The translations under genes were made by a program, and so were the position numbers. Of a stretch of DNA of 64,000 nt, positions 1 through 64,000 are shown piece after piece (positions within the stretch are counted from its first letter, which is position 1; every line of letters starts with the position of its first letter). The notes beneath the pieces are model-generated. The model had not been told where the DNA came from, made no database searches, and saw nothing but the letters and a program-made list of their open reading frames with translations. Source of the stretch: Armatimonadota bacterium (GTDB lineage Bacteria; Armatimonadota; SYMT01); the NCBI GenBank assembly GCA_046292385.1, contig JBKBRF010000005.1, forward strand, positions 149,340-213,339, read 5' to 3'.

Positions 1-641
1 CTGCCGTGCTGCTGGTAGAAAGCCTGGGCCTTGTTCAACAGCTCCAGCGCCGTGGGGTAATCGCCGCGCTCGTAGTAGGTCCAGCCGGTGTTGTTGTAGA
101 GCGGCCCCAGCCAGCGGCGGGCGCGCTCGTTCTTGCTGCGCTCCGCCAGCCCGATCGCCTGGAGGTTCCACTTCAGCGCCTCGTCCGGCGTCTCCGCGAT
201 GCCGAGCATGTGGGCGGCGTCGAGCGCGTACGCTTCCTCCCCCGCCGCGTTCGCCAGCTCCCACGCCTCGCGGAAGAGCCGCCGGGCCCGCTCCGGCTTC
301 TGGTCGGAATTGAAGGTGCGGCCCCGCTCCAGCAGGTAGCGCACGCGGGCGGTCTTCAGGTCCGGCTGAAGCAGCCCCTCCGCCTCGTCCAGGATGCGGT
401 GCGCCTCCGCGAACTTGCCCTGGAGACTCTGGGTGCGGCCGAGCTGGGTCAGGAGCTGCACCAGGTAGTCCCGGTTGCCGGACCGCCTGGCGCGGGGAAG
501 CAGCTCCCGGAACGTCTCCGCCGTCTCCTCCGGCTGCTGGTAGTTCCAGAGCTTGTCGATCACCGGAAGCGGCTCATCGTCCGGCTCCCGCGCGGCGATG
601 GCGAGCGCCAGGAGTGAGCAGAGCAGGATGAGCACGGTCAT
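1..641 (-). CDS. TPR-repeat protein with N-terminal signal-like segment (3' end runs off the window)
   Basis: Manual translation from ATG 641 (GGAGG upstream): MTVLILLCSLLALAIAARE...LTQLGRTQSLQGKFAEAHRILDEA...LYNNTGWTYYERGDYPTALELL. TPR-like helical pattern. Absent from the ORF track because there is no stop in the window. Confidence 0.75.
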   Translation of the reverse strand, partial: MTVLILLCSLLALAIAAREPDDEPLPVIDKLWNYQQPEETAETFRELLPRARRSGNRDYLVQLLTQLGRTQSLQGKFAEAHRILDEAEGLLQPDLKTARVRYLLERGRTFNSDQKPERARRLFREAWELANAAGEEAYALDAAHMLGIAETPDEALKWNLQAIGLAERSKNERARRWLGPLYNNTGWTYYERGDYPTALELLNKAQAFYQQHG

Positions 642-738
642 GGCAGCCTCCGTTCCGGATCCCGGCAGCTTGCCGGGCAGGCATGGAAGCGTTCGCCGGC
701 CGGGAGGCGGGTCCTCCTCCCGGCCGGCGATGGCCGGG

Positions 739-1881
739 CTACTTTTCGACCGGAGTGTCCGGGCGGCTGGTGTAGTCCGCGAACGAGCCGTAGTAGACTT
801 TGACCCGGGGGTAGCCGATCAGCTTGAGCGTGAAGAGGGAGTGCGACGCACGCCCGCCCGACGCTCAATAAGTGACCACCTCTTTGTCGGGGGTTACCCC
901 CTTGCTCTCGTAGAGCTTCTTCAGCTCCGGGCCGCTCTTGAACACCTGGTGCGGGCCGGTCACGTTCTCCGACCAGTCGACGTTCACCGAATTCGGGATC
1001 CGACCCGCCTTCTTCGCGCCGCCGGAGAGCCGCTCTCCCGTGAATTCGTCTGCGGAGCGGGTGTCCAGCACCACCACGTCGGGCCGACGCGCGAGCAGCT
1101 CCGGCGCGGCGCAGACCAGCTCCGGCACCTTCTTCGGTTTGAAGGTCGTCGCGGCGACCCGGGGAGCTTCCACCGTCGTGGGCCGCTTCTCCGCCGTCCA
1201 CTTGCTCCAGCCGCCGTTGACCAGGCTCACCTTCGGGTGGCCGTAGGCGTTCAGCACGAACCAGAGCCGGGCCGCGCTGCGGCCGCCCGCGTCATCGTAG
1301 ATCACCACGTGGGTGTCGGCGCCGATCCCCGCCTTTCCCATCATCGCAGCGAACGCCTCCGGGCTCGGCAGGAAGTCGGCGGTGTCGTTCGCGTCCCGCA
1401 GCGGGCCCTCGGACAGCCGGACCGCCCCCGGGAGGTGCCCGGCGGAGTACTTCTCATCCGAGCGCATGTCGACGATCCGGACCGTCGGGTCCTGGAGCCG
1501 GTGCTCCAGCCAGCTCGTCTCCACCAGCAGCTCCGGGTGGGCCCAGCCGCCGGAGCGGAACGTCTCCAGGTGCGCGAAGAGCGCCTGCGCCTTCTCGCCG
1601 TCGAGCTGCACCGCGGCGAAGCCTTTCGACTTCTCGATCACCTCCAGGGCGGAGAGGCGCTGCGTGATGTCGACCAGGCTCCTGGCGCCGGCGTAGGTGG
1701 TGGTATCGGCGCCGTCCTCGCCGTGACAGCGCGCGCAGTAGGTGGCGTAGAGCGTCTCGCCCTTCGCCCGCAGGCTCGCGGACTCCGGCCTGGGAGCCGC
1801 CTGCGCGCCGAGGACAGACGCCAGGACTATTCCGATGGACGCGCCCACGCCCGCCCAGGCCGCGACTCTTCGCGGATACAT
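739..1881 (-). CDS. Exported cytochrome c / tandem-rhodanese sulfurtransferase fusion, probable selenoprotein (UGA at 865-867 read as Sec)
   Basis: Signal peptide, CARCH heme motif and SseA-type motifs (GHLPGAV, GRIPNSVN). Reading through the TGA gives EVVTY-U-ASGGRASHSLFTLKLIGYPRVKVYYGSFADYTSRPDTPVEK* (TAG 739-741), the normal rhodanese C-terminus with U at the catalytic Cys. Confidence 0.85.
824..868 (-). promoter_or_regulatory. SECIS-like hairpin directly after the in-frame UGA of the rhodanese gene
   Basis: Minus strand TTGAGCGT-cgggcgggc-GTGC-GTC-GCAC-tccctcttc-ACGCTCAA. It has an 8-bp lower stem including the UGA and an apical loop starting with G about 18 nt after the UGA. Confidence 0.6.
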
Positions 1882-2054
1882 CGATCCCCCTCCCGCGGCG
1901 CCTCCGCGCCGCTCCGATTCAGTCTACTCCGGGCCGGCTTCGATGACCCGCGTCACCACGCGTGCTGCCGAATTCAACTGGAATGCGATACGTAGACGGC
2001 ACCGACTATCTGACCGGGAGAACCCCAGACCCCCTCGTTCAGGAGTAGCCCCGA

Positions 2055-2591
2055 ATGCCGAACGTTCTCTCCAGCCTCTATCCGTTCCACGGCAAGATCG
2101 TTACCGTCCGCGTCGACGACGTCCGGCTGCCCGACGGCCACGTGACGCAGCAAGAAGTGGTGGAGCACCGGGAGTCGATGACGGTAGTCGCCCTCGACTC
2201 GGAAGACCGCCTGGTGCTGGTGCGGCAGTACCGGCACGCGGTGGGCGAGGTGCTGCTGGAGACGGCGGCTGGATCGATCGACGACGGCGAGACCCCGGAG
2301 GAGGCGGTGAACCGCGAGCTGGCGGAGGAGACCGGCTACCGGGCCCGCCAGGTGGCGCGGCTCGGCAGCTTCTACCTCGCCCCCGGCTGGGCCACGGAGC
2401 ACATGCACGTCTTCCTCGCGCGGGACCTGTATGAGTCGCCGGAAGAGGGGGACGAGGACGAGCGGATCGAGGTGGTGCATCTTTCCATTCCGGAGTGGGA
2501 AGAGATGATCGCGCAGGGCGCGGTGCGGGACTGCAAGAGCCTGGGAGCCTGGCATCTCGCCCGCCGCTATCTCTGGGAGACGCGAGGATGA
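2055..2591 (+). CDS. NUDIX hydrolase, ADP-ribose pyrophosphatase (NudF)-like
   Basis: Nudix box AGSIDDGETPEEAVNRELAEETG, VRQYRHAV motif, AGGAG RBS. Confidence 0.9.
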   Translation: MPNVLSSLYPFHGKIVTVRVDDVRLPDGHVTQQEVVEHRESMTVVALDSEDRLVLVRQYRHAVGEVLLETAAGSIDDGETPEEAVNRELAEETGYRARQVARLGSFYLAPGWATEHMHVFLARDLYESPEEGDEDERIEVVHLSIPEWEEMIAQGAVRDCKSLGAWHLARRYLWETRG

Positions 2592-3157
2592 GCCGGACCG
2601 ACGCGCAGCGACTGGTCGCCGCTGCCGCCTTCGCCGCGGAGATCCACCACGGTCAGTGCCGCGATGAAGGGACGCCGTACCTCGAGCACCCGCTCCGCGT
2701 GGCCCGCATCGCGGCCGACGAGATCGGCATCTCGGATCCGGAGTTGCTGATCGCGGCGCTGCTGCACGACACGCTCGAGGACGCAGACGATCCGGAGGCG
2801 GCGCGGCGGCGCATCCGGGAGGAGTTCGGGGAGCGCGTGCTGGAGGTCGTGGAGCTGCTGACGAAGCCGTCCGACGACGGGACCTCAAAAGAGGCGCGCG
2901 ATCGCGAGTACCATTCGCGCCTGCAGCAGGCTCCGCGGGAGGTCCAGGCGCTGAAGATCGCCGACCGGCTGGACAACACCCGGTTCCTGATCCACTCTCC
3001 CGACTCGAAGAAGCGCGGCCGCTACCTGCGCGAAACGGAGGAGGAGTACCTCCCGCTCGCGGAGAAGGCGGGCGTACTGGTGGAGCCGCTCCGCGAGGCC
3101 ACCCGGCGCGTGCGAGAGCTCTACGGCCCACCCCCGGAACCGGACGCCCAGGAATGA
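2588..3157 (+). CDS. HD-domain small alarmone hydrolase (RelA/SpoT hydrolase, Mesh1-like)
   Basis: Motifs PYLEHP, ALLHDTLED and KIADRLDN. ATGA overlap with the NUDIX stop. Confidence 0.8.
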   Translation: MSRTDAQRLVAAAAFAAEIHHGQCRDEGTPYLEHPLRVARIAADEIGISDPELLIAALLHDTLEDADDPEAARRRIREEFGERVLEVVELLTKPSDDGTSKEARDREYHSRLQQAPREVQALKIADRLDNTRFLIHSPDSKKRGRYLRETEEEYLPLAEKAGVLVEPLREATRRVRELYGPPPEPDAQE

Positions 3158-4050
3158 AGAGACTCGCCGCCGCCTTCCTGCTCTCCCTCTTGCTCTCCAG
3201 CGCTGCCGTCCCGGCACCGAGCTACGGCGAGGGCCAGGTTGCGGAGCTCCTCGCCGTTGCAGTAGCGGAGCAGGAGCCGGAGCGGCGGCGGGCGCAGGCG
3301 ATCCGAGCGCTGGAGCACACGGAGCTGCGCACGCATCTCCCGGCGCTGCGGCGGCTCCTGCGAGAAGAGCGCAGCCTCGACATCCGCCTCGCCGCCGCGT
3401 GCACGCTGGCGGCGCTCGGCGACCGGAAGTCGCCGGCCGACCTCCTCCTGGTCACCGCCTACGACCAGGAGCGCACCCCGAGCTGCACCCGCTCCGACGT
3501 CGTCCTGGCGCTGGCGCGCACCGGCAACCCGGCCGCCGTGCTGCACCTGCGGAAGGCGCTGGAGGCCCCCGCGCCGGCGGACGAGCCGTTCTTCTACGCC
3601 GACGCCTGCCGCGCGCTCAGCATCCTAGGCACGCCGGAGGCGCTCGCGGAGCTGGGACGCGCGCTGCGAGAGGGCTCGGCCGAGGTCCGCCACGCCGCCG
3701 TCACCCCCCTCGCCAACGCGGCTCGAACGCTGAGCGTGGAGGAGCGGGCCTGGGTGAGCGCCGCGCTGCTCTACCGCGCGCGAGAGGACGCCGAGCCGCG
3801 CGTAGCGGAGCAGGCGATGAGCGGGCTCTTCTGGTGCGGAGTGGACGCTTCCGCATTCTTTCGACTGCTGGAAGCCGATCCCGAGCCGGAGGTCCGCGCC
3901 CGCGCCGCCCGGGTGATGAACCGCCACTACCTCCGCCCCCGCCACCTGGAGCGCCTGCGCGCCGCCCTCGCGACCGAGCGGGATGCCGGGGTCCGGACCG
4001 CGATCGAAGAGACGCTCCGCAGCCAGGAGCGCGGGGATCGCGTCCAATAG
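3154..4050 (+). CDS. HEAT-repeat protein with signal peptide
   Basis: Repeated IRLAAACTLAALG / VRHAAVTPL / VRARAARVM units, hydrophobic N-terminus, ATGA overlap. Confidence 0.75.
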   Translation: MKRLAAAFLLSLLLSSAAVPAPSYGEGQVAELLAVAVAEQEPERRRAQAIRALEHTELRTHLPALRRLLREERSLDIRLAAACTLAALGDRKSPADLLLVTAYDQERTPSCTRSDVVLALARTGNPAAVLHLRKALEAPAPADEPFFYADACRALSILGTPEALAELGRALREGSAEVRHAAVTPLANAARTLSVEERAWVSAALLYRAREDAEPRVAEQAMSGLFWCGVDASAFFRLLEADPEPEVRARAARVMNRHYLRPRHLERLRAALATERDAGVRTAIEETLRSQERGDRVQ

Positions 4051-4090
4051 GCCGGGGCTCCTCACTCACCGGCTCAAGGGGAGGGCTTCG

Positions 4091-4372
4091 ATGCGACGCC
4101 GCGCCGGAGTGCTGCTGGCTACCGCAAGTCTCCTGACGGCGCTGCTGCTGATCGGCGCCGCGGTCGGAGACTACGCCCTCTCGGGCGGGCCGCTCTCGCC
4201 AGGCCTCCGCACACAGTTCTCTCTAGTCCCGGCGAGCCCGTGGCGCTTCGACACCCTGGTAGGCTGCGGGCCGGGCACCGTGACCTACGTGACGACCATC
4301 GGACCGGTGCAGATCGTCCGCGAGGGCGGACGCAGCCCCTTTGATTCGCGACGTGGCACTGCACGGCAATGA
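4091..4372 (+). CDS. small hypothetical membrane/secreted protein
   Basis: ATG 4091 after GGGAGG. Basic then hydrophobic N-terminus MRRRAGVLLATASLLTALLLIGAAV. Confidence 0.5.
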   Translation: MRRRAGVLLATASLLTALLLIGAAVGDYALSGGPLSPGLRTQFSLVPASPWRFDTLVGCGPGTVTYVTTIGPVQIVREGGRSPFDSRRGTARQ

Positions 4373-4463
4373 GGGATGCCCCGTACTGTAATCGGCGGAA
4401 CCCGAGCGCTTGCTCGTGGGTCAGGAAAGCAGCACGTGGGTCGATCCACAGGAGGACGCATCA

Positions 4464-5267
4464 ATGCGTACGCCCCCCTCTCCCCGGGCGGTCGTCGGGT
4501 TACTTTTCGCCCTGGCAGCCCTTACCAGCGCTGCCCGCGGCCCCATCGCCGCAGCCGAACCGCTCACCCCATCAGGGTATGAAGGCGACCGGTATGAGCC
4601 GGACGACTCCCCGTACCGCTCCCGCAAGATCTCGATCTACAGCCGCCCGCAGCGGCACAGCCTGCACTGGTCGAAGGATTGGGACTTCGTCCGTTTTCGG
4701 GTGCCGGCCGGCAAGGTGGCCGTGATCGAGACGTTCGACCTCACCGACGGCTGCGACACGGTGCTGAGCCTCTTCGATAGCGACGGTGAGTCGAAGCTTT
4801 GGGAGTCGGACGACTTCCGCGACGAGGACCGGTCCGTCCTCCGGTACGCGGTGGAGCACACCGGTCTCTACTACGCCAAAGTGCGGCAGGTGGACGGCGC
4901 CGACGAGCGGGAGAAGGGGTACTCCCTGCGAGTGCGGGTGCAGGAGCCACGCCTGGGCGGCAAGATCGACCCGGTGTGGATCTTCGGATTCCCCGGCACG
5001 CGCCGCGGCCGCACCGGCACCGCCACGCTGGAGCTGAAGAACCACAGCGTCTACGAGAACCTGCGGATCGTGGTCGATAAGATCGAAGGGCCGTTCAGCG
5101 TCGTGGAGGGACCCGGGAGCACGATCCTGCCGCCGCGCGGGGTGCTGCCGCTGCGGCTCGCGTTCCATCCCGAGATTCGCGGCACCGTGACCGGCAAGCT
5201 CTACCTGAAGACAAGCGCCCGGGAGCGGCGAAGGGTGGAGATCAGCCTGGTCGGCACGGGGCTATAG
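4464..5267 (+). CDS. secreted protein with PPC-like beta domain and C-terminal Ig-like (ASH / choice-of-anchor D-like) domain
   Basis: AGGAGG RBS and signal peptide. DRYEPDD...DWDFVRF...DTVLSLFDSDG...GLYYAKV, then TLELKN...F.P...G..TGKL.L...V.I.LVGTG. Confidence 0.7.
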   Translation: MRTPPSPRAVVGLLFALAALTSAARGPIAAAEPLTPSGYEGDRYEPDDSPYRSRKISIYSRPQRHSLHWSKDWDFVRFRVPAGKVAVIETFDLTDGCDTVLSLFDSDGESKLWESDDFRDEDRSVLRYAVEHTGLYYAKVRQVDGADEREKGYSLRVRVQEPRLGGKIDPVWIFGFPGTRRGRTGTATLELKNHSVYENLRIVVDKIEGPFSVVEGPGSTILPPRGVLPLRLAFHPEIRGTVTGKLYLKTSARERRRVEISLVGTGL

Positions 5268-5283
5268 GGCCTCGCCCCGGGTA

Positions 5284-5327
5284 CAGCGCAAAGGGCCGGA
5301 GGGGTCTGCCTCCGGCCCTTTGCGCTG
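5284..5327. terminator. perfect 19-bp hairpin between convergent genes
   Basis: CAGCGCAAAGGGCCGGAGG-ggtctg-CCTCCGGCCCTTTGCGCTG. Confidence 0.6.
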
Positions 5328-5332
5328 GTAGT

Positions 5333-5480
5333 GCGTATTTCGTATTGCGTAGCGGTGCGTTTACTGGTGTTTCCGGTAGCGTCGTGCCGAGCGGGATGCC
5401 TTTTACAGCGCCTTGCCCGGCAGAATGCTTCGCCAGGTGGTACCGGCACGCCGCTGCGCAATACGGAATACGAAATACGC
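5333..5480. repeat. inverted-repeat element with CGTATT(T/G/C) heptamer ends
   Basis: GCGTATTTCGTATT...AATACGAAATACGC perfect 14-bp terminal inverted repeat, with imperfect pairing further inward. Confidence 0.65.
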
Positions 5481-5481
5481 C

Positions 5482-6351
5482 TCAGTTCACTCCCACCGCG
5501 TGGCGAAGCTTCCGGAGCGCCCGCGTCTCGATGTGGCGGATGCCCTCGCGAGACATGTTCAGCTCCTGGGCCAGCTCCTTCAGGCTGCGGACGCGGCCGT
5601 CGCGCAGGCCGTAGCGGTTCTCGATGACCGTCCGCTCCTTCGGCTTCAGCACGCCGAGGATCCGCGCCAGGTTCTCCCGGTCCGCGGCCTGCAGCGCGCA
5701 GTCTTCCGGATCCTGTGCTTCCGCGTCGAGCTGCAGGTCGCCAAGGGTGTAGTCTTCCGCCTCACCCAGCAGCACGTCGAGAGAGACCGGCTCCTGGATG
5801 CTCTGCAGCAGCGCGTTCACGGTGCTGACAGAGAGGGCCGTCTCGGCGGCGAGCTCCTCGGAGGTCGGCTGGCGCCCGAGCTTGTCGGAAAGCTGCATGC
5901 TGCTCCGCTCCAGCTTGCCGACCGCGTGGTAGGCATACGTGGGGAGCCGGATCATGCGGCTTTGCTTCTCAATGGCCCGCACGATCGCCTGGCGGATCCA
6001 GTAAGTAGCGTAGGTGGAGAAGCGGAACCCTTTGGTGGGATCGAACTTGTTGATGGCGCTCATGAGACCCAGGATGCCTTCCTGGACCACGTCTTCGAAC
6101 GTCATACCCCGGCAGTTGTAGTGCCGGGCAATGCTCACCACGAGGCGGAGGTTCGCCTCGATCATCCGTTCGCGGGCACGCTCGTCGCCGCCGCGAATCC
6201 GTTCTGTGAGGTCGATCTCTTCGTGAACGGTAAGGAGGGGACCGTCCGCCTTATACTGCCACGGTGGGATACCGTTCTGGTGTGCGTTCTGCTCCGGGTC
6301 CAGGTGGGACTGACGAGATCCTGTCTCGTCTGAGGATTGCCGGGATCGCAT
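5482..6351 (-). CDS. RNA polymerase sigma-70 family factor (RpoD/RpoS-like, lacking region 1.1)
   Basis: [41 protein letters not shown], region 4 [17 protein letters not shown]. Start chosen from GGAAAGGA upstream, so uncertain. Confidence 0.9.
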
Positions 6352-6570
6352 GTGCGCCGTCCTTTCCGCTGCCATAGTACCACAGGCGCCGGCTTGCACC
6401 TAATTGTTTGTGGTAATTGCTTATTAACGCTCGCTTATCAATCGATAGGGAGTTATCGGAGCTGTTAATGATTGACGCGGGCGCCCGGGGAATGTGGGCG
6501 CAATGCCGGTGGCGACAATTGGGGGGTCTTTGAGCTCGAAGCGCTCGAGCGCGGGGTTGGGTTCCGGACT

Positions 6571-6598
6571 AGTATACCGAACGTGAAAAAAAGCGCAA
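6571..6598 (-). promoter_or_regulatory. putative sigma-70 promoter for the sigma factor gene
   Basis: Minus strand TTGCGC-16 nt-TATACT in a lower-GC intergenic region. Confidence 0.4.
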
Positions 6599-6748
6599 CC
6601 CCAATCGGGCTCCGTCCGCGGCAGTCACTGCGGCCCGTTTACCCACCCTCTCACTACTCTAACCCTCAAATCCTGAGCAGTATACGCAGCGGGGGCCACA
6701 AGGCTGACCCCCGCTGCCTAAGAGTTATCTGAACGGTGTCCTGCCGGC

Positions 6749-8248
6749 TCAGCCCGGCGCCTGCTCCCCGGAAAGGGCGGCAAGCAGCGCCTGCAGCAGC
6801 CGCCACGTCTCTTCCACCGTGCGAATCTGCACCCGCTCTTCCGGGGTGTGCGCCCCCTCGATCCGGGGGCCGAAGGAGATGGCGTCGAGGCCCGGCAGCC
6901 GGGAGGCGATCACGCCGCACTCCAGGCCGGCGTGGATCACCTGCACCGCGGCGGGGCGTCCGAACACCTGCTGGTAGACCGACGCGGTGGTGTGCAGCAG
7001 CGGCGAGCCGGGGTTCGGCTCCCAGCCGCCGTAGCCTTCCCGCAGCTCCACCTCCGCGCCGGCCTCCCGCCCGCGCTGCACGATCTCCGCCTGCAGGCGA
7101 TCCAGCTCGGCGTCGACGAACGAGCGGCTGCTGGTTCCGATCTCCAGGATCCCCGTGTGGGTGCGGACCATCGCGAGATTCGAAGAGGTCTCCACCTTCC
7201 CCTCGAAGGCCTGGCTCCAGGTGAGCGGGCCGTGCGGGAGGTCGCGCAGGAGGTCGATCGCCCGCACCGTGTCGGCGGCACTGAACGGCTCGGCCGGCTC
7301 GGCCGCGTCCCGCAGCTCCAGCGCGAAGCCCGGCTCGTCGTCTCCCCATTCCGCGGAGATCTCGTCCCGCGCCGCCGCCACCGCCGATTCCAGTGCCGCA
7401 AGCTGCTCCCGCGGCAGCGCCAGCGTGGCCGCGGCATCCCGCGGAATCGCGTTGTGCGCGTTGCCGCCGTGCAGGCGGTCGAGCCGGAAGTCGATTCCCG
7501 CCTCCCGGACGCGCTCCAGCGCCCGGACGAGCAGCTTGTTGGAGTTGGCGAGCCGCTCGTGGATCTGCACGCCGCTGTGACCGCCTTTCAGACCGGAGAC
7601 CACCAGCTCCCGCCCGATCCATCCCGCCGGAACGGGCTCGCGGTCGACCGGCAGCCGCAGCACGGCGCCGCTTCCGCCCGCGCAGCCGACCGTCAGCTCG
7701 CGCGGGTCTTCGCTATCGAGGTTGATGAGCAGCCGGGCGCGCACCAGCTCCGGATCGAGGTGGGCCGCGCCGTGCAGACCGGTCTCCTCCTCCACCGTGA
7801 AGATCAGGTCGAGCGGCCCGCGCTCCACCGTGGGATCGGTCAGCGCCGCCAGCCCCGCCGCCGCGCCGATGCCGTTGTCCGCGCCGAGGGTCGTCCCGGT
7901 GGCGTAGACCCACTCCCCCTCCACGCGGGGGCGGATCGGGTCGGACAGGAAGTCGTGCGTCACGTCCGGCCGCGCCTCGCAGACCATGTCGAGGTGCGCC
8001 TGGATCGCCACCGCGGGCGCTCCCTCCCGGCCCGGCGTGGCCGGCGCCTGGATCACCACGTTGCCGCGGGCATCCCGCAGCACAGTGGCTCCGGCCGCCT
8101 CCCCCACCGAGGCGACGTAGTCGCACGCACTGCCCTCGCGGCCGGAAGGACGGGGAATGGCGTTGAGCGCGGCGAACTGCCGCCACAACTCGCGCGGCTC
8201 TAGCTGGGCGTAGACTTGGATCGGGTCGAGGGCAGAGTTCTGGGACAT
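6749..8248 (-). CDS. pepD: aminoacyl-histidine dipeptidase (M20C)
   Basis: IPRPSG.E, QAHLDMVCE, TTLGADNGIG, VEEETGL.GA, LINLDSE, GGHSG, HAGLECG, GAHTPEE. Confidence 0.92.
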   Translation of the reverse strand: MSQNSALDPIQVYAQLEPRELWRQFAALNAIPRPSGREGSACDYVASVGEAAGATVLRDARGNVVIQAPATPGREGAPAVAIQAHLDMVCEARPDVTHDFLSDPIRPRVEGEWVYATGTTLGADNGIGAAAGLAALTDPTVERGPLDLIFTVEEETGLHGAAHLDPELVRARLLINLDSEDPRELTVGCAGGSGAVLRLPVDREPVPAGWIGRELVVSGLKGGHSGVQIHERLANSNKLLVRALERVREAGIDFRLDRLHGGNAHNAIPRDAAATLALPREQLAALESAVAAARDEISAEWGDDEPGFALELRDAAEPAEPFSAADTVRAIDLLRDLPHGPLTWSQAFEGKVETSSNLAMVRTHTGILEIGTSSRSFVDAELDRLQAEIVQRGREAGAEVELREGYGGWEPNPGSPLLHTTASVYQQVFGRPAAVQVIHAGLECGVIASRLPGLDAISFGPRIEGAHTPEERVQIRTVEETWRLLQALLAALSGEQAPG

Positions 8249-8324
8249 CGGGGCCTCTCCGAGAGAGCTGAAACTTCCTCGGCACGTTGCCCTGACCAGG
8301 ACTACTTTCCTGCGGCTAATGGAA

Positions 8325-10262
8325 CTAACGCGAGTTCGTTGGGGTGAAGCCCAGCACGTCCGGGAAGCCGTCGCGGTTGCGGTCGCGGAGGTACTCCAGC
8401 TCGGAGCCGTAGGCGCGGTCCACGTTCGCCAGCGCCTGGCTGACGATCCGCCGGCCGTCCGGGGCGAAGCCCGGGCCTTCGATCCGGCCGGGGACGTTGA
8501 AGAGCCACTCCGGGTTGAACCGCTCCACGCCGGTGTCCCGGCCCGCGACGCGGAAGTGCCGCTCGATGCGTCCGTCCCCGTTCAGGTCGGTCGGCAGGTC
8601 GTCGGTGCCGTAGAGGACCAGGCTGCGGAGGAAGGCGAGCAGGTCGCCCCGCTCGCTGGAGGAGAGACGCCGGTACCTCCGGCGGGTCTCGGCCGCTTCA
8701 CCCCCGTGCCGCTCGATCGCCTCCTCCAGCGTGAGGGCGCCGCCGTCATGGCCGTAAGGAGCCGTGGTGCCGACGCCCCAGAGCGGAGTCGTGCGGAAGT
8801 GGGTCAGGGTGCTCCCGTCGAACTGGAGCTGCCGGCACTCCGGTCCGAGGTCGTGGTAGCGGAAGTCGCTGTAGATCCCGCGGATGGTGAAGGCGCCGCG
8901 CCTCCGCCGCCACACACCGTCTCTCCGCTGGGCCAGCAAGCGGACCCGTCCCTGCAGCCGGCCCTCGCGGCCCGGCGCGACCTCCAGGTCGAAGAAGCGC
9001 CGGTCGCCCAGGAAGCGCCGGGTGTAATCTGCAGCCTTTGGCGCGGCGGCTTCGAGCTTCCAGTCCGGCGTATGGCAGGAGCCGCACCCGATGCGGGAGA
9101 AGAGGCGCTCGCCGCGGGCGACCTCCGGCGTGCGGGCGGCGCGGGCGGGCGCCGGGTGGTTCAGCAGGTACCACTCCGCCAGGTCGAGGTCGCCCTCGCT
9201 GATCTCCTCCACGTGCCCGTCCCGGTCCGGGTCGTCCAGGCTCACCCCTCCGGCGCCGCGCCGCTGCCCCCGGTCCCGCGAGGCGCCGCTCACGTACTGC
9301 GGCATCCCCGCCAGCGAGGTCCTCGCCAGGCCGTCGCCGTTCGGCTCGGCAAGACAGGTCGGATCGTAGGCCTGCAGGCCGGAGTGGATGTCCCACGGCT
9401 GGGCGGTAAAGATCCGCAGGGTGCCCGCGATCGGAACCCGGGCGCGGTGGCCGAACCCGAACGGCTGGAGCTCCAGCGTGTAGGCGGCCACTCCCGGCGC
9501 CTTTAGGCTCCGCGCCCAGGGAATGCGCTTGCCGCTCGCGTCGAGGTAGACGATGTGGACGGCGGGATCGAGGTCCGGCCGACCGTTCCCGTCGACGTCG
9601 CCGAACCGGCCGAAGTCGATGGCGTGCCGGCCGGGTGCCCCCTCCGGCAGGTTGTAGACCCGCGCGCGGCGCCCAAAGCTCTCCCGCGCGTCGATCCGGC
9701 CGTCCCGGTTCCGGTCCCCGAGAGCGAGCAGCTTGAGCCGGAGGTCCCAGCCGAGCATCTCGATCAGTCCGGCGCCGTAGAGGTGCGGCGTGTTCCGGCC
9801 CGTCCCGCCGTTCTTGGCAATCGTCGCGCCGTGTCCGGCGTCCCGGTACGGGATGTTGTGGCAGGTGCCGCAAGAAGAGGCGTGGCCCAGCTGCTGCTGG
9901 CGCGTGACGCCGTCGTCCAGGACGGGGCCGCCGTGCTGGCCGCTCTCGCCGAAGACGCCGTCCCACGCCGCGAACTCTCGCAGGAACAGCTCCCGCCCCC
10001 GCTGGTAGCCAAGCCACGGATCGACGTAGAGCAGGTACGCGGTGGTGCCCGGCTTACGCGGGTCCCGGGAGTGGACCGCCCGTACGCGCGCGGTCTTGAT
10101 CGAGCGGCCCGAGACGTCGCGCGGCACCGCCGCCGGATCGTCACCCAGCCCGCCGGGCCGCTCCGTCCGGTATTCCAGCCGGGGCAGGTCGCCGGAGACG
10201 CCCACCGCCACCGCCAGCGGTGCCGCGAGCGCGCCGAGAGCCGCCATCAAGATACGCCGCAT
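8325..10262 (-). CDS. exported di-heme oxidoreductase family protein (two CxxCH)
   Basis: Signal peptide, CGTCH and CGSCH, RNTPHLYGAGLIE, FRTTPLWGVG..APYGHDG...TLEEAI..HGGEA, and EF-hand-like DxNxDG motifs. Confidence 0.8.
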   Translation of the reverse strand: MRRILMAALGALAAPLAVAVGVSGDLPRLEYRTERPGGLGDDPAAVPRDVSGRSIKTARVRAVHSRDPRKPGTTAYLLYVDPWLGYQRGRELFLREFAAWDGVFGESGQHGGPVLDDGVTRQQQLGHASSCGTCHNIPYRDAGHGATIAKNGGTGRNTPHLYGAGLIEMLGWDLRLKLLALGDRNRDGRIDARESFGRRARVYNLPEGAPGRHAIDFGRFGDVDGNGRPDLDPAVHIVYLDASGKRIPWARSLKAPGVAAYTLELQPFGFGHRARVPIAGTLRIFTAQPWDIHSGLQAYDPTCLAEPNGDGLARTSLAGMPQYVSGASRDRGQRRGAGGVSLDDPDRDGHVEEISEGDLDLAEWYLLNHPAPARAARTPEVARGERLFSRIGCGSCHTPDWKLEAAAPKAADYTRRFLGDRRFFDLEVAPGREGRLQGRVRLLAQRRDGVWRRRRGAFTIRGIYSDFRYHDLGPECRQLQFDGSTLTHFRTTPLWGVGTTAPYGHDGGALTLEEAIERHGGEAAETRRRYRRLSSSERGDLLAFLRSLVLYGTDDLPTDLNGDGRIERHFRVAGRDTGVERFNPEWLFNVPGRIEGPGFAPDGRRIVSQALANVDRAYGSELEYLRDRNRDGFPDVLGFTPTNSR

Positions 10263-10280
10263 CGGGAGGCCTCCACGCGA

Positions 10281-11462
10281 TCAAGGGGGCGAGGTCGGCA
10301 GGATGTAGACGTACTCCATCTCATCCGGCTTCCCGGCCAGGGTGGCGCGGACGAAGTGGAGGTCGTCGTCCATCTCGCCGCGGCGGAATTCCTTGCGCAG
10401 CTTGGTGACCCACTGGCCCTGCTTCAGGTGGCCTCGAAGGAGCCGGAGCTGTCTTACGGCTTCCGGATCGGCCTCGCGGTCGAACTTCACGGTGCCGTCG
10501 AGCATCCCGAGGTCGGCGGCGTTCAGCTTCCGCGCCCACTCCAGGCGGGTCGGGGTCCAGCCCGGCTCTCCCCGCTGCCCCTCCTGCGCCTGGCGCTGGA
10601 GCCGGTCGAGCTGCGGCTCGACGACCGCGGACCATGCCTTCTCCTGCGGCGTCAGCTTCTCCGGTACCGCGAAGGAGAGCGCTTGGTGCCACATCGGCGC
10701 CCAGCTTAGCTGGTAGCTCCAGGCGCCGGGGAGGTCGACCTTGTACGGCGCCTGCACGTAGAGCAGCGCCTCGGTCTTGTCTTTGACGGAGATCTGGGTG
10801 ATCCGCAGCGGGTAGACGAACCGCTCGCTCGCGAAGGTGAAGCGGGTCGGCGTCACTTCGCCGCTGTAGGTGCCGTCCGCCCGGCGCTTCTGCTGCATCG
10901 GGTCGATCTTCATCACGGTGAAGAACCACTTCTTCCCGATGTAGTGCTGAAGCGTCGCCTCGTCCCCGGCATAGGAGTACCGGTTCTCCTTCAGCCAGGC
11001 GAACAGGTCGGCGGCGTCCTCCGCGCGGACGATCTTGTAGTCGAGCGAGCCGACCACCCCCTCCTCCAGCACCACCACGGAGCGCTTGGCTGCTGGCGCG
11101 CTCGCGCCGCCGAAAGCACCCCTGGCGCGGAAGAGGACGGGCTTGTACTTGTCGAGCGGCATCGGCCGCAGGATGGTAAAGACGGCGAGCTCCTTGAAGA
11201 AGTCCCGCGGCATCTCGTACAGGCGGGGGCGCGAAGGCGTGGGGATCACCATGCCGAAGTCGCGGGCGTTCCCTTCAAACTTCGGCTGCACGGTGAAGCT
11301 CTCCACCTGCTCCTGCGGGTCCCAGGTGAGGAATGCCTTCTGGGCCGGCTGGTTTACGTCCTGGCCCAGCGCGGAGAAGTAACAGCACGCACCCAGCGCG
11401 GCGGAGTGAGATCCTACGGCAGCGATCGCGGCCAACGCCGCGGAGACGAGTAGGCGTCGCAT
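10281..11462 (-). CDS. DUF2330-like exported protein
   Basis: Signal peptide then ACCYF, QP.F.G.ARDFGM.IPTP, WL.EN.Y, and YPLRI pattern. Confidence 0.7.
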   Translation of the reverse strand: MRRLLVSAALAAIAAVGSHSAALGACCYFSALGQDVNQPAQKAFLTWDPQEQVESFTVQPKFEGNARDFGMVIPTPSRPRLYEMPRDFFKELAVFTILRPMPLDKYKPVLFRARGAFGGASAPAAKRSVVVLEEGVVGSLDYKIVRAEDAADLFAWLKENRYSYAGDEATLQHYIGKKWFFTVMKIDPMQQKRRADGTYSGEVTPTRFTFASERFVYPLRITQISVKDKTEALLYVQAPYKVDLPGAWSYQLSWAPMWHQALSFAVPEKLTPQEKAWSAVVEPQLDRLQRQAQEGQRGEPGWTPTRLEWARKLNAADLGMLDGTVKFDREADPEAVRQLRLLRGHLKQGQWVTKLRKEFRRGEMDDDLHFVRATLAGKPDEMEYVYILPTSPP

Positions 11463-11553
11463 CGGCACCTCCGGATGGCCTTATAACGGCCGTTCGGAGA
11501 TCAGACTCGGCGCCATCTGACAGGGTTACAGGCGGAAGACTTTTCCGGACCGG

Positions 11554-12408
11554 TCAATCCTGCTGCTCGTCGAGCGGCCGGGACGGGTCCAGGCCCGAGG
11601 CCGAGTAGTAGCGGCGCATCTCCGCGGCCACGCCGTCCAGGTCCGGGAAGAGGCGGCGCTCGTCGACCCCGCAGAGGTCGAGCTGGTCACGCACCCGCTC
11701 CACCGCGGAGTACGGGATCTGGATGCGCGTGAGGCAGCGAGAGAGCCCGGCCTCGGCCAGGAGCTCGTCGATCGCGCGGGTGCGGTCGGTGGGGAAGGTG
11801 AACGTAGACGCCTGTGACGTGATCCGCCCGTCCAGCGCCGGCGGCTCCAGCAAGGCGATCAGCGGCTCCTCGAGGCGCGCCTGGTCCGTGACAAGCTGCC
11901 AGAGGGAGGTGATCCCCCGCTTCTCCAGCACGGCATCGAGCTCGTGGACCATCAACGCCAGCGGCGGCAGGCCGTAGTAGTCGTGCATGGCGCCCCAATC
12001 GAGGCGCCAGATCACCCGGTCCGACGGCCGGCCCTCGTTCACTGTCGCGAAGTGCGCCGCCACCAGCGGGCTGTGGGTCCAGTCGAGGAGCCGGGTCGGC
12101 AGCCCGTGGTGCTGCGCCACGATCAGCACCTCCCAGTCGTTCACCGGCGCGACGGAAAGGTGAGGACGGGAGTACCGGATGAAATTGCGCAGCAGGTGCT
12201 CTTCCAGGTGGACCTTCGAGTGCGGCTCCCGGTCCGGCACCCCCACGCGCGCCAGGCTGGTGAGCAGCGAGTAGCCGGTATCCGGAACGCCGCGGTAGAC
12301 CGCTCGCTCGCGCAGGCGGCCGCTGGCCGGGTCGGGCCGGCTGGGCGTGACCACCTGGATCAGCTCGGACAGGTCCTGGATGACGATCTCGCGGATCGGG
12401 TCTGGCAT
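11554..12408 (-). CDS. FRG domain protein
   Basis: VYRGV, AQHHGLPTRLLDWTHSPLVAAHFA, RITSQ, LFPDLDG. Confidence 0.9.
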   Translation of the reverse strand: MPDPIREIVIQDLSELIQVVTPSRPDPASGRLRERAVYRGVPDTGYSLLTSLARVGVPDREPHSKVHLEEHLLRNFIRYSRPHLSVAPVNDWEVLIVAQHHGLPTRLLDWTHSPLVAAHFATVNEGRPSDRVIWRLDWGAMHDYYGLPPLALMVHELDAVLEKRGITSLWQLVTDQARLEEPLIALLEPPALDGRITSQASTFTFPTDRTRAIDELLAEAGLSRCLTRIQIPYSAVERVRDQLDLCGVDERRLFPDLDGVAAEMRRYYSASGLDPSRPLDEQQD

Positions 12409-12491
12409 GGATCGGCGCGCCCCTCGCAGCCGTTCGTTCCCGTCCGCTGACCGCCGCGAAACCCGGCGCTCCCTCCCGCTCGGCCGCCCGC

Positions 12492-13442
12492 TCAGGCCTG
12501 CAGGTAGGGTGCCAGCAGCCGCGCGAATTCCCTCCGGGCCCCGGGGAGGTCGCCCGCCTCCACGCAGAAGCCGAGCCGTGCTGGGCGTCCCACGCCGAGC
12601 GCATCCGCGAGCCCGCGCAGGCCCCGCCCCGCCGGCGTGACCAGCAGCTCTCCGACCAGATGGGGCGGACGGAGGAAGAGGACCAGCTCGATGCCGCCGA
12701 CCGGCGAGCGTGGCCAGCCGCCGGGAGAGAGGCGCGCTACTCCGCCCACCAGGCCCTTTTCCGGTAGCGGCCGGTGCGGATAGCGCTCCTGGTCTTTCAA
12801 TACCTCCACCAGCGCGGCGTCCAGCGGCGCAACCGGCCGGCCGACCTTGTCATCGAGCGTGGTGCGATAGCCCCAGCCCCGGACCTCCATCCGGGCCACT
12901 TCTTCCAGCACAGCCGCCACCCGGGTGAAGAGCGGCGGCGGCGCGAGTGTGATCATGCGACGGCTCTGCGCGGCGCAGCCGGGCACCCACACGTCGAGCT
13001 GCGCGCGCCACATGCTCTCGAACGGTCGCCCCCAGGGAGCAGTGAGGGCGAATTCCCACCGCCGCACCTCCCCGGGCTGCAGCACCGCCTGGTACTCCAG
13101 CACCTGCTCCGCGTGGGTAATCTGGAACTCCGACGCCGCAGCCCCCAGCAGCCCCCCGGCTCCAACGGAGGGCGCCACCATCCCGCTTACCAGCCCGACC
13201 GACGCACCGAAGGCGAGGCCGTTTGCGAGCGGGCCCAGGTCCCTCGGGAGCTGTGAATCTTCGATCAGCGAGACCCGCACCGAGTCGATCGCCTGCGGCT
13301 GTGCCCCGCCGCGCAGCACCACCCGGCCGATCAGCGGCTCCCCCCACCCGAGCCGCAGCGAGTGAAGCGTGAGCCGGCCGGTGACCTGCCCCGCCCGCAG
13401 CGAGGCGTTGGGGTTTTGCCAGAACAGCAGTCGATCGAGCAT
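12492..13442 (-). CDS. Spo0M / arrestin-fold-like hypothetical protein
   Basis: G.V.LRGG...Q.I..V.V.L and L.PGE.R.W.F.L..P patterns. Start at MLDRLLFWQ. Confidence 0.5.
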   Translation of the reverse strand: MLDRLLFWQNPNASLRAGQVTGRLTLHSLRLGWGEPLIGRVVLRGGAQPQAIDSVRVSLIEDSQLPRDLGPLANGLAFGASVGLVSGMVAPSVGAGGLLGAAASEFQITHAEQVLEYQAVLQPGEVRRWEFALTAPWGRPFESMWRAQLDVWVPGCAAQSRRMITLAPPPLFTRVAAVLEEVARMEVRGWGYRTTLDDKVGRPVAPLDAALVEVLKDQERYPHRPLPEKGLVGGVARLSPGGWPRSPVGGIELVLFLRPPHLVGELLVTPAGRGLRGLADALGVGRPARLGFCVEAGDLPGARREFARLLAPYLQA

Positions 13443-13515
13443 CGGGGTTGCGAGTCTCCGGTGAGTAGTCCATCTTCCGGAACGGTCGCAGCTCGATCTG
13501 GTTACGAGCGAGCGA

Positions 13516-14061
13516 TCAGAGCGGCAGATCGTCGATCTCCAGCAGAGAGTGATCGTGGAGCATGCGGTTGCGGGCGCTGGAATAACGCCAGTGCTCCGGA
13601 AGCTCCACATAGCCCTTGCGCACCGGATTCGCCTCCACGTAGGTGATCTTCTGGCGCAGCCACTCTTCGCTTGTGATGAGCACTGGATGGAAGCCTTCCT
13701 GCCAGACCCGCGCCCGAGCCGTGCTGAGTCCCTGAGATGAGGTGGGAGAAAGCAGGCGGAGCAGTGATTCCTGCCCGTCCTCCCGCAGCAGCTGCAGTAT
13801 CTGCGACGACGTATGGCGCTTCAGATCGCGAATGATACCTGCCAGCGCTCCCGGAACCTCGGGATGCGCAACCAGATGGAAATGGTTCGTCATCACCACG
13901 TAGCCATAGATCCGCAGTCCCTTGTGCCGGCGGCAGTAGGCAAACGCATCGATCAGCACCTCGAAGTACCGTGGAGAGGTAAAGACGTGCGCCCAGGCGA
14001 GGGTGGTGGAGGTGATGAAGTAGGGGGCGTCTTCATCGGCGTAGACACGAAAGCCGCTCAT
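13516..14061 (-). mobile_element. REP-associated tyrosine transposase (RAYT, Y1 HUH family)
   Basis: YFITST, YGYVVMTNHFHLV (HUH), RDLKRHTS, VWQEGFH, YVEANPVRKG, WRYSSA. ATG 14061 has GGAGG upstream. Confidence 0.88.
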
Positions 14062-14084
14062 CGCACCTCCCGAGGCTCCTCCGA

Positions 14085-14383
14085 CCGGAATTGACTTCCG
14101 GCGGAATTGACGTAAGAACCGGATCGCCCGGCGTTGACTCTCGGCGGAACCAATTTGCGCCGTTGACTGCGCAGCGCAGCCGGAGCGGGCAGTCAACTGC
14201 CCATGTTCGACACTCCGGGAGTCAACTCCCGGAGATCCATGGACAGAGCTCATCAACAAGGATCGCCGGGAGTTGACTCCCGGCGGAACCAATCCGCCCA
14301 GTTCACTGGGCACCACAGCGGCAGCCGGAGCGGGCAGTCAACTGCCCGCGTTCGACACTCCGGGAGTCAATTCCCGGAGATCA
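14085..14383. repeat. REP/REPIN-like cluster: two ~120-bp units plus one partial hairpin
   Basis: Units 14121-14238 and 14260-14383. Each is bounded by inverted GAT-C(G/T)CCGGGAG-TTGA-CTCCCGG-type hairpins, with inner GGGCAG-TCAA-CTGCCC-type hairpins. Confidence 0.85.
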
Positions 14384-14386
14384 AAT

Positions 14387-15526
14387 CTATCGCTCCATCC
14401 ACTCCCCCAGCCGCCGCAGTCCCTCCTCGATCCGCGGCAGGGCCGAGGCGAAGCTGAAGCGCAGGTGGCCTTCCGCGCGGCTGCCGAAGTCGATGCCGGG
14501 CGTCACCCCCACGTGCGCTTCTTCGAGGATGCGGTGCGCCAGCGCGAGCGAGTCCGGGTGCAGATGGCGGGCGTCGGCCAGGGCGTAGTAAGCGCCGAGA
14601 GGGGTGGCGGGCACGCGCAGGCCGAGGCTCTCCAGCCCCTGCAGCAGGACCTCGCGGCGGCGGGTGTAGTGCGCCAGCATCTCGCGGGCGTCCGGCTCCG
14701 CCTCGCGGAGCGCGGCGAGCGCGGCGTGCTGCGCCACGCTGCCGGCGCAGATGAAGAGGTTCTGCTGTAGACGCTGCAGCGGCGCGACGCTCTCCGGCGG
14801 GGCGACCAGCCAGCCGATCCGCCAGCCGGTCATCGCGTAGCGCTTGCTGAAGCCGTCGAGCACGAAGCAGCGGTCGGTCACCTCCAGCATGCTGGGTGCG
14901 CGCGTGCCGTACTCCAGCCCGTGGTAGATCTCGTCGCTGATCACCGGCACGCCGAGCTCCGCCAGCTCTGCCAGCGTCTCCCGGCTCTGCACTGCAGCCG
15001 TCGGATTGGCGGGGCTGTTGACCAGCAGCGCCCGGGTCTGGCGAGTAAGCCGCCGCCGGACCTCCGCCGCGTCGCAGCGGTAGCCGCAGGCGGGGTCGAG
15101 CGGGAAGTAGCGAGGCTGGCCGTGGAAGGCGCGGACGAAGTTGGGGTAGCAGGCGTAGCCGGGGTCCGGGAGCAGCACCTCGTCCCCCGGATCGAGGAGG
15201 AGCGCCATCAGCAGCGCCAGGCCGCCGGAGGTGCCGCTCGTCACCAGGATCCGCTCCGGCTCCACCTCGACCCCATAGCGGCCCCGGTAGTAGCGAGAGA
15301 TCTCCGCCCGCAGCTCCCAGAGTCCCAGGCTGTGGGTGTAATGGGTCTCCCCTCTCCGCAGCGCCTCGCTCGCGGCGCGCTCCACGCAGGCGGGGGTATT
15401 GAAGTCCGGCTCCCCGACTTCTAGGTGGACGATGTCCGCGCCGGCGCGCTCCAGCTCCTGGGCGCGCTCCAGGATCTCCATCGCGAAAAAGGGCGTAACG
15501 TCCCGGGCCGAGTGAGAGAGGTACAT
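14387..15526 (-). CDS. PLP-dependent aminotransferase class I/II (AspC-like)
   Basis: GEPDF.TP, NSPANPT, ISDEIY, GFSKRYAMTGWRIGW, HLRFSFA. Confidence 0.92.
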   Translation of the reverse strand: MYLSHSARDVTPFFAMEILERAQELERAGADIVHLEVGEPDFNTPACVERAASEALRRGETHYTHSLGLWELRAEISRYYRGRYGVEVEPERILVTSGTSGGLALLMALLLDPGDEVLLPDPGYACYPNFVRAFHGQPRYFPLDPACGYRCDAAEVRRRLTRQTRALLVNSPANPTAAVQSRETLAELAELGVPVISDEIYHGLEYGTRAPSMLEVTDRCFVLDGFSKRYAMTGWRIGWLVAPPESVAPLQRLQQNLFICAGSVAQHAALAALREAEPDAREMLAHYTRRREVLLQGLESLGLRVPATPLGAYYALADARHLHPDSLALAHRILEEAHVGVTPGIDFGSRAEGHLRFSFASALPRIEEGLRRLGEWMER

Positions 15527-15624
15527 GGGTCTGAAGTATCGCGTCCGGAGACGGACTGCCAGAAACGACGAGGGAGCGGGGCGCGTGCCCCACTCCCCTT
15601 GAAGTTCTCGATCGCGAGCGCCGG

Positions 15625-15993
15625 TTACTTCTTGAGCGCGTAGTCCGCCAGCGCGGTGACGCTCACGCCCGGGACGCGGTCGATGTGCTGGACCACGTTC
15701 TCGGACTGCACCGGCACCAGGATCTTGATGCGGGCCACGTCCTTGTAATCGGTCTCGAGCTGCGCCACCGCCTTCACGCGGTCGACGTCGCTCTTCTTAC
15801 CCGCTACCTGCGCCGCCCCGATGTTGAGGCTGGAGCCGACGGTGATGATCGGCACGATCTTCTTGTCGAGGTTCGGGTAGTAGTCGCGGCTGCCGTACTG
15901 CGCCTGCGCCGGCTGGACCGCGCCGGAGATCAGCGCGGCGCCCAGGCCGAGGGCGAGGGCCGCCGCTGCTCCCATGGAAATGAGTCGCTTCAT
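15625..15993 (-). CDS. exported hypothetical protein (paralog of 16007-16456)
   Basis: Signal peptide, KIVPIITVGSSLNIGAAQVAG motif, GGAGG RBS. Confidence 0.75.
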   Translation of the reverse strand: MKRLISMGAAAALALGLGAALISGAVQPAQAQYGSRDYYPNLDKKIVPIITVGSSLNIGAAQVAGKKSDVDRVKAVAQLETDYKDVARIKILVPVQSENVVQHIDRVPGVSVTALADYALKK

Positions 15994-16006
15994 CGGGTCC
16001 TCCTCC

Positions 16007-16456
16007 CTAGATCCGGAAATCGATGATCGCCGTGGTGCCCACGCCCTGGATCGGCTTCAGCTCCGCCTTACCGGGGGTGAGGCTGTTCACAGGGAAATAG
16101 GCCTTGCCGCGCGCGCGGCCGACCGGCACCTCGATCGTGGCGACATACTTCGCCTTCTTGAGCACCGTCTCTTCGCCCTGGATCTGCGCGCCGCCCACGT
16201 AGGCGCCGCTGCCGACGGCGAAGGTCGGGACGACCTTGGTGCGGTCCTCGTACCGGATCCCCTTCTGCTGGAGGAGGGTGTTGATCGTCTTGTTGATCTG
16301 GGGGCCGAACTGCTTCACCAGGAAGCCGATCCCGCCCACCTTCACCACCTTGCCCAGGGCTCCGTCCAGGATGCCCGCCTGGGCGGTCTGCGCGGAGCCG
16401 AAGCCCACTGCCGCCGCCAGTGCCAGGGTTCCGGCCCAGAACTTGATTGTTTTCAT
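16007..16456 (-). CDS. exported hypothetical protein (paralog of 15625-15993)
   Basis: Signal peptide, KVVPTFAVGSGAYVGGAQIQG motif. Confidence 0.75.
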   Translation of the reverse strand: MKTIKFWAGTLALAAAVGFGSAQTAQAGILDGALGKVVKVGGIGFLVKQFGPQINKTINTLLQQKGIRYEDRTKVVPTFAVGSGAYVGGAQIQGEETVLKKAKYVATIEVPVGRARGKAYFPVNSLTPGKAELKPIQGVGTTAIIDFRI

Positions 16457-16549
16457 CGCGCTCTCCCCGCGGGGTCTCTCCGCCCCGCTCTTTGTCCATG
16501 ACCCATAATCGGCGCGGCGGGTTGCGTAGAACCTAAACTCAATGCGGTC

Positions 16550-16960
16550 TCAATCCGCGGCCCGGCGTTTCCGGGCCCACCGGTCGAGAAGAAACGCCGT
16601 CCCTGCGCCGGCCGTGTAGCACGCCAGGTCCCGCAGCGCGAAGGTGGTGCCGAAGAGCAGGCGGACCGGGAGCAGCCCCGCGTACCGTGCCGGGATGCCG
16701 GTGAGCTGGAACAGCTCCACCGCCACGCACCAGCCCAGCGCCGCCAGGGCGATCGCTCGCGGTCGGGTCTTGGGGCGAAGCGCTGCCAGGGCCAGGTAGG
16801 CGGCAGAGGCGTAGAGCGCGTCCCCCAGCCACTCGTCCCAGAGCGGTATTCCCTGGGGGAACCGGCGGGAGACGAGACCCAGCAGAACTACGACGACCAG
16901 CGCGGCGGCGTAGAGGCCCCGGGACGCTCCCGGCTTGCCGGAGTGGTGCGTCAGGCTCAC
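16550..16960 (-). CDS. DUF2809-like membrane protein
   Basis: GL.SR, GDALYA, VELFQL, LLFGTTF...DLACY..G pattern. Confidence 0.75.
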   Translation of the reverse strand: MSLTHHSGKPGASRGLYAAALVVVVLLGLVSRRFPQGIPLWDEWLGDALYASAAYLALAALRPKTRPRAIALAALGWCVAVELFQLTGIPARYAGLLPVRLLFGTTFALRDLACYTAGAGTAFLLDRWARKRRAAD

Positions 16961-17018
16961 CCGGTGCTCCGGGAAAGTGGCTCATACCCGGATCCCCTAC
17001 GCTCACACCGGCAGGGTG

Positions 17019-17990
17019 TCATTTCCAGCAGTGGTCCCAGATGCCGACGAGCGCCTCCTGCTGGCGGAGGCCGGAGAGACCGTTCACCAGCAGGTGCGAC
17101 GGGTCGTCCGTGCGGACCGCCAGCAGGAAGCTCTCGACGGAGCGCCGCATCAGGTCCGGTCCGATCCACTCTTCGCCCTCCGCGGCCACGCGCGCCACGA
17201 ATTCCCCGTCGCGGTTCACGCCGTCGTAGGTGGCAACCAGATCCTGGTTGCCCAGCTCCCTCTTCACCGTGCCGTCGGTAGTCCGGCGGCACTCGATGTG
17301 GACCGGCAGACGGCGCGCCGCGGAGACCCACTCGAAGTCGAGCACCACTTCCCGAGGACCGTCCTGGTGGCGGAGGGTGGCCCAGTCGACCCCTCCGGGC
17401 GCGAGGCGGTCGATGACGGCGAGGGGGTGGGGACCGAGATCGACCCACACCTCCGCGGCGCCGTGCGGGCTGCGCGGCGCGCCGCGAGTGGCCATGGTAA
17501 AGGTCAGGGCGCGGTAATCCGGCTCGCGTCCGCGCAGCGTCCGGTGGAGCGCCTCGAACCCCTCCAGCGCTGCCGGATACTGTGCGTTCACCCCCAGGAG
17601 CACGCCGTGGTGCGCCGCCGCCTCCACCAGCCGAGTCGCCTCCTGGATCAGCTCCAGGGAGCTATAGCTCCAGTTCCAGACGAGCGGCTTCTCGCAGAGG
17701 AGGTGCTTTCCGTCCTGCGCCAGGTCGCGGCAGTTTGCCCAGTGCTCCTCCGCCGGCGAGCAAACGCTGCAGGCGTCGAACCCGCCCTCGCGGCGGAACT
17801 GCTCCCAATCATGAAAGGCACGTCCGCTGAAGCCGAAGAGGTCTCGCAGCGTCGCCGCGGCGGAGAGCGCGGAGGCTTCGGTGGTCCCATAGATCGCCAC
17901 CACCTCGCAGCCGGCGTGGGCAAACCACTTGGCATGATGCCGGCCAATTCCGCGGGCACCGACGATGGCGATACGGGGGAGCGGCTTCAT
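17019..17990 (-). CDS. Gfo/Idh/MocA family oxidoreductase
   Basis: IAIVGARGIGRHH Rossmann start, GKHLLCEKP, DLGPH. Confidence 0.85.
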   Translation of the reverse strand: MKPLPRIAIVGARGIGRHHAKWFAHAGCEVVAIYGTTEASALSAAATLRDLFGFSGRAFHDWEQFRREGGFDACSVCSPAEEHWANCRDLAQDGKHLLCEKPLVWNWSYSSLELIQEATRLVEAAAHHGVLLGVNAQYPAALEGFEALHRTLRGREPDYRALTFTMATRGAPRSPHGAAEVWVDLGPHPLAVIDRLAPGGVDWATLRHQDGPREVVLDFEWVSAARRLPVHIECRRTTDGTVKRELGNQDLVATYDGVNRDGEFVARVAAEGEEWIGPDLMRRSVESFLLAVRTDDPSHLLVNGLSGLRQQEALVGIWDHCWK

Positions 17991-18012
17991 AGTCGGTGCG
18001 GAGGAGACGTCG

Positions 18013-18480
18013 TCAGATCGGGGGCGCCGTTCTCGTCCGGAGCCGCTTCACCATCCGGCGGTGCGGGATTCCGGCCTCGAGGAATTCTTCACCCTCGGGC
18101 ACGTAGCCCAAACGCTCGTAAAACGGAACGGCACATACCTGGGCGTCGAGCGCCAGCTCGGTCACTCCCAGGGAGCCGGCATACTGCTCCAGCGCCCGCA
18201 TCAAGAGGGCGCCCCAACCGCGCCCGCGGAACTCCGGCAGCAGGGCGATCCGGCCCAGCTTCGCCAGCCCGCGCCGCGGCTGGTAGACCCGCGCGGTGCC
18301 GGCCGGCCGCTCGCCCGCCAGCACCAGCCAGTGGCGGGCGCACGAATCCCACGCGTCCGGCTCGTCTTCCGGCGGCCCGCCCTGCTCCTGCACGAAGACC
18401 GCGCGCCGGATCTCGAGCGCCAGCTCGAATTCTCGCCAGCCGCGGACGGGGCGGATTTGCGGATCACCAGTTGCTGCCAC
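18013..18480 (-). CDS. GNAT acetyltransferase (ElaA/YjcF-like)
   Basis: IRRAVFVQEQ, LGRIALLPEFRGRGWG, LDAQ...PFYERLGY, FLEAGIPHRRM. GTG start is inferred. Confidence 0.85.
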   Translation of the reverse strand: MAATGDPQIRPVRGWREFELALEIRRAVFVQEQGGPPEDEPDAWDSCARHWLVLAGERPAGTARVYQPRRGLAKLGRIALLPEFRGRGWGALLMRALEQYAGSLGVTELALDAQVCAVPFYERLGYVPEGEEFLEAGIPHRRMVKRLRTRTAPPI

Positions 18481-18624
18481 TGCGGCCCCGTTCCCGCGGG
18501 CGGGAGCCCATTCCTTCCCAGAATAGCGCGAAGTACCAAACGGGCGACGGTCCGGGAGGTATAATGCCACTATTGCCGCGCCGGTGCAGTGGACGGCGCG
18601 GATGGGATAGAAACGAGGAGGGCT

Positions 18625-19344
18625 ATGGTGCGAACCGAAGGGGCTGCCAGCGCCGGCCTGGAGCTGAGCGCCAACATCGAGGAATACCTCGAGTGGATCT
18701 ACCGGCTCTCCAAGGAGCAGGATGAGGTCACCACCTCCGACGTCGCTCGGAGCCTGGGTGTCTCGCCGGCGTCGGTTACCGGCATGGTGAAGCGGCTCTC
18801 CGAGCGCGGGCTGATCTTGCACGAGAAGTACCACGGTATCTCGCTCACCGACCAGGGCCGGGAGATCGCCCTGGCGATTATCCGCCGCCACGGTCTGCTC
18901 GAGCGGCTGCTGGTCGACGTCCTGGGTCTCCCGTGGCACCTGGCGGACGAAGAGGCCGGGCGCCTGGAGCACCACATCACCCCGGAAGTAGAGGAACGGC
19001 TGATGCAGTTCCTGGGCCACCCGGAGACCTGCCCGCACGGGCAGCCGATCAACTGGGTGCAGCCGGAGACCAACATCCGGCTCGGCGCGGTGGAGCCGGG
19101 CACGGAAGTGGAAGTCGCCCGCATCGCGGACGAAAGTCCGGACTTCCTGGAATATGTCGCCGGGATGGGTATGAAGCCGGGCTGCCGCGTGGCCGTGCGG
19201 GCCCGCGCCCCGTTCAACGGCCCGCTGATGGTGGTGGTGGACGACCAGGAGTACGCCCTGGGCGACGAAGTCTGCTCCAAGATCTGGGTCGTTCCGCCGC
19301 ATCGGCACACAGCGGACGATGCGACCGCCCCGCCGGTCGTCTGA
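18625..19344 (+). CDS. DtxR/MntR family metal-dependent repressor with C-terminal FeoA domain
   Basis: EEYL..IY, VSPASVTGMVKRL, RRH.LLE, LEHHI, CPHG.PI. GAGGAGG RBS. Confidence 0.92.
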   Translation: MVRTEGAASAGLELSANIEEYLEWIYRLSKEQDEVTTSDVARSLGVSPASVTGMVKRLSERGLILHEKYHGISLTDQGREIALAIIRRHGLLERLLVDVLGLPWHLADEEAGRLEHHITPEVEERLMQFLGHPETCPHGQPINWVQPETNIRLGAVEPGTEVEVARIADESPDFLEYVAGMGMKPGCRVAVRARAPFNGPLMVVVDDQEYALGDEVCSKIWVVPPHRHTADDATAPPVV

Positions 19345-19387
19345 TCCCGGCTAATACTCCGTCAGTCCGCGATGGATGGGTGGATCT

Positions 19388-19602
19388 GGCAAGGGAGAGT
19401 GGGCGCAGCGGGGAGTGGGAGAGACTGCAGGCGGGAGCTGTGCGCTCTTGCCGGAGACCACAGCTTTCCCGCAGCGCCTCCGAGTAAGAGTAGGAGAACG
19501 AGTAGGAGAACGAGTAGGAGCAGGAGTGTCCGTGCCGGGAGGTTCGGATTCATCCCTCATCGTTCATCCTTCATCCCTCGACCTCCCCCACTCTCCCTTG
19601 CC
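19388..19602. repeat. dispersed MITE-like element, copy A
   Basis: 16-bp perfect TIR GGCAAGGGAGAGTGGG / CCCACTCTCCCTTGCC. Internal GAGTAGGAGAAC tandem units and TCATCC(C/T) heptamers. Confidence 0.75.
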
Positions 19603-19637
19603 CCCACGCCTCGCATCAGAAGCAGGCTGACCCGCCT

Positions 19638-21137
19638 CTACCTGAGCTCTCCCGCCGCCAGACACTGCGCCAGGTTGACGAAAGTCCCGACCCCGATGCC
19701 GGTGGGACCGGCCGGCGCCCACGGCCGGGCCTTCTCGTAGTGGCTCGTCCCGGCGATGTCGACGTGCGCCCACGGCAGGTCGCCGGCGAACTCCTTCAGG
19801 AACATCGCGGCGGTAATCGCGCCTCCCGGACGGCCGCCGCTGTTCTTGAGGTCGGCGATCTCGCTGCGGATCTGCTCCCGGTACTCCGGGAAGAGCGGCA
19901 GCGGCCAGTGGCGCTCGCCGGCCTCCTCGCCGCACTCCCGGACCGCCTCGCACAGCGCGGGATCGGTGGAGAAAAGCCCGCTGGCATGGTGCCCCAGTCC
20001 CACCACGCAGGCGCCGGTCAGCGTGGCGATGTCGACCAGGTGCGTGGCGCCCAGCTCCCGGGCGTAGGAGAGCGCGTCCGCCAGCAGCATCCGGCCCTCC
20101 GCGTCGGTGGTGATCGTCTCCACCGTCAGCCCGTCGCGGGTCTTCACCACGTCGCCCGGCTTCCAGGCGCGGCCGTCCGGCATGTTCACCGCCGCGGGGA
20201 CCAGCGCCAGCACGTCGAGGTCCACCCTCAGCTCGGCGATCGCCTGCATCGCACCGATCACCGCGGCGCCGCCCGCCATGTCACCCTTCATCCGGCCCAT
20301 CTCCGCCACTGGCTTGAGAGAGATGCCGCCAGTATCGAAGGTGACCGCCTTGCCGATCAGCGCGAGCAGCGGCGTTCCCTCTCGTCGCTTGCCCGCGGGG
20401 AAATGGCGGAGCAGGATGAAGCACGCGGGCGTCTCCGAGCCGCGGGTCACCGTGAGGATCGCCTCCATGCCGAGCCGCTGCATCGCGGCCTCATCCAGGC
20501 ATTCGAACTGCAGCCCGGTCGCTGCCGCCATCGCCTCCGCGCGGCGAGCCAGCTCCGGCGGGTCGACCACGTTCCCGGGCTCCACCGTCAGCTCTCGCGC
20601 GAAGTTCTTCGCCCGCCCGCGCGCCGCGCCGTCCCGGAGCGCCGAGTCGCTCGTTCCCGCCGCGTAGAGCGTGCGGAGCTGCACTTCCTTGCGCTCTCCC
20701 GTGCGGTAGAGATCGGCGATAAAGCGGGAAAGCTCCGCTCCCTCCGCCGCCGCGGCGCCCGCCGCGTCCGGCCCGAGCGGAAGATCGGCCGCGTCGATCG
20801 CCGCCTCGGCGAGGCCCCGTTTCCCCAGCGCGCGGCAGGCGGCCGCGACCGCCCGGACTACCACCGGCCGGCTGCAGCTCTCCCGGCTTCCGAGCCCCAC
20901 CAGTGCCAGCCGCGGCGCCGGAAGCCGCCCGAGCGTGGGGATCACCAGCACCTGGCCCGGCTCCGGCCGCAGCTCACGCTGCTCCCGCATCTCGGTGAGC
21001 AATCCCCCCAGGGCCGCGTCGGCGCGCTCCTCGTTGGCGCCGGCCGGGCCGCCCTGAAAGATCGGCAGGATCAGCGCAGCCCGTTCGAAGTCGAAGATGC
21101 TGCCTTCAAGGGTCTGGATTTCGAACGGCGTGGGCAC
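19638..21137 (-). CDS. pepA: leucyl aminopeptidase (M17)
   Basis: GKAVTFDTGGISLKP, MKGDMAGG, TDAEGRMLLADAL, DIATLTGA, WAHVDIAG. Start uncertain. Confidence 0.92.
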   Translation of the reverse strand: MPTPFEIQTLEGSIFDFERAALILPIFQGGPAGANEERADAALGGLLTEMREQRELRPEPGQVLVIPTLGRLPAPRLALVGLGSRESCSRPVVVRAVAAACRALGKRGLAEAAIDAADLPLGPDAAGAAAAEGAELSRFIADLYRTGERKEVQLRTLYAAGTSDSALRDGAARGRAKNFARELTVEPGNVVDPPELARRAEAMAAATGLQFECLDEAAMQRLGMEAILTVTRGSETPACFILLRHFPAGKRREGTPLLALIGKAVTFDTGGISLKPVAEMGRMKGDMAGGAAVIGAMQAIAELRVDLDVLALVPAAVNMPDGRAWKPGDVVKTRDGLTVETITTDAEGRMLLADALSYARELGATHLVDIATLTGACVVGLGHHASGLFSTDPALCEAVRECGEEAGERHWPLPLFPEYREQIRSEIADLKNSGGRPGGAITAAMFLKEFAGDLPWAHVDIAGTSHYEKARPWAPAGPTGIGVGTFVNLAQCLAAGELR

Positions 21138-21535
21138 TGTTTCGCTCCCAAGTGCGGAGCCGGGCTTGCAATTCGCGTCCGGTCCCGGCAAAGATATCGC
21201 ACCAACGCGTCCTCATTCTGGCATTTGATCGTAGGTGAGTGCGCGGCGCTCCTGCGAGGCATCTGAGAGACATTAGACGTTCTTGTAACGGATGTCCTGA
21301 TAGCCTCGCGAGAGATTCTCGTGCCATTCTGAAAGCGGTTTGTCTCCGCCGCCGCGCCTCGATGGCAAACGGCCATTCAGGCAGTCGGGAAAACTCGACG
21401 CATCCTCTGGTGCTCTTCGCCGTTCTCAAGCAGGATCGCGAGTCCGTACACGTACGGAAAACACGCACAGTTCGCTGGCATTCGACAGCCTAAGAATGAT
21501 ATGAATGGCATGGTTCGGCCAATCAGGAAACCGTC

Positions 21536-22657
21536 TTGAGCCCATCTGACCGATCTCCCGATAACTCAGATTCCCGCGTGGCGGAGGCACGAGCTACCGT
21601 AGACGCCGTGGAGCGGGACCTCACGGCAGGTCGCATTCCGCGGGCCCGGCAGCGCCTCACCGAGGCCGCCCGAGTGCTCAAGAAAGCCGCCTGCTTGTCC
21701 GATGCGTCCCGCGCTTACCGGGTGCTTGCCGAGCTGGAGCGCCGACGCGGCGAGATGCCGTCAGCGGTGGCTGCAGCACGCCTTGCCCTGCGGGTAGTGC
21801 GTCACGAGCCCGAGTCCGGCTCGGCAGAGGCGGCGCTCGCGCTGCTGGCGCAGCTCCACTGCGACGCCAGCGACGCCGGCGCGGCGCTGAAGCATGCCTC
21901 GCAGTGCCTCCAGCAAGCGGAGGCACGCGGAGAGCGCGCCGGAATCGCCGCGGCGCTGCAGCTGCAGGCTGCCGCCTATCTGGCCGCGCGGAGCTACGGC
22001 CTCGCCGTGCAGCACGCGGCGGCCGCGGTAGCCGCGGAAGACGGGACGCAGGCGGAGCTCTGCTCCCGCGGCCGCCGCCTGCTGGCCCTCGCGCTGCTCC
22101 AGGCGGGCTGCCCCGTGGCGGCGGTGCGGGAGCTGTCCCCTCTCCTCCCGCGCCGCGAGGCGACGGCGGCAGACATTCCGGCGCTCACGGCCCGAGGCTT
22201 TGCCCATCTCACCGTCGGAAACGTAGCGGCCGGAGCCCGGGATCTGCGGAAGGCGGCGCGGCTTACCCGCCAGTGCGAGGACCGCCGGCGCGAGGCGCAG
22301 ACGCTGGCGGCTCACGCACTGGCGGAAATGATGCTTGCGCGCGACACCGACCGCCCCAAGCGTGCGGCGGCAGCGGAGCGCCTGGCGGCGCGCGCCACCC
22401 GCCTCGCCCAGCGCGTGCGAGACCCCCGGACGCTCAGCGCGGTGGAGTGGATGGTCGCCGCGATGCACCGGAATCCGTCGCCGTTCGAAGGCCTGCCGGT
22501 ACGGGAGACCGCGCGGGGGTTGGTGAAACAGGCCCATGAGGCGGAGTGCCTGACGCTGACCGGGGCTTGCCTGGCCGAAGTGGAGCGCCTGCAGCAGTTT
22601 CGCGAGGAACAGCTGATCCGGCGGTGTGCGTTCGTGCCGCCGCTCTGCCTGGAGTAG
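21536..22657 (+). CDS. TPR-like alpha-helical hypothetical protein
   Basis: 373-aa Ala/Leu/Arg-rich ORF with TPR-like periodicity. It fills the gap between neighbours. Confidence 0.6.
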   Translation: MSPSDRSPDNSDSRVAEARATVDAVERDLTAGRIPRARQRLTEAARVLKKAACLSDASRAYRVLAELERRRGEMPSAVAAARLALRVVRHEPESGSAEAALALLAQLHCDASDAGAALKHASQCLQQAEARGERAGIAAALQLQAAAYLAARSYGLAVQHAAAAVAAEDGTQAELCSRGRRLLALALLQAGCPVAAVRELSPLLPRREATAADIPALTARGFAHLTVGNVAAGARDLRKAARLTRQCEDRRREAQTLAAHALAEMMLARDTDRPKRAAAAERLAARATRLAQRVRDPRTLSAVEWMVAAMHRNPSPFEGLPVRETARGLVKQAHEAECLTLTGACLAEVERLQQFREEQLIRRCAFVPPLCLE

Positions 22658-22738
22658 GCGCGGACCGCCAGGGAAGGCCCTCTTTCCCAGGAAGGGGCCG
22701 GCGGACTAAGGGGTAGGCGGGAAGTACTACCGGATTCC

Positions 22739-22790
22739 CGCCTCGGACTAAAGTCGAGGCTACAGAGAGCGAAGCCCGCCTGCGCGGGCT
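22739..22790 (-). repeat. GTAG-type REP plus companion hairpin
   Basis: 22739-22763 is the exact reverse complement of GTAGCCTCGACTTTAGTCCGAGGCG at 29313-29337. It is followed by GCGAAGCCCGCCTGCGCGGGCT. Confidence 0.75.
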
Positions 22791-22874
22791 GAGATGTGCC
22801 GCTTTGAACAGCTGGCGTTACTCACTTACTGCCCCTTCATACTCCGTAAGTCCGGGATGGAGGGCCGGATTGCT

Positions 22875-23028
22875 CAAGGGAGAGTGGGAGACGTCTGTTG
22901 TAGATTAGCAAGTTGGCACGTTGCAGGGTGCGCTCCGGTGGGTGGGGTTCGGAACCTGAAACTTGCTAACCTGGAACCTGCTAACAGCAGCGAGAGAGCG
23001 GCTCCCCCACTCTCCCTTGCTCCCACTC
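22875..23028. repeat. dispersed MITE-like element, copy B
   Basis: CAAGGGAGAGTGGG...CCCACTCTCCCTTGCTCCCACTC ends, with a different interior containing AACCTG-type short repeats. Confidence 0.7.
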
Positions 23029-23057
23029 CTACAGAGCAGAAGTACCTGGAGACATCC

Positions 23058-23585
23058 TTAGCTCTCCTGCAGATCTTCGAGCGCTGCCTGCGCGAAGCCG
23101 CAGTCCGGCACCCGGAAGCGGCCGCTCATCTCGCCGCCGCCCTTCAGGAGGCGCAGGTGCTCGGCGCAGTGGGAGGCGCTGGCGGAGACCAGGGGAAGGT
23201 AGGCGAGGAGTCCGTCCAGCACGCGGGCGCGGCGGCGGAGAAACCGGTACTGCAGGATGAGCCGCTCGCCGTCCACCAGGAGCTCCGCGGGGCTCAGCTC
23301 TCGCTCCCGCAGGTCGCGAAGGTCCCGCTCGCAGTCGAAGAGCGCGTTCTGGATGGCGCCCTGGACCTCGACCAGCGTGCGGACGGCTGATTCCGCCTGA
23401 CGGAGGTGTACCTCGGTGATGCGCTGGCGGCGGCCAAGCTGACCTTCCTCCGCCTGGGCGGTCCGCTCGTTCACCTCGGCGACTGCCTGCATCAGCTCCT
23501 TCGCAGCGGACTGTATTAGCCGGCACTGCGTCTCCAGCCAAACGTCGGGCGTAATGGAGGGATGCGGGCGAGCGTCGGATGTCAT
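23058..23585 (-). CDS. coiled-coil hypothetical protein
   Basis: 175-aa helical ORF, AGGAAAAGA upstream of the ATG. Confidence 0.55.
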   Translation of the reverse strand: MTSDARPHPSITPDVWLETQCRLIQSAAKELMQAVAEVNERTAQAEEGQLGRRQRITEVHLRQAESAVRTLVEVQGAIQNALFDCERDLRDLRERELSPAELLVDGERLILQYRFLRRRARVLDGLLAYLPLVSASASHCAEHLRLLKGGGEMSGRFRVPDCGFAQAALEDLQES

Positions 23586-23736
23586 GCGGTATCTTTTCCT
23601 GGTCGGCGCCCGGACTCACCACGCCGCGGGTGCCGTTGGCCGCTATTCTAACACAGACCACCTGAACGCTAGAACCCCCCCAGACTCCCGGAGCCCCGCG
23701 CCCGGACCCCTGGGGCTCCCCACCCCAGCGCCTGTC

Positions 23737-25332
23737 ATGGACCGCCGCCGCGCGATCGTCGTCGCTCTGGTACTGCTCTCGGCCCTGTTCCTGGCGAGTG
23801 TGCCGTTTCTGTATGGGTACGCGGTCGAGCCGGAGGGGACGCGCTTCTGGGCGGTGCCGGTGGTGAACTCGTTCGACGCGAACCAGTACCTCGCCTTCAC
23901 CCGCATCGTCGCGGACGGCAGCCTGCTGGTCGGCGATCCGTTCACCTCGGAGCCGCACCAGCCGCGTCTGCTGCTTCCCCAGGTCTGGTTCCAGGCGCTC
24001 GTCATGCGGCTCACCGGCAGCACCCCGCAGGAGGCGTTCCAGGTGAGCCGCGTCCTCTCCGGCGCCGCCCTGCTCCTGGCGGGGTGCTGGCTCGGCTTCC
24101 TGCTGCTGCCCCGGTGGCGGCTGCGCTGGCTCTTCCTGGCGCTGCTCTGCTTCTCCACCGGCGCCTCCTGGTACCTGGAGCTGCTGGGGTACCGCATCCC
24201 GAACGGCGACCTGGTCCAGCCGGAGGGCAACACCTTCTTCTCGCTCGCCAACCTGCCGCACGTGGCGCTCGCCTCCGCGCTGCTCACGGCGCTCTTCGCG
24301 CTGCTCCTGGAGTACGAGCGGAGCGGCGAGGCGAGGTGGCTCTGGATTACGGTGGGGGTCTCGCTGCTCCTCTCCTGGACCCATCCGTTCGACTACGTCC
24401 CGCTCGGCATGGGCGTCCTCGCCTACGGCGCGCTCCGCTGGTGGTGGAGCCGGGAGATCCCGGTCCGGGTGATCGTGCAGGGCGGCGCCGCGGTCCTGGG
24501 CGCCCTCCCTGCCGCGCTCTACCTTGGCTGGCTCGTCTCGACCGACCCGATCTACAAGCAGCTGGCGAACGACGTGCTCCAGGTGAACCCGTTCCGCTTC
24601 TACCTGATCGCGCACGTGCTGCTGGTGGTCCCCGCCCTGGCGGTGCTGCTGCAGCCGGAAGCCCGCCGCCGCTACGCGCTGCCGCTCTGCTGGGTGGTCT
24701 GCGCGTTCCTCTTCCTCTTCACGCCGTTCCGGCTCGGCGGCAAGCAGCCGCGGGTGGTGGGCGGCATCCACGTTCCGCTGGCGATCCTCGCCGCCGCGGG
24801 GGCGGACCTGACCGCGCGGTGGCTGGCGCAGCGGGTAGCGCCGGGGAAGTCGCGCCGGGTCGTCCTCGCGCTGGACGGGATCTATGCCGTCGGCGCCTGC
24901 GCGGGGGTGATCGGCATGGTGCAGCGTCAGGTCGCGGAGTATGCCCGCCGGGAGCCCGACTTCTTCCAGACGCCCGGCATCCAGCAGGCGTTCTCCACCC
25001 TCGACCGGCTGGGCGACCGCTCCCAGGTGACCCTCGGCGGCGAGTACACCGCCGGGTGGGCGCCGACCTGGGCCGATACTCGCGTCTACCACGGTCACTG
25101 GCACATGACGCTGCGGGAGCCGGAGAAGCGGGCGGAGCGCAACTGGTTCTTCACCGCTCCCGCTCCGCCGGAGCAGCGCGCGAAGTGGCTCCGGCAGCGC
25201 GGCATCGACTGGGTCGTCTGGTGGCCGCCGGAGTGGCAGGGCTGGGCCGTACCGCTCGACCACGTCCCGGGCCTTCAGCCGGTCTACCGCGGGCCGGACG
25301 TCGTCCTCTATCACTTCGAGCCGTCCGCATGA
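23737..25332 (+). CDS. polytopic membrane protein, GT-C glycosyltransferase-like
   Basis: About 11 hydrophobic segments, D.NQYL...DPFT.EPH first loop, and a soluble C-terminal domain (YHGHWH.T...GIDWV). Confidence 0.65.
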   Translation: MDRRRAIVVALVLLSALFLASVPFLYGYAVEPEGTRFWAVPVVNSFDANQYLAFTRIVADGSLLVGDPFTSEPHQPRLLLPQVWFQALVMRLTGSTPQEAFQVSRVLSGAALLLAGCWLGFLLLPRWRLRWLFLALLCFSTGASWYLELLGYRIPNGDLVQPEGNTFFSLANLPHVALASALLTALFALLLEYERSGEARWLWITVGVSLLLSWTHPFDYVPLGMGVLAYGALRWWWSREIPVRVIVQGGAAVLGALPAALYLGWLVSTDPIYKQLANDVLQVNPFRFYLIAHVLLVVPALAVLLQPEARRRYALPLCWVVCAFLFLFTPFRLGGKQPRVVGGIHVPLAILAAAGADLTARWLAQRVAPGKSRRVVLALDGIYAVGACAGVIGMVQRQVAEYARREPDFFQTPGIQQAFSTLDRLGDRSQVTLGGEYTAGWAPTWADTRVYHGHWHMTLREPEKRAERNWFFTAPAPPEQRAKWLRQRGIDWVVWWPPEWQGWAVPLDHVPGLQPVYRGPDVVLYHFEPSA

Positions 25333-26633
25333 GCCTCCTCAACCGAGACCAGATCCTCGCCCTGGCGCCGGATCCCGCCTCTGCCAAGGCGGGACAGGGT
25401 CTCGCGTCACCTCGGAAGTGGAGCGGCCTCGGACGGAGCGACCGGGCGCTCTGGGGCGAGTGCCAGGGCAGCGGCGCCAACCCCTACCAGGCTCGCGTCG
25501 ATCTCTCGGGCCCCGCCTACCGCTGCACCTGCCCCAGCCGCAAGTTCCCCTGCAAGCACGCCCTGGGGCTGCTCCTGCTCTCCGCGGCCAGCCCGGACCT
25601 CTTTCCGGCGGGCGAGCCGCCGTCCTGGGTTGCGGAGTGGCTCGCCGGCAGGGACCGCCGCGCCGCGCCCCCGGAGCCGAAGGCGGCGCCTGCCGATCCG
25701 GAAGCCCAGGTCCGCCGCGCGCAGGAACGCTCTCAGCGGGTGGCCGCCGGCCTGGCGGAGCTGGAGCTGTGGCTGCGCGACGTGGTCCGCGGCGGCATCG
25801 CCTCGCTCCAGGGCCGCCCCTACTCGTTCTGGGACACGCCGGCCTCCCGCATGGTCGACTGCCAGGCGCCGGCGATCGCGCGTCAGCTCCGCGGTATGGC
25901 GGGCCTCGCCGCTTCCGGACCGGACTGGCCGGACCGGCTCCTGCAGCGCCTGGGCCGCCTCTACCTGCTGGCGGAGGGCTTCAAGCATCTCGAGTCGCTG
26001 CCGCCGGAGGTCCAGGCCGACCTCCGGACCGCGGTCGGCTGGAGCCAGCGGTCGGAGGAGCTGACTTCCGAGCCGGGGGTGCGAGACCGCTGGCAGGTAC
26101 TGGGCCAGCGGGTGGAAGACGAGGAGACGCTGCGTACCCAGCGGACCTGGCTCCGCGGCAGCGGGACCGGGCGGAGCGCGCTGCTGCTGCAGTTCGCCTT
26201 CGGCGACCAGCCGTTCGACGCGGCGCCGATCCCCGGGACGGAGATCGACGCGGAGCTCGCGTTCTGGCCCAGCGCCTACCCGCTGCGCGCCGCGGTGCGG
26301 CAGTCCCACGTCGAGCCGAAGCCGCTCGCGATGCCGGACGGCCACGCGGATGCGGAGGGGGCGCTGCGCGCCTACGCGGAGGCTCTGGCGGCGAACCCCT
26401 GGCTGGAGCAGTTCCCGATGCTCTTCGCCGCCGTGGCGCCGGCGCGGATCCGCGGCGAGTGGGCCCTGCTCGATCCGGACGGCCGCACGATTCCGCTTTC
26501 CCCCCGCTTCACCCGGGTCTGGACGCTGGCGGCGGCGAGCGGCGGGAGCCCGGTGCGACTCTTCGGAGAGTGGGACGGCGACTCGCTGCTGCCGCTCTCG
26601 GCGGTCGGCGCCGACGGGTGGACACCGCTATGA
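25329..26633 (+). CDS. SWIM zinc finger protein (YehQ-like)
   Basis: LWGECQGSG..PY and CTCPSRKFPCKHALGL. ATGA overlap with the upstream gene. Confidence 0.88.
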   Translation: MSLLNRDQILALAPDPASAKAGQGLASPRKWSGLGRSDRALWGECQGSGANPYQARVDLSGPAYRCTCPSRKFPCKHALGLLLLSAASPDLFPAGEPPSWVAEWLAGRDRRAAPPEPKAAPADPEAQVRRAQERSQRVAAGLAELELWLRDVVRGGIASLQGRPYSFWDTPASRMVDCQAPAIARQLRGMAGLAASGPDWPDRLLQRLGRLYLLAEGFKHLESLPPEVQADLRTAVGWSQRSEELTSEPGVRDRWQVLGQRVEDEETLRTQRTWLRGSGTGRSALLLQFAFGDQPFDAAPIPGTEIDAELAFWPSAYPLRAAVRQSHVEPKPLAMPDGHADAEGALRAYAEALAANPWLEQFPMLFAAVAPARIRGEWALLDPDGRTIPLSPRFTRVWTLAAASGGSPVRLFGEWDGDSLLPLSAVGADGWTPL

Positions 26634-28147
26634 GCGAGCCGTGGACAGAGCTGCGGGCGGCGGCGCTGGTCGGCACCGCCCGCCGGGCACCCTCCCCGCC
26701 TGAGGGCGGCGCAGTGGGCGAGCTGCTCGCCGGGCTGCCGCGTGACGACCGGGAGCGGCTGCTCCTCGCCGCCGCGGGCACGCTGGCGCTCCGCAGTCGC
26801 GCGGGCCGGGCGCTGCCGACGGAGCCCGACGCGGCCCCGGAGCCGGCGCAGACGGACGACCGTCCCCCCTGCTCCGCCGCCGCGGAGAGCTACCTCGCGG
26901 TGATGCTCGGCGGACGGCACGCCGAGGCGCTGCCGGAGTGGTTGGAGGAGGCGGGACGGCTGGGACGGCGCGTGCGGCACCGCTGGTTGCCCGAGTTGCT
27001 GGAGCTGGGCCGCGCCCGCCCGGAGCTGCAGCCGGTCCTGATCCCGCTGCTCGGGCCGCGGGGCGCGTGGCTGGCGCGGCGGAACCGGGAGTGGGCCTAC
27101 GCCTGCCGGACGGCGGAAGACGACGCCGAGCATTGGGCCACCGGCGAGCGCTCGCAGCGACGCGACGCGCTGCACCGCCTTCGCGCTCGGGATCCGGAGC
27201 CGGCGCGGACGCTGCTTGAAGAGGTCTGGAGCTCCGAGGGCGCGGCGGAGCGGGCGGTGTTCCTGGGAACGCTGCGGGAGCGATTGGGCCCGGCGGACGA
27301 GCCGTTCCTGGAGGCGGCCCTGGAGGACCGCAGCAAGGAAGTCCGGCTGGCTGCCGCCGACCTCCTGGCCCGGCTGCCCGGATCGGCGTTGACCCGGCGG
27401 ATGGAAGCGCGCGCGCTGCCGCTCCTCTCCCTGCGGCCCGGCACCCTCGGTCCGAAACTGGAAGCGTCGCCGCCGGCCGCACTCACCATCGACCTGGAGC
27501 GCGACGGGGTCCGCGCGAAGGCGCCGAGCGGCAGCGCGCTCGGCGCGCGCGCAGGGTGGCTGCGGGACATCGTTGCCGCCACGCCGCTCGAAGCATGGGA
27601 GCGCCACCTCCGGCTGCCGCCCGACGAGTTGATCCGCCTTGCCGCGGGGAGCGACTGGGTGACGGCACTGCTCGACGGATGGGCCGAGGCCGCAGCCCGG
27701 CAGCGCGACCGCCGCTGGGCGGAGACCCTGCTGACGGCGCGGCGCACTCCGGACGGCACCACCGAGGAGCTGCTGCGCGTTCTGGAGGCGCCCGTGCGGG
27801 AGCGGATCGCCGCGCGGTACCTGCGGGACGCGAGCGACGAGCTGGCCGGCCGCGCCGCGCTGGCAGCGCTCGACGAGTGTCCCGGTCCCTGGGGAGCGGA
27901 GCTGACCCGCGAGCTGCTCCGCCTGCTGCGCGAGCGAGTCTCCCGCGGCCGGCGCGGCGGCAGCGACTACGACCTGCGCCGCCGGATGCCGGGATTCGGC
28001 GCGCGGATGCCGGTCGAGCTGCTGGAAGAGGTGGAGGCCGGCTGGCCGGAGAACGCCCAGGATTGGCCGATGTGGTCCGGCCACGTAGACGAGCTGCTGG
28101 CGCTGCTGCGGTTCCGGCGCGACATGCTCCAGGAGATGCATCGATGA
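26630..28147 (+). CDS. DUF5691-like protein
   Basis: AALVGT.R, G.RG.WLA..N.EW, D..FLE.AL.DRSKEVR..AA.LLARL, L.FR..ML.E. Overlapping starts and stops within the operon. Confidence 0.75.
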   Translation: MSEPWTELRAAALVGTARRAPSPPEGGAVGELLAGLPRDDRERLLLAAAGTLALRSRAGRALPTEPDAAPEPAQTDDRPPCSAAAESYLAVMLGGRHAEALPEWLEEAGRLGRRVRHRWLPELLELGRARPELQPVLIPLLGPRGAWLARRNREWAYACRTAEDDAEHWATGERSQRRDALHRLRARDPEPARTLLEEVWSSEGAAERAVFLGTLRERLGPADEPFLEAALEDRSKEVRLAAADLLARLPGSALTRRMEARALPLLSLRPGTLGPKLEASPPAALTIDLERDGVRAKAPSGSALGARAGWLRDIVAATPLEAWERHLRLPPDELIRLAAGSDWVTALLDGWAEAAARQRDRRWAETLLTARRTPDGTTEELLRVLEAPVRERIAARYLRDASDELAGRAALAALDECPGPWGAELTRELLRLLRERVSRGRRGGSDYDLRRRMPGFGARMPVELLEEVEAGWPENAQDWPMWSGHVDELLALLRFRRDMLQEMHR

Positions 28148-29235
28148 CCGACGCGACGACCCACCTGCTGCGGCAGCATGCCGAGCAGCAATTTGCCCAC
28201 GAGCTGGACGAGCTTTCGCGCGCCGACGAGCGGGAGCGCCCCCCGAGCTGGCGACTCTCCCCCTGGGCGGTCTCGATCTACCTCCTCGGCGGCACGCTCC
28301 CCAACGGCTTTGAGGTCTCGCCGAAGTACATCGGCAGCCGCCGGTTGATGGAGATCGCCATCGCCACGCTCGCGACCGACCGCGCCCTCCTGCTGCTGGG
28401 GGTACCCGGAACGGCGAAGAGCTGGGTCTCCGAGCACCTCGCCGCGGCAATCTCCGGCGACTCGACGCTGCTGGTCCAGGGCACCGCCGGCACCGGTGAA
28501 GAGGCGATCCGCTACGGCTGGAACTACGCGCGGCTGCTGGCAGAGGGCCCCTCCCCCGCCGCCCTCGTCTCCAGCCCGGTGATGCAGGCGATGCGGGACG
28601 GCAAGATCGCCCGCGTGGAGGAGCTGACCCGCATCCCGGCCGACGTGCAGGACACCCTGATCACGATCCTTTCCGAGAAGACCCTGCCGATTCCGGAGCT
28701 CGCCTCCGAGGTGCAGGCGGTAAAGGGCTTCAACGTCATCGCCACGGCCAACCACCGCGACCGCGGCGTGAACGAGCTCTCCAGCGCGCTCAAGCGGCGC
28801 TTCAATACCGTCGTGCTGCCGGTGCCCGAGTCCGCCGACGACGAAGTGGAGATCGTCCGCCGCCGGGTCGACGACCTCGGCCGGGCGCTCCAGCTTCCGG
28901 CGGAGCCGCCCGCCCTGGAGGAGATCCGGCGGGTCGTGACGATCTTCCGGGAGCTGCGGGAAGGCGTTACCAGCGACGGCAAGACCCGTCTGAAGGTCCC
29001 GAGCGGCTCGCTGAGCACCGCGGAGGTGATCTCCGTCGTAACCAGCGGCCTCGCCATGGCCGGGCACTTCGGAGACGGCCGCCTGAACGCGCCGGACCTG
29101 GCCGCGGGGGTGGTCGGCGCGGTGGTGCGGGACCCGGTCCAGGACCGCCTGGTCTGGCAGGAGTACCTGGAGACCGTCATGAAAGAGCGCGACGGCTGGA
29201 AGGACCTCTACCGGGCGTTCCGGGAGATCAGCTAA
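28144..29235 (+). CDS. MoxR-type AAA+ ATPase (YehL-like)
   Basis: LLLGVPGTAKSWVSEHL (Walker A variant), RVEELTR, ATAN.RD.GVNELSSALKRRF. Confidence 0.9.
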   Translation: MTDATTHLLRQHAEQQFAHELDELSRADERERPPSWRLSPWAVSIYLLGGTLPNGFEVSPKYIGSRRLMEIAIATLATDRALLLLGVPGTAKSWVSEHLAAAISGDSTLLVQGTAGTGEEAIRYGWNYARLLAEGPSPAALVSSPVMQAMRDGKIARVEELTRIPADVQDTLITILSEKTLPIPELASEVQAVKGFNVIATANHRDRGVNELSSALKRRFNTVVLPVPESADDEVEIVRRRVDDLGRALQLPAEPPALEEIRRVVTIFRELREGVTSDGKTRLKVPSGSLSTAEVISVVTSGLAMAGHFGDGRLNAPDLAAGVVGAVVRDPVQDRLVWQEYLETVMKERDGWKDLYRAFREIS

Positions 29236-29312
29236 GCGAAGGGGTAGGAAGTAACGCCAGCCTTTTCGACCGGCAGGTCTGAGCCCCGTAAGCTTTCGGG
29301 ACTTCACTCCGT

Positions 29313-29337
29313 GTAGCCTCGACTTTAGTCCGAGGCG
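29313..29337 (+). repeat. GTAG-type REP
   Basis: GTAGCCTCGACTTTAGTCCGAGGCG, identical in inverted form to 22739-22763. Confidence 0.75.
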
Positions 29338-29393
29338 AAAGCGGCCAATCACCGCAGCGTACCCGTTAGCAGCCCGCCGGCCCGCCGTGAAAC

Positions 29394-29427
29394 GGAAGGG
29401 GCGAGACCTTTCGGCCTCGCCCCTTCC
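29394..29427 (-). terminator. intrinsic terminator after the secretin gene
   Basis: Minus strand GGAAGGGGCGAGGCC-GAAA-GGTCTCGCCCCTTCC followed by GTTTC. Confidence 0.7.
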
Positions 29428-29452
29428 TCGTGTTCTTCAGTTGTCGTGCAGC

Positions 29453-31333
29453 TTACGGGGCGGTCGGGGTGCCCGGAGGAACCGGAGCGCCCTCGCCCGG
29501 CTCCAGGAGACTGACGGTCAGGAAGATCGTCACTTCCGACTTCCGCTTCGAGTTGTTCCGGTGCTTGAACAGCTCGCCGAGCACCGGAATGTTGGACAGG
29601 AACGGCACGCGGGTCATCACCTGGATGTCTTCCTCTCGGAGGAGGCCGCCGATGGCGATCGTCTGGCCGTCTTCCAGCATCAGCACGCTCTCCGCTTCGC
29701 GGGTAGCGGTGATCGGGATATCCCGGTTCCGGCCGCTGAAGCCGGTCACCATGCTCACCATCGGGTGGACCCGCAGGGTGATGCGGCCGTCCGTGTTGAC
29801 GCGCGGCCGGGTGAGCAGCGCGACCCCGACCGGGACCGTCTCGATGGTGAAGGTCTGGCCGATCTCGGTCACGCTCACCAGCCGCTCGTAGCGGAGGATG
29901 TCACCGATGAAGATGCTGGCATCCTCGCCATCCACGACCGAGATCGCGGGACGGGCCAGCACGCGGGCGACCCGCTCCTGCTCGAACGCCTGCAGCGTGG
30001 CGTCGAGCCCCTCGCGGCGGAACGATCCGACCCGGAACGGCGAGATGCCGCCGCCCGCCAGCTCGCCGATGCGGATACCCGAGGGCGAGGCGAAGTTGTA
30101 GGTGATGCCGAGCTGCTTGATCCGCTCCGGAGAGATGTCGACCACCCGCGCCTCGATCAGCACCTGCGCCGGGGCGACGTCGAGCTCTCCGATGACCTGC
30201 GTTGCCTGCTCCACCTGGTCGCGCTCGCCGGCAATGATCACCACGCGAGAGCGGTTGCCCGGGGCGTTCAGGTTCACGGTGCCGCCACCGGCGCCGCCCG
30301 CACCCCCGCCGCCGCCCGCACCGCCTCCGCCGCCGGCGCCGCCGGCTCCCCCGGCTCCCCCGCCACCGGTGTTACCCTGAAGGCCGGCCTCGTTGAAGGC
30401 GCGCTGGGTGTCCACGCCCACCGGCCGGAAGGTGGCCGGGGTCGGCGAGTAGGACTCGAAGCCCGCGGTCACCACCAGGTCGGGAAAGACCTGCTTGAGC
30501 GTGGCGCTCGCCTGGTGCGGGTGGACGTACTTCAGCGTGTAGGCGCGCACCGTGCGTTCCGGCGCCTCCTCCACGTCGAGCGCGGTCACCAGCTTGGCGG
30601 CGAGCGCGTGTTGGTCCTGCGTGCCTTCGATGACGAGATTGCGGTCGACGGAGACGACCTTCAACTCCGGGAACGCCTTGCGGACCGCATCCGCTACTGT
30701 GTCCGACTCGGCGAACTTCAGGACATAGGTGTCCTTCATCTTCACCGGCGCAGGCGGCGGTGCGACCGGCATCGGGGGGGGCGCCATGTCGAGCCCGCCG
30801 ACGAGCTGTACCGCCGCGTCCACGTCCTCCGCGCGCCCGGAGAGCGCCAGCACCTTCCCGGCAGCTTCCGCGGTCACGTAGGGCAGCGCGTTCTGGATCA
30901 GGGTCTTCGCCTGGTCCGCGGGCAGGTGGTTCAGCGTCAGCGTCCGCCGCGTGCCGCTGCGCGCCACCAGGCCTCGCAGCTCCTCGGTCGAGCCGATGAA
31001 GTAGGTGTTCTCCACCTTGATCACGTCGCTGCCGACGGCGACGGCCACCTTCTTGAGCGCGTCCTCCACGGTGGCATCCATGAGCCGGATGGTGACCATG
31101 CCCTTGACGCTGGGCATCAGCACCACGTCGACGCCGCTCTGGATCGAGAGCGCCTTGGTGACGACGTTCACATCACCCTGGGTGAACTCCAGACGGACCC
31201 GGCGCTCCGCTTTGGCGGCGGCTTGCTGCCCGGCGTAGCTGACGGCAGGCATGCCCACCCCCAGGACTACGGTACCGGCCAGGACCAACGCCGCCATTCC
31301 GCGCGGGGCTCTTCCCAACGCTGACGGGTTCAT
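29453..31333 (-). CDS. secretin (GspD/PilQ family)
   Basis: Signal peptide, repeated N-domains, QVLIEARVVDI, VLARP.I...DG..A.I.IG, GQTIAIGGL, VPFLS.IPVLGELFK. Confidence 0.92.
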   Translation of the reverse strand: MNPSALGRAPRGMAALVLAGTVVLGVGMPAVSYAGQQAAAKAERRVRLEFTQGDVNVVTKALSIQSGVDVVLMPSVKGMVTIRLMDATVEDALKKVAVAVGSDVIKVENTYFIGSTEELRGLVARSGTRRTLTLNHLPADQAKTLIQNALPYVTAEAAGKVLALSGRAEDVDAAVQLVGGLDMAPPPMPVAPPPAPVKMKDTYVLKFAESDTVADAVRKAFPELKVVSVDRNLVIEGTQDQHALAAKLVTALDVEEAPERTVRAYTLKYVHPHQASATLKQVFPDLVVTAGFESYSPTPATFRPVGVDTQRAFNEAGLQGNTGGGGAGGAGGAGGGGGAGGGGGAGGAGGGTVNLNAPGNRSRVVIIAGERDQVEQATQVIGELDVAPAQVLIEARVVDISPERIKQLGITYNFASPSGIRIGELAGGGISPFRVGSFRREGLDATLQAFEQERVARVLARPAISVVDGEDASIFIGDILRYERLVSVTEIGQTFTIETVPVGVALLTRPRVNTDGRITLRVHPMVSMVTGFSGRNRDIPITATREAESVLMLEDGQTIAIGGLLREEDIQVMTRVPFLSNIPVLGELFKHRNNSKRKSEVTIFLTVSLLEPGEGAPVPPGTPTAP

Positions 31334-32043
31334 TGACTGTTGCCTCCTCTTAGCGGGATTTCGACCCGCTGTTCACTTCCTGCCTTGCCGGAAAGTCGCA
31401 GCGTCACGGAGCGCTCCCGGATCTCATCCAAACGCCAGGTATCGGCGATCAGGTCGCCGGCCTTCAGGAACATCGTCTGCTCGTTCCACCGCAGCACCGC
31501 CAGCGCGGGATCGCCCTGGATGATGCCGGTGAGGGTGAGGCCTTCCGGCAGCGCCGGCAGCCGCTTGGACGCCGGCGGACTCGCCGGCCCCTCCGTCGGT
31601 GCCGCTCCCGGCGCGGCGGGAGCGACGGGGCGCGCGGGCTTTGCCTCCGTCACCCGGGCGCTCGCCCGCTCCTGCGGCGTCGCGCCCCCGGCCTCGGACT
31701 GCGCCGCGGGCGCAGAGACACCGCCCTGCGGCAGGAACGGGTTCGGCGGCGGCGTCGCGTCGATCCCCGGCACCGCCGGAGAGTCCGCGCCCGACGGAAC
31801 TCCGGCGGAGCGGGTGGAGACCAGCGCCAGCGACAGCTCGGAGTCTTCCCCCGCGTCGGCCAGCGGATCGGCCACCGGCGCGGAGAGCGTCTCTTCCGGC
31901 AGCGGCGGGGTGAGCGCCTGGTTCAGCGCCCAGCCGCCCGCGCCGCCGACCAGCAGCACGGCGCCGACCCAGATCCCCAGCGGCGCGCGGCGCGGCCCGG
32001 CCGGCGGCGTCGCGGGCGCCCCCTTCGGCAGCAGCAAGCTCAT
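31330..32043 (-). CDS. PilP/GspC-like accessory protein
   Basis: Single TM, Pro/Ala-rich linker, NPF motif, L.LTGII.G...LAVL beta domain. Coupled to the secretin gene. Confidence 0.6.
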   Translation of the reverse strand: MSLLLPKGAPATPPAGPRRAPLGIWVGAVLLVGGAGGWALNQALTPPLPEETLSAPVADPLADAGEDSELSLALVSTRSAGVPSGADSPAVPGIDATPPPNPFLPQGGVSAPAAQSEAGGATPQERASARVTEAKPARPVAPAAPGAAPTEGPASPPASKRLPALPEGLTLTGIIQGDPALAVLRWNEQTMFLKAGDLIADTWRLDEIRERSVTLRLSGKAGSEQRVEIPLRGGNSQ

Positions 32044-32774
32044 CGCACCTCCTCCGGATCCGGCTGCGCGGCGACCGCGTTCATCGGCGTGGAGATCGGG
32101 GGACGCTCCGGAGTGACCGGAGCGGACTCGACCGCCGGCTCCGTGTCGGAGCCCGGCTCCCGCACTGCGAAGACGGTGGCGACGAGAGAAACGCGGACGA
32201 GCGGCTCCTGCTTGTCGCGGCCGACAGCGGTGACCTCCCACTTATCCGGCACGAAGAGCCGCTGCTGCCCACAGAGCGTCGCCACGGTACGGTACAGGCT
32301 GTCGAAGCTCCCGGCGAGCACCACGTTCACGGAGCGCGGCCGGATCTCGCCTTCGTCCCCCTCTGCCGCGCCCGCCGCCACCGGGACCGCCAGGGCGCGC
32401 CAGCGCGACGACGCGCGGGAGAGCAGCCGGGTCTTCAACACCTTCGCCCCGTGCCGGCGGGCGGCGCTCTGCACCACCCGGTCGTAGCGGGTGAGCTCGT
32501 CCTCGGTGAAGACCTTCCGCCCGGTCCGCTGCCACTCGGAGAGCCGGGAGTTCATGGCGCGCACGGTGGCGAGCCGGTCCGACAGCTCCTGCTCCCGCTC
32601 CCGCAGGATCGAGAGCGAGAGGCGGGATCCGTCTACCGCCACCCACTGCGGCCAGATCAGCACCGCGCCCGAGATGGCGGAGAATGCTGCCAACAGGGAA
32701 ACGTGCAGGGCCGCCCGCTGCCACGGGAGGCGCCGGGGGCGTCGCTGCGGAAGTGCGTGGACCGTCTCTTCCAT
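32040..32774 (-). CDS. PilO-like protein
   Basis: TM, coiled coil, then V.LAGSF..L ferredoxin-like region. Operon position fits. Confidence 0.6.
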   Translation of the reverse strand: MEETVHALPQRRPRRLPWQRAALHVSLLAAFSAISGAVLIWPQWVAVDGSRLSLSILREREQELSDRLATVRAMNSRLSEWQRTGRKVFTEDELTRYDRVVQSAARRHGAKVLKTRLLSRASSRWRALAVPVAAGAAEGDEGEIRPRSVNVVLAGSFDSLYRTVATLCGQQRLFVPDKWEVTAVGRDKQEPLVRVSLVATVFAVREPGSDTEPAVESAPVTPERPPISTPMNAVAAQPDPEEVR

Positions 32775-32776
32775 GG

Positions 32777-33313
32777 CTACTCCCCCATCCAGCGTCCCGC
32801 CAGCTCCGCCTTCGCGGCGACGCCGTGCACCGGGGCTGCGTATTCAACGTACGGCGACTGGCGCAGCGCCTCGGCATACGCGTCGAGCGCTTCCGGAGAG
32901 GAGCCGGCCACCTCCGCGCGGAAGCGGCCCCCGTTCCCGCTCAGGCGGGTGGTCCAGACCCCCGCGGGCCGGCGGCGGCTGAGCTCTCCGATCGCGGTGC
33001 TCCACGGCACGCCCGGGCGCGCTTCGATCGCCGCCACGTAGCGGTCGACCGCCCGGCGGAACTGCATGCGCGCCGTGCGGCGGTGCTGGAGGAACTCGAG
33101 CGTGGAGCGCGTGCTGCGGAGGGACGCGTCGGCCTCCGCGCGCTGACGGTCCAGCTCCCGGACCTGGCTGCGCAGGCTCCACGCCCACGGCAGCGAGACG
33201 CCGACGACCAGCGCCAGGCTGGCTGCCGCGATGGCGGCGTCAGCCGGGCCGAAGCTCCACCGGGCCGGCGCCGGCTCTTCGACGACTTGAGACTCAGGGT
33301 TTGCGGTCTGCAT
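32777..33313 (-). CDS. PilN-domain protein
   Basis: TM, coiled coil, W...I.ELS...P.GVW...L...LRQSPY. Start uncertain. Confidence 0.65.
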   Translation of the reverse strand: MQTANPESQVVEEPAPARWSFGPADAAIAAASLALVVGVSLPWAWSLRSQVRELDRQRAEADASLRSTRSTLEFLQHRRTARMQFRRAVDRYVAAIEARPGVPWSTAIGELSRRRPAGVWTTRLSGNGGRFRAEVAGSSPEALDAYAEALRQSPYVEYAAPVHGVAAKAELAGRWMGE

Positions 33314-33434
33314 TCGGGTTCTCGCCCGGTGGGGAGGGCCGGGCAAACCGAATTCTGGCAAGCACCGGGCTACTCTGGAGGGCAAACTACGCCACCGGGT
33401 CAAACAGGCAGGCGGTCGGAGGGGAAGAGAGAGG

Positions 33435-33590
33435 GAGTGGGCGCAAGGGAGAGTGGCTCTTAAAGGCTAAAGGCAGAAGGCTAAAGGCAAAAGTGCACCC
33501 TCCGTACGCGGAGACTCCTACTCCTGCTCACGGAGGGCTCGGACTCATCCCTTATCCTTCATCGTTCATCCCTCTCCCTTGCTCTCACTC
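33435..33590. repeat. dispersed MITE-like element, copy C
   Basis: GAGTGGGCGCAAGGGAGAG...CTCTCCCTTGCTCTCACTC ends. Interior has AAGGC(T/A)N and TCATCC heptamers. Confidence 0.7.
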
Positions 33591-33600
33591 GGTCCCGAAT

Positions 33601-34158
33601 ATGGAAGAGCTTTCGCCGCTGGAGCCGCTGATCGCGGAGGACCTGGACCTGCTGTTCGTCGGCATCAACCCGAGCCTCAAGTCGGCGCGGGTCGGTCACT
33701 ACTACGCGGGTCCGGGGAACCTGTTCTGGCGGTGCCTGCACGAGAGCGGCCTCACGCCGTACCGCCTGCAGCCCACGGAGGACCGCAAGCTGCTGCAGTG
33801 GGGCATGGGAATCACGGACTGTGTTCCCCGCCCCTCGCGCAACGCAGCCGAGGTAAAGCGGCACGAGTTCCGCGAGGCGGCGCCGCTCTTGCTGGCCCGG
33901 ATCGAGAGCCTGCGGCCGAAGATCATCTGCTTCAACGGGCTCACCGGTTACCGCGGCGCGATCGATCCAGAGGGACGGCTCGGGCTGCAGGAGCGGAGGT
34001 TGGGTGGAGCGCTCGTCTTCGTGGTCCCCTCCACCAGCGCCGCGAACGCCGGCTTTTCCCGCGAAGAGCGGGTGGAGTGGTTCCGGCGGCTGAAGGAGCT
34101 GGTCGACCGCGTCCGAGCCGGCGAAAGCAGCCGTCCGGCGGGCGATATACTAACGTAG
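33601..34158 (+). CDS. mug: G:T/U mismatch-specific DNA glycosylase
   Basis: FVGINPS..SA..GHYYAGPGN.FW, GITD, VVPSTSAAN. Confidence 0.9.
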   Translation: MEELSPLEPLIAEDLDLLFVGINPSLKSARVGHYYAGPGNLFWRCLHESGLTPYRLQPTEDRKLLQWGMGITDCVPRPSRNAAEVKRHEFREAAPLLLARIESLRPKIICFNGLTGYRGAIDPEGRLGLQERRLGGALVFVVPSTSAANAGFSREERVEWFRRLKELVDRVRAGESSRPAGDILT

Positions 34159-34202
34159 CGCCGGGAGAGACCCGGCCGAAGCTCACGAGGTAGGGAGCGT
34201 CG

Positions 34203-35195
34203 ATGATGGCGCAGGCAGCGGCGGTGGCGAGCCCGGTCGAGCTGATCGAGGCGGAGCTCCAGGAAGTGGAGCGGGTGCTGGAAGAGGCCTCCGCGTCCGA
34301 GATCGAGGTCCTTCAAGAAGCCGCGCGCCACATCCTGAGCGCCGGCGGCAAGCGCGTGCGCCCGCAGCTCACGCTCCTCTCCACCCTCGCCGCCGGCGGG
34401 CCGCTGCAGCGCGCCATCCCCCTGGCCGCCGCTTGCGAGCTGGTGCACACCGCCACGCTGGTCCACGACGACATCGTCGACGACAGCGACAGCCGCCGCG
34501 GGCGGATGGCCGTGCAGTTCTACTTCGGCAACTCCGCCTCCGTGCTGATGGGCGATTACCTGGTGATCCGCTCCTTCTCGCTGGTGGGCGACGACCCGGA
34601 CCGGCGAGTCTGGCGGCTCATGGTCGACACTATCGCCCGCATGTGCGAGGGCGAGGTGCTGCAGATCTGCGTGAAGGGGGACACCGAGGCGACCGCCGAG
34701 ACCTACGAGACGGTGATCGAGTGCAAGACCGCGGTCCTGATCTCCGCCTGCGCCCGCTGCGGCGCGCTGATCTCCGACGCCGGCCCGGAGCTGGTGGAGG
34801 CGCTCTCCGACTTCGGCTACCACGTCGGCATGGCGTTCCAGATCCAGGACGACATCCTCGACTTCACCGGCAGCCTGGAGGTGCTCGGAAAGCCGGTCGG
34901 CGGCGACCTGCGCGAGGGAAAGGTCACGCTGCCGGTCATTTACGCGCTACAGACCGCCCTGCCGGCCGATAAAGATGAACTGGTCCGGATCTATGGAAAG
35001 TCGGGACCGCTCAGCGCGGAAGAGATCCGCCGCGCCACCGAGCTGATTGCCGACGCGGGCGGTTTCGAGCGAGCGCGCCAGCATGCCCGGAAGTATATCC
35101 GCCGCGCGCACGAGGAGCTGCGCCGCGTGCCGCCCGGCCCGGCGCGTGACGCGCTGGAAGCGCTCGCGGAGCAAATCGTCGATCGCCGCTTCTAG
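34203..35195 (+). CDS. long-chain polyprenyl diphosphate synthase (HepT/IspB family)
   Basis: GGKRVRP, LVHDDIVD....RRG, KTAVL, FQIQDDILD, GKPVG.DLREGK.TLP. Confidence 0.92.
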   Translation: MMAQAAAVASPVELIEAELQEVERVLEEASASEIEVLQEAARHILSAGGKRVRPQLTLLSTLAAGGPLQRAIPLAAACELVHTATLVHDDIVDDSDSRRGRMAVQFYFGNSASVLMGDYLVIRSFSLVGDDPDRRVWRLMVDTIARMCEGEVLQICVKGDTEATAETYETVIECKTAVLISACARCGALISDAGPELVEALSDFGYHVGMAFQIQDDILDFTGSLEVLGKPVGGDLREGKVTLPVIYALQTALPADKDELVRIYGKSGPLSAEEIRRATELIADAGGFERARQHARKYIRRAHEELRRVPPGPARDALEALAEQIVDRRF

Positions 35196-35198
35196 CCG

Positions 35199-35696
35199 AT
35201 GTCCAACCCCCTCAGCCACGTCGACGACCAGGGCCAGGCCCGCATGGTGGACGTCTCCGCCAAGCCGGAGACGCGCCGGGTCGCCGTGGCGGAGGGCCGC
35301 GTGCGGATGCAGCCGGAGACCGCCGAGCTGATCCGGCAAAACCGGATCGCGAAGGGAGACGTGCTGACGGTGGCGAAGGTGGCCGGGGTGATGGCGAGCA
35401 AGCAGACGTCCGCCCTGATACCGATGTGCCATCCGCTGCCGCTCTCCGATCTCCAGCTGGAGCTGGAGCTGGAAGCAGACCGGGTGGAGATCCGCGCCAC
35501 CGCCGTGACCGTCGGCCGCACCGGCGTGGAGATGGAGGCGCTCACCGCCGTCTCGGTGGCGGCGCTGACCCTCTACGACATGTGCAAGGCGGTGGACCGC
35601 GGCATGGTGCTGGACGGAATCCGCCTCGTCAGCAAGACGGGCGGCAAGAGCGACTGGAGCGCGGAGAGCGCCGAGACCTCTGGGGAGAACTCCTAG
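35199..35696 (+). CDS. moaC: cyclic pyranopterin monophosphate synthase
   Basis: [39 protein letters not shown]. Confidence 0.95.
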
Positions 35697-35697
35697 C

Positions 35698-36384
35698 GTG
35701 GCCAAGGAGAACCAGGTACCACTTCCCGCGCTCGAGCGGCTCTCGACCTACATCCGCTCTCTGATCCAACTGGAACACGACGGGATAGAGTTCGTCTCGT
35801 CCCAGGACATGCAGGCCCACACCGGCGTCAGCGCGGCCCAGTTCCGGAAAGACCTCTCCTACTTTGGCGAGTTCGGCAAGCGCGGCATCGGCTACAACGT
35901 CAAGGAGCTGCACGCCCGCATCGCGCAGCTCCTCAATATCGATGAGGAACAGAACGTCCTCTTGGTCGGCGCCGGGCACCTGGGCTCGGCGCTTATTGCG
36001 TACCCCGGCTGGCGCGCCTACCGCTTCAAGATCGCGGCCGTCTTCGACCGCGACCCGGAGCGGATCGGCTCCACCATTCGCCGCCTCACCATCCACGACA
36101 TCGCGGAGCTGGAGGCGGTGAACCGCACGGTCGGCGCCCGCATCGCCATCCTCGCCATCCCCGCGTGGGAGGCCCAGGGCATCGCGGAACGGTTGGTCGC
36201 CTCCGGTATCCGCGGCATCATCAACTTCGCCCCGATCAAGCTCCAGGTGCCGGAGAAGGTAGTGGTGCGGGAGGTCTGCTTCATCTGCGAGCTCGCCATC
36301 TCCTCCCACCTGATCCACCACCAGCCCGAGCCGAACGGAAGCCAGCAGCCTGCTGCTGACGCGGAGCCCGGCACGGGTGCTTAA
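35698..36384 (+). CDS. rex: redox-sensing transcriptional repressor Rex
   Basis: RL..Y.R, QFRKDLSYFGEFGKRGIGY, LVGAGHLGSAL, INFAP. Confidence 0.95.
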   Translation: MAKENQVPLPALERLSTYIRSLIQLEHDGIEFVSSQDMQAHTGVSAAQFRKDLSYFGEFGKRGIGYNVKELHARIAQLLNIDEEQNVLLVGAGHLGSALIAYPGWRAYRFKIAAVFDRDPERIGSTIRRLTIHDIAELEAVNRTVGARIAILAIPAWEAQGIAERLVASGIRGIINFAPIKLQVPEKVVVREVCFICELAISSHLIHHQPEPNGSQQPAADAEPGTGA

Positions 36385-36533
36385 TCCGGAGCTCCAGGTA
36401 AACCAGTCGGGAGTGGTGATCGTCCCGGCCTACGTTCCATCGTCGGCGGTGCGGTCGAACCCCGACTTTCGGGTAACCGCACTCGCGCACAGCTTTGGAG
36501 AGCCGCGGCACGAGCGCCTCGTTTGCCGCCGTG

Positions 36534-37202
36534 CTAAAGATCTCGAGCCCCGGGGGAGGTATCTCCGCAGGCTCGATCCGAGGCACGTTGATGCTCTTCC
36601 CACCGCCGCTGCAACGCCGCTGACGATGGATCTGGTTCGGGGATCGCGATACCCCAGTTGCCGGCCGGGATGCCAAACTCCCACTCCACCAACCACACAA
36701 CTCCGGCTACCGAGGAATGCAGCCACCTTTCATCCTGGGCCCCCCACTCGTACCAGGACCGTAGGTAGCACCACTCACCAGGCCGGAGATACATCAACTG
36801 CAGCCGCTCCGGCATTGGCCGCTCTCTGTTGAGGCGATGGTAGGCTTTGGACCGCTGGTGCCCCGGCGGCAGGTCCAGCGTTTCTCCCGGTAGCACCTGC
36901 AAGCGCCCGAACTCGGCCGCGAGGTCGAAGAACCGCTCCAGGGCTTCCTCGTTATCTTCCGAGGTCTCCGCCAGGCCGCGCGCCCAGCCGGACTGCCAGT
37001 TCCCCGGCCGCGTCCACCAGAGCCAGGAGAGGAACTGCGAGAAGCGGGGCCGGTCTCCCTCCTCAATACCGTGAATGGTTAGCGCTGCCTCATAGCCGTT
37101 CAGATAGTGTTCCAGCTTGAGAATGGAGCGGTCGCCCAGGTACATCTCCAGGCGAGCCCGCATCTTCTGGAGATGATCATAGACACTCCCGAGCCTCTCC
37201 AT
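36534..37202 (-). CDS. hypothetical protein
   Basis: 222-aa ORF with GGAGG RBS and protein-like, Trp-rich composition. Confidence 0.6.
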   Translation of the reverse strand: MERLGSVYDHLQKMRARLEMYLGDRSILKLEHYLNGYEAALTIHGIEEGDRPRFSQFLSWLWWTRPGNWQSGWARGLAETSEDNEEALERFFDLAAEFGRLQVLPGETLDLPPGHQRSKAYHRLNRERPMPERLQLMYLRPGEWCYLRSWYEWGAQDERWLHSSVAGVVWLVEWEFGIPAGNWGIAIPEPDPSSAALQRRWEEHQRASDRACGDTSPGARDL

Positions 37203-37271
37203 CGGGTTCCTCCCACGGCTGCCGAGCCTGCGTGACGTTGCACGGCGTCGCCGATGTGCTGGCGAGCGGAG

Positions 37272-37520
37272 CTAGGGCCAGAAGCGCTCGTAGAAGAGGG
37301 TGTCGTAGAGCGTCTTGCCGGCGAGGGTGACGGCGAGCACGGCGGCCACGAGGTTCCGCACCGGGAGCCAGTCGGCCAGGAACGGCACCGGGAGGCGGGC
37401 GACCACCACCCAGACCAGGATGCCGACGGCGAGCGGGCGCAGGATGATCTCCAGCACGCGCAGGACGCGCCGCGCCAGGAGCAGGCTCCGCTTCACTTCC
37501 GCCGCCGACTGAGAGGGCAT
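37272..37520 (-). CDS. small membrane protein
   Basis: Two hydrophobic helices, ends GKTLYDTLFYERFWP. Confidence 0.6.
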   Translation of the reverse strand: MPSQSAAEVKRSLLLARRVLRVLEIILRPLAVGILVWVVVARLPVPFLADWLPVRNLVAAVLAVTLAGKTLYDTLFYERFWP

Positions 37521-37540
37521 GTCAGCAAGTCCGGCGCGAG

Positions 37541-38017
37541 CTACGGGGTCTCCTTCCGCAGCTCCAGCTCTTTGCCGCAGCAGACACAGGGACCGAAGTC
37601 GCTCGCGCTGATGTCGCAGACGCGGCAGTAGTACTGCCGGCGCAGCGGGGCCGGGTCGATCTCTTTGAACGACTGGATCTCCAGCAGCATCGAGCGGGGG
37701 AAGTGGCGCGCCTTCACCTCCAGCGCCTTTCCCTGCAGCTTCGCCTCGACCAGCTTCCGGTACTCGGAGTTATCGAAGAAGGTGTAGTACTGCCCCTCCG
37801 GCAGGGCCAGCGCCCACTGCGGCTCTCGCGCGCCGGTCGACCGGGCGCCGTACTTCCGGGCGAGCTCGTCCTGCAGGGAGACGAGCTTCCCCTGGAGCGT
37901 AACCTCCTTCAGGTCCCCGTAGCTCGACTCCGGCCCCTGCGCGCGCAGCGCCCCGGCCGCCGCGGCAGTCAGGGAGAGGGCGCAGAGGGTCCACGGGAGC
38001 CAGGGGGAGTACTTCAT
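37541..38017 (-). CDS. exported protein with C-terminal Cys-rich heavy-metal-binding motif
   Basis: Signal peptide. YYCRVC...GPCVCCGKEL. Confidence 0.7.
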   Translation of the reverse strand: MKYSPWLPWTLCALSLTAAAAGALRAQGPESSYGDLKEVTLQGKLVSLQDELARKYGARSTGAREPQWALALPEGQYYTFFDNSEYRKLVEAKLQGKALEVKARHFPRSMLLEIQSFKEIDPAPLRRQYYCRVCDISASDFGPCVCCGKELELRKETP

Positions 38018-38056
38018 GGGGAATAGCCCTCTCGGCTGGTCTGGAGCGGAAGACCG

Positions 38057-38356
38057 TCAGGCCTTGTCCGTCTCGACCTGCAGATTGATCTGGCGGAGCA
38101 CGCCGGCGACGCGCTCGCATTCGTCCAGGGTGCCGCTAAAGGCGACGGCGCGGCCGGTAGTATGCGCCTCGTGGGTGATCCAGACCGCCTTCTCCAGCGT
38201 GCAGCCGGTCGCCTTCTGCACCTGGAAGACCACCTGGTCATACGGATGGTAGTCGTCGTTATACAGGATCACCACCCAGGGGCTGTCGACCCGCTCTTCG
38301 AGCTGCTCCAGGATCCCCGGCGAGATCTGAATAATCGGTTCGGTCTCTACAGGCAT
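38057..38356 (-). CDS. clpS: ATP-dependent Clp protease adaptor ClpS
   Basis: VILYNDDYH, EAHTTGRAV. Confidence 0.88.
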   Translation of the reverse strand: MPVETEPIIQISPGILEQLEERVDSPWVVILYNDDYHPYDQVVFQVQKATGCTLEKAVWITHEAHTTGRAVAFSGTLDECERVAGVLRQINLQVETDKA

Positions 38357-38460
38357 CGCGACTCAACCTCTTCCGCGGCGTTGACTGCCGGACCCGACCG
38401 GCGCACCACGGGGATTGTACTCCAAGCGCGCGCGGACCTCCAGAGGGGGAGCGCATCCCG

Positions 38461-40032
38461 TCAGCGTTCCACACGCAGCTCCACCAGAGCGAGCGTCTCG
38501 CGCTCGACCGCCCGGCGCACGGCGGCGGGAAGGTCGTCCACGCTCTCGACACACTCGGACGGCACCCCGTATGCCGCCGCCAGCGCGGTGAAGTCCGGGT
38601 TGCGCAGCTCGACTTCGCAGCGCCGCCCTTCGAAGTCGCGGTCCTGCACCCGGCGGATCAGCGTGAGCCCGGCGTCGTTCACCACCACGATCACCAGCGG
38701 CACCCGGTGCTGCGCGGCGGTGGCCAGCTCCGCCATCGTCATCTGGAAGCCGCCGTCGCCCGCCACCACGCAGACGGGCCGGTCCGGCCGCGCGAGCCGG
38801 GCGCCAATTCCGGCCGGCAGCCCGAAGCCCATGCCGACGTAAACCCCCGGGTAGAAGTAGCTGTGCGGCTCCCGGCAGACCCAGTCCATCCGGCTCCGGA
38901 ATCCCGGCACGCAGACGTCCCACGCGGTCAGCGTCTCCGGCGGCAGCGCCTCCTGCAGCGCGGCGACGATTGGGTCCCGCGGGTGGGCGGACTGCCGCTC
39001 CCGCAGCTCCGGCAGGAGCGGGTCCCAGCCGGTACGGTCGCCGGGGTCGGCCTGGAGCGCCTCCCGCAGCGCTTCCAGCGCCAGCTTCGGGTCTGCGAAG
39101 AGACCGACCTCCGGCCGGAATTCACGCCCGACCTCCCGCGCGTCGGCGTCGACTTGCACCAGGCGGCGCGGCGGGAAGAACCAGGGCCAGCGGGTGTCGA
39201 CCTGCGTGAACCGCTCTCCCACCGCCAGGAGCAGGTCGTGCTCCCCGTAGGCCGCGGAGCCAGCGCCGGCGTTGCTGTCCCCGAGAGCCCATTCATGGTG
39301 CTCCGGCAGCGCGCCCTTCCCACCCACCGAAGTCACGACGGGCGCCCGCAGCAGCGCCGCGAGCGCGCCGAGCGCGCCGGAGGCATCGGCGTGGAGCACT
39401 CCATCTCCCGCGAAGATCAGCGGACGCCGTGCCGAGCGGAGCGCGGTCGCGGCGCGCTGCACGCCAGCCGGATCCGCCGCGGCCGGCGCCACCCCGATCG
39501 TGCCCGGCAGCTCCGGATCTCCGCAGTCGGCGCCCAGGACGTCCGCCGGGATCTCCACGTGGACCGGCCCGGGGCGCCCGCGCCGCAGGTGCCGGAACGC
39601 CTCGGTGAGCAGCTCCAGCACCTGATCCGGACGGTGCGCCGCGCCGCTCCACCTGGTGATCGGCGCGAACAGCCGCTGCTGGTCCAGGCCGTGGAACAGG
39701 TCCCGGCGCAGCTCGCCTCGAAGGCGGCGCTCCGACTGCGAGGAGAGCAGCAGCAGGCGGGAGCAGTCGGTGTAGGCGCCCGCCACCGCGCTCGCCGCGT
39801 GGGTAGCGCCGGGGCCGGGCACGGTGAACGCCACGCCGACCTCGTTCCGCGCCCGCGCGTAACCGTCCGCCATCCAGCCGCCGCCCAGCTCGTGGCGCAC
39901 CAGGACGTGCCGGAGCTCCGGGACGAGGCGCAGCGCGTCGTACAGGTGCGCGTTCAGCGCGCCCGGAATGCCGAACGCCACCTCGACCCCCTGCGAAGCG
40001 AGAAACCGAAGCACGAGCTCGCCACCTGTCAT
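38461..40032 (-). CDS. TPP-binding enzyme (acetolactate synthase-like)
   Basis: FGIPG, VRHELGGGWMADGYAR, GRPGPVHVEIP, GDGGFQM...VVND TPP motif. Confidence 0.9.
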   Translation of the reverse strand: MTGGELVLRFLASQGVEVAFGIPGALNAHLYDALRLVPELRHVLVRHELGGGWMADGYARARNEVGVAFTVPGPGATHAASAVAGAYTDCSRLLLLSSQSERRLRGELRRDLFHGLDQQRLFAPITRWSGAAHRPDQVLELLTEAFRHLRRGRPGPVHVEIPADVLGADCGDPELPGTIGVAPAAADPAGVQRAATALRSARRPLIFAGDGVLHADASGALGALAALLRAPVVTSVGGKGALPEHHEWALGDSNAGAGSAAYGEHDLLLAVGERFTQVDTRWPWFFPPRRLVQVDADAREVGREFRPEVGLFADPKLALEALREALQADPGDRTGWDPLLPELRERQSAHPRDPIVAALQEALPPETLTAWDVCVPGFRSRMDWVCREPHSYFYPGVYVGMGFGLPAGIGARLARPDRPVCVVAGDGGFQMTMAELATAAQHRVPLVIVVVNDAGLTLIRRVQDRDFEGRRCEVELRNPDFTALAAAYGVPSECVESVDDLPAAVRRAVERETLALVELRVER

Positions 40033-40080
40033 CGGCTACCTCCTCCGGCAAGCTGAACGAACGTGAAGCCGAATCCGAAC

Positions 40081-40233
40081 GAACGCGAAGGCACGAAGCT
40101 CACGCGAAGGACGCGAAGGGAACCTGGAGGGGACAGGCCGCGCTGGAGTGAACTCCGCGCTACATCAGGCGAAGCCTGCCTGCGCAGGCTCACCGAACCG
40201 CGCGGGCGCGCGGGTCTCCGGCTCCCTTCGCGT
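40081..40233. repeat. intergenic repeat cluster: ACGCGAAGG 9-mers, a GTAG-type REP and a companion hairpin
   Basis: ACGCGAAGG units with an inverted CCCTTCGCGT. 40141-40163 reads GTAGCGCGGAG-TTCA-CTCCAGCG on the minus strand. GCGAAGCCTGCCTGCGCAGGCT at 40169-40190. Confidence 0.6.
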
Positions 40234-40267
40234 TGCTTCGTCTGGAATTGCGTCCGTTCAGGTCTCC

Positions 40268-41575
40268 CTACTCCAGCTCCAGCGTCGTGAAGCATTCACC
40301 TCCGAAGAGGTCGAAACCCTTCACCGCGATCGTGCGTCCGCTTGTGGGGCGCGCGGGGGATTGGCGGCACAGGCCGCGGCCGCGGGCGTCTCGGAGGGAG
40401 TGCCACTGGTGATGGAACGCGCCGACCGCCCGCCCACCGCCGCTCCAGTCGACCGCCCAGTAGTCGAGGAGGTCCAGGCCGTCTCCCGCGGCTCCGCCGC
40501 CGGCCGGCTCGAACCGCTCGACGTACACGGAGACGTGGCCGTCCGCGGTCCGCACTGCTCGAGCGGAAAGCACGCCAGCGGCCGAGACCGGGCCGATCCC
40601 TTCGCACCTGAACGGCGTTCCCGGCTCCTCGCCGTCGCCGGCCCACCGCTTGCGGGTCACGTGGACCGCCAGAGTGCTGGAATCGACCAGCAGCGACCGT
40701 CTTCCCAGGCGCGCCGCCACGGCCCCGGTGGTGCCGGAGCCGCAGAAGAAGTCGGCGACGAGGTCGCCAGGTTGGCTGTGGCCGAGGAGGATCCGCTCCA
40801 ACAGCGATTCCGGCTTCTGCGTGGGGTACTTCCGGTTCTCGCGAGCGGTTGGAGACAGGATTTTCTGGACCTCTGGCCCGGTCCACCAGGTCTCCAGGGT
40901 GGCCCCCTCGTCGCGCAGCGAGTAGCGGGGGCCCTTCACCGCCGTGAGGCCGCGCTCCCGGGTGCCGGCGCTGTACGGGCGGTACTGCGGGTTGAAGGTC
41001 CAGCGCCGGCCCCGCGTGTACCAGAAGAGGTTGTCGTGCTTGCGGCGGTAGGTGGTCGCCGCGGCTCCCCCGCCGCCGTAGCCCCAGACGATTTCATTTC
41101 GGAACCCCGGCCGGCCCGCTCCGGCCCGCTCGCCGGGCCCGAACAGCTCGTCCAGGATCACCTGCGCCAGGTGCCCCACGCGCCAGTTCACGTGGACCAC
41201 CAGGCTGCCGGTCTCGGAGAGCAGCTCCCGGACCAGGGCGAGGCGGTCGTAGAGCATCTGGAGATAATCGGACGGCTCCCAGGTGTCGTCGTAGGCGATC
41301 ACCTGACGAGAGCCGTTCCCCTCCCCCAGCGGCACCGTCATGGTGAACGGGTGGCCGGCGGCGAACGGCGGGTCGAGGTAGACGAGGTCGATCTTCCCCG
41401 CCAGCTCCGGTAGCAGCGCCTCCATCACCGCGAGGTTGTCCCCAAGGATGAGGCGATGGTCGGAACCGGGGCTCTCCCCGTGCAGGTCCCGGAGCTCCAG
41501 CGTCGGCGGTGACCCGACGCGGCGCGGCGCACGCTTGTGGGTCCAGGTGAGGTCGTAAGGCAGGCGGTCCGGCAT
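40268..41575 (-). CDS. N6-adenine/N4-cytosine DNA methyltransferase (beta class, Mod-like)
   Basis: LILGDNL, LVYLDPPF, YPTQKPE.LLERI, DFFCGSGTT. Confidence 0.88.
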   Translation of the reverse strand: MPDRLPYDLTWTHKRAPRRVGSPPTLELRDLHGESPGSDHRLILGDNLAVMEALLPELAGKIDLVYLDPPFAAGHPFTMTVPLGEGNGSRQVIAYDDTWEPSDYLQMLYDRLALVRELLSETGSLVVHVNWRVGHLAQVILDELFGPGERAGAGRPGFRNEIVWGYGGGGAAATTYRRKHDNLFWYTRGRRWTFNPQYRPYSAGTRERGLTAVKGPRYSLRDEGATLETWWTGPEVQKILSPTARENRKYPTQKPESLLERILLGHSQPGDLVADFFCGSGTTGAVAARLGRRSLLVDSSTLAVHVTRKRWAGDGEEPGTPFRCEGIGPVSAAGVLSARAVRTADGHVSVYVERFEPAGGGAAGDGLDLLDYWAVDWSGGGRAVGAFHHQWHSLRDARGRGLCRQSPARPTSGRTIAVKGFDLFGGECFTTLELE

Positions 41576-41631
41576 GGTGGTCCGGTCGCCGTTCGCCCAA
41601 ACGAGCCGCCGCTCCTCTGCGAAGCCTCGGA

Positions 41632-42417
41632 TCAGGCTGCCCGACGCTCCTCGCCTTCTGCCGTCTCGCCTCCGTGGGTGATCACGACCACTGGCGCGAC
41701 CGGAGTCTTGCGTGTCTCGCGCGAGATCGGCTGCTCGGGCGTTGCAGGCCGGGCGAGCCGTGCTACTTCGGGCGCCGCCGCGATTCCCAGACTGACCCCG
41801 GCAGCGATGGAGAGGGTGCCTACCAGGCCCGCGAAGAGCGTCCCCACGATCCAGCCCGGCACTCCGAGCACTGACAACGCGATCAGCAGTCCGAGGTAGA
41901 GCGCCACTCCGAACGCCGCCGCGCCGAGCGCCTCCGCATACGGACGCTCCACCCAGCGGGTCCGGATCAGATCTCGCCCCGTCCGCCCGAGCAGATAGCT
42001 CCCGGCCAGTGCCAGCAGCGCCAGCCCCAATGCCTGAAGCTGAAGAGCGAGCAATTGACGCCCCACTCCGGCTGGAGTGAGCCAGAACGCCAGGAAGATG
42101 CCTGCGTATACCAGCGCGGCGAATGCGGCGAAGAGCAGCAGGCGCCGCGATTCGGGGGCGGCGAGTCCGCCGCGCAGGTCGGGCATGGCGCCACCCCGCC
42201 AGGACCGCAGGCTCCAGCCTCGCTCGCGGAAATGCCGCCGCACGCGAGTGCCGCCCTGCCAGAGCGCCACCGCCGCGAAACCCACGATCAGAAGGCCGAC
42301 CAAGATCAGCAGCAGCGACGGGACGATCACCAGGGCCGCGGTCATCACTGCCGCGAGGCCCGCCATGGAGACCGCCTCCCATGGTGTCAAGAATCGACCG
42401 CCGCCGTCGCCCCGCAT
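41632..42417 (-). CDS. hypothetical membrane protein
   Basis: About 6 hydrophobic segments, in line with flanking minus-strand genes. Confidence 0.6.
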   Translation of the reverse strand: MRGDGGGRFLTPWEAVSMAGLAAVMTAALVIVPSLLLILVGLLIVGFAAVALWQGGTRVRRHFRERGWSLRSWRGGAMPDLRGGLAAPESRRLLLFAAFAALVYAGIFLAFWLTPAGVGRQLLALQLQALGLALLALAGSYLLGRTGRDLIRTRWVERPYAEALGAAAFGVALYLGLLIALSVLGVPGWIVGTLFAGLVGTLSIAAGVSLGIAAAPEVARLARPATPEQPISRETRKTPVAPVVVITHGGETAEGEERRAA

Positions 42418-42510
42418 CGCTCATCCTCCCGGCGCCCCTCCTGCCCCGCTGCGACGTACCCGCTGGCCCGGCTAGCTGAAACCCCGGCGACAGGCCGGCG
42501 GGTCGCTCCC

Positions 42511-43455
42511 CTACTGTTGGGCGCGTGGATGGGCGGCGTCGTAGACCTTGCTGATCTGCTCCCGGGTGAGATGGGTGTAGACCTGGGTGGTGGAGAGGCT
42601 GGCGTGCCCGAGCAGCTCCTGCACGGAGCGGAGGTCGGCGCCGTTCTCCAGCAGGTGTGTCGCAAAGCTGTGGCGCAGCGAGTGTGGGGTGACCTTCTGG
42701 GAGAGGGCGGCGGCGCGCACGCACCGCTCCAGGAGCGAGCGGACGCTGCGGTCGCTGAGCGCGGTCCCGTTCTTGTTCAGGAAAACCGCCGTCGGCGGCG
42801 CCTCGCCGGGCGCCAGCGGCTTTCGGCGCGCCCGCAGCAGGGCGGACCGGCCGCGCGCCAGGTAGTCGCCCAGCGCCTCCAGCGCGGCCCGGCCCAGGAA
42901 GACGGTGCGCTCCTTCCGCCCTTTTCCGATCACGCGCAGCGGGCCCCGGCACTGGAGCACGTCGGCGACCTCCAGCGCCACCAGCTCGCTCACGCGCATC
43001 CCGGTGCTGTAGAGCGTCTCCAGCAGCGCGGCGTCTCGCAGGCCGGCAGCGGTCTCCCGGTCCGGGATCGCGAGCAGCGCCTCGATCTCCGGCGGTCGCA
43101 GCGCGTGAGGGAGTGGACGGTCGAGCTTGGGCGAGAAGACGCCGACGGTCGGGTTCCGCTCCAGGCGCCCCGTCTTGCTCAGGAACCGGAAGAAGGAGCG
43201 GATGGCGGCGAGCTTGCGGGCGGAGCTGCGCCGGGCGTAGCCGTGCTCGCTCAGGTGGAGTAAGAAGCGGCGAAGGTGGCGGTGGTCGACCCCCTCCCAG
43301 CCCTCCGGCGCCGGCTCCTGGGCTTCCAGGAAATCGACGAGCTGCAGCAGGTCTTCGGAGTAGCCCTTCAGCGTGTGCTCGGAGCAGCGCCGCGTCACCT
43401 GCAGGTAGTGGCGGAAGTCGTCCAGCGGCGCGAGCATCGGGTCGAGAGCGGGCAC
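42511..43455 (-). CDS. xerC: tyrosine recombinase XerC/XerD
   Basis: S.HT..GY..DL, LYSTGMRVSEL, GKGRKER, TPHSLRHSFATHLL..GADLR.VQELLGH.SL.TTQ.YTH. Confidence 0.88.
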   Translation of the reverse strand: MPALDPMLAPLDDFRHYLQVTRRCSEHTLKGYSEDLLQLVDFLEAQEPAPEGWEGVDHRHLRRFLLHLSEHGYARRSSARKLAAIRSFFRFLSKTGRLERNPTVGVFSPKLDRPLPHALRPPEIEALLAIPDRETAAGLRDAALLETLYSTGMRVSELVALEVADVLQCRGPLRVIGKGRKERTVFLGRAALEALGDYLARGRSALLRARRKPLAPGEAPPTAVFLNKNGTALSDRSVRSLLERCVRAAALSQKVTPHSLRHSFATHLLENGADLRSVQELLGHASLSTTQVYTHLTREQISKVYDAAHPRAQQ

Positions 43456-43476
43456 CTGGGTCTCCGGTTCGGCGGC

Positions 43477-43785
43477 CTACCCGCGAGGGGGCGCAACGTC
43501 GAGATCTTCAACCACATAGTCGTCGATCCGCAGCCGCATTCCCAGGCGGGCCGCCGTCTCCAGCAGCGAGAGGAACGGGCGCTGCTCCGGCGCGTGGTTC
43601 TCGAACAGCCGCGGCGCGCGTCCGAAGAGCGCCTCGATCCCGGCCTCCAGCTCATCCCGCGTGGTCCAGGAAAGCAGCACCAGGCCCGCGGTCGCGTGCC
43701 GGGCCGCCAGCAGCGTGCCGTCCGGCCCGACCAGCACCCAGAGCGGCTGGCGCTCCTCGAACCGTGTGTAGACCTGTTCCGGCAT
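43477..43785 (-). CDS. small hypothetical protein
   Basis: 102-aa ORF with GGAG upstream, co-oriented with xerC. Confidence 0.55.
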   Translation of the reverse strand: MPEQVYTRFEERQPLWVLVGPDGTLLAARHATAGLVLLSWTTRDELEAGIEALFGRAPRLFENHAPEQRPFLSLLETAARLGMRLRIDDYVVEDLDVAPPRG

Positions 43786-43900
43786 CCCACTCCATCCTGC
43801 GCTGCCGAGCGTCGCTCCCGACCCACTCTACCCGCAACTGGAACCGGCAGACGCCTCCCGGCCGTAGACTCCTGGCGCGGCAAGAATAGCAAACATATAT

Positions 43901-43930
43901 TTGCTTCCGGCTGCCCCGGCGTGGTAGAAT
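43901..43930 (+). promoter_or_regulatory. putative sigma-70 promoter
   Basis: TTGCTT-18 nt-TAGAAT with an extended -10 TG, about 45 nt upstream of ORF 43974. Confidence 0.45.
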
Positions 43931-43973
43931 TGCGCGCTAACCGACTCCCTGAACTGGATGAGAGGCACGCTGA

Positions 43974-44177
43974 ATGGGACCGAACGAGAACCGTAAGATT
44001 CGCACCGAAGAGCAGCCGCGGCCGGAACCGGAATGGGTCCGCGGCACCTGCCCCCGCTGCGGCGAAGAGCTCGTCTCCAACGCCTACTACGTCAGCGGCA
44101 ACGGCTACCTGGTGCTCTGGGAGTGCTGGGGCTCCCTAGGAGCCGAGCCGACCTGCGACTACCGCCACGTGCTGTGA
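43974..44177 (+). CDS. small zinc-ribbon protein
   Basis: CPRCG...WECW...CDY, GAGG RBS, upstream promoter. Confidence 0.7.
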   Translation: MGPNENRKIRTEEQPRPEPEWVRGTCPRCGEELVSNAYYVSGNGYLVLWECWGSLGAEPTCDYRHVL

Positions 44178-44186
44178 GGGTGGGGG

Positions 44187-44367
44187 CGTGTAAGAAAAGG
44201 AGATGAGGGGATTTCAGGGGAGATGGGGGGATTGGAACCAGATTCTCCCGTCAGCGCGACCGTTGACCACGCCAGCCGCAGCTTCGGAGTTCCGGGCGCG
44301 ATGCCGGAGAAGCGCGATGTCGGGGATCCCCCTATCCCCCACATCCCCCTATCTCCCTTCTTACACG
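44187..44367. repeat. inverted-repeat element between convergent genes
   Basis: CGTGTAAGAA...TTCTTACACG ends, with complementary purine-rich and pyrimidine-rich (GGGGAT/ATCCCC) arms. Confidence 0.6.
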
Positions 44368-44400
44368 GTCCGGTCTAACGGTTGCGTTCTCGCTGGCCGG

Positions 44401-44991
44401 CTACGCGTCACTCCAGTTGGGGCGGGGGCCGCCGTAGCCCTGGCTGTCGATGCCGAACGCGTCCGCCACGCGGTTGAAGAAGGCGAACAGGGCGGTGACG
44501 TAGACCGCCTCGGCGATCTGGGGGTCGGTCCAACCGTGCTCGCGGAGCGCCTGCACCTCCTCGTCGGTGGTGCGGTAGGCGTGGCGGGTCACCGTCTCCA
44601 CCAGCCGGAGCAGCGCACGCTCGGCGTCGGTCACCGGTGCCGCGGCCAGGTCGGCGCGGGCCAGCGCGTCTACCACCTCGTCACTCGATCCCTGCGACCG
44701 CAGGAACGCTCCGTGCGAGTCCGTTCAGTAGGGGCAGCGGTTCAGGCCGGAGACGAAGGTGGCGATCATCTCCTTGGTGCGCCGGTCCAGGTGGCCGTCG
44801 GAAAACTGCACCGTGTTGGAGAACGCCATCACCTGGCGCAGAAAGTCCGGCCGCTGCGAGAAGCACTTCAGGATGTGCGGCACGAAGTCGCGGCCCGTCG
44901 CCGTCCGGTACTCCCGGTAGACCTCCGCCGCCTCTCCCTGCGCGTCGGCCTCCTCCACCCACTCGATCCGCGGCTTTCCCGGTTCCGGCAT
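44401..44991 (-). CDS. AhpD/CMD-like peroxidase-related protein, probable selenoprotein (CPYU, UGA at 44725-44727)
   Basis: ORFs 44725-45012 and 44401-44676 are in one frame: KEMIATFVSGLNRCPY-U-TDSHGAFLRSQGSSDEVVDAL...FAFFNRVADAFG. The AhpD-like C-x-Y-C-x-x-x-H motif has U as its second Cys. GGAGGA RBS at ATG 44991. Confidence 0.85.
44683..44720 (-). promoter_or_regulatory. SECIS-like hairpin after the in-frame UGA of the AhpD-like gene
   Basis: Minus strand ACTCG-cacggagc-GTTCCTGC-GGTC-GCAGGGAT-CGAGT, with apical GGUC loop 26 nt after the UGA. Confidence 0.65.
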
Positions 44992-45184
44992 TACAGTCCT
45001 CCGACGTTCCATTCACCCAACGAGCCGCAGCCTGGCCCCTGCGGAGGGGCAGGTAGCGGTTTCGAGTAGGAGAAGGAGAAAGAGAATGAGTAGGAGTGGC
45101 CGTGTGCGGAGGGCGCACCCCCACCGCCAGCCCTAAACCCTACCCTCTATACCCTACACGCTGCGCGAAGCGAAGCGCGAAGCG

Positions 45185-46201
45185 CTACCCCCGGCCGCAC
45201 CGCAGGCCCATCTTGGCGCGGACCTCTTCCATCGTCGCGCGGGCTACGGCTCGCGCGCGCTCCGCGCCCGACTCGATCGCCTCCCAGACCCGTTCGGGAT
45301 GGGCGATCAGCTCTTCGCGCCGCTCCCGCACCGGGTTCAGCTCCGCCACCACCGCATCGGCCACCGCCGGCTTCAGCTCGCTGTAGCGCAGCTCTCCCGC
45401 CTCGTACTGCTCCTGGAAGTAGCGGACCTGCTCCGGGGTGCCGAAGCACTCCAGGAGCGTGAAGAGGTTCTTGACCCCCGGACTCATCTCGCCGTTCTCC
45501 GACGGGCCGGTATCCGTGACGGCGCGGCCGATCTTCTTCCGCATCTCCTTCTCCGTCTCGGAGAGGCTGATGAAGCTGCCCGGCAGGCTCTTGCTCATCT
45601 TGCGGGTGGGGTCGTTCAACGCCATGATCCGCTTGGCGGGGGTCAGCTCCGGCTGCGGCTCCGGAAAGGTGCGCCCGAACTGCTTGTTGAAGCGCCGCGC
45701 CACCTCCCGGCTCAGCTCCAGGTGCTGAAGCTGGTCCTCCCCTACCGGCACCAGGCCGGCTTTGTAGAGCAGGATGTCGGCGGTCTGCAGCACCGGGTAG
45801 CCGAAGAGGCCGGCGTTGATGTGCTCCCGGAACTGCTCGCTCTTCTCTTTGAACTGGGTCATCCGCTCCAGCGCGCCCATGGAGGTGAGCGAGTTGAGGA
45901 TCCAGCAGAGCTCCGTGTGCTCCGGCACGTACGACTGCACGAAGAAGACGCACTTTTCCGGGTCGAGGCCGGAGGCGAGCAGGTCGACCGCCGCCTCGAA
46001 CACCCGCTGCGGCATCTCCTTCGGGTTGTACGGGATCGTGATGGCGTGGAAGTCGACGATGCAGAAGTAGCTCTCGTACTGCTCCTGCAGCCGGACCCAG
46101 TTCCGCACCGCGCCCAGGTAGTTGCCGATGTGAATGGCGCCGGTCGGCTGGATGCCGCTGAAAACCCGGGCCTTGGGACTACTCTTCTCGCTCACCGTCA
46201 C
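45185..46201 (-). CDS. trpS: tryptophanyl-tRNA synthetase
   Basis: FSGIQPTGAIHIGNY, YPVLQTADIL, VPVGEDQLQH, KMSKS. GTG start at 46201 or 46195. Confidence 0.96.
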   Translation of the reverse strand: MTVSEKSSPKARVFSGIQPTGAIHIGNYLGAVRNWVRLQEQYESYFCIVDFHAITIPYNPKEMPQRVFEAAVDLLASGLDPEKCVFFVQSYVPEHTELCWILNSLTSMGALERMTQFKEKSEQFREHINAGLFGYPVLQTADILLYKAGLVPVGEDQLQHLELSREVARRFNKQFGRTFPEPQPELTPAKRIMALNDPTRKMSKSLPGSFISLSETEKEMRKKIGRAVTDTGPSENGEMSPGVKNLFTLLECFGTPEQVRYFQEQYEAGELRYSELKPAVADAVVAELNPVRERREELIAHPERVWEAIESGAERARAVARATMEEVRAKMGLRCGRG

Positions 46202-47223
46202 TCCCTCACCAGTTCCAGCTTCAGGTCGGTCTCCCACGGGATCTGGACCGCCTCGTCGCGCGGCAGCTCCCCGTTCCAGCCGGGGGACATCCCGTAATTG
46301 TCTCGCGTGAGCGGCATCACCGGGAAGAGGACGGAGCGAACTTTCTCGTTCGTGACGATGCGAGACGCCTGCCGCACGCCGACCCGACCGACTCGCTTCG
46401 GCAGGATGCCGAGCACGAGCTGGAGGGGGCTGTCTTCCTTCTGCAGCTCTTCGATCGCGGCGTCCGAGCCGCCGTACGAGATCACGAACGGCTTCTTGCC
46501 GCCGCTGCGGCCCCGGGCCGCCTCGACGGCGCCCAGCGCAACCGCATCGGTGAGACCGAAGATGGCGCCGACGCCCGGATTGGCGCGCAGCAGCGATTCG
46601 GCGGCGGCACGCGGGTCGGTGCCGGCGTCGCCGGAAGGACTCACCACCTTCACGGACGGGAACTTCTCCCGGAGGTAATCCTCGAACGCCTGCCGCCGCT
46701 CCTTTTCTTCCGGTCCGCCCTCGCCCAGGACCGCCACGGTCCCGTTCTCCAGGTGACGGCCGGTGTAATCCGCCGCCAGCTCGCCTGCCGACTTCTGGTT
46801 GAAGCGGATACTGGACGCGACGCCGGCGCCGGGGATCTCCTCTCCCAGGGAGATCACGAAGACGTTCTTGGAGCGCGCCTCGTCGATGGCGCGGTCGAGC
46901 TTCTTCCCGTCGACGGGGCTGACCAGGATCACCCGCACTTCTTCCTGGGAGAGCTGCTCGATCGCGCGGCTCTGCTCGCTGGCGCGCCCTTTCGCGTCCT
47001 CCACCATCAGCTCGATCCCGGAGCGGTCCGCCAGGTTTTCCGCGCCGCTCCGGACCGCCTTCGAATAGTCGCCGGAATCTTCCAGCACCAGTCCGACCCG
47101 CGCGCCGCGGACCGCGGGGTTGGGGCCCTTCTTCGCCTCCTTCTGCTTACAGCCGGAAACCGGCAGCAGGAGCGCGGGCAGGGCCAGCACCGCCAGGGAT
47201 TTGAAGAAGCGCGCGTACGTCAT
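46198..47223 (-). CDS. sugar ABC transporter substrate-binding lipoprotein (RbsB-like)
   Basis: Lipobox VSGC. EQ...IE.L, ILVSPVD, ERRQAF, IFG.TD..ALGA. Confidence 0.82.
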   Translation of the reverse strand: MTYARFFKSLAVLALPALLLPVSGCKQKEAKKGPNPAVRGARVGLVLEDSGDYSKAVRSGAENLADRSGIELMVEDAKGRASEQSRAIEQLSQEEVRVILVSPVDGKKLDRAIDEARSKNVFVISLGEEIPGAGVASSIRFNQKSAGELAADYTGRHLENGTVAVLGEGGPEEKERRQAFEDYLREKFPSVKVVSPSGDAGTDPRAAAESLLRANPGVGAIFGLTDAVALGAVEAARGRSGGKKPFVISYGGSDAAIEELQKEDSPLQLVLGILPKRVGRVGVRQASRIVTNEKVRSVLFPVMPLTRDNYGMSPGWNGELPRDEAVQIPWETDLKLELVRE

Positions 47224-47380
47224 TCGGAATCCTGTCTTTCCACGCGTCGGCGGGAAGAGCCGAGCGAACCACCCCTCTATCATAGAGCAATGAAGGGCGT
47301 GAGGCGAACCAGCCGACCGTCTAACCGCCGCTAAGCGAGCGCCCGGAGCATTGGCGGAGAAAATCGGATTGCTCGTCCGG

Positions 47381-47410
47381 TTGACAGGCTAAAGACCTCC
47401 CCGTTACAAT
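47381..47410 (+). promoter_or_regulatory. strong sigma-70 promoter
   Basis: TTGACA (47381-47386), 18 nt, TACAAT (47405-47410). The predicted start site coincides with the 5' end of the RNA stem at ~47416. Confidence 0.75.
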
Positions 47411-47416
47411 CGCCGT

Positions 47417-47624
47417 GGACGCAATAGGGGATCCTGTACCTCGATGAGACCGGCTCCCGCGCGAGTAGTTTGATCATGAGATCGCTTCGGAACATAGAGA
47501 TCCGGAACACGAGTAAGGGCTGGCACTGCGTGGATACGCGCGGCCGGTTCCTACCCGGCCGTTTCGCGGGCTTACTGCGGCTGTTAGACGACAGCTTCAA
47601 CTTACGCGCGCAAGGAGTGCGTCC
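47417..47624 (+). ncRNA. structured ~208-nt ncRNA, 6S RNA-like
   Basis: Lies between promoter and terminator. Closing stem GGACGCA/TGCGTCC, CGCGCG..AGTTTGA pairing with TCAACTTACGCGCG, a central bubble with 3' hairpin GCTGT/ACAGC, and AGTAAG/CTTACT distal stem. No credible ORF. Confidence 0.55.
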
Positions 47625-47634
47625 GTAGTTTCCG

Positions 47635-64000: not shown

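Follow-up and report, generated by a model that had tools for sequence, protein, structure and literature searches.

A probable selenoprotein gene coding for an exported cytochrome c–rhodanese fusion in an Armatimonadota genome

Whether a TGA codon ends a rhodanese gene or codes for its catalytic residue is the question raised by a locus in the window, the whole 64,000-nt stretch of Armatimonadota DNA analysed here. A table-11 open reading frame occupies positions 865–1881 of the minus strand and codes for 338 amino acids, the last of which (...PDKEVVTY) directly precede a TGA at 865–867. When this TGA is read through, 41 more codons follow (residues ASGGRASHSLFTLKLIGYPRVKVYYGSFADYTSRPDTPVEK) before a TAG at 739–741, yielding a product of 380 amino acids. 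The preliminary description of the locus, according to which the frame stops at KEVVTY and then continues for 41 codons with a rhodanese C-terminus, had thus read coordinates and frame correctly. The whole coding sequence of the putative selenoprotein (739–1881, minus strand) would consist of 380 codons followed by the TAG stop, starting with the ATG at 1879–1881, and a Shine-Dalgarno-like GGGAGGGGGA (1885–1894, minus strand) can be read off the sequence approximately 7 nt 5′ of this ATG. A G+C-rich inverted repeat (719–738, no strand assigned) adjoins the stop codon and may be a candidate transcript-end hairpin; on the strand of the selenoprotein gene, no U tract accompanies it.

In an alignment with the Thermus rhodanese 1uar (match at 1.4e-47), the UGA at codon 339 (865–867, minus strand) falls on the catalytic Cys. 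A protein search returned 394 relatives at E ≤ 0.001 among 8000 scored candidates, and 120 of these were listed. Of these listed homologues, 93 have a Cys at the catalytic column, mostly within YCASGGRA, and the TGA, claimed beforehand to replace the catalytic Cys, indeed falls on that position of the loop, U-ASGGRA. Another 26 of the 120 have their last residue exactly one position ahead of the catalytic column (...VVTY, ...IVPY or ...IVVY), and the remaining one is a fragment with an even earlier end. A motif scan on the nucleotide sequences of 176 loci (L020–L195) gave 57 rows, restricted to motif-bearing loci. Six of these rows, corresponding to five distinct sequences, carry TGA at the catalytic column: the gene under study, L022 (identical to L040) from a genome of the same family, and L116, L117 and L119, which are metagenome contigs. 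TGC stands there in eight distinct close relatives, so that Cys/TGA pairs at this column, which had been proposed as a check, do exist among close relatives (5 TGA and 8 TGC sequences); the more distant rhodaneses of the scan all have TGC or TGT. The five TGA-bearing sequences are mutually related (63–79% identity to the protein of this gene) and not independent of one another. A further homologue, G016, was considered as a TGA carrier and rejected, its single TGA falling past the end of the protein and not at the active site.

In all five TGA genes the frame runs for 40–41 codons past the TGA and ends at the same TAG position. The pN/pS ratio past the TGA lies between 0.06 and 0.41 in 10 of the 10 pairs formed by these genes, which places the downstream segment under purifying selection, a point on which the preliminary description had made its reading depend. 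Synonymous divergence was 0.32–0.50 past the TGA compared to 0.46–0.80 in the 40 codons upstream, and this lower value fits an extra RNA constraint on the downstream segment. Since the same TGA, downstream frame and hairpin (see below) recur in four other sequences, the pattern goes beyond chance.

Folding of the 71 nt starting at the UGA gave −30.5 kcal/mol (z = −2.48), and 5 of 200 shuffled sequences folded as well as this. The fold and the consensus of the five Sec forms delimit a hairpin at 824–868 (minus strand) with the UGA in its base. This consensus comprises 16 pairs. Pair 18/32 is GC in three Sec forms, CG in one and UG in one, a compensatory pattern that ties a synonymous third position of a Gly codon to an amino-acid change two codons on. 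Only this one compensatory pair was observed in the hairpin. Two hairpin pairs are broken, each in two of the five Sec sequences. The apical sequence CGUGC-G(U/G)C-GCACG is present in all five Sec forms, and its core, CGUGCG(U/G)CGCAC, is found in 5 of 5 Sec forms compared to 1 of 8 Cys forms (L025). Minimum free energies of the first 49 nt range from −19.7 to −25.4 kcal/mol for the Sec forms and from −10.7 to −21.1 kcal/mol for the Cys forms. The apical loop (G-U-C, 845–847, minus strand, in this gene) starts 17 nt past the UGA and has G as its first base in 5 of 5 Sec forms. Such a spacing of the loop after the UGA, together with a leading G, is the arrangement of bacterial SECIS elements; the hairpin announced after the TGA is SECIS-like and conserved. 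A conserved apical G of bacterial SECIS elements is mentioned in a figure legend of an earlier survey (PMC1088965). An Rfam scan of positions 700–1000 returned chance-level matches only and no bacterial SECIS family. Part of the hairpin is a by-product of coding, since it overlaps the conserved GGRASH codons and since the Cys form L025 shares the apical sequence.

Recoding of UGA depends on a dedicated machinery for which the preliminary description had proposed to search, and all of its components were found in the genome, an Armatimonadota MAG of 7.04 Mb in 91 contigs (98.45% complete). The genes selA (577.9 bits), selB (367.5 bits) and selD (362.3 bits) all score above their curated cut-offs, selD having one in-frame TGA of its own. 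A tRNA-Sec gene (66.6 bits, gathering score 47) lies directly beside selD and selA, and ARAGORN reported a tRNA-SeC at the same place as the profile match.

Two other readings of the TGA can be weighed against these data. A TGC or TGT could have been misassembled or misread as TGA, or UGA could be read as Trp, Gly or Cys, by near-cognate suppression or under a variant code; TGC is one base away from TGA, and close relatives do carry TGC. However, four other assemblies have the same TGA, as do contigs of two more runs. Coverage of the stretch by X1, the likely source run, has a depth of 49.5 and shows no variant, which is not independent evidence. The evidence from the soil-metagenome runs X2 and X3 consists of assembled contigs rather than raw reads: contig record 7 of X2 covers 809–1173 with 11 differences and contig record 10 of X3 covers 781–1016 with 4 differences, none of them at 865–867 or anywhere in 824–868. 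The X2 and X3 contigs do differ from this sequence at 799–808 and 886–898, and both retain the TGA, contrary to the misread TGC or TGT that had been named as one way to refute the initial claim. Against a variant code stand the full Sec machinery and the fact that genes end in TGA as usual. An error or a variant code is, in our judgement, barely credible. The TGA could also be a genuine stop, in which case the gene would be a pseudogene or a truncated gene whose 338-residue product lacks the catalytic loop, or which yields no useful product, the downstream frame being a relic. Gene callers do stop at the TGA, both here (P0001) and in 25 other listed proteins, and other genes of these loci use UGA as an ordinary stop. 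Yet five sequences at 63–79% identity have kept the TGA, 40–41 constrained codons, the final TAG and the hairpin, and truncation would cost the protein its active site as well as the last strand and helices of its fold, making this reading very improbable. On the strength of these sequence comparisons, the gene is very likely an intact, unannotated selenoprotein gene in which UGA 339 is read as selenocysteine.

At the N-terminus of the product, where a signal peptide and a CARCH heme c motif had been described, residues 1–28 (...LGAQA/AP; 1798–1881, minus strand) form a putative signal peptide, recognised by eye from its hydrophobic character and its AQA-A end, and CARCH occupies residues 49–53 (1723–1737, minus strand). 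Equivalent hydrophobic N-termini are present in homologues. An AF2 model computed from an 88-row alignment has a mean pLDDT of 92.7 and a pTM of 0.89, with low confidence in the signal peptide only (pLDDT below 50 over residues 1–27).

Pfam analysis detected the Rhodanese family (PF00581) in two stretches (4e-39). The N-terminal, non-catalytic rhodanese domain comprises residues ~117–237 (1171–1533, minus strand; Pfam stretch 122–231), and the C-terminal, catalytic domain comprises residues ~255–375 (757–1119, minus strand), as delimited by the second Pfam stretch and the 1uar alignment, which spans residues 112–379. Comparison of the model with the PDB by Foldseek returned tandem rhodaneses, 1uar matching with a TMt of 0.89, which includes the N-terminal domain, a TMq of 0.66 and 38% identity; no PDB chain spanned both the cytochrome and the rhodanese parts. 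Within the catalytic domain, 34 of the 35 fused forms retain Cys257 (1111–1113, minus strand), which is nearly invariant; over a set of 88 sequences, fused and unfused together, its conservation is at least 90%. All 14 NCBIfam matches fall below their curated cut-offs. The best is the 3-MST model PRK11493 (137.8 bits, cut-off 250), a score that indicates that the protein is not a 3-MST equivalog, followed by ExtH (NF040901; 59.2 bits, cut-off 200, 3.5e-16). The catalogued Sec-rhodanese model NF041203 reached 35.9 with a cut-off of 115, and NF045694 (TsoB) was absent from the 14 matches. The residues of the active-site loop U-ASGGRA assign it to the thiosulfate-sulfurtransferase type of bacteria; like the loop of 1uar, it has R at +5. 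The SseA/3-MST-type active site put forward initially therefore holds for the position of the catalytic Cys and fails for the 3-MST type, on account of the PRK11493 score and of R at +5.

The monoheme cytochrome c domain extends over residues ~37–110 (1552–1773, minus strand) and matches Pfam Cytochrom_C (PF00034) at 22.3 bits, just above the cut-off of 21.3, and Cytochrome_CBB3 (PF13442) at 23.2 bits, under the cut-off of 27. All 35 fused sequences share eleven invariant residues (C49, C52, H53, G54, G57, D59, Y63, S85, F88, L101 and L105). Covalent attachment of one heme c to CARCH is suggested by the motif. Contig C7 carries a cluster of three Cytochrom_C_asm (PF01578) genes, which would fit a Ccm system, and ResB was not found in the genome. 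Inspection of residues 54–112 among the 35 fused sequences for a sixth heme ligand revealed no conserved Met or His column, the only conserved ligand-capable side chains in this segment being Y63 (35/35) and K67 (34/35; R here). Cys257 was considered as a heme-specific ligand, an idea weakened by its equal conservation in unfused forms. PDB cytochromes, including CcoP, the heme subunit of flavocytochrome c and TsdA, align with residues 3–42 of the domain only, and the CcoP-type likeness is limited to its N-terminal half. Given the weak Pfam scores and the lack of a conserved Met or His sixth ligand, the redox role of the cytochrome domain is uncertain. When the cytochrome domain alone was used to search 1.84 billion representatives, 477 matches were obtained at E ≤ 0.001, mostly multi-heme proteins with likeness only around CxxCH. 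Full-length matches to the domain were the fusion family itself, a stand-alone cytochrome of 124 amino acids (P0186), an Ig-like fusion (P0230), and two more distant cytochrome–rhodanese proteins (P0198 and P0267), in which no active-site Cys motif was seen by eye.

The architecture, which the preliminary description did not recognise, is not confined to this gene: 36 of the 120 listed homologues, Cys and Sec forms alike, have a CxxCH within their first 80 residues. These 36 comprise 17 with Cys at the catalytic column, 18 that end before the column (including the gene's own call, P0001) and 1 fragment. Several listed proteins without CxxCH consist of a plain signal peptide followed by the rhodanese, in Cys or in stop-before-column versions, with P0063 (on a 60-kb contig), P0105, P0109, P0111 and P0118 as examples of exported, unfused forms; other listed proteins without CxxCH are N-terminal fragments. 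For the rhodanese part, a quick tree was inferred by maximum likelihood from 112 of the 120 rows, leaving out six fragment or frameshifted rows and two rows passed over by the filter. The clade to which this gene belongs is well supported (SH-aLRT 98) and unites 17 presumed Sec forms with 2 Cys forms. The Sec/Cys state changes 7 times over the tree, at least 4 of these changes being forced by starred branches, and presence of the cytochrome domain changes 17 times in a scattered manner, some absences corresponding to truncated records. The scattered presence of the cytochrome domain suggests that close relatives have a working rhodanese without it. This pattern points to a base family of exported tandem rhodaneses in which repeated switches between Sec and Cys, and between presence and absence of the cytochrome c module, have taken place.

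Among the 23 flanking ORFs of this locus and 8 others (L040, L041, L116–L119, L023 and L024), no shared partner gene was found. Flanking families include TPR, NUDIX, HD, HEAT, DUF1501, glycosyltransferase and chromate transporter, as well as PadR, hemerythrin, beta-lactamase-like, ThiC, DegT and PhyH; at L119, a sulfite-oxidase-type molybdoenzyme is encoded convergently beside the gene. The neighbours here are a TPR protein gene (3–641, minus strand) and a divergent NUDIX hydrolase gene, and the selenoprotein gene seems to stand alone. Because the flanking genes differ in all 9 loci, they provide no pathway context for any substrate, and an argument from operon context was dropped for want of a partner common to the 9 loci.

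The best overall explanation of the locus, in which we have good confidence, is a recoded, exported heme c–rhodanese with a selenolate nucleophile and heme-coupled transfer. UGA 339 would be recoded to selenocysteine by SelB and tRNA-Sec, guided by the hairpin that starts at the UGA, and the product would be exported via a Sec-type signal peptide and would acquire one covalent heme c on CARCH. A small cytochrome c domain would then be packed on a tandem rhodanese whose nucleophile is the selenolate of U-ASGGRA. In rhodanese chemistry, the catalytic nucleophile takes up sulfane sulfur as a persulfide and hands it on. In the periplasm, the selenolate could take sulfane sulfur from thiosulfate, polysulfide or a persulfide, or selenium, to form a Se-S or Se-Se adduct, and the attached heme could move electrons singly between this adduct and the respiratory chain. 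In an oxidative direction, sulfide or sulfane would be oxidised and electrons would pass to cytochrome c and a terminal oxidase, which would suit soil and hot-spring organisms; in a reductive direction, sulfide would be released from bound sulfane, as in MccSep, a direct precedent for the joint action of heme and Sec on polysulfide. We slightly favour the oxidative direction over reductive sulfide release. The electron coupling is suggested by the fusion of a heme domain with a rhodanese, and a redox-coupled function in periplasmic sulfur transfer is put forward tentatively, as a possibility somewhat short of an even chance. That the Met-less heme and the rhodanese loop form a joint active site, with Sec339, its Se-S adduct or Cys257 at or near the iron as sixth ligand, is a far more speculative and rather improbable extension. 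If true, it would mean that a rhodanese scaffold carries a His/selenolate(-sulfide) heme centre, and the protein would be a single-polypeptide periplasmic sulfane-sulfur:cytochrome c oxidoreductase that arose independently of SoxAX, TsdA and MccSep.

The protein could instead be a real selenoprotein whose heme does not act on the substrate. The cytochrome domain might serve as a redox-maintenance or switch module that keeps Sec339 reduced or controls a Sec339–Cys257 selenenylsulfide in the oxidising periplasm, or the substrate of the enzyme might be selenite or tellurite, a role proposed for ExtH, a rhodanese-like protein of Geobacter. Such roles are favoured by the near invariance of Cys257 in unfused as well as fused forms, by the rank of ExtH as second-best NCBIfam match, and by the dispensability of the cytochrome domain in close relatives. 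However, the ExtH score is far below its cut-off, no ext-type neighbours were present at the loci examined, and the potential of a class I-like heme, as this one would be, is normally too high to reduce a Se-S bond. We regard a maintenance or oxyanion role as unlikely and retain the heme-coupled selenolate rhodanese as the preferred explanation.

Selenocysteine-containing rhodaneses have been reported before. A survey of the Sargasso Sea (2005) contains three sequences of a Sec "rhodanese-related sulfurtransferase" of COG2897 (PMC1088965), the table of a 2026 review distinguishes five Sec-rhodanese forms, of which two have a UxxG motif (PMC13188914), and a 2022 review lists COG0607 Sec forms (PMC9312934). 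Excerpts of these three accounts contain no mention of a cytochrome c fusion or of export. The fusion in a paper on cable bacteria, as far as its excerpts describe it, joins a rhodanese to PDO and not to a cytochrome (PMC13047784). No cytochrome c–rhodanese fusion was described in the full-text literature searched, the scope of which excluded subscription-journal papers and supplements. Most likely, the protein represents a subclade, marked by the fusion, of the Sec-COG2897 rhodaneses already known, a likeness judged by descriptions of class and motif. According to the portions of the accounts available, the two share the tandem SseA-like class, Sec in place of the catalytic Cys and widespread Cys homologues, and the UxxG motif of form 4 (COG2897) has its counterpart here in U-A-S-G. 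By the same portions, the known form comes from marine plankton, whereas this gene comes from terrestrial or hot-spring Armatimonadota. The new elements, cytochrome c fusion and lack of any conserved Met or His as sixth ligand of the heme, appear undescribed. No NCBIfam selenoprotein model covers a Sec cytochrome c–rhodanese family, and because gene callers truncate the family before its active site, as in 26 of the 120 listed relatives, its catalytic domain is missing from databases. One clade holds natural Sec/Cys pairs as well as pairs with and without the cytochrome, which offer ready comparisons.

The best match in both sequence and fold is Thermus thermophilus 1uar, which shares the two rhodanese domains and R at +5; unlike this protein, 1uar, Mycobacterium SseA and CysA are cytoplasmic, carry Cys and have no heme domain. 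The heme-thiolate sulfur enzymes SoxAX and TsdA place a periplasmic c-type heme by a reactive, sulfur-carrying Cys and link thiosulfate chemistry to cytochrome c. Their folds differ from that of this protein, TsdA chains giving a weak match (0.04) to the CxxCH region only. MccSep (ExtKL) of Geobacter sulfurreducens is, in the parts of its description consulted, likewise an exported c-type cytochrome, with Sec in catalysis and polysulfide as a substrate (PMC13510729); the same parts place the gene for the rhodanese-like lipoprotein ExtH in the cluster that codes for this Sec-heme protein. As described there, MccSep differs in its five hemes, the catalytic one of which has His/Cys ligation, and in lacking a rhodanese fold, and the resemblance to MccSep and ExtH is one of analogy, not of homology. 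The 2026 MccSep structure opened the question of how Sec and heme cooperate, for which a selenolate on a rhodanese scaffold joined to a heme would provide a compact system in sulfur and selenium redox chemistry.

The genes for tRNA-Sec, selD and selA lie next to one another in the genome assembly from which the window derives, at positions 87438-90122 of contig C11, outside the window, and selD itself contains one in-frame TGA. ARAGORN called a second 'tRNA-SeC' in the same assembly (contig C77, 16947-17029), which is absent from the nine Rfam tRNA-Sec matches listed. Within the window, the same program placed two tandem tRNA genes on the forward strand at 49803-49964, giving them the four-base 'anticodons' ctct and cgaa and assigning no amino acid; in Rfam, however, the first scores 60 bits and the second 55.9 bits as a normal tRNA.

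The stop codon of the Sec cytochrome c-rhodanese gene is directly followed by a perfect, G+C-rich 8-bp inverted repeat (719-738), the T-run of which is on the strand opposite to the gene. Downstream, after a gap of 97 nt, a TPR protein that looks exported is encoded on the same, reverse strand (3-641), while genes coding for a NUDIX hydrolase, an HD-domain protein and a HEAT-repeat protein diverge upstream on the forward strand (2055-4050). A link to sulfur or selenium is not evident for any of these neighbours. On L119, a metagenome contig carrying a TGA-bearing homologue, a gene for a sulfite-oxidase-type molybdoenzyme (Oxidored_molyb and Mo-co_dimer domains; 3653-4909, reverse strand) is convergent to the Sec cytochrome c-rhodanese gene and directly follows its end, an arrangement found at none of the other loci compared.

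A search with the Met-less cytochrome c domain alone recovered it in three settings besides the fusion: joined to divergent rhodanese-like proteins (P0198 and P0267), in which a catalytic Cys motif was not found by eye; by itself (P0186, 124 aa); and fused to an Ig-like domain (P0230). The window's own genome also codes for a second tandem rhodanese (contig C27, 33635-34486), whose match to the Sec cytochrome c-rhodanese is uninterrupted by stop codons and shares 42% identity with it.
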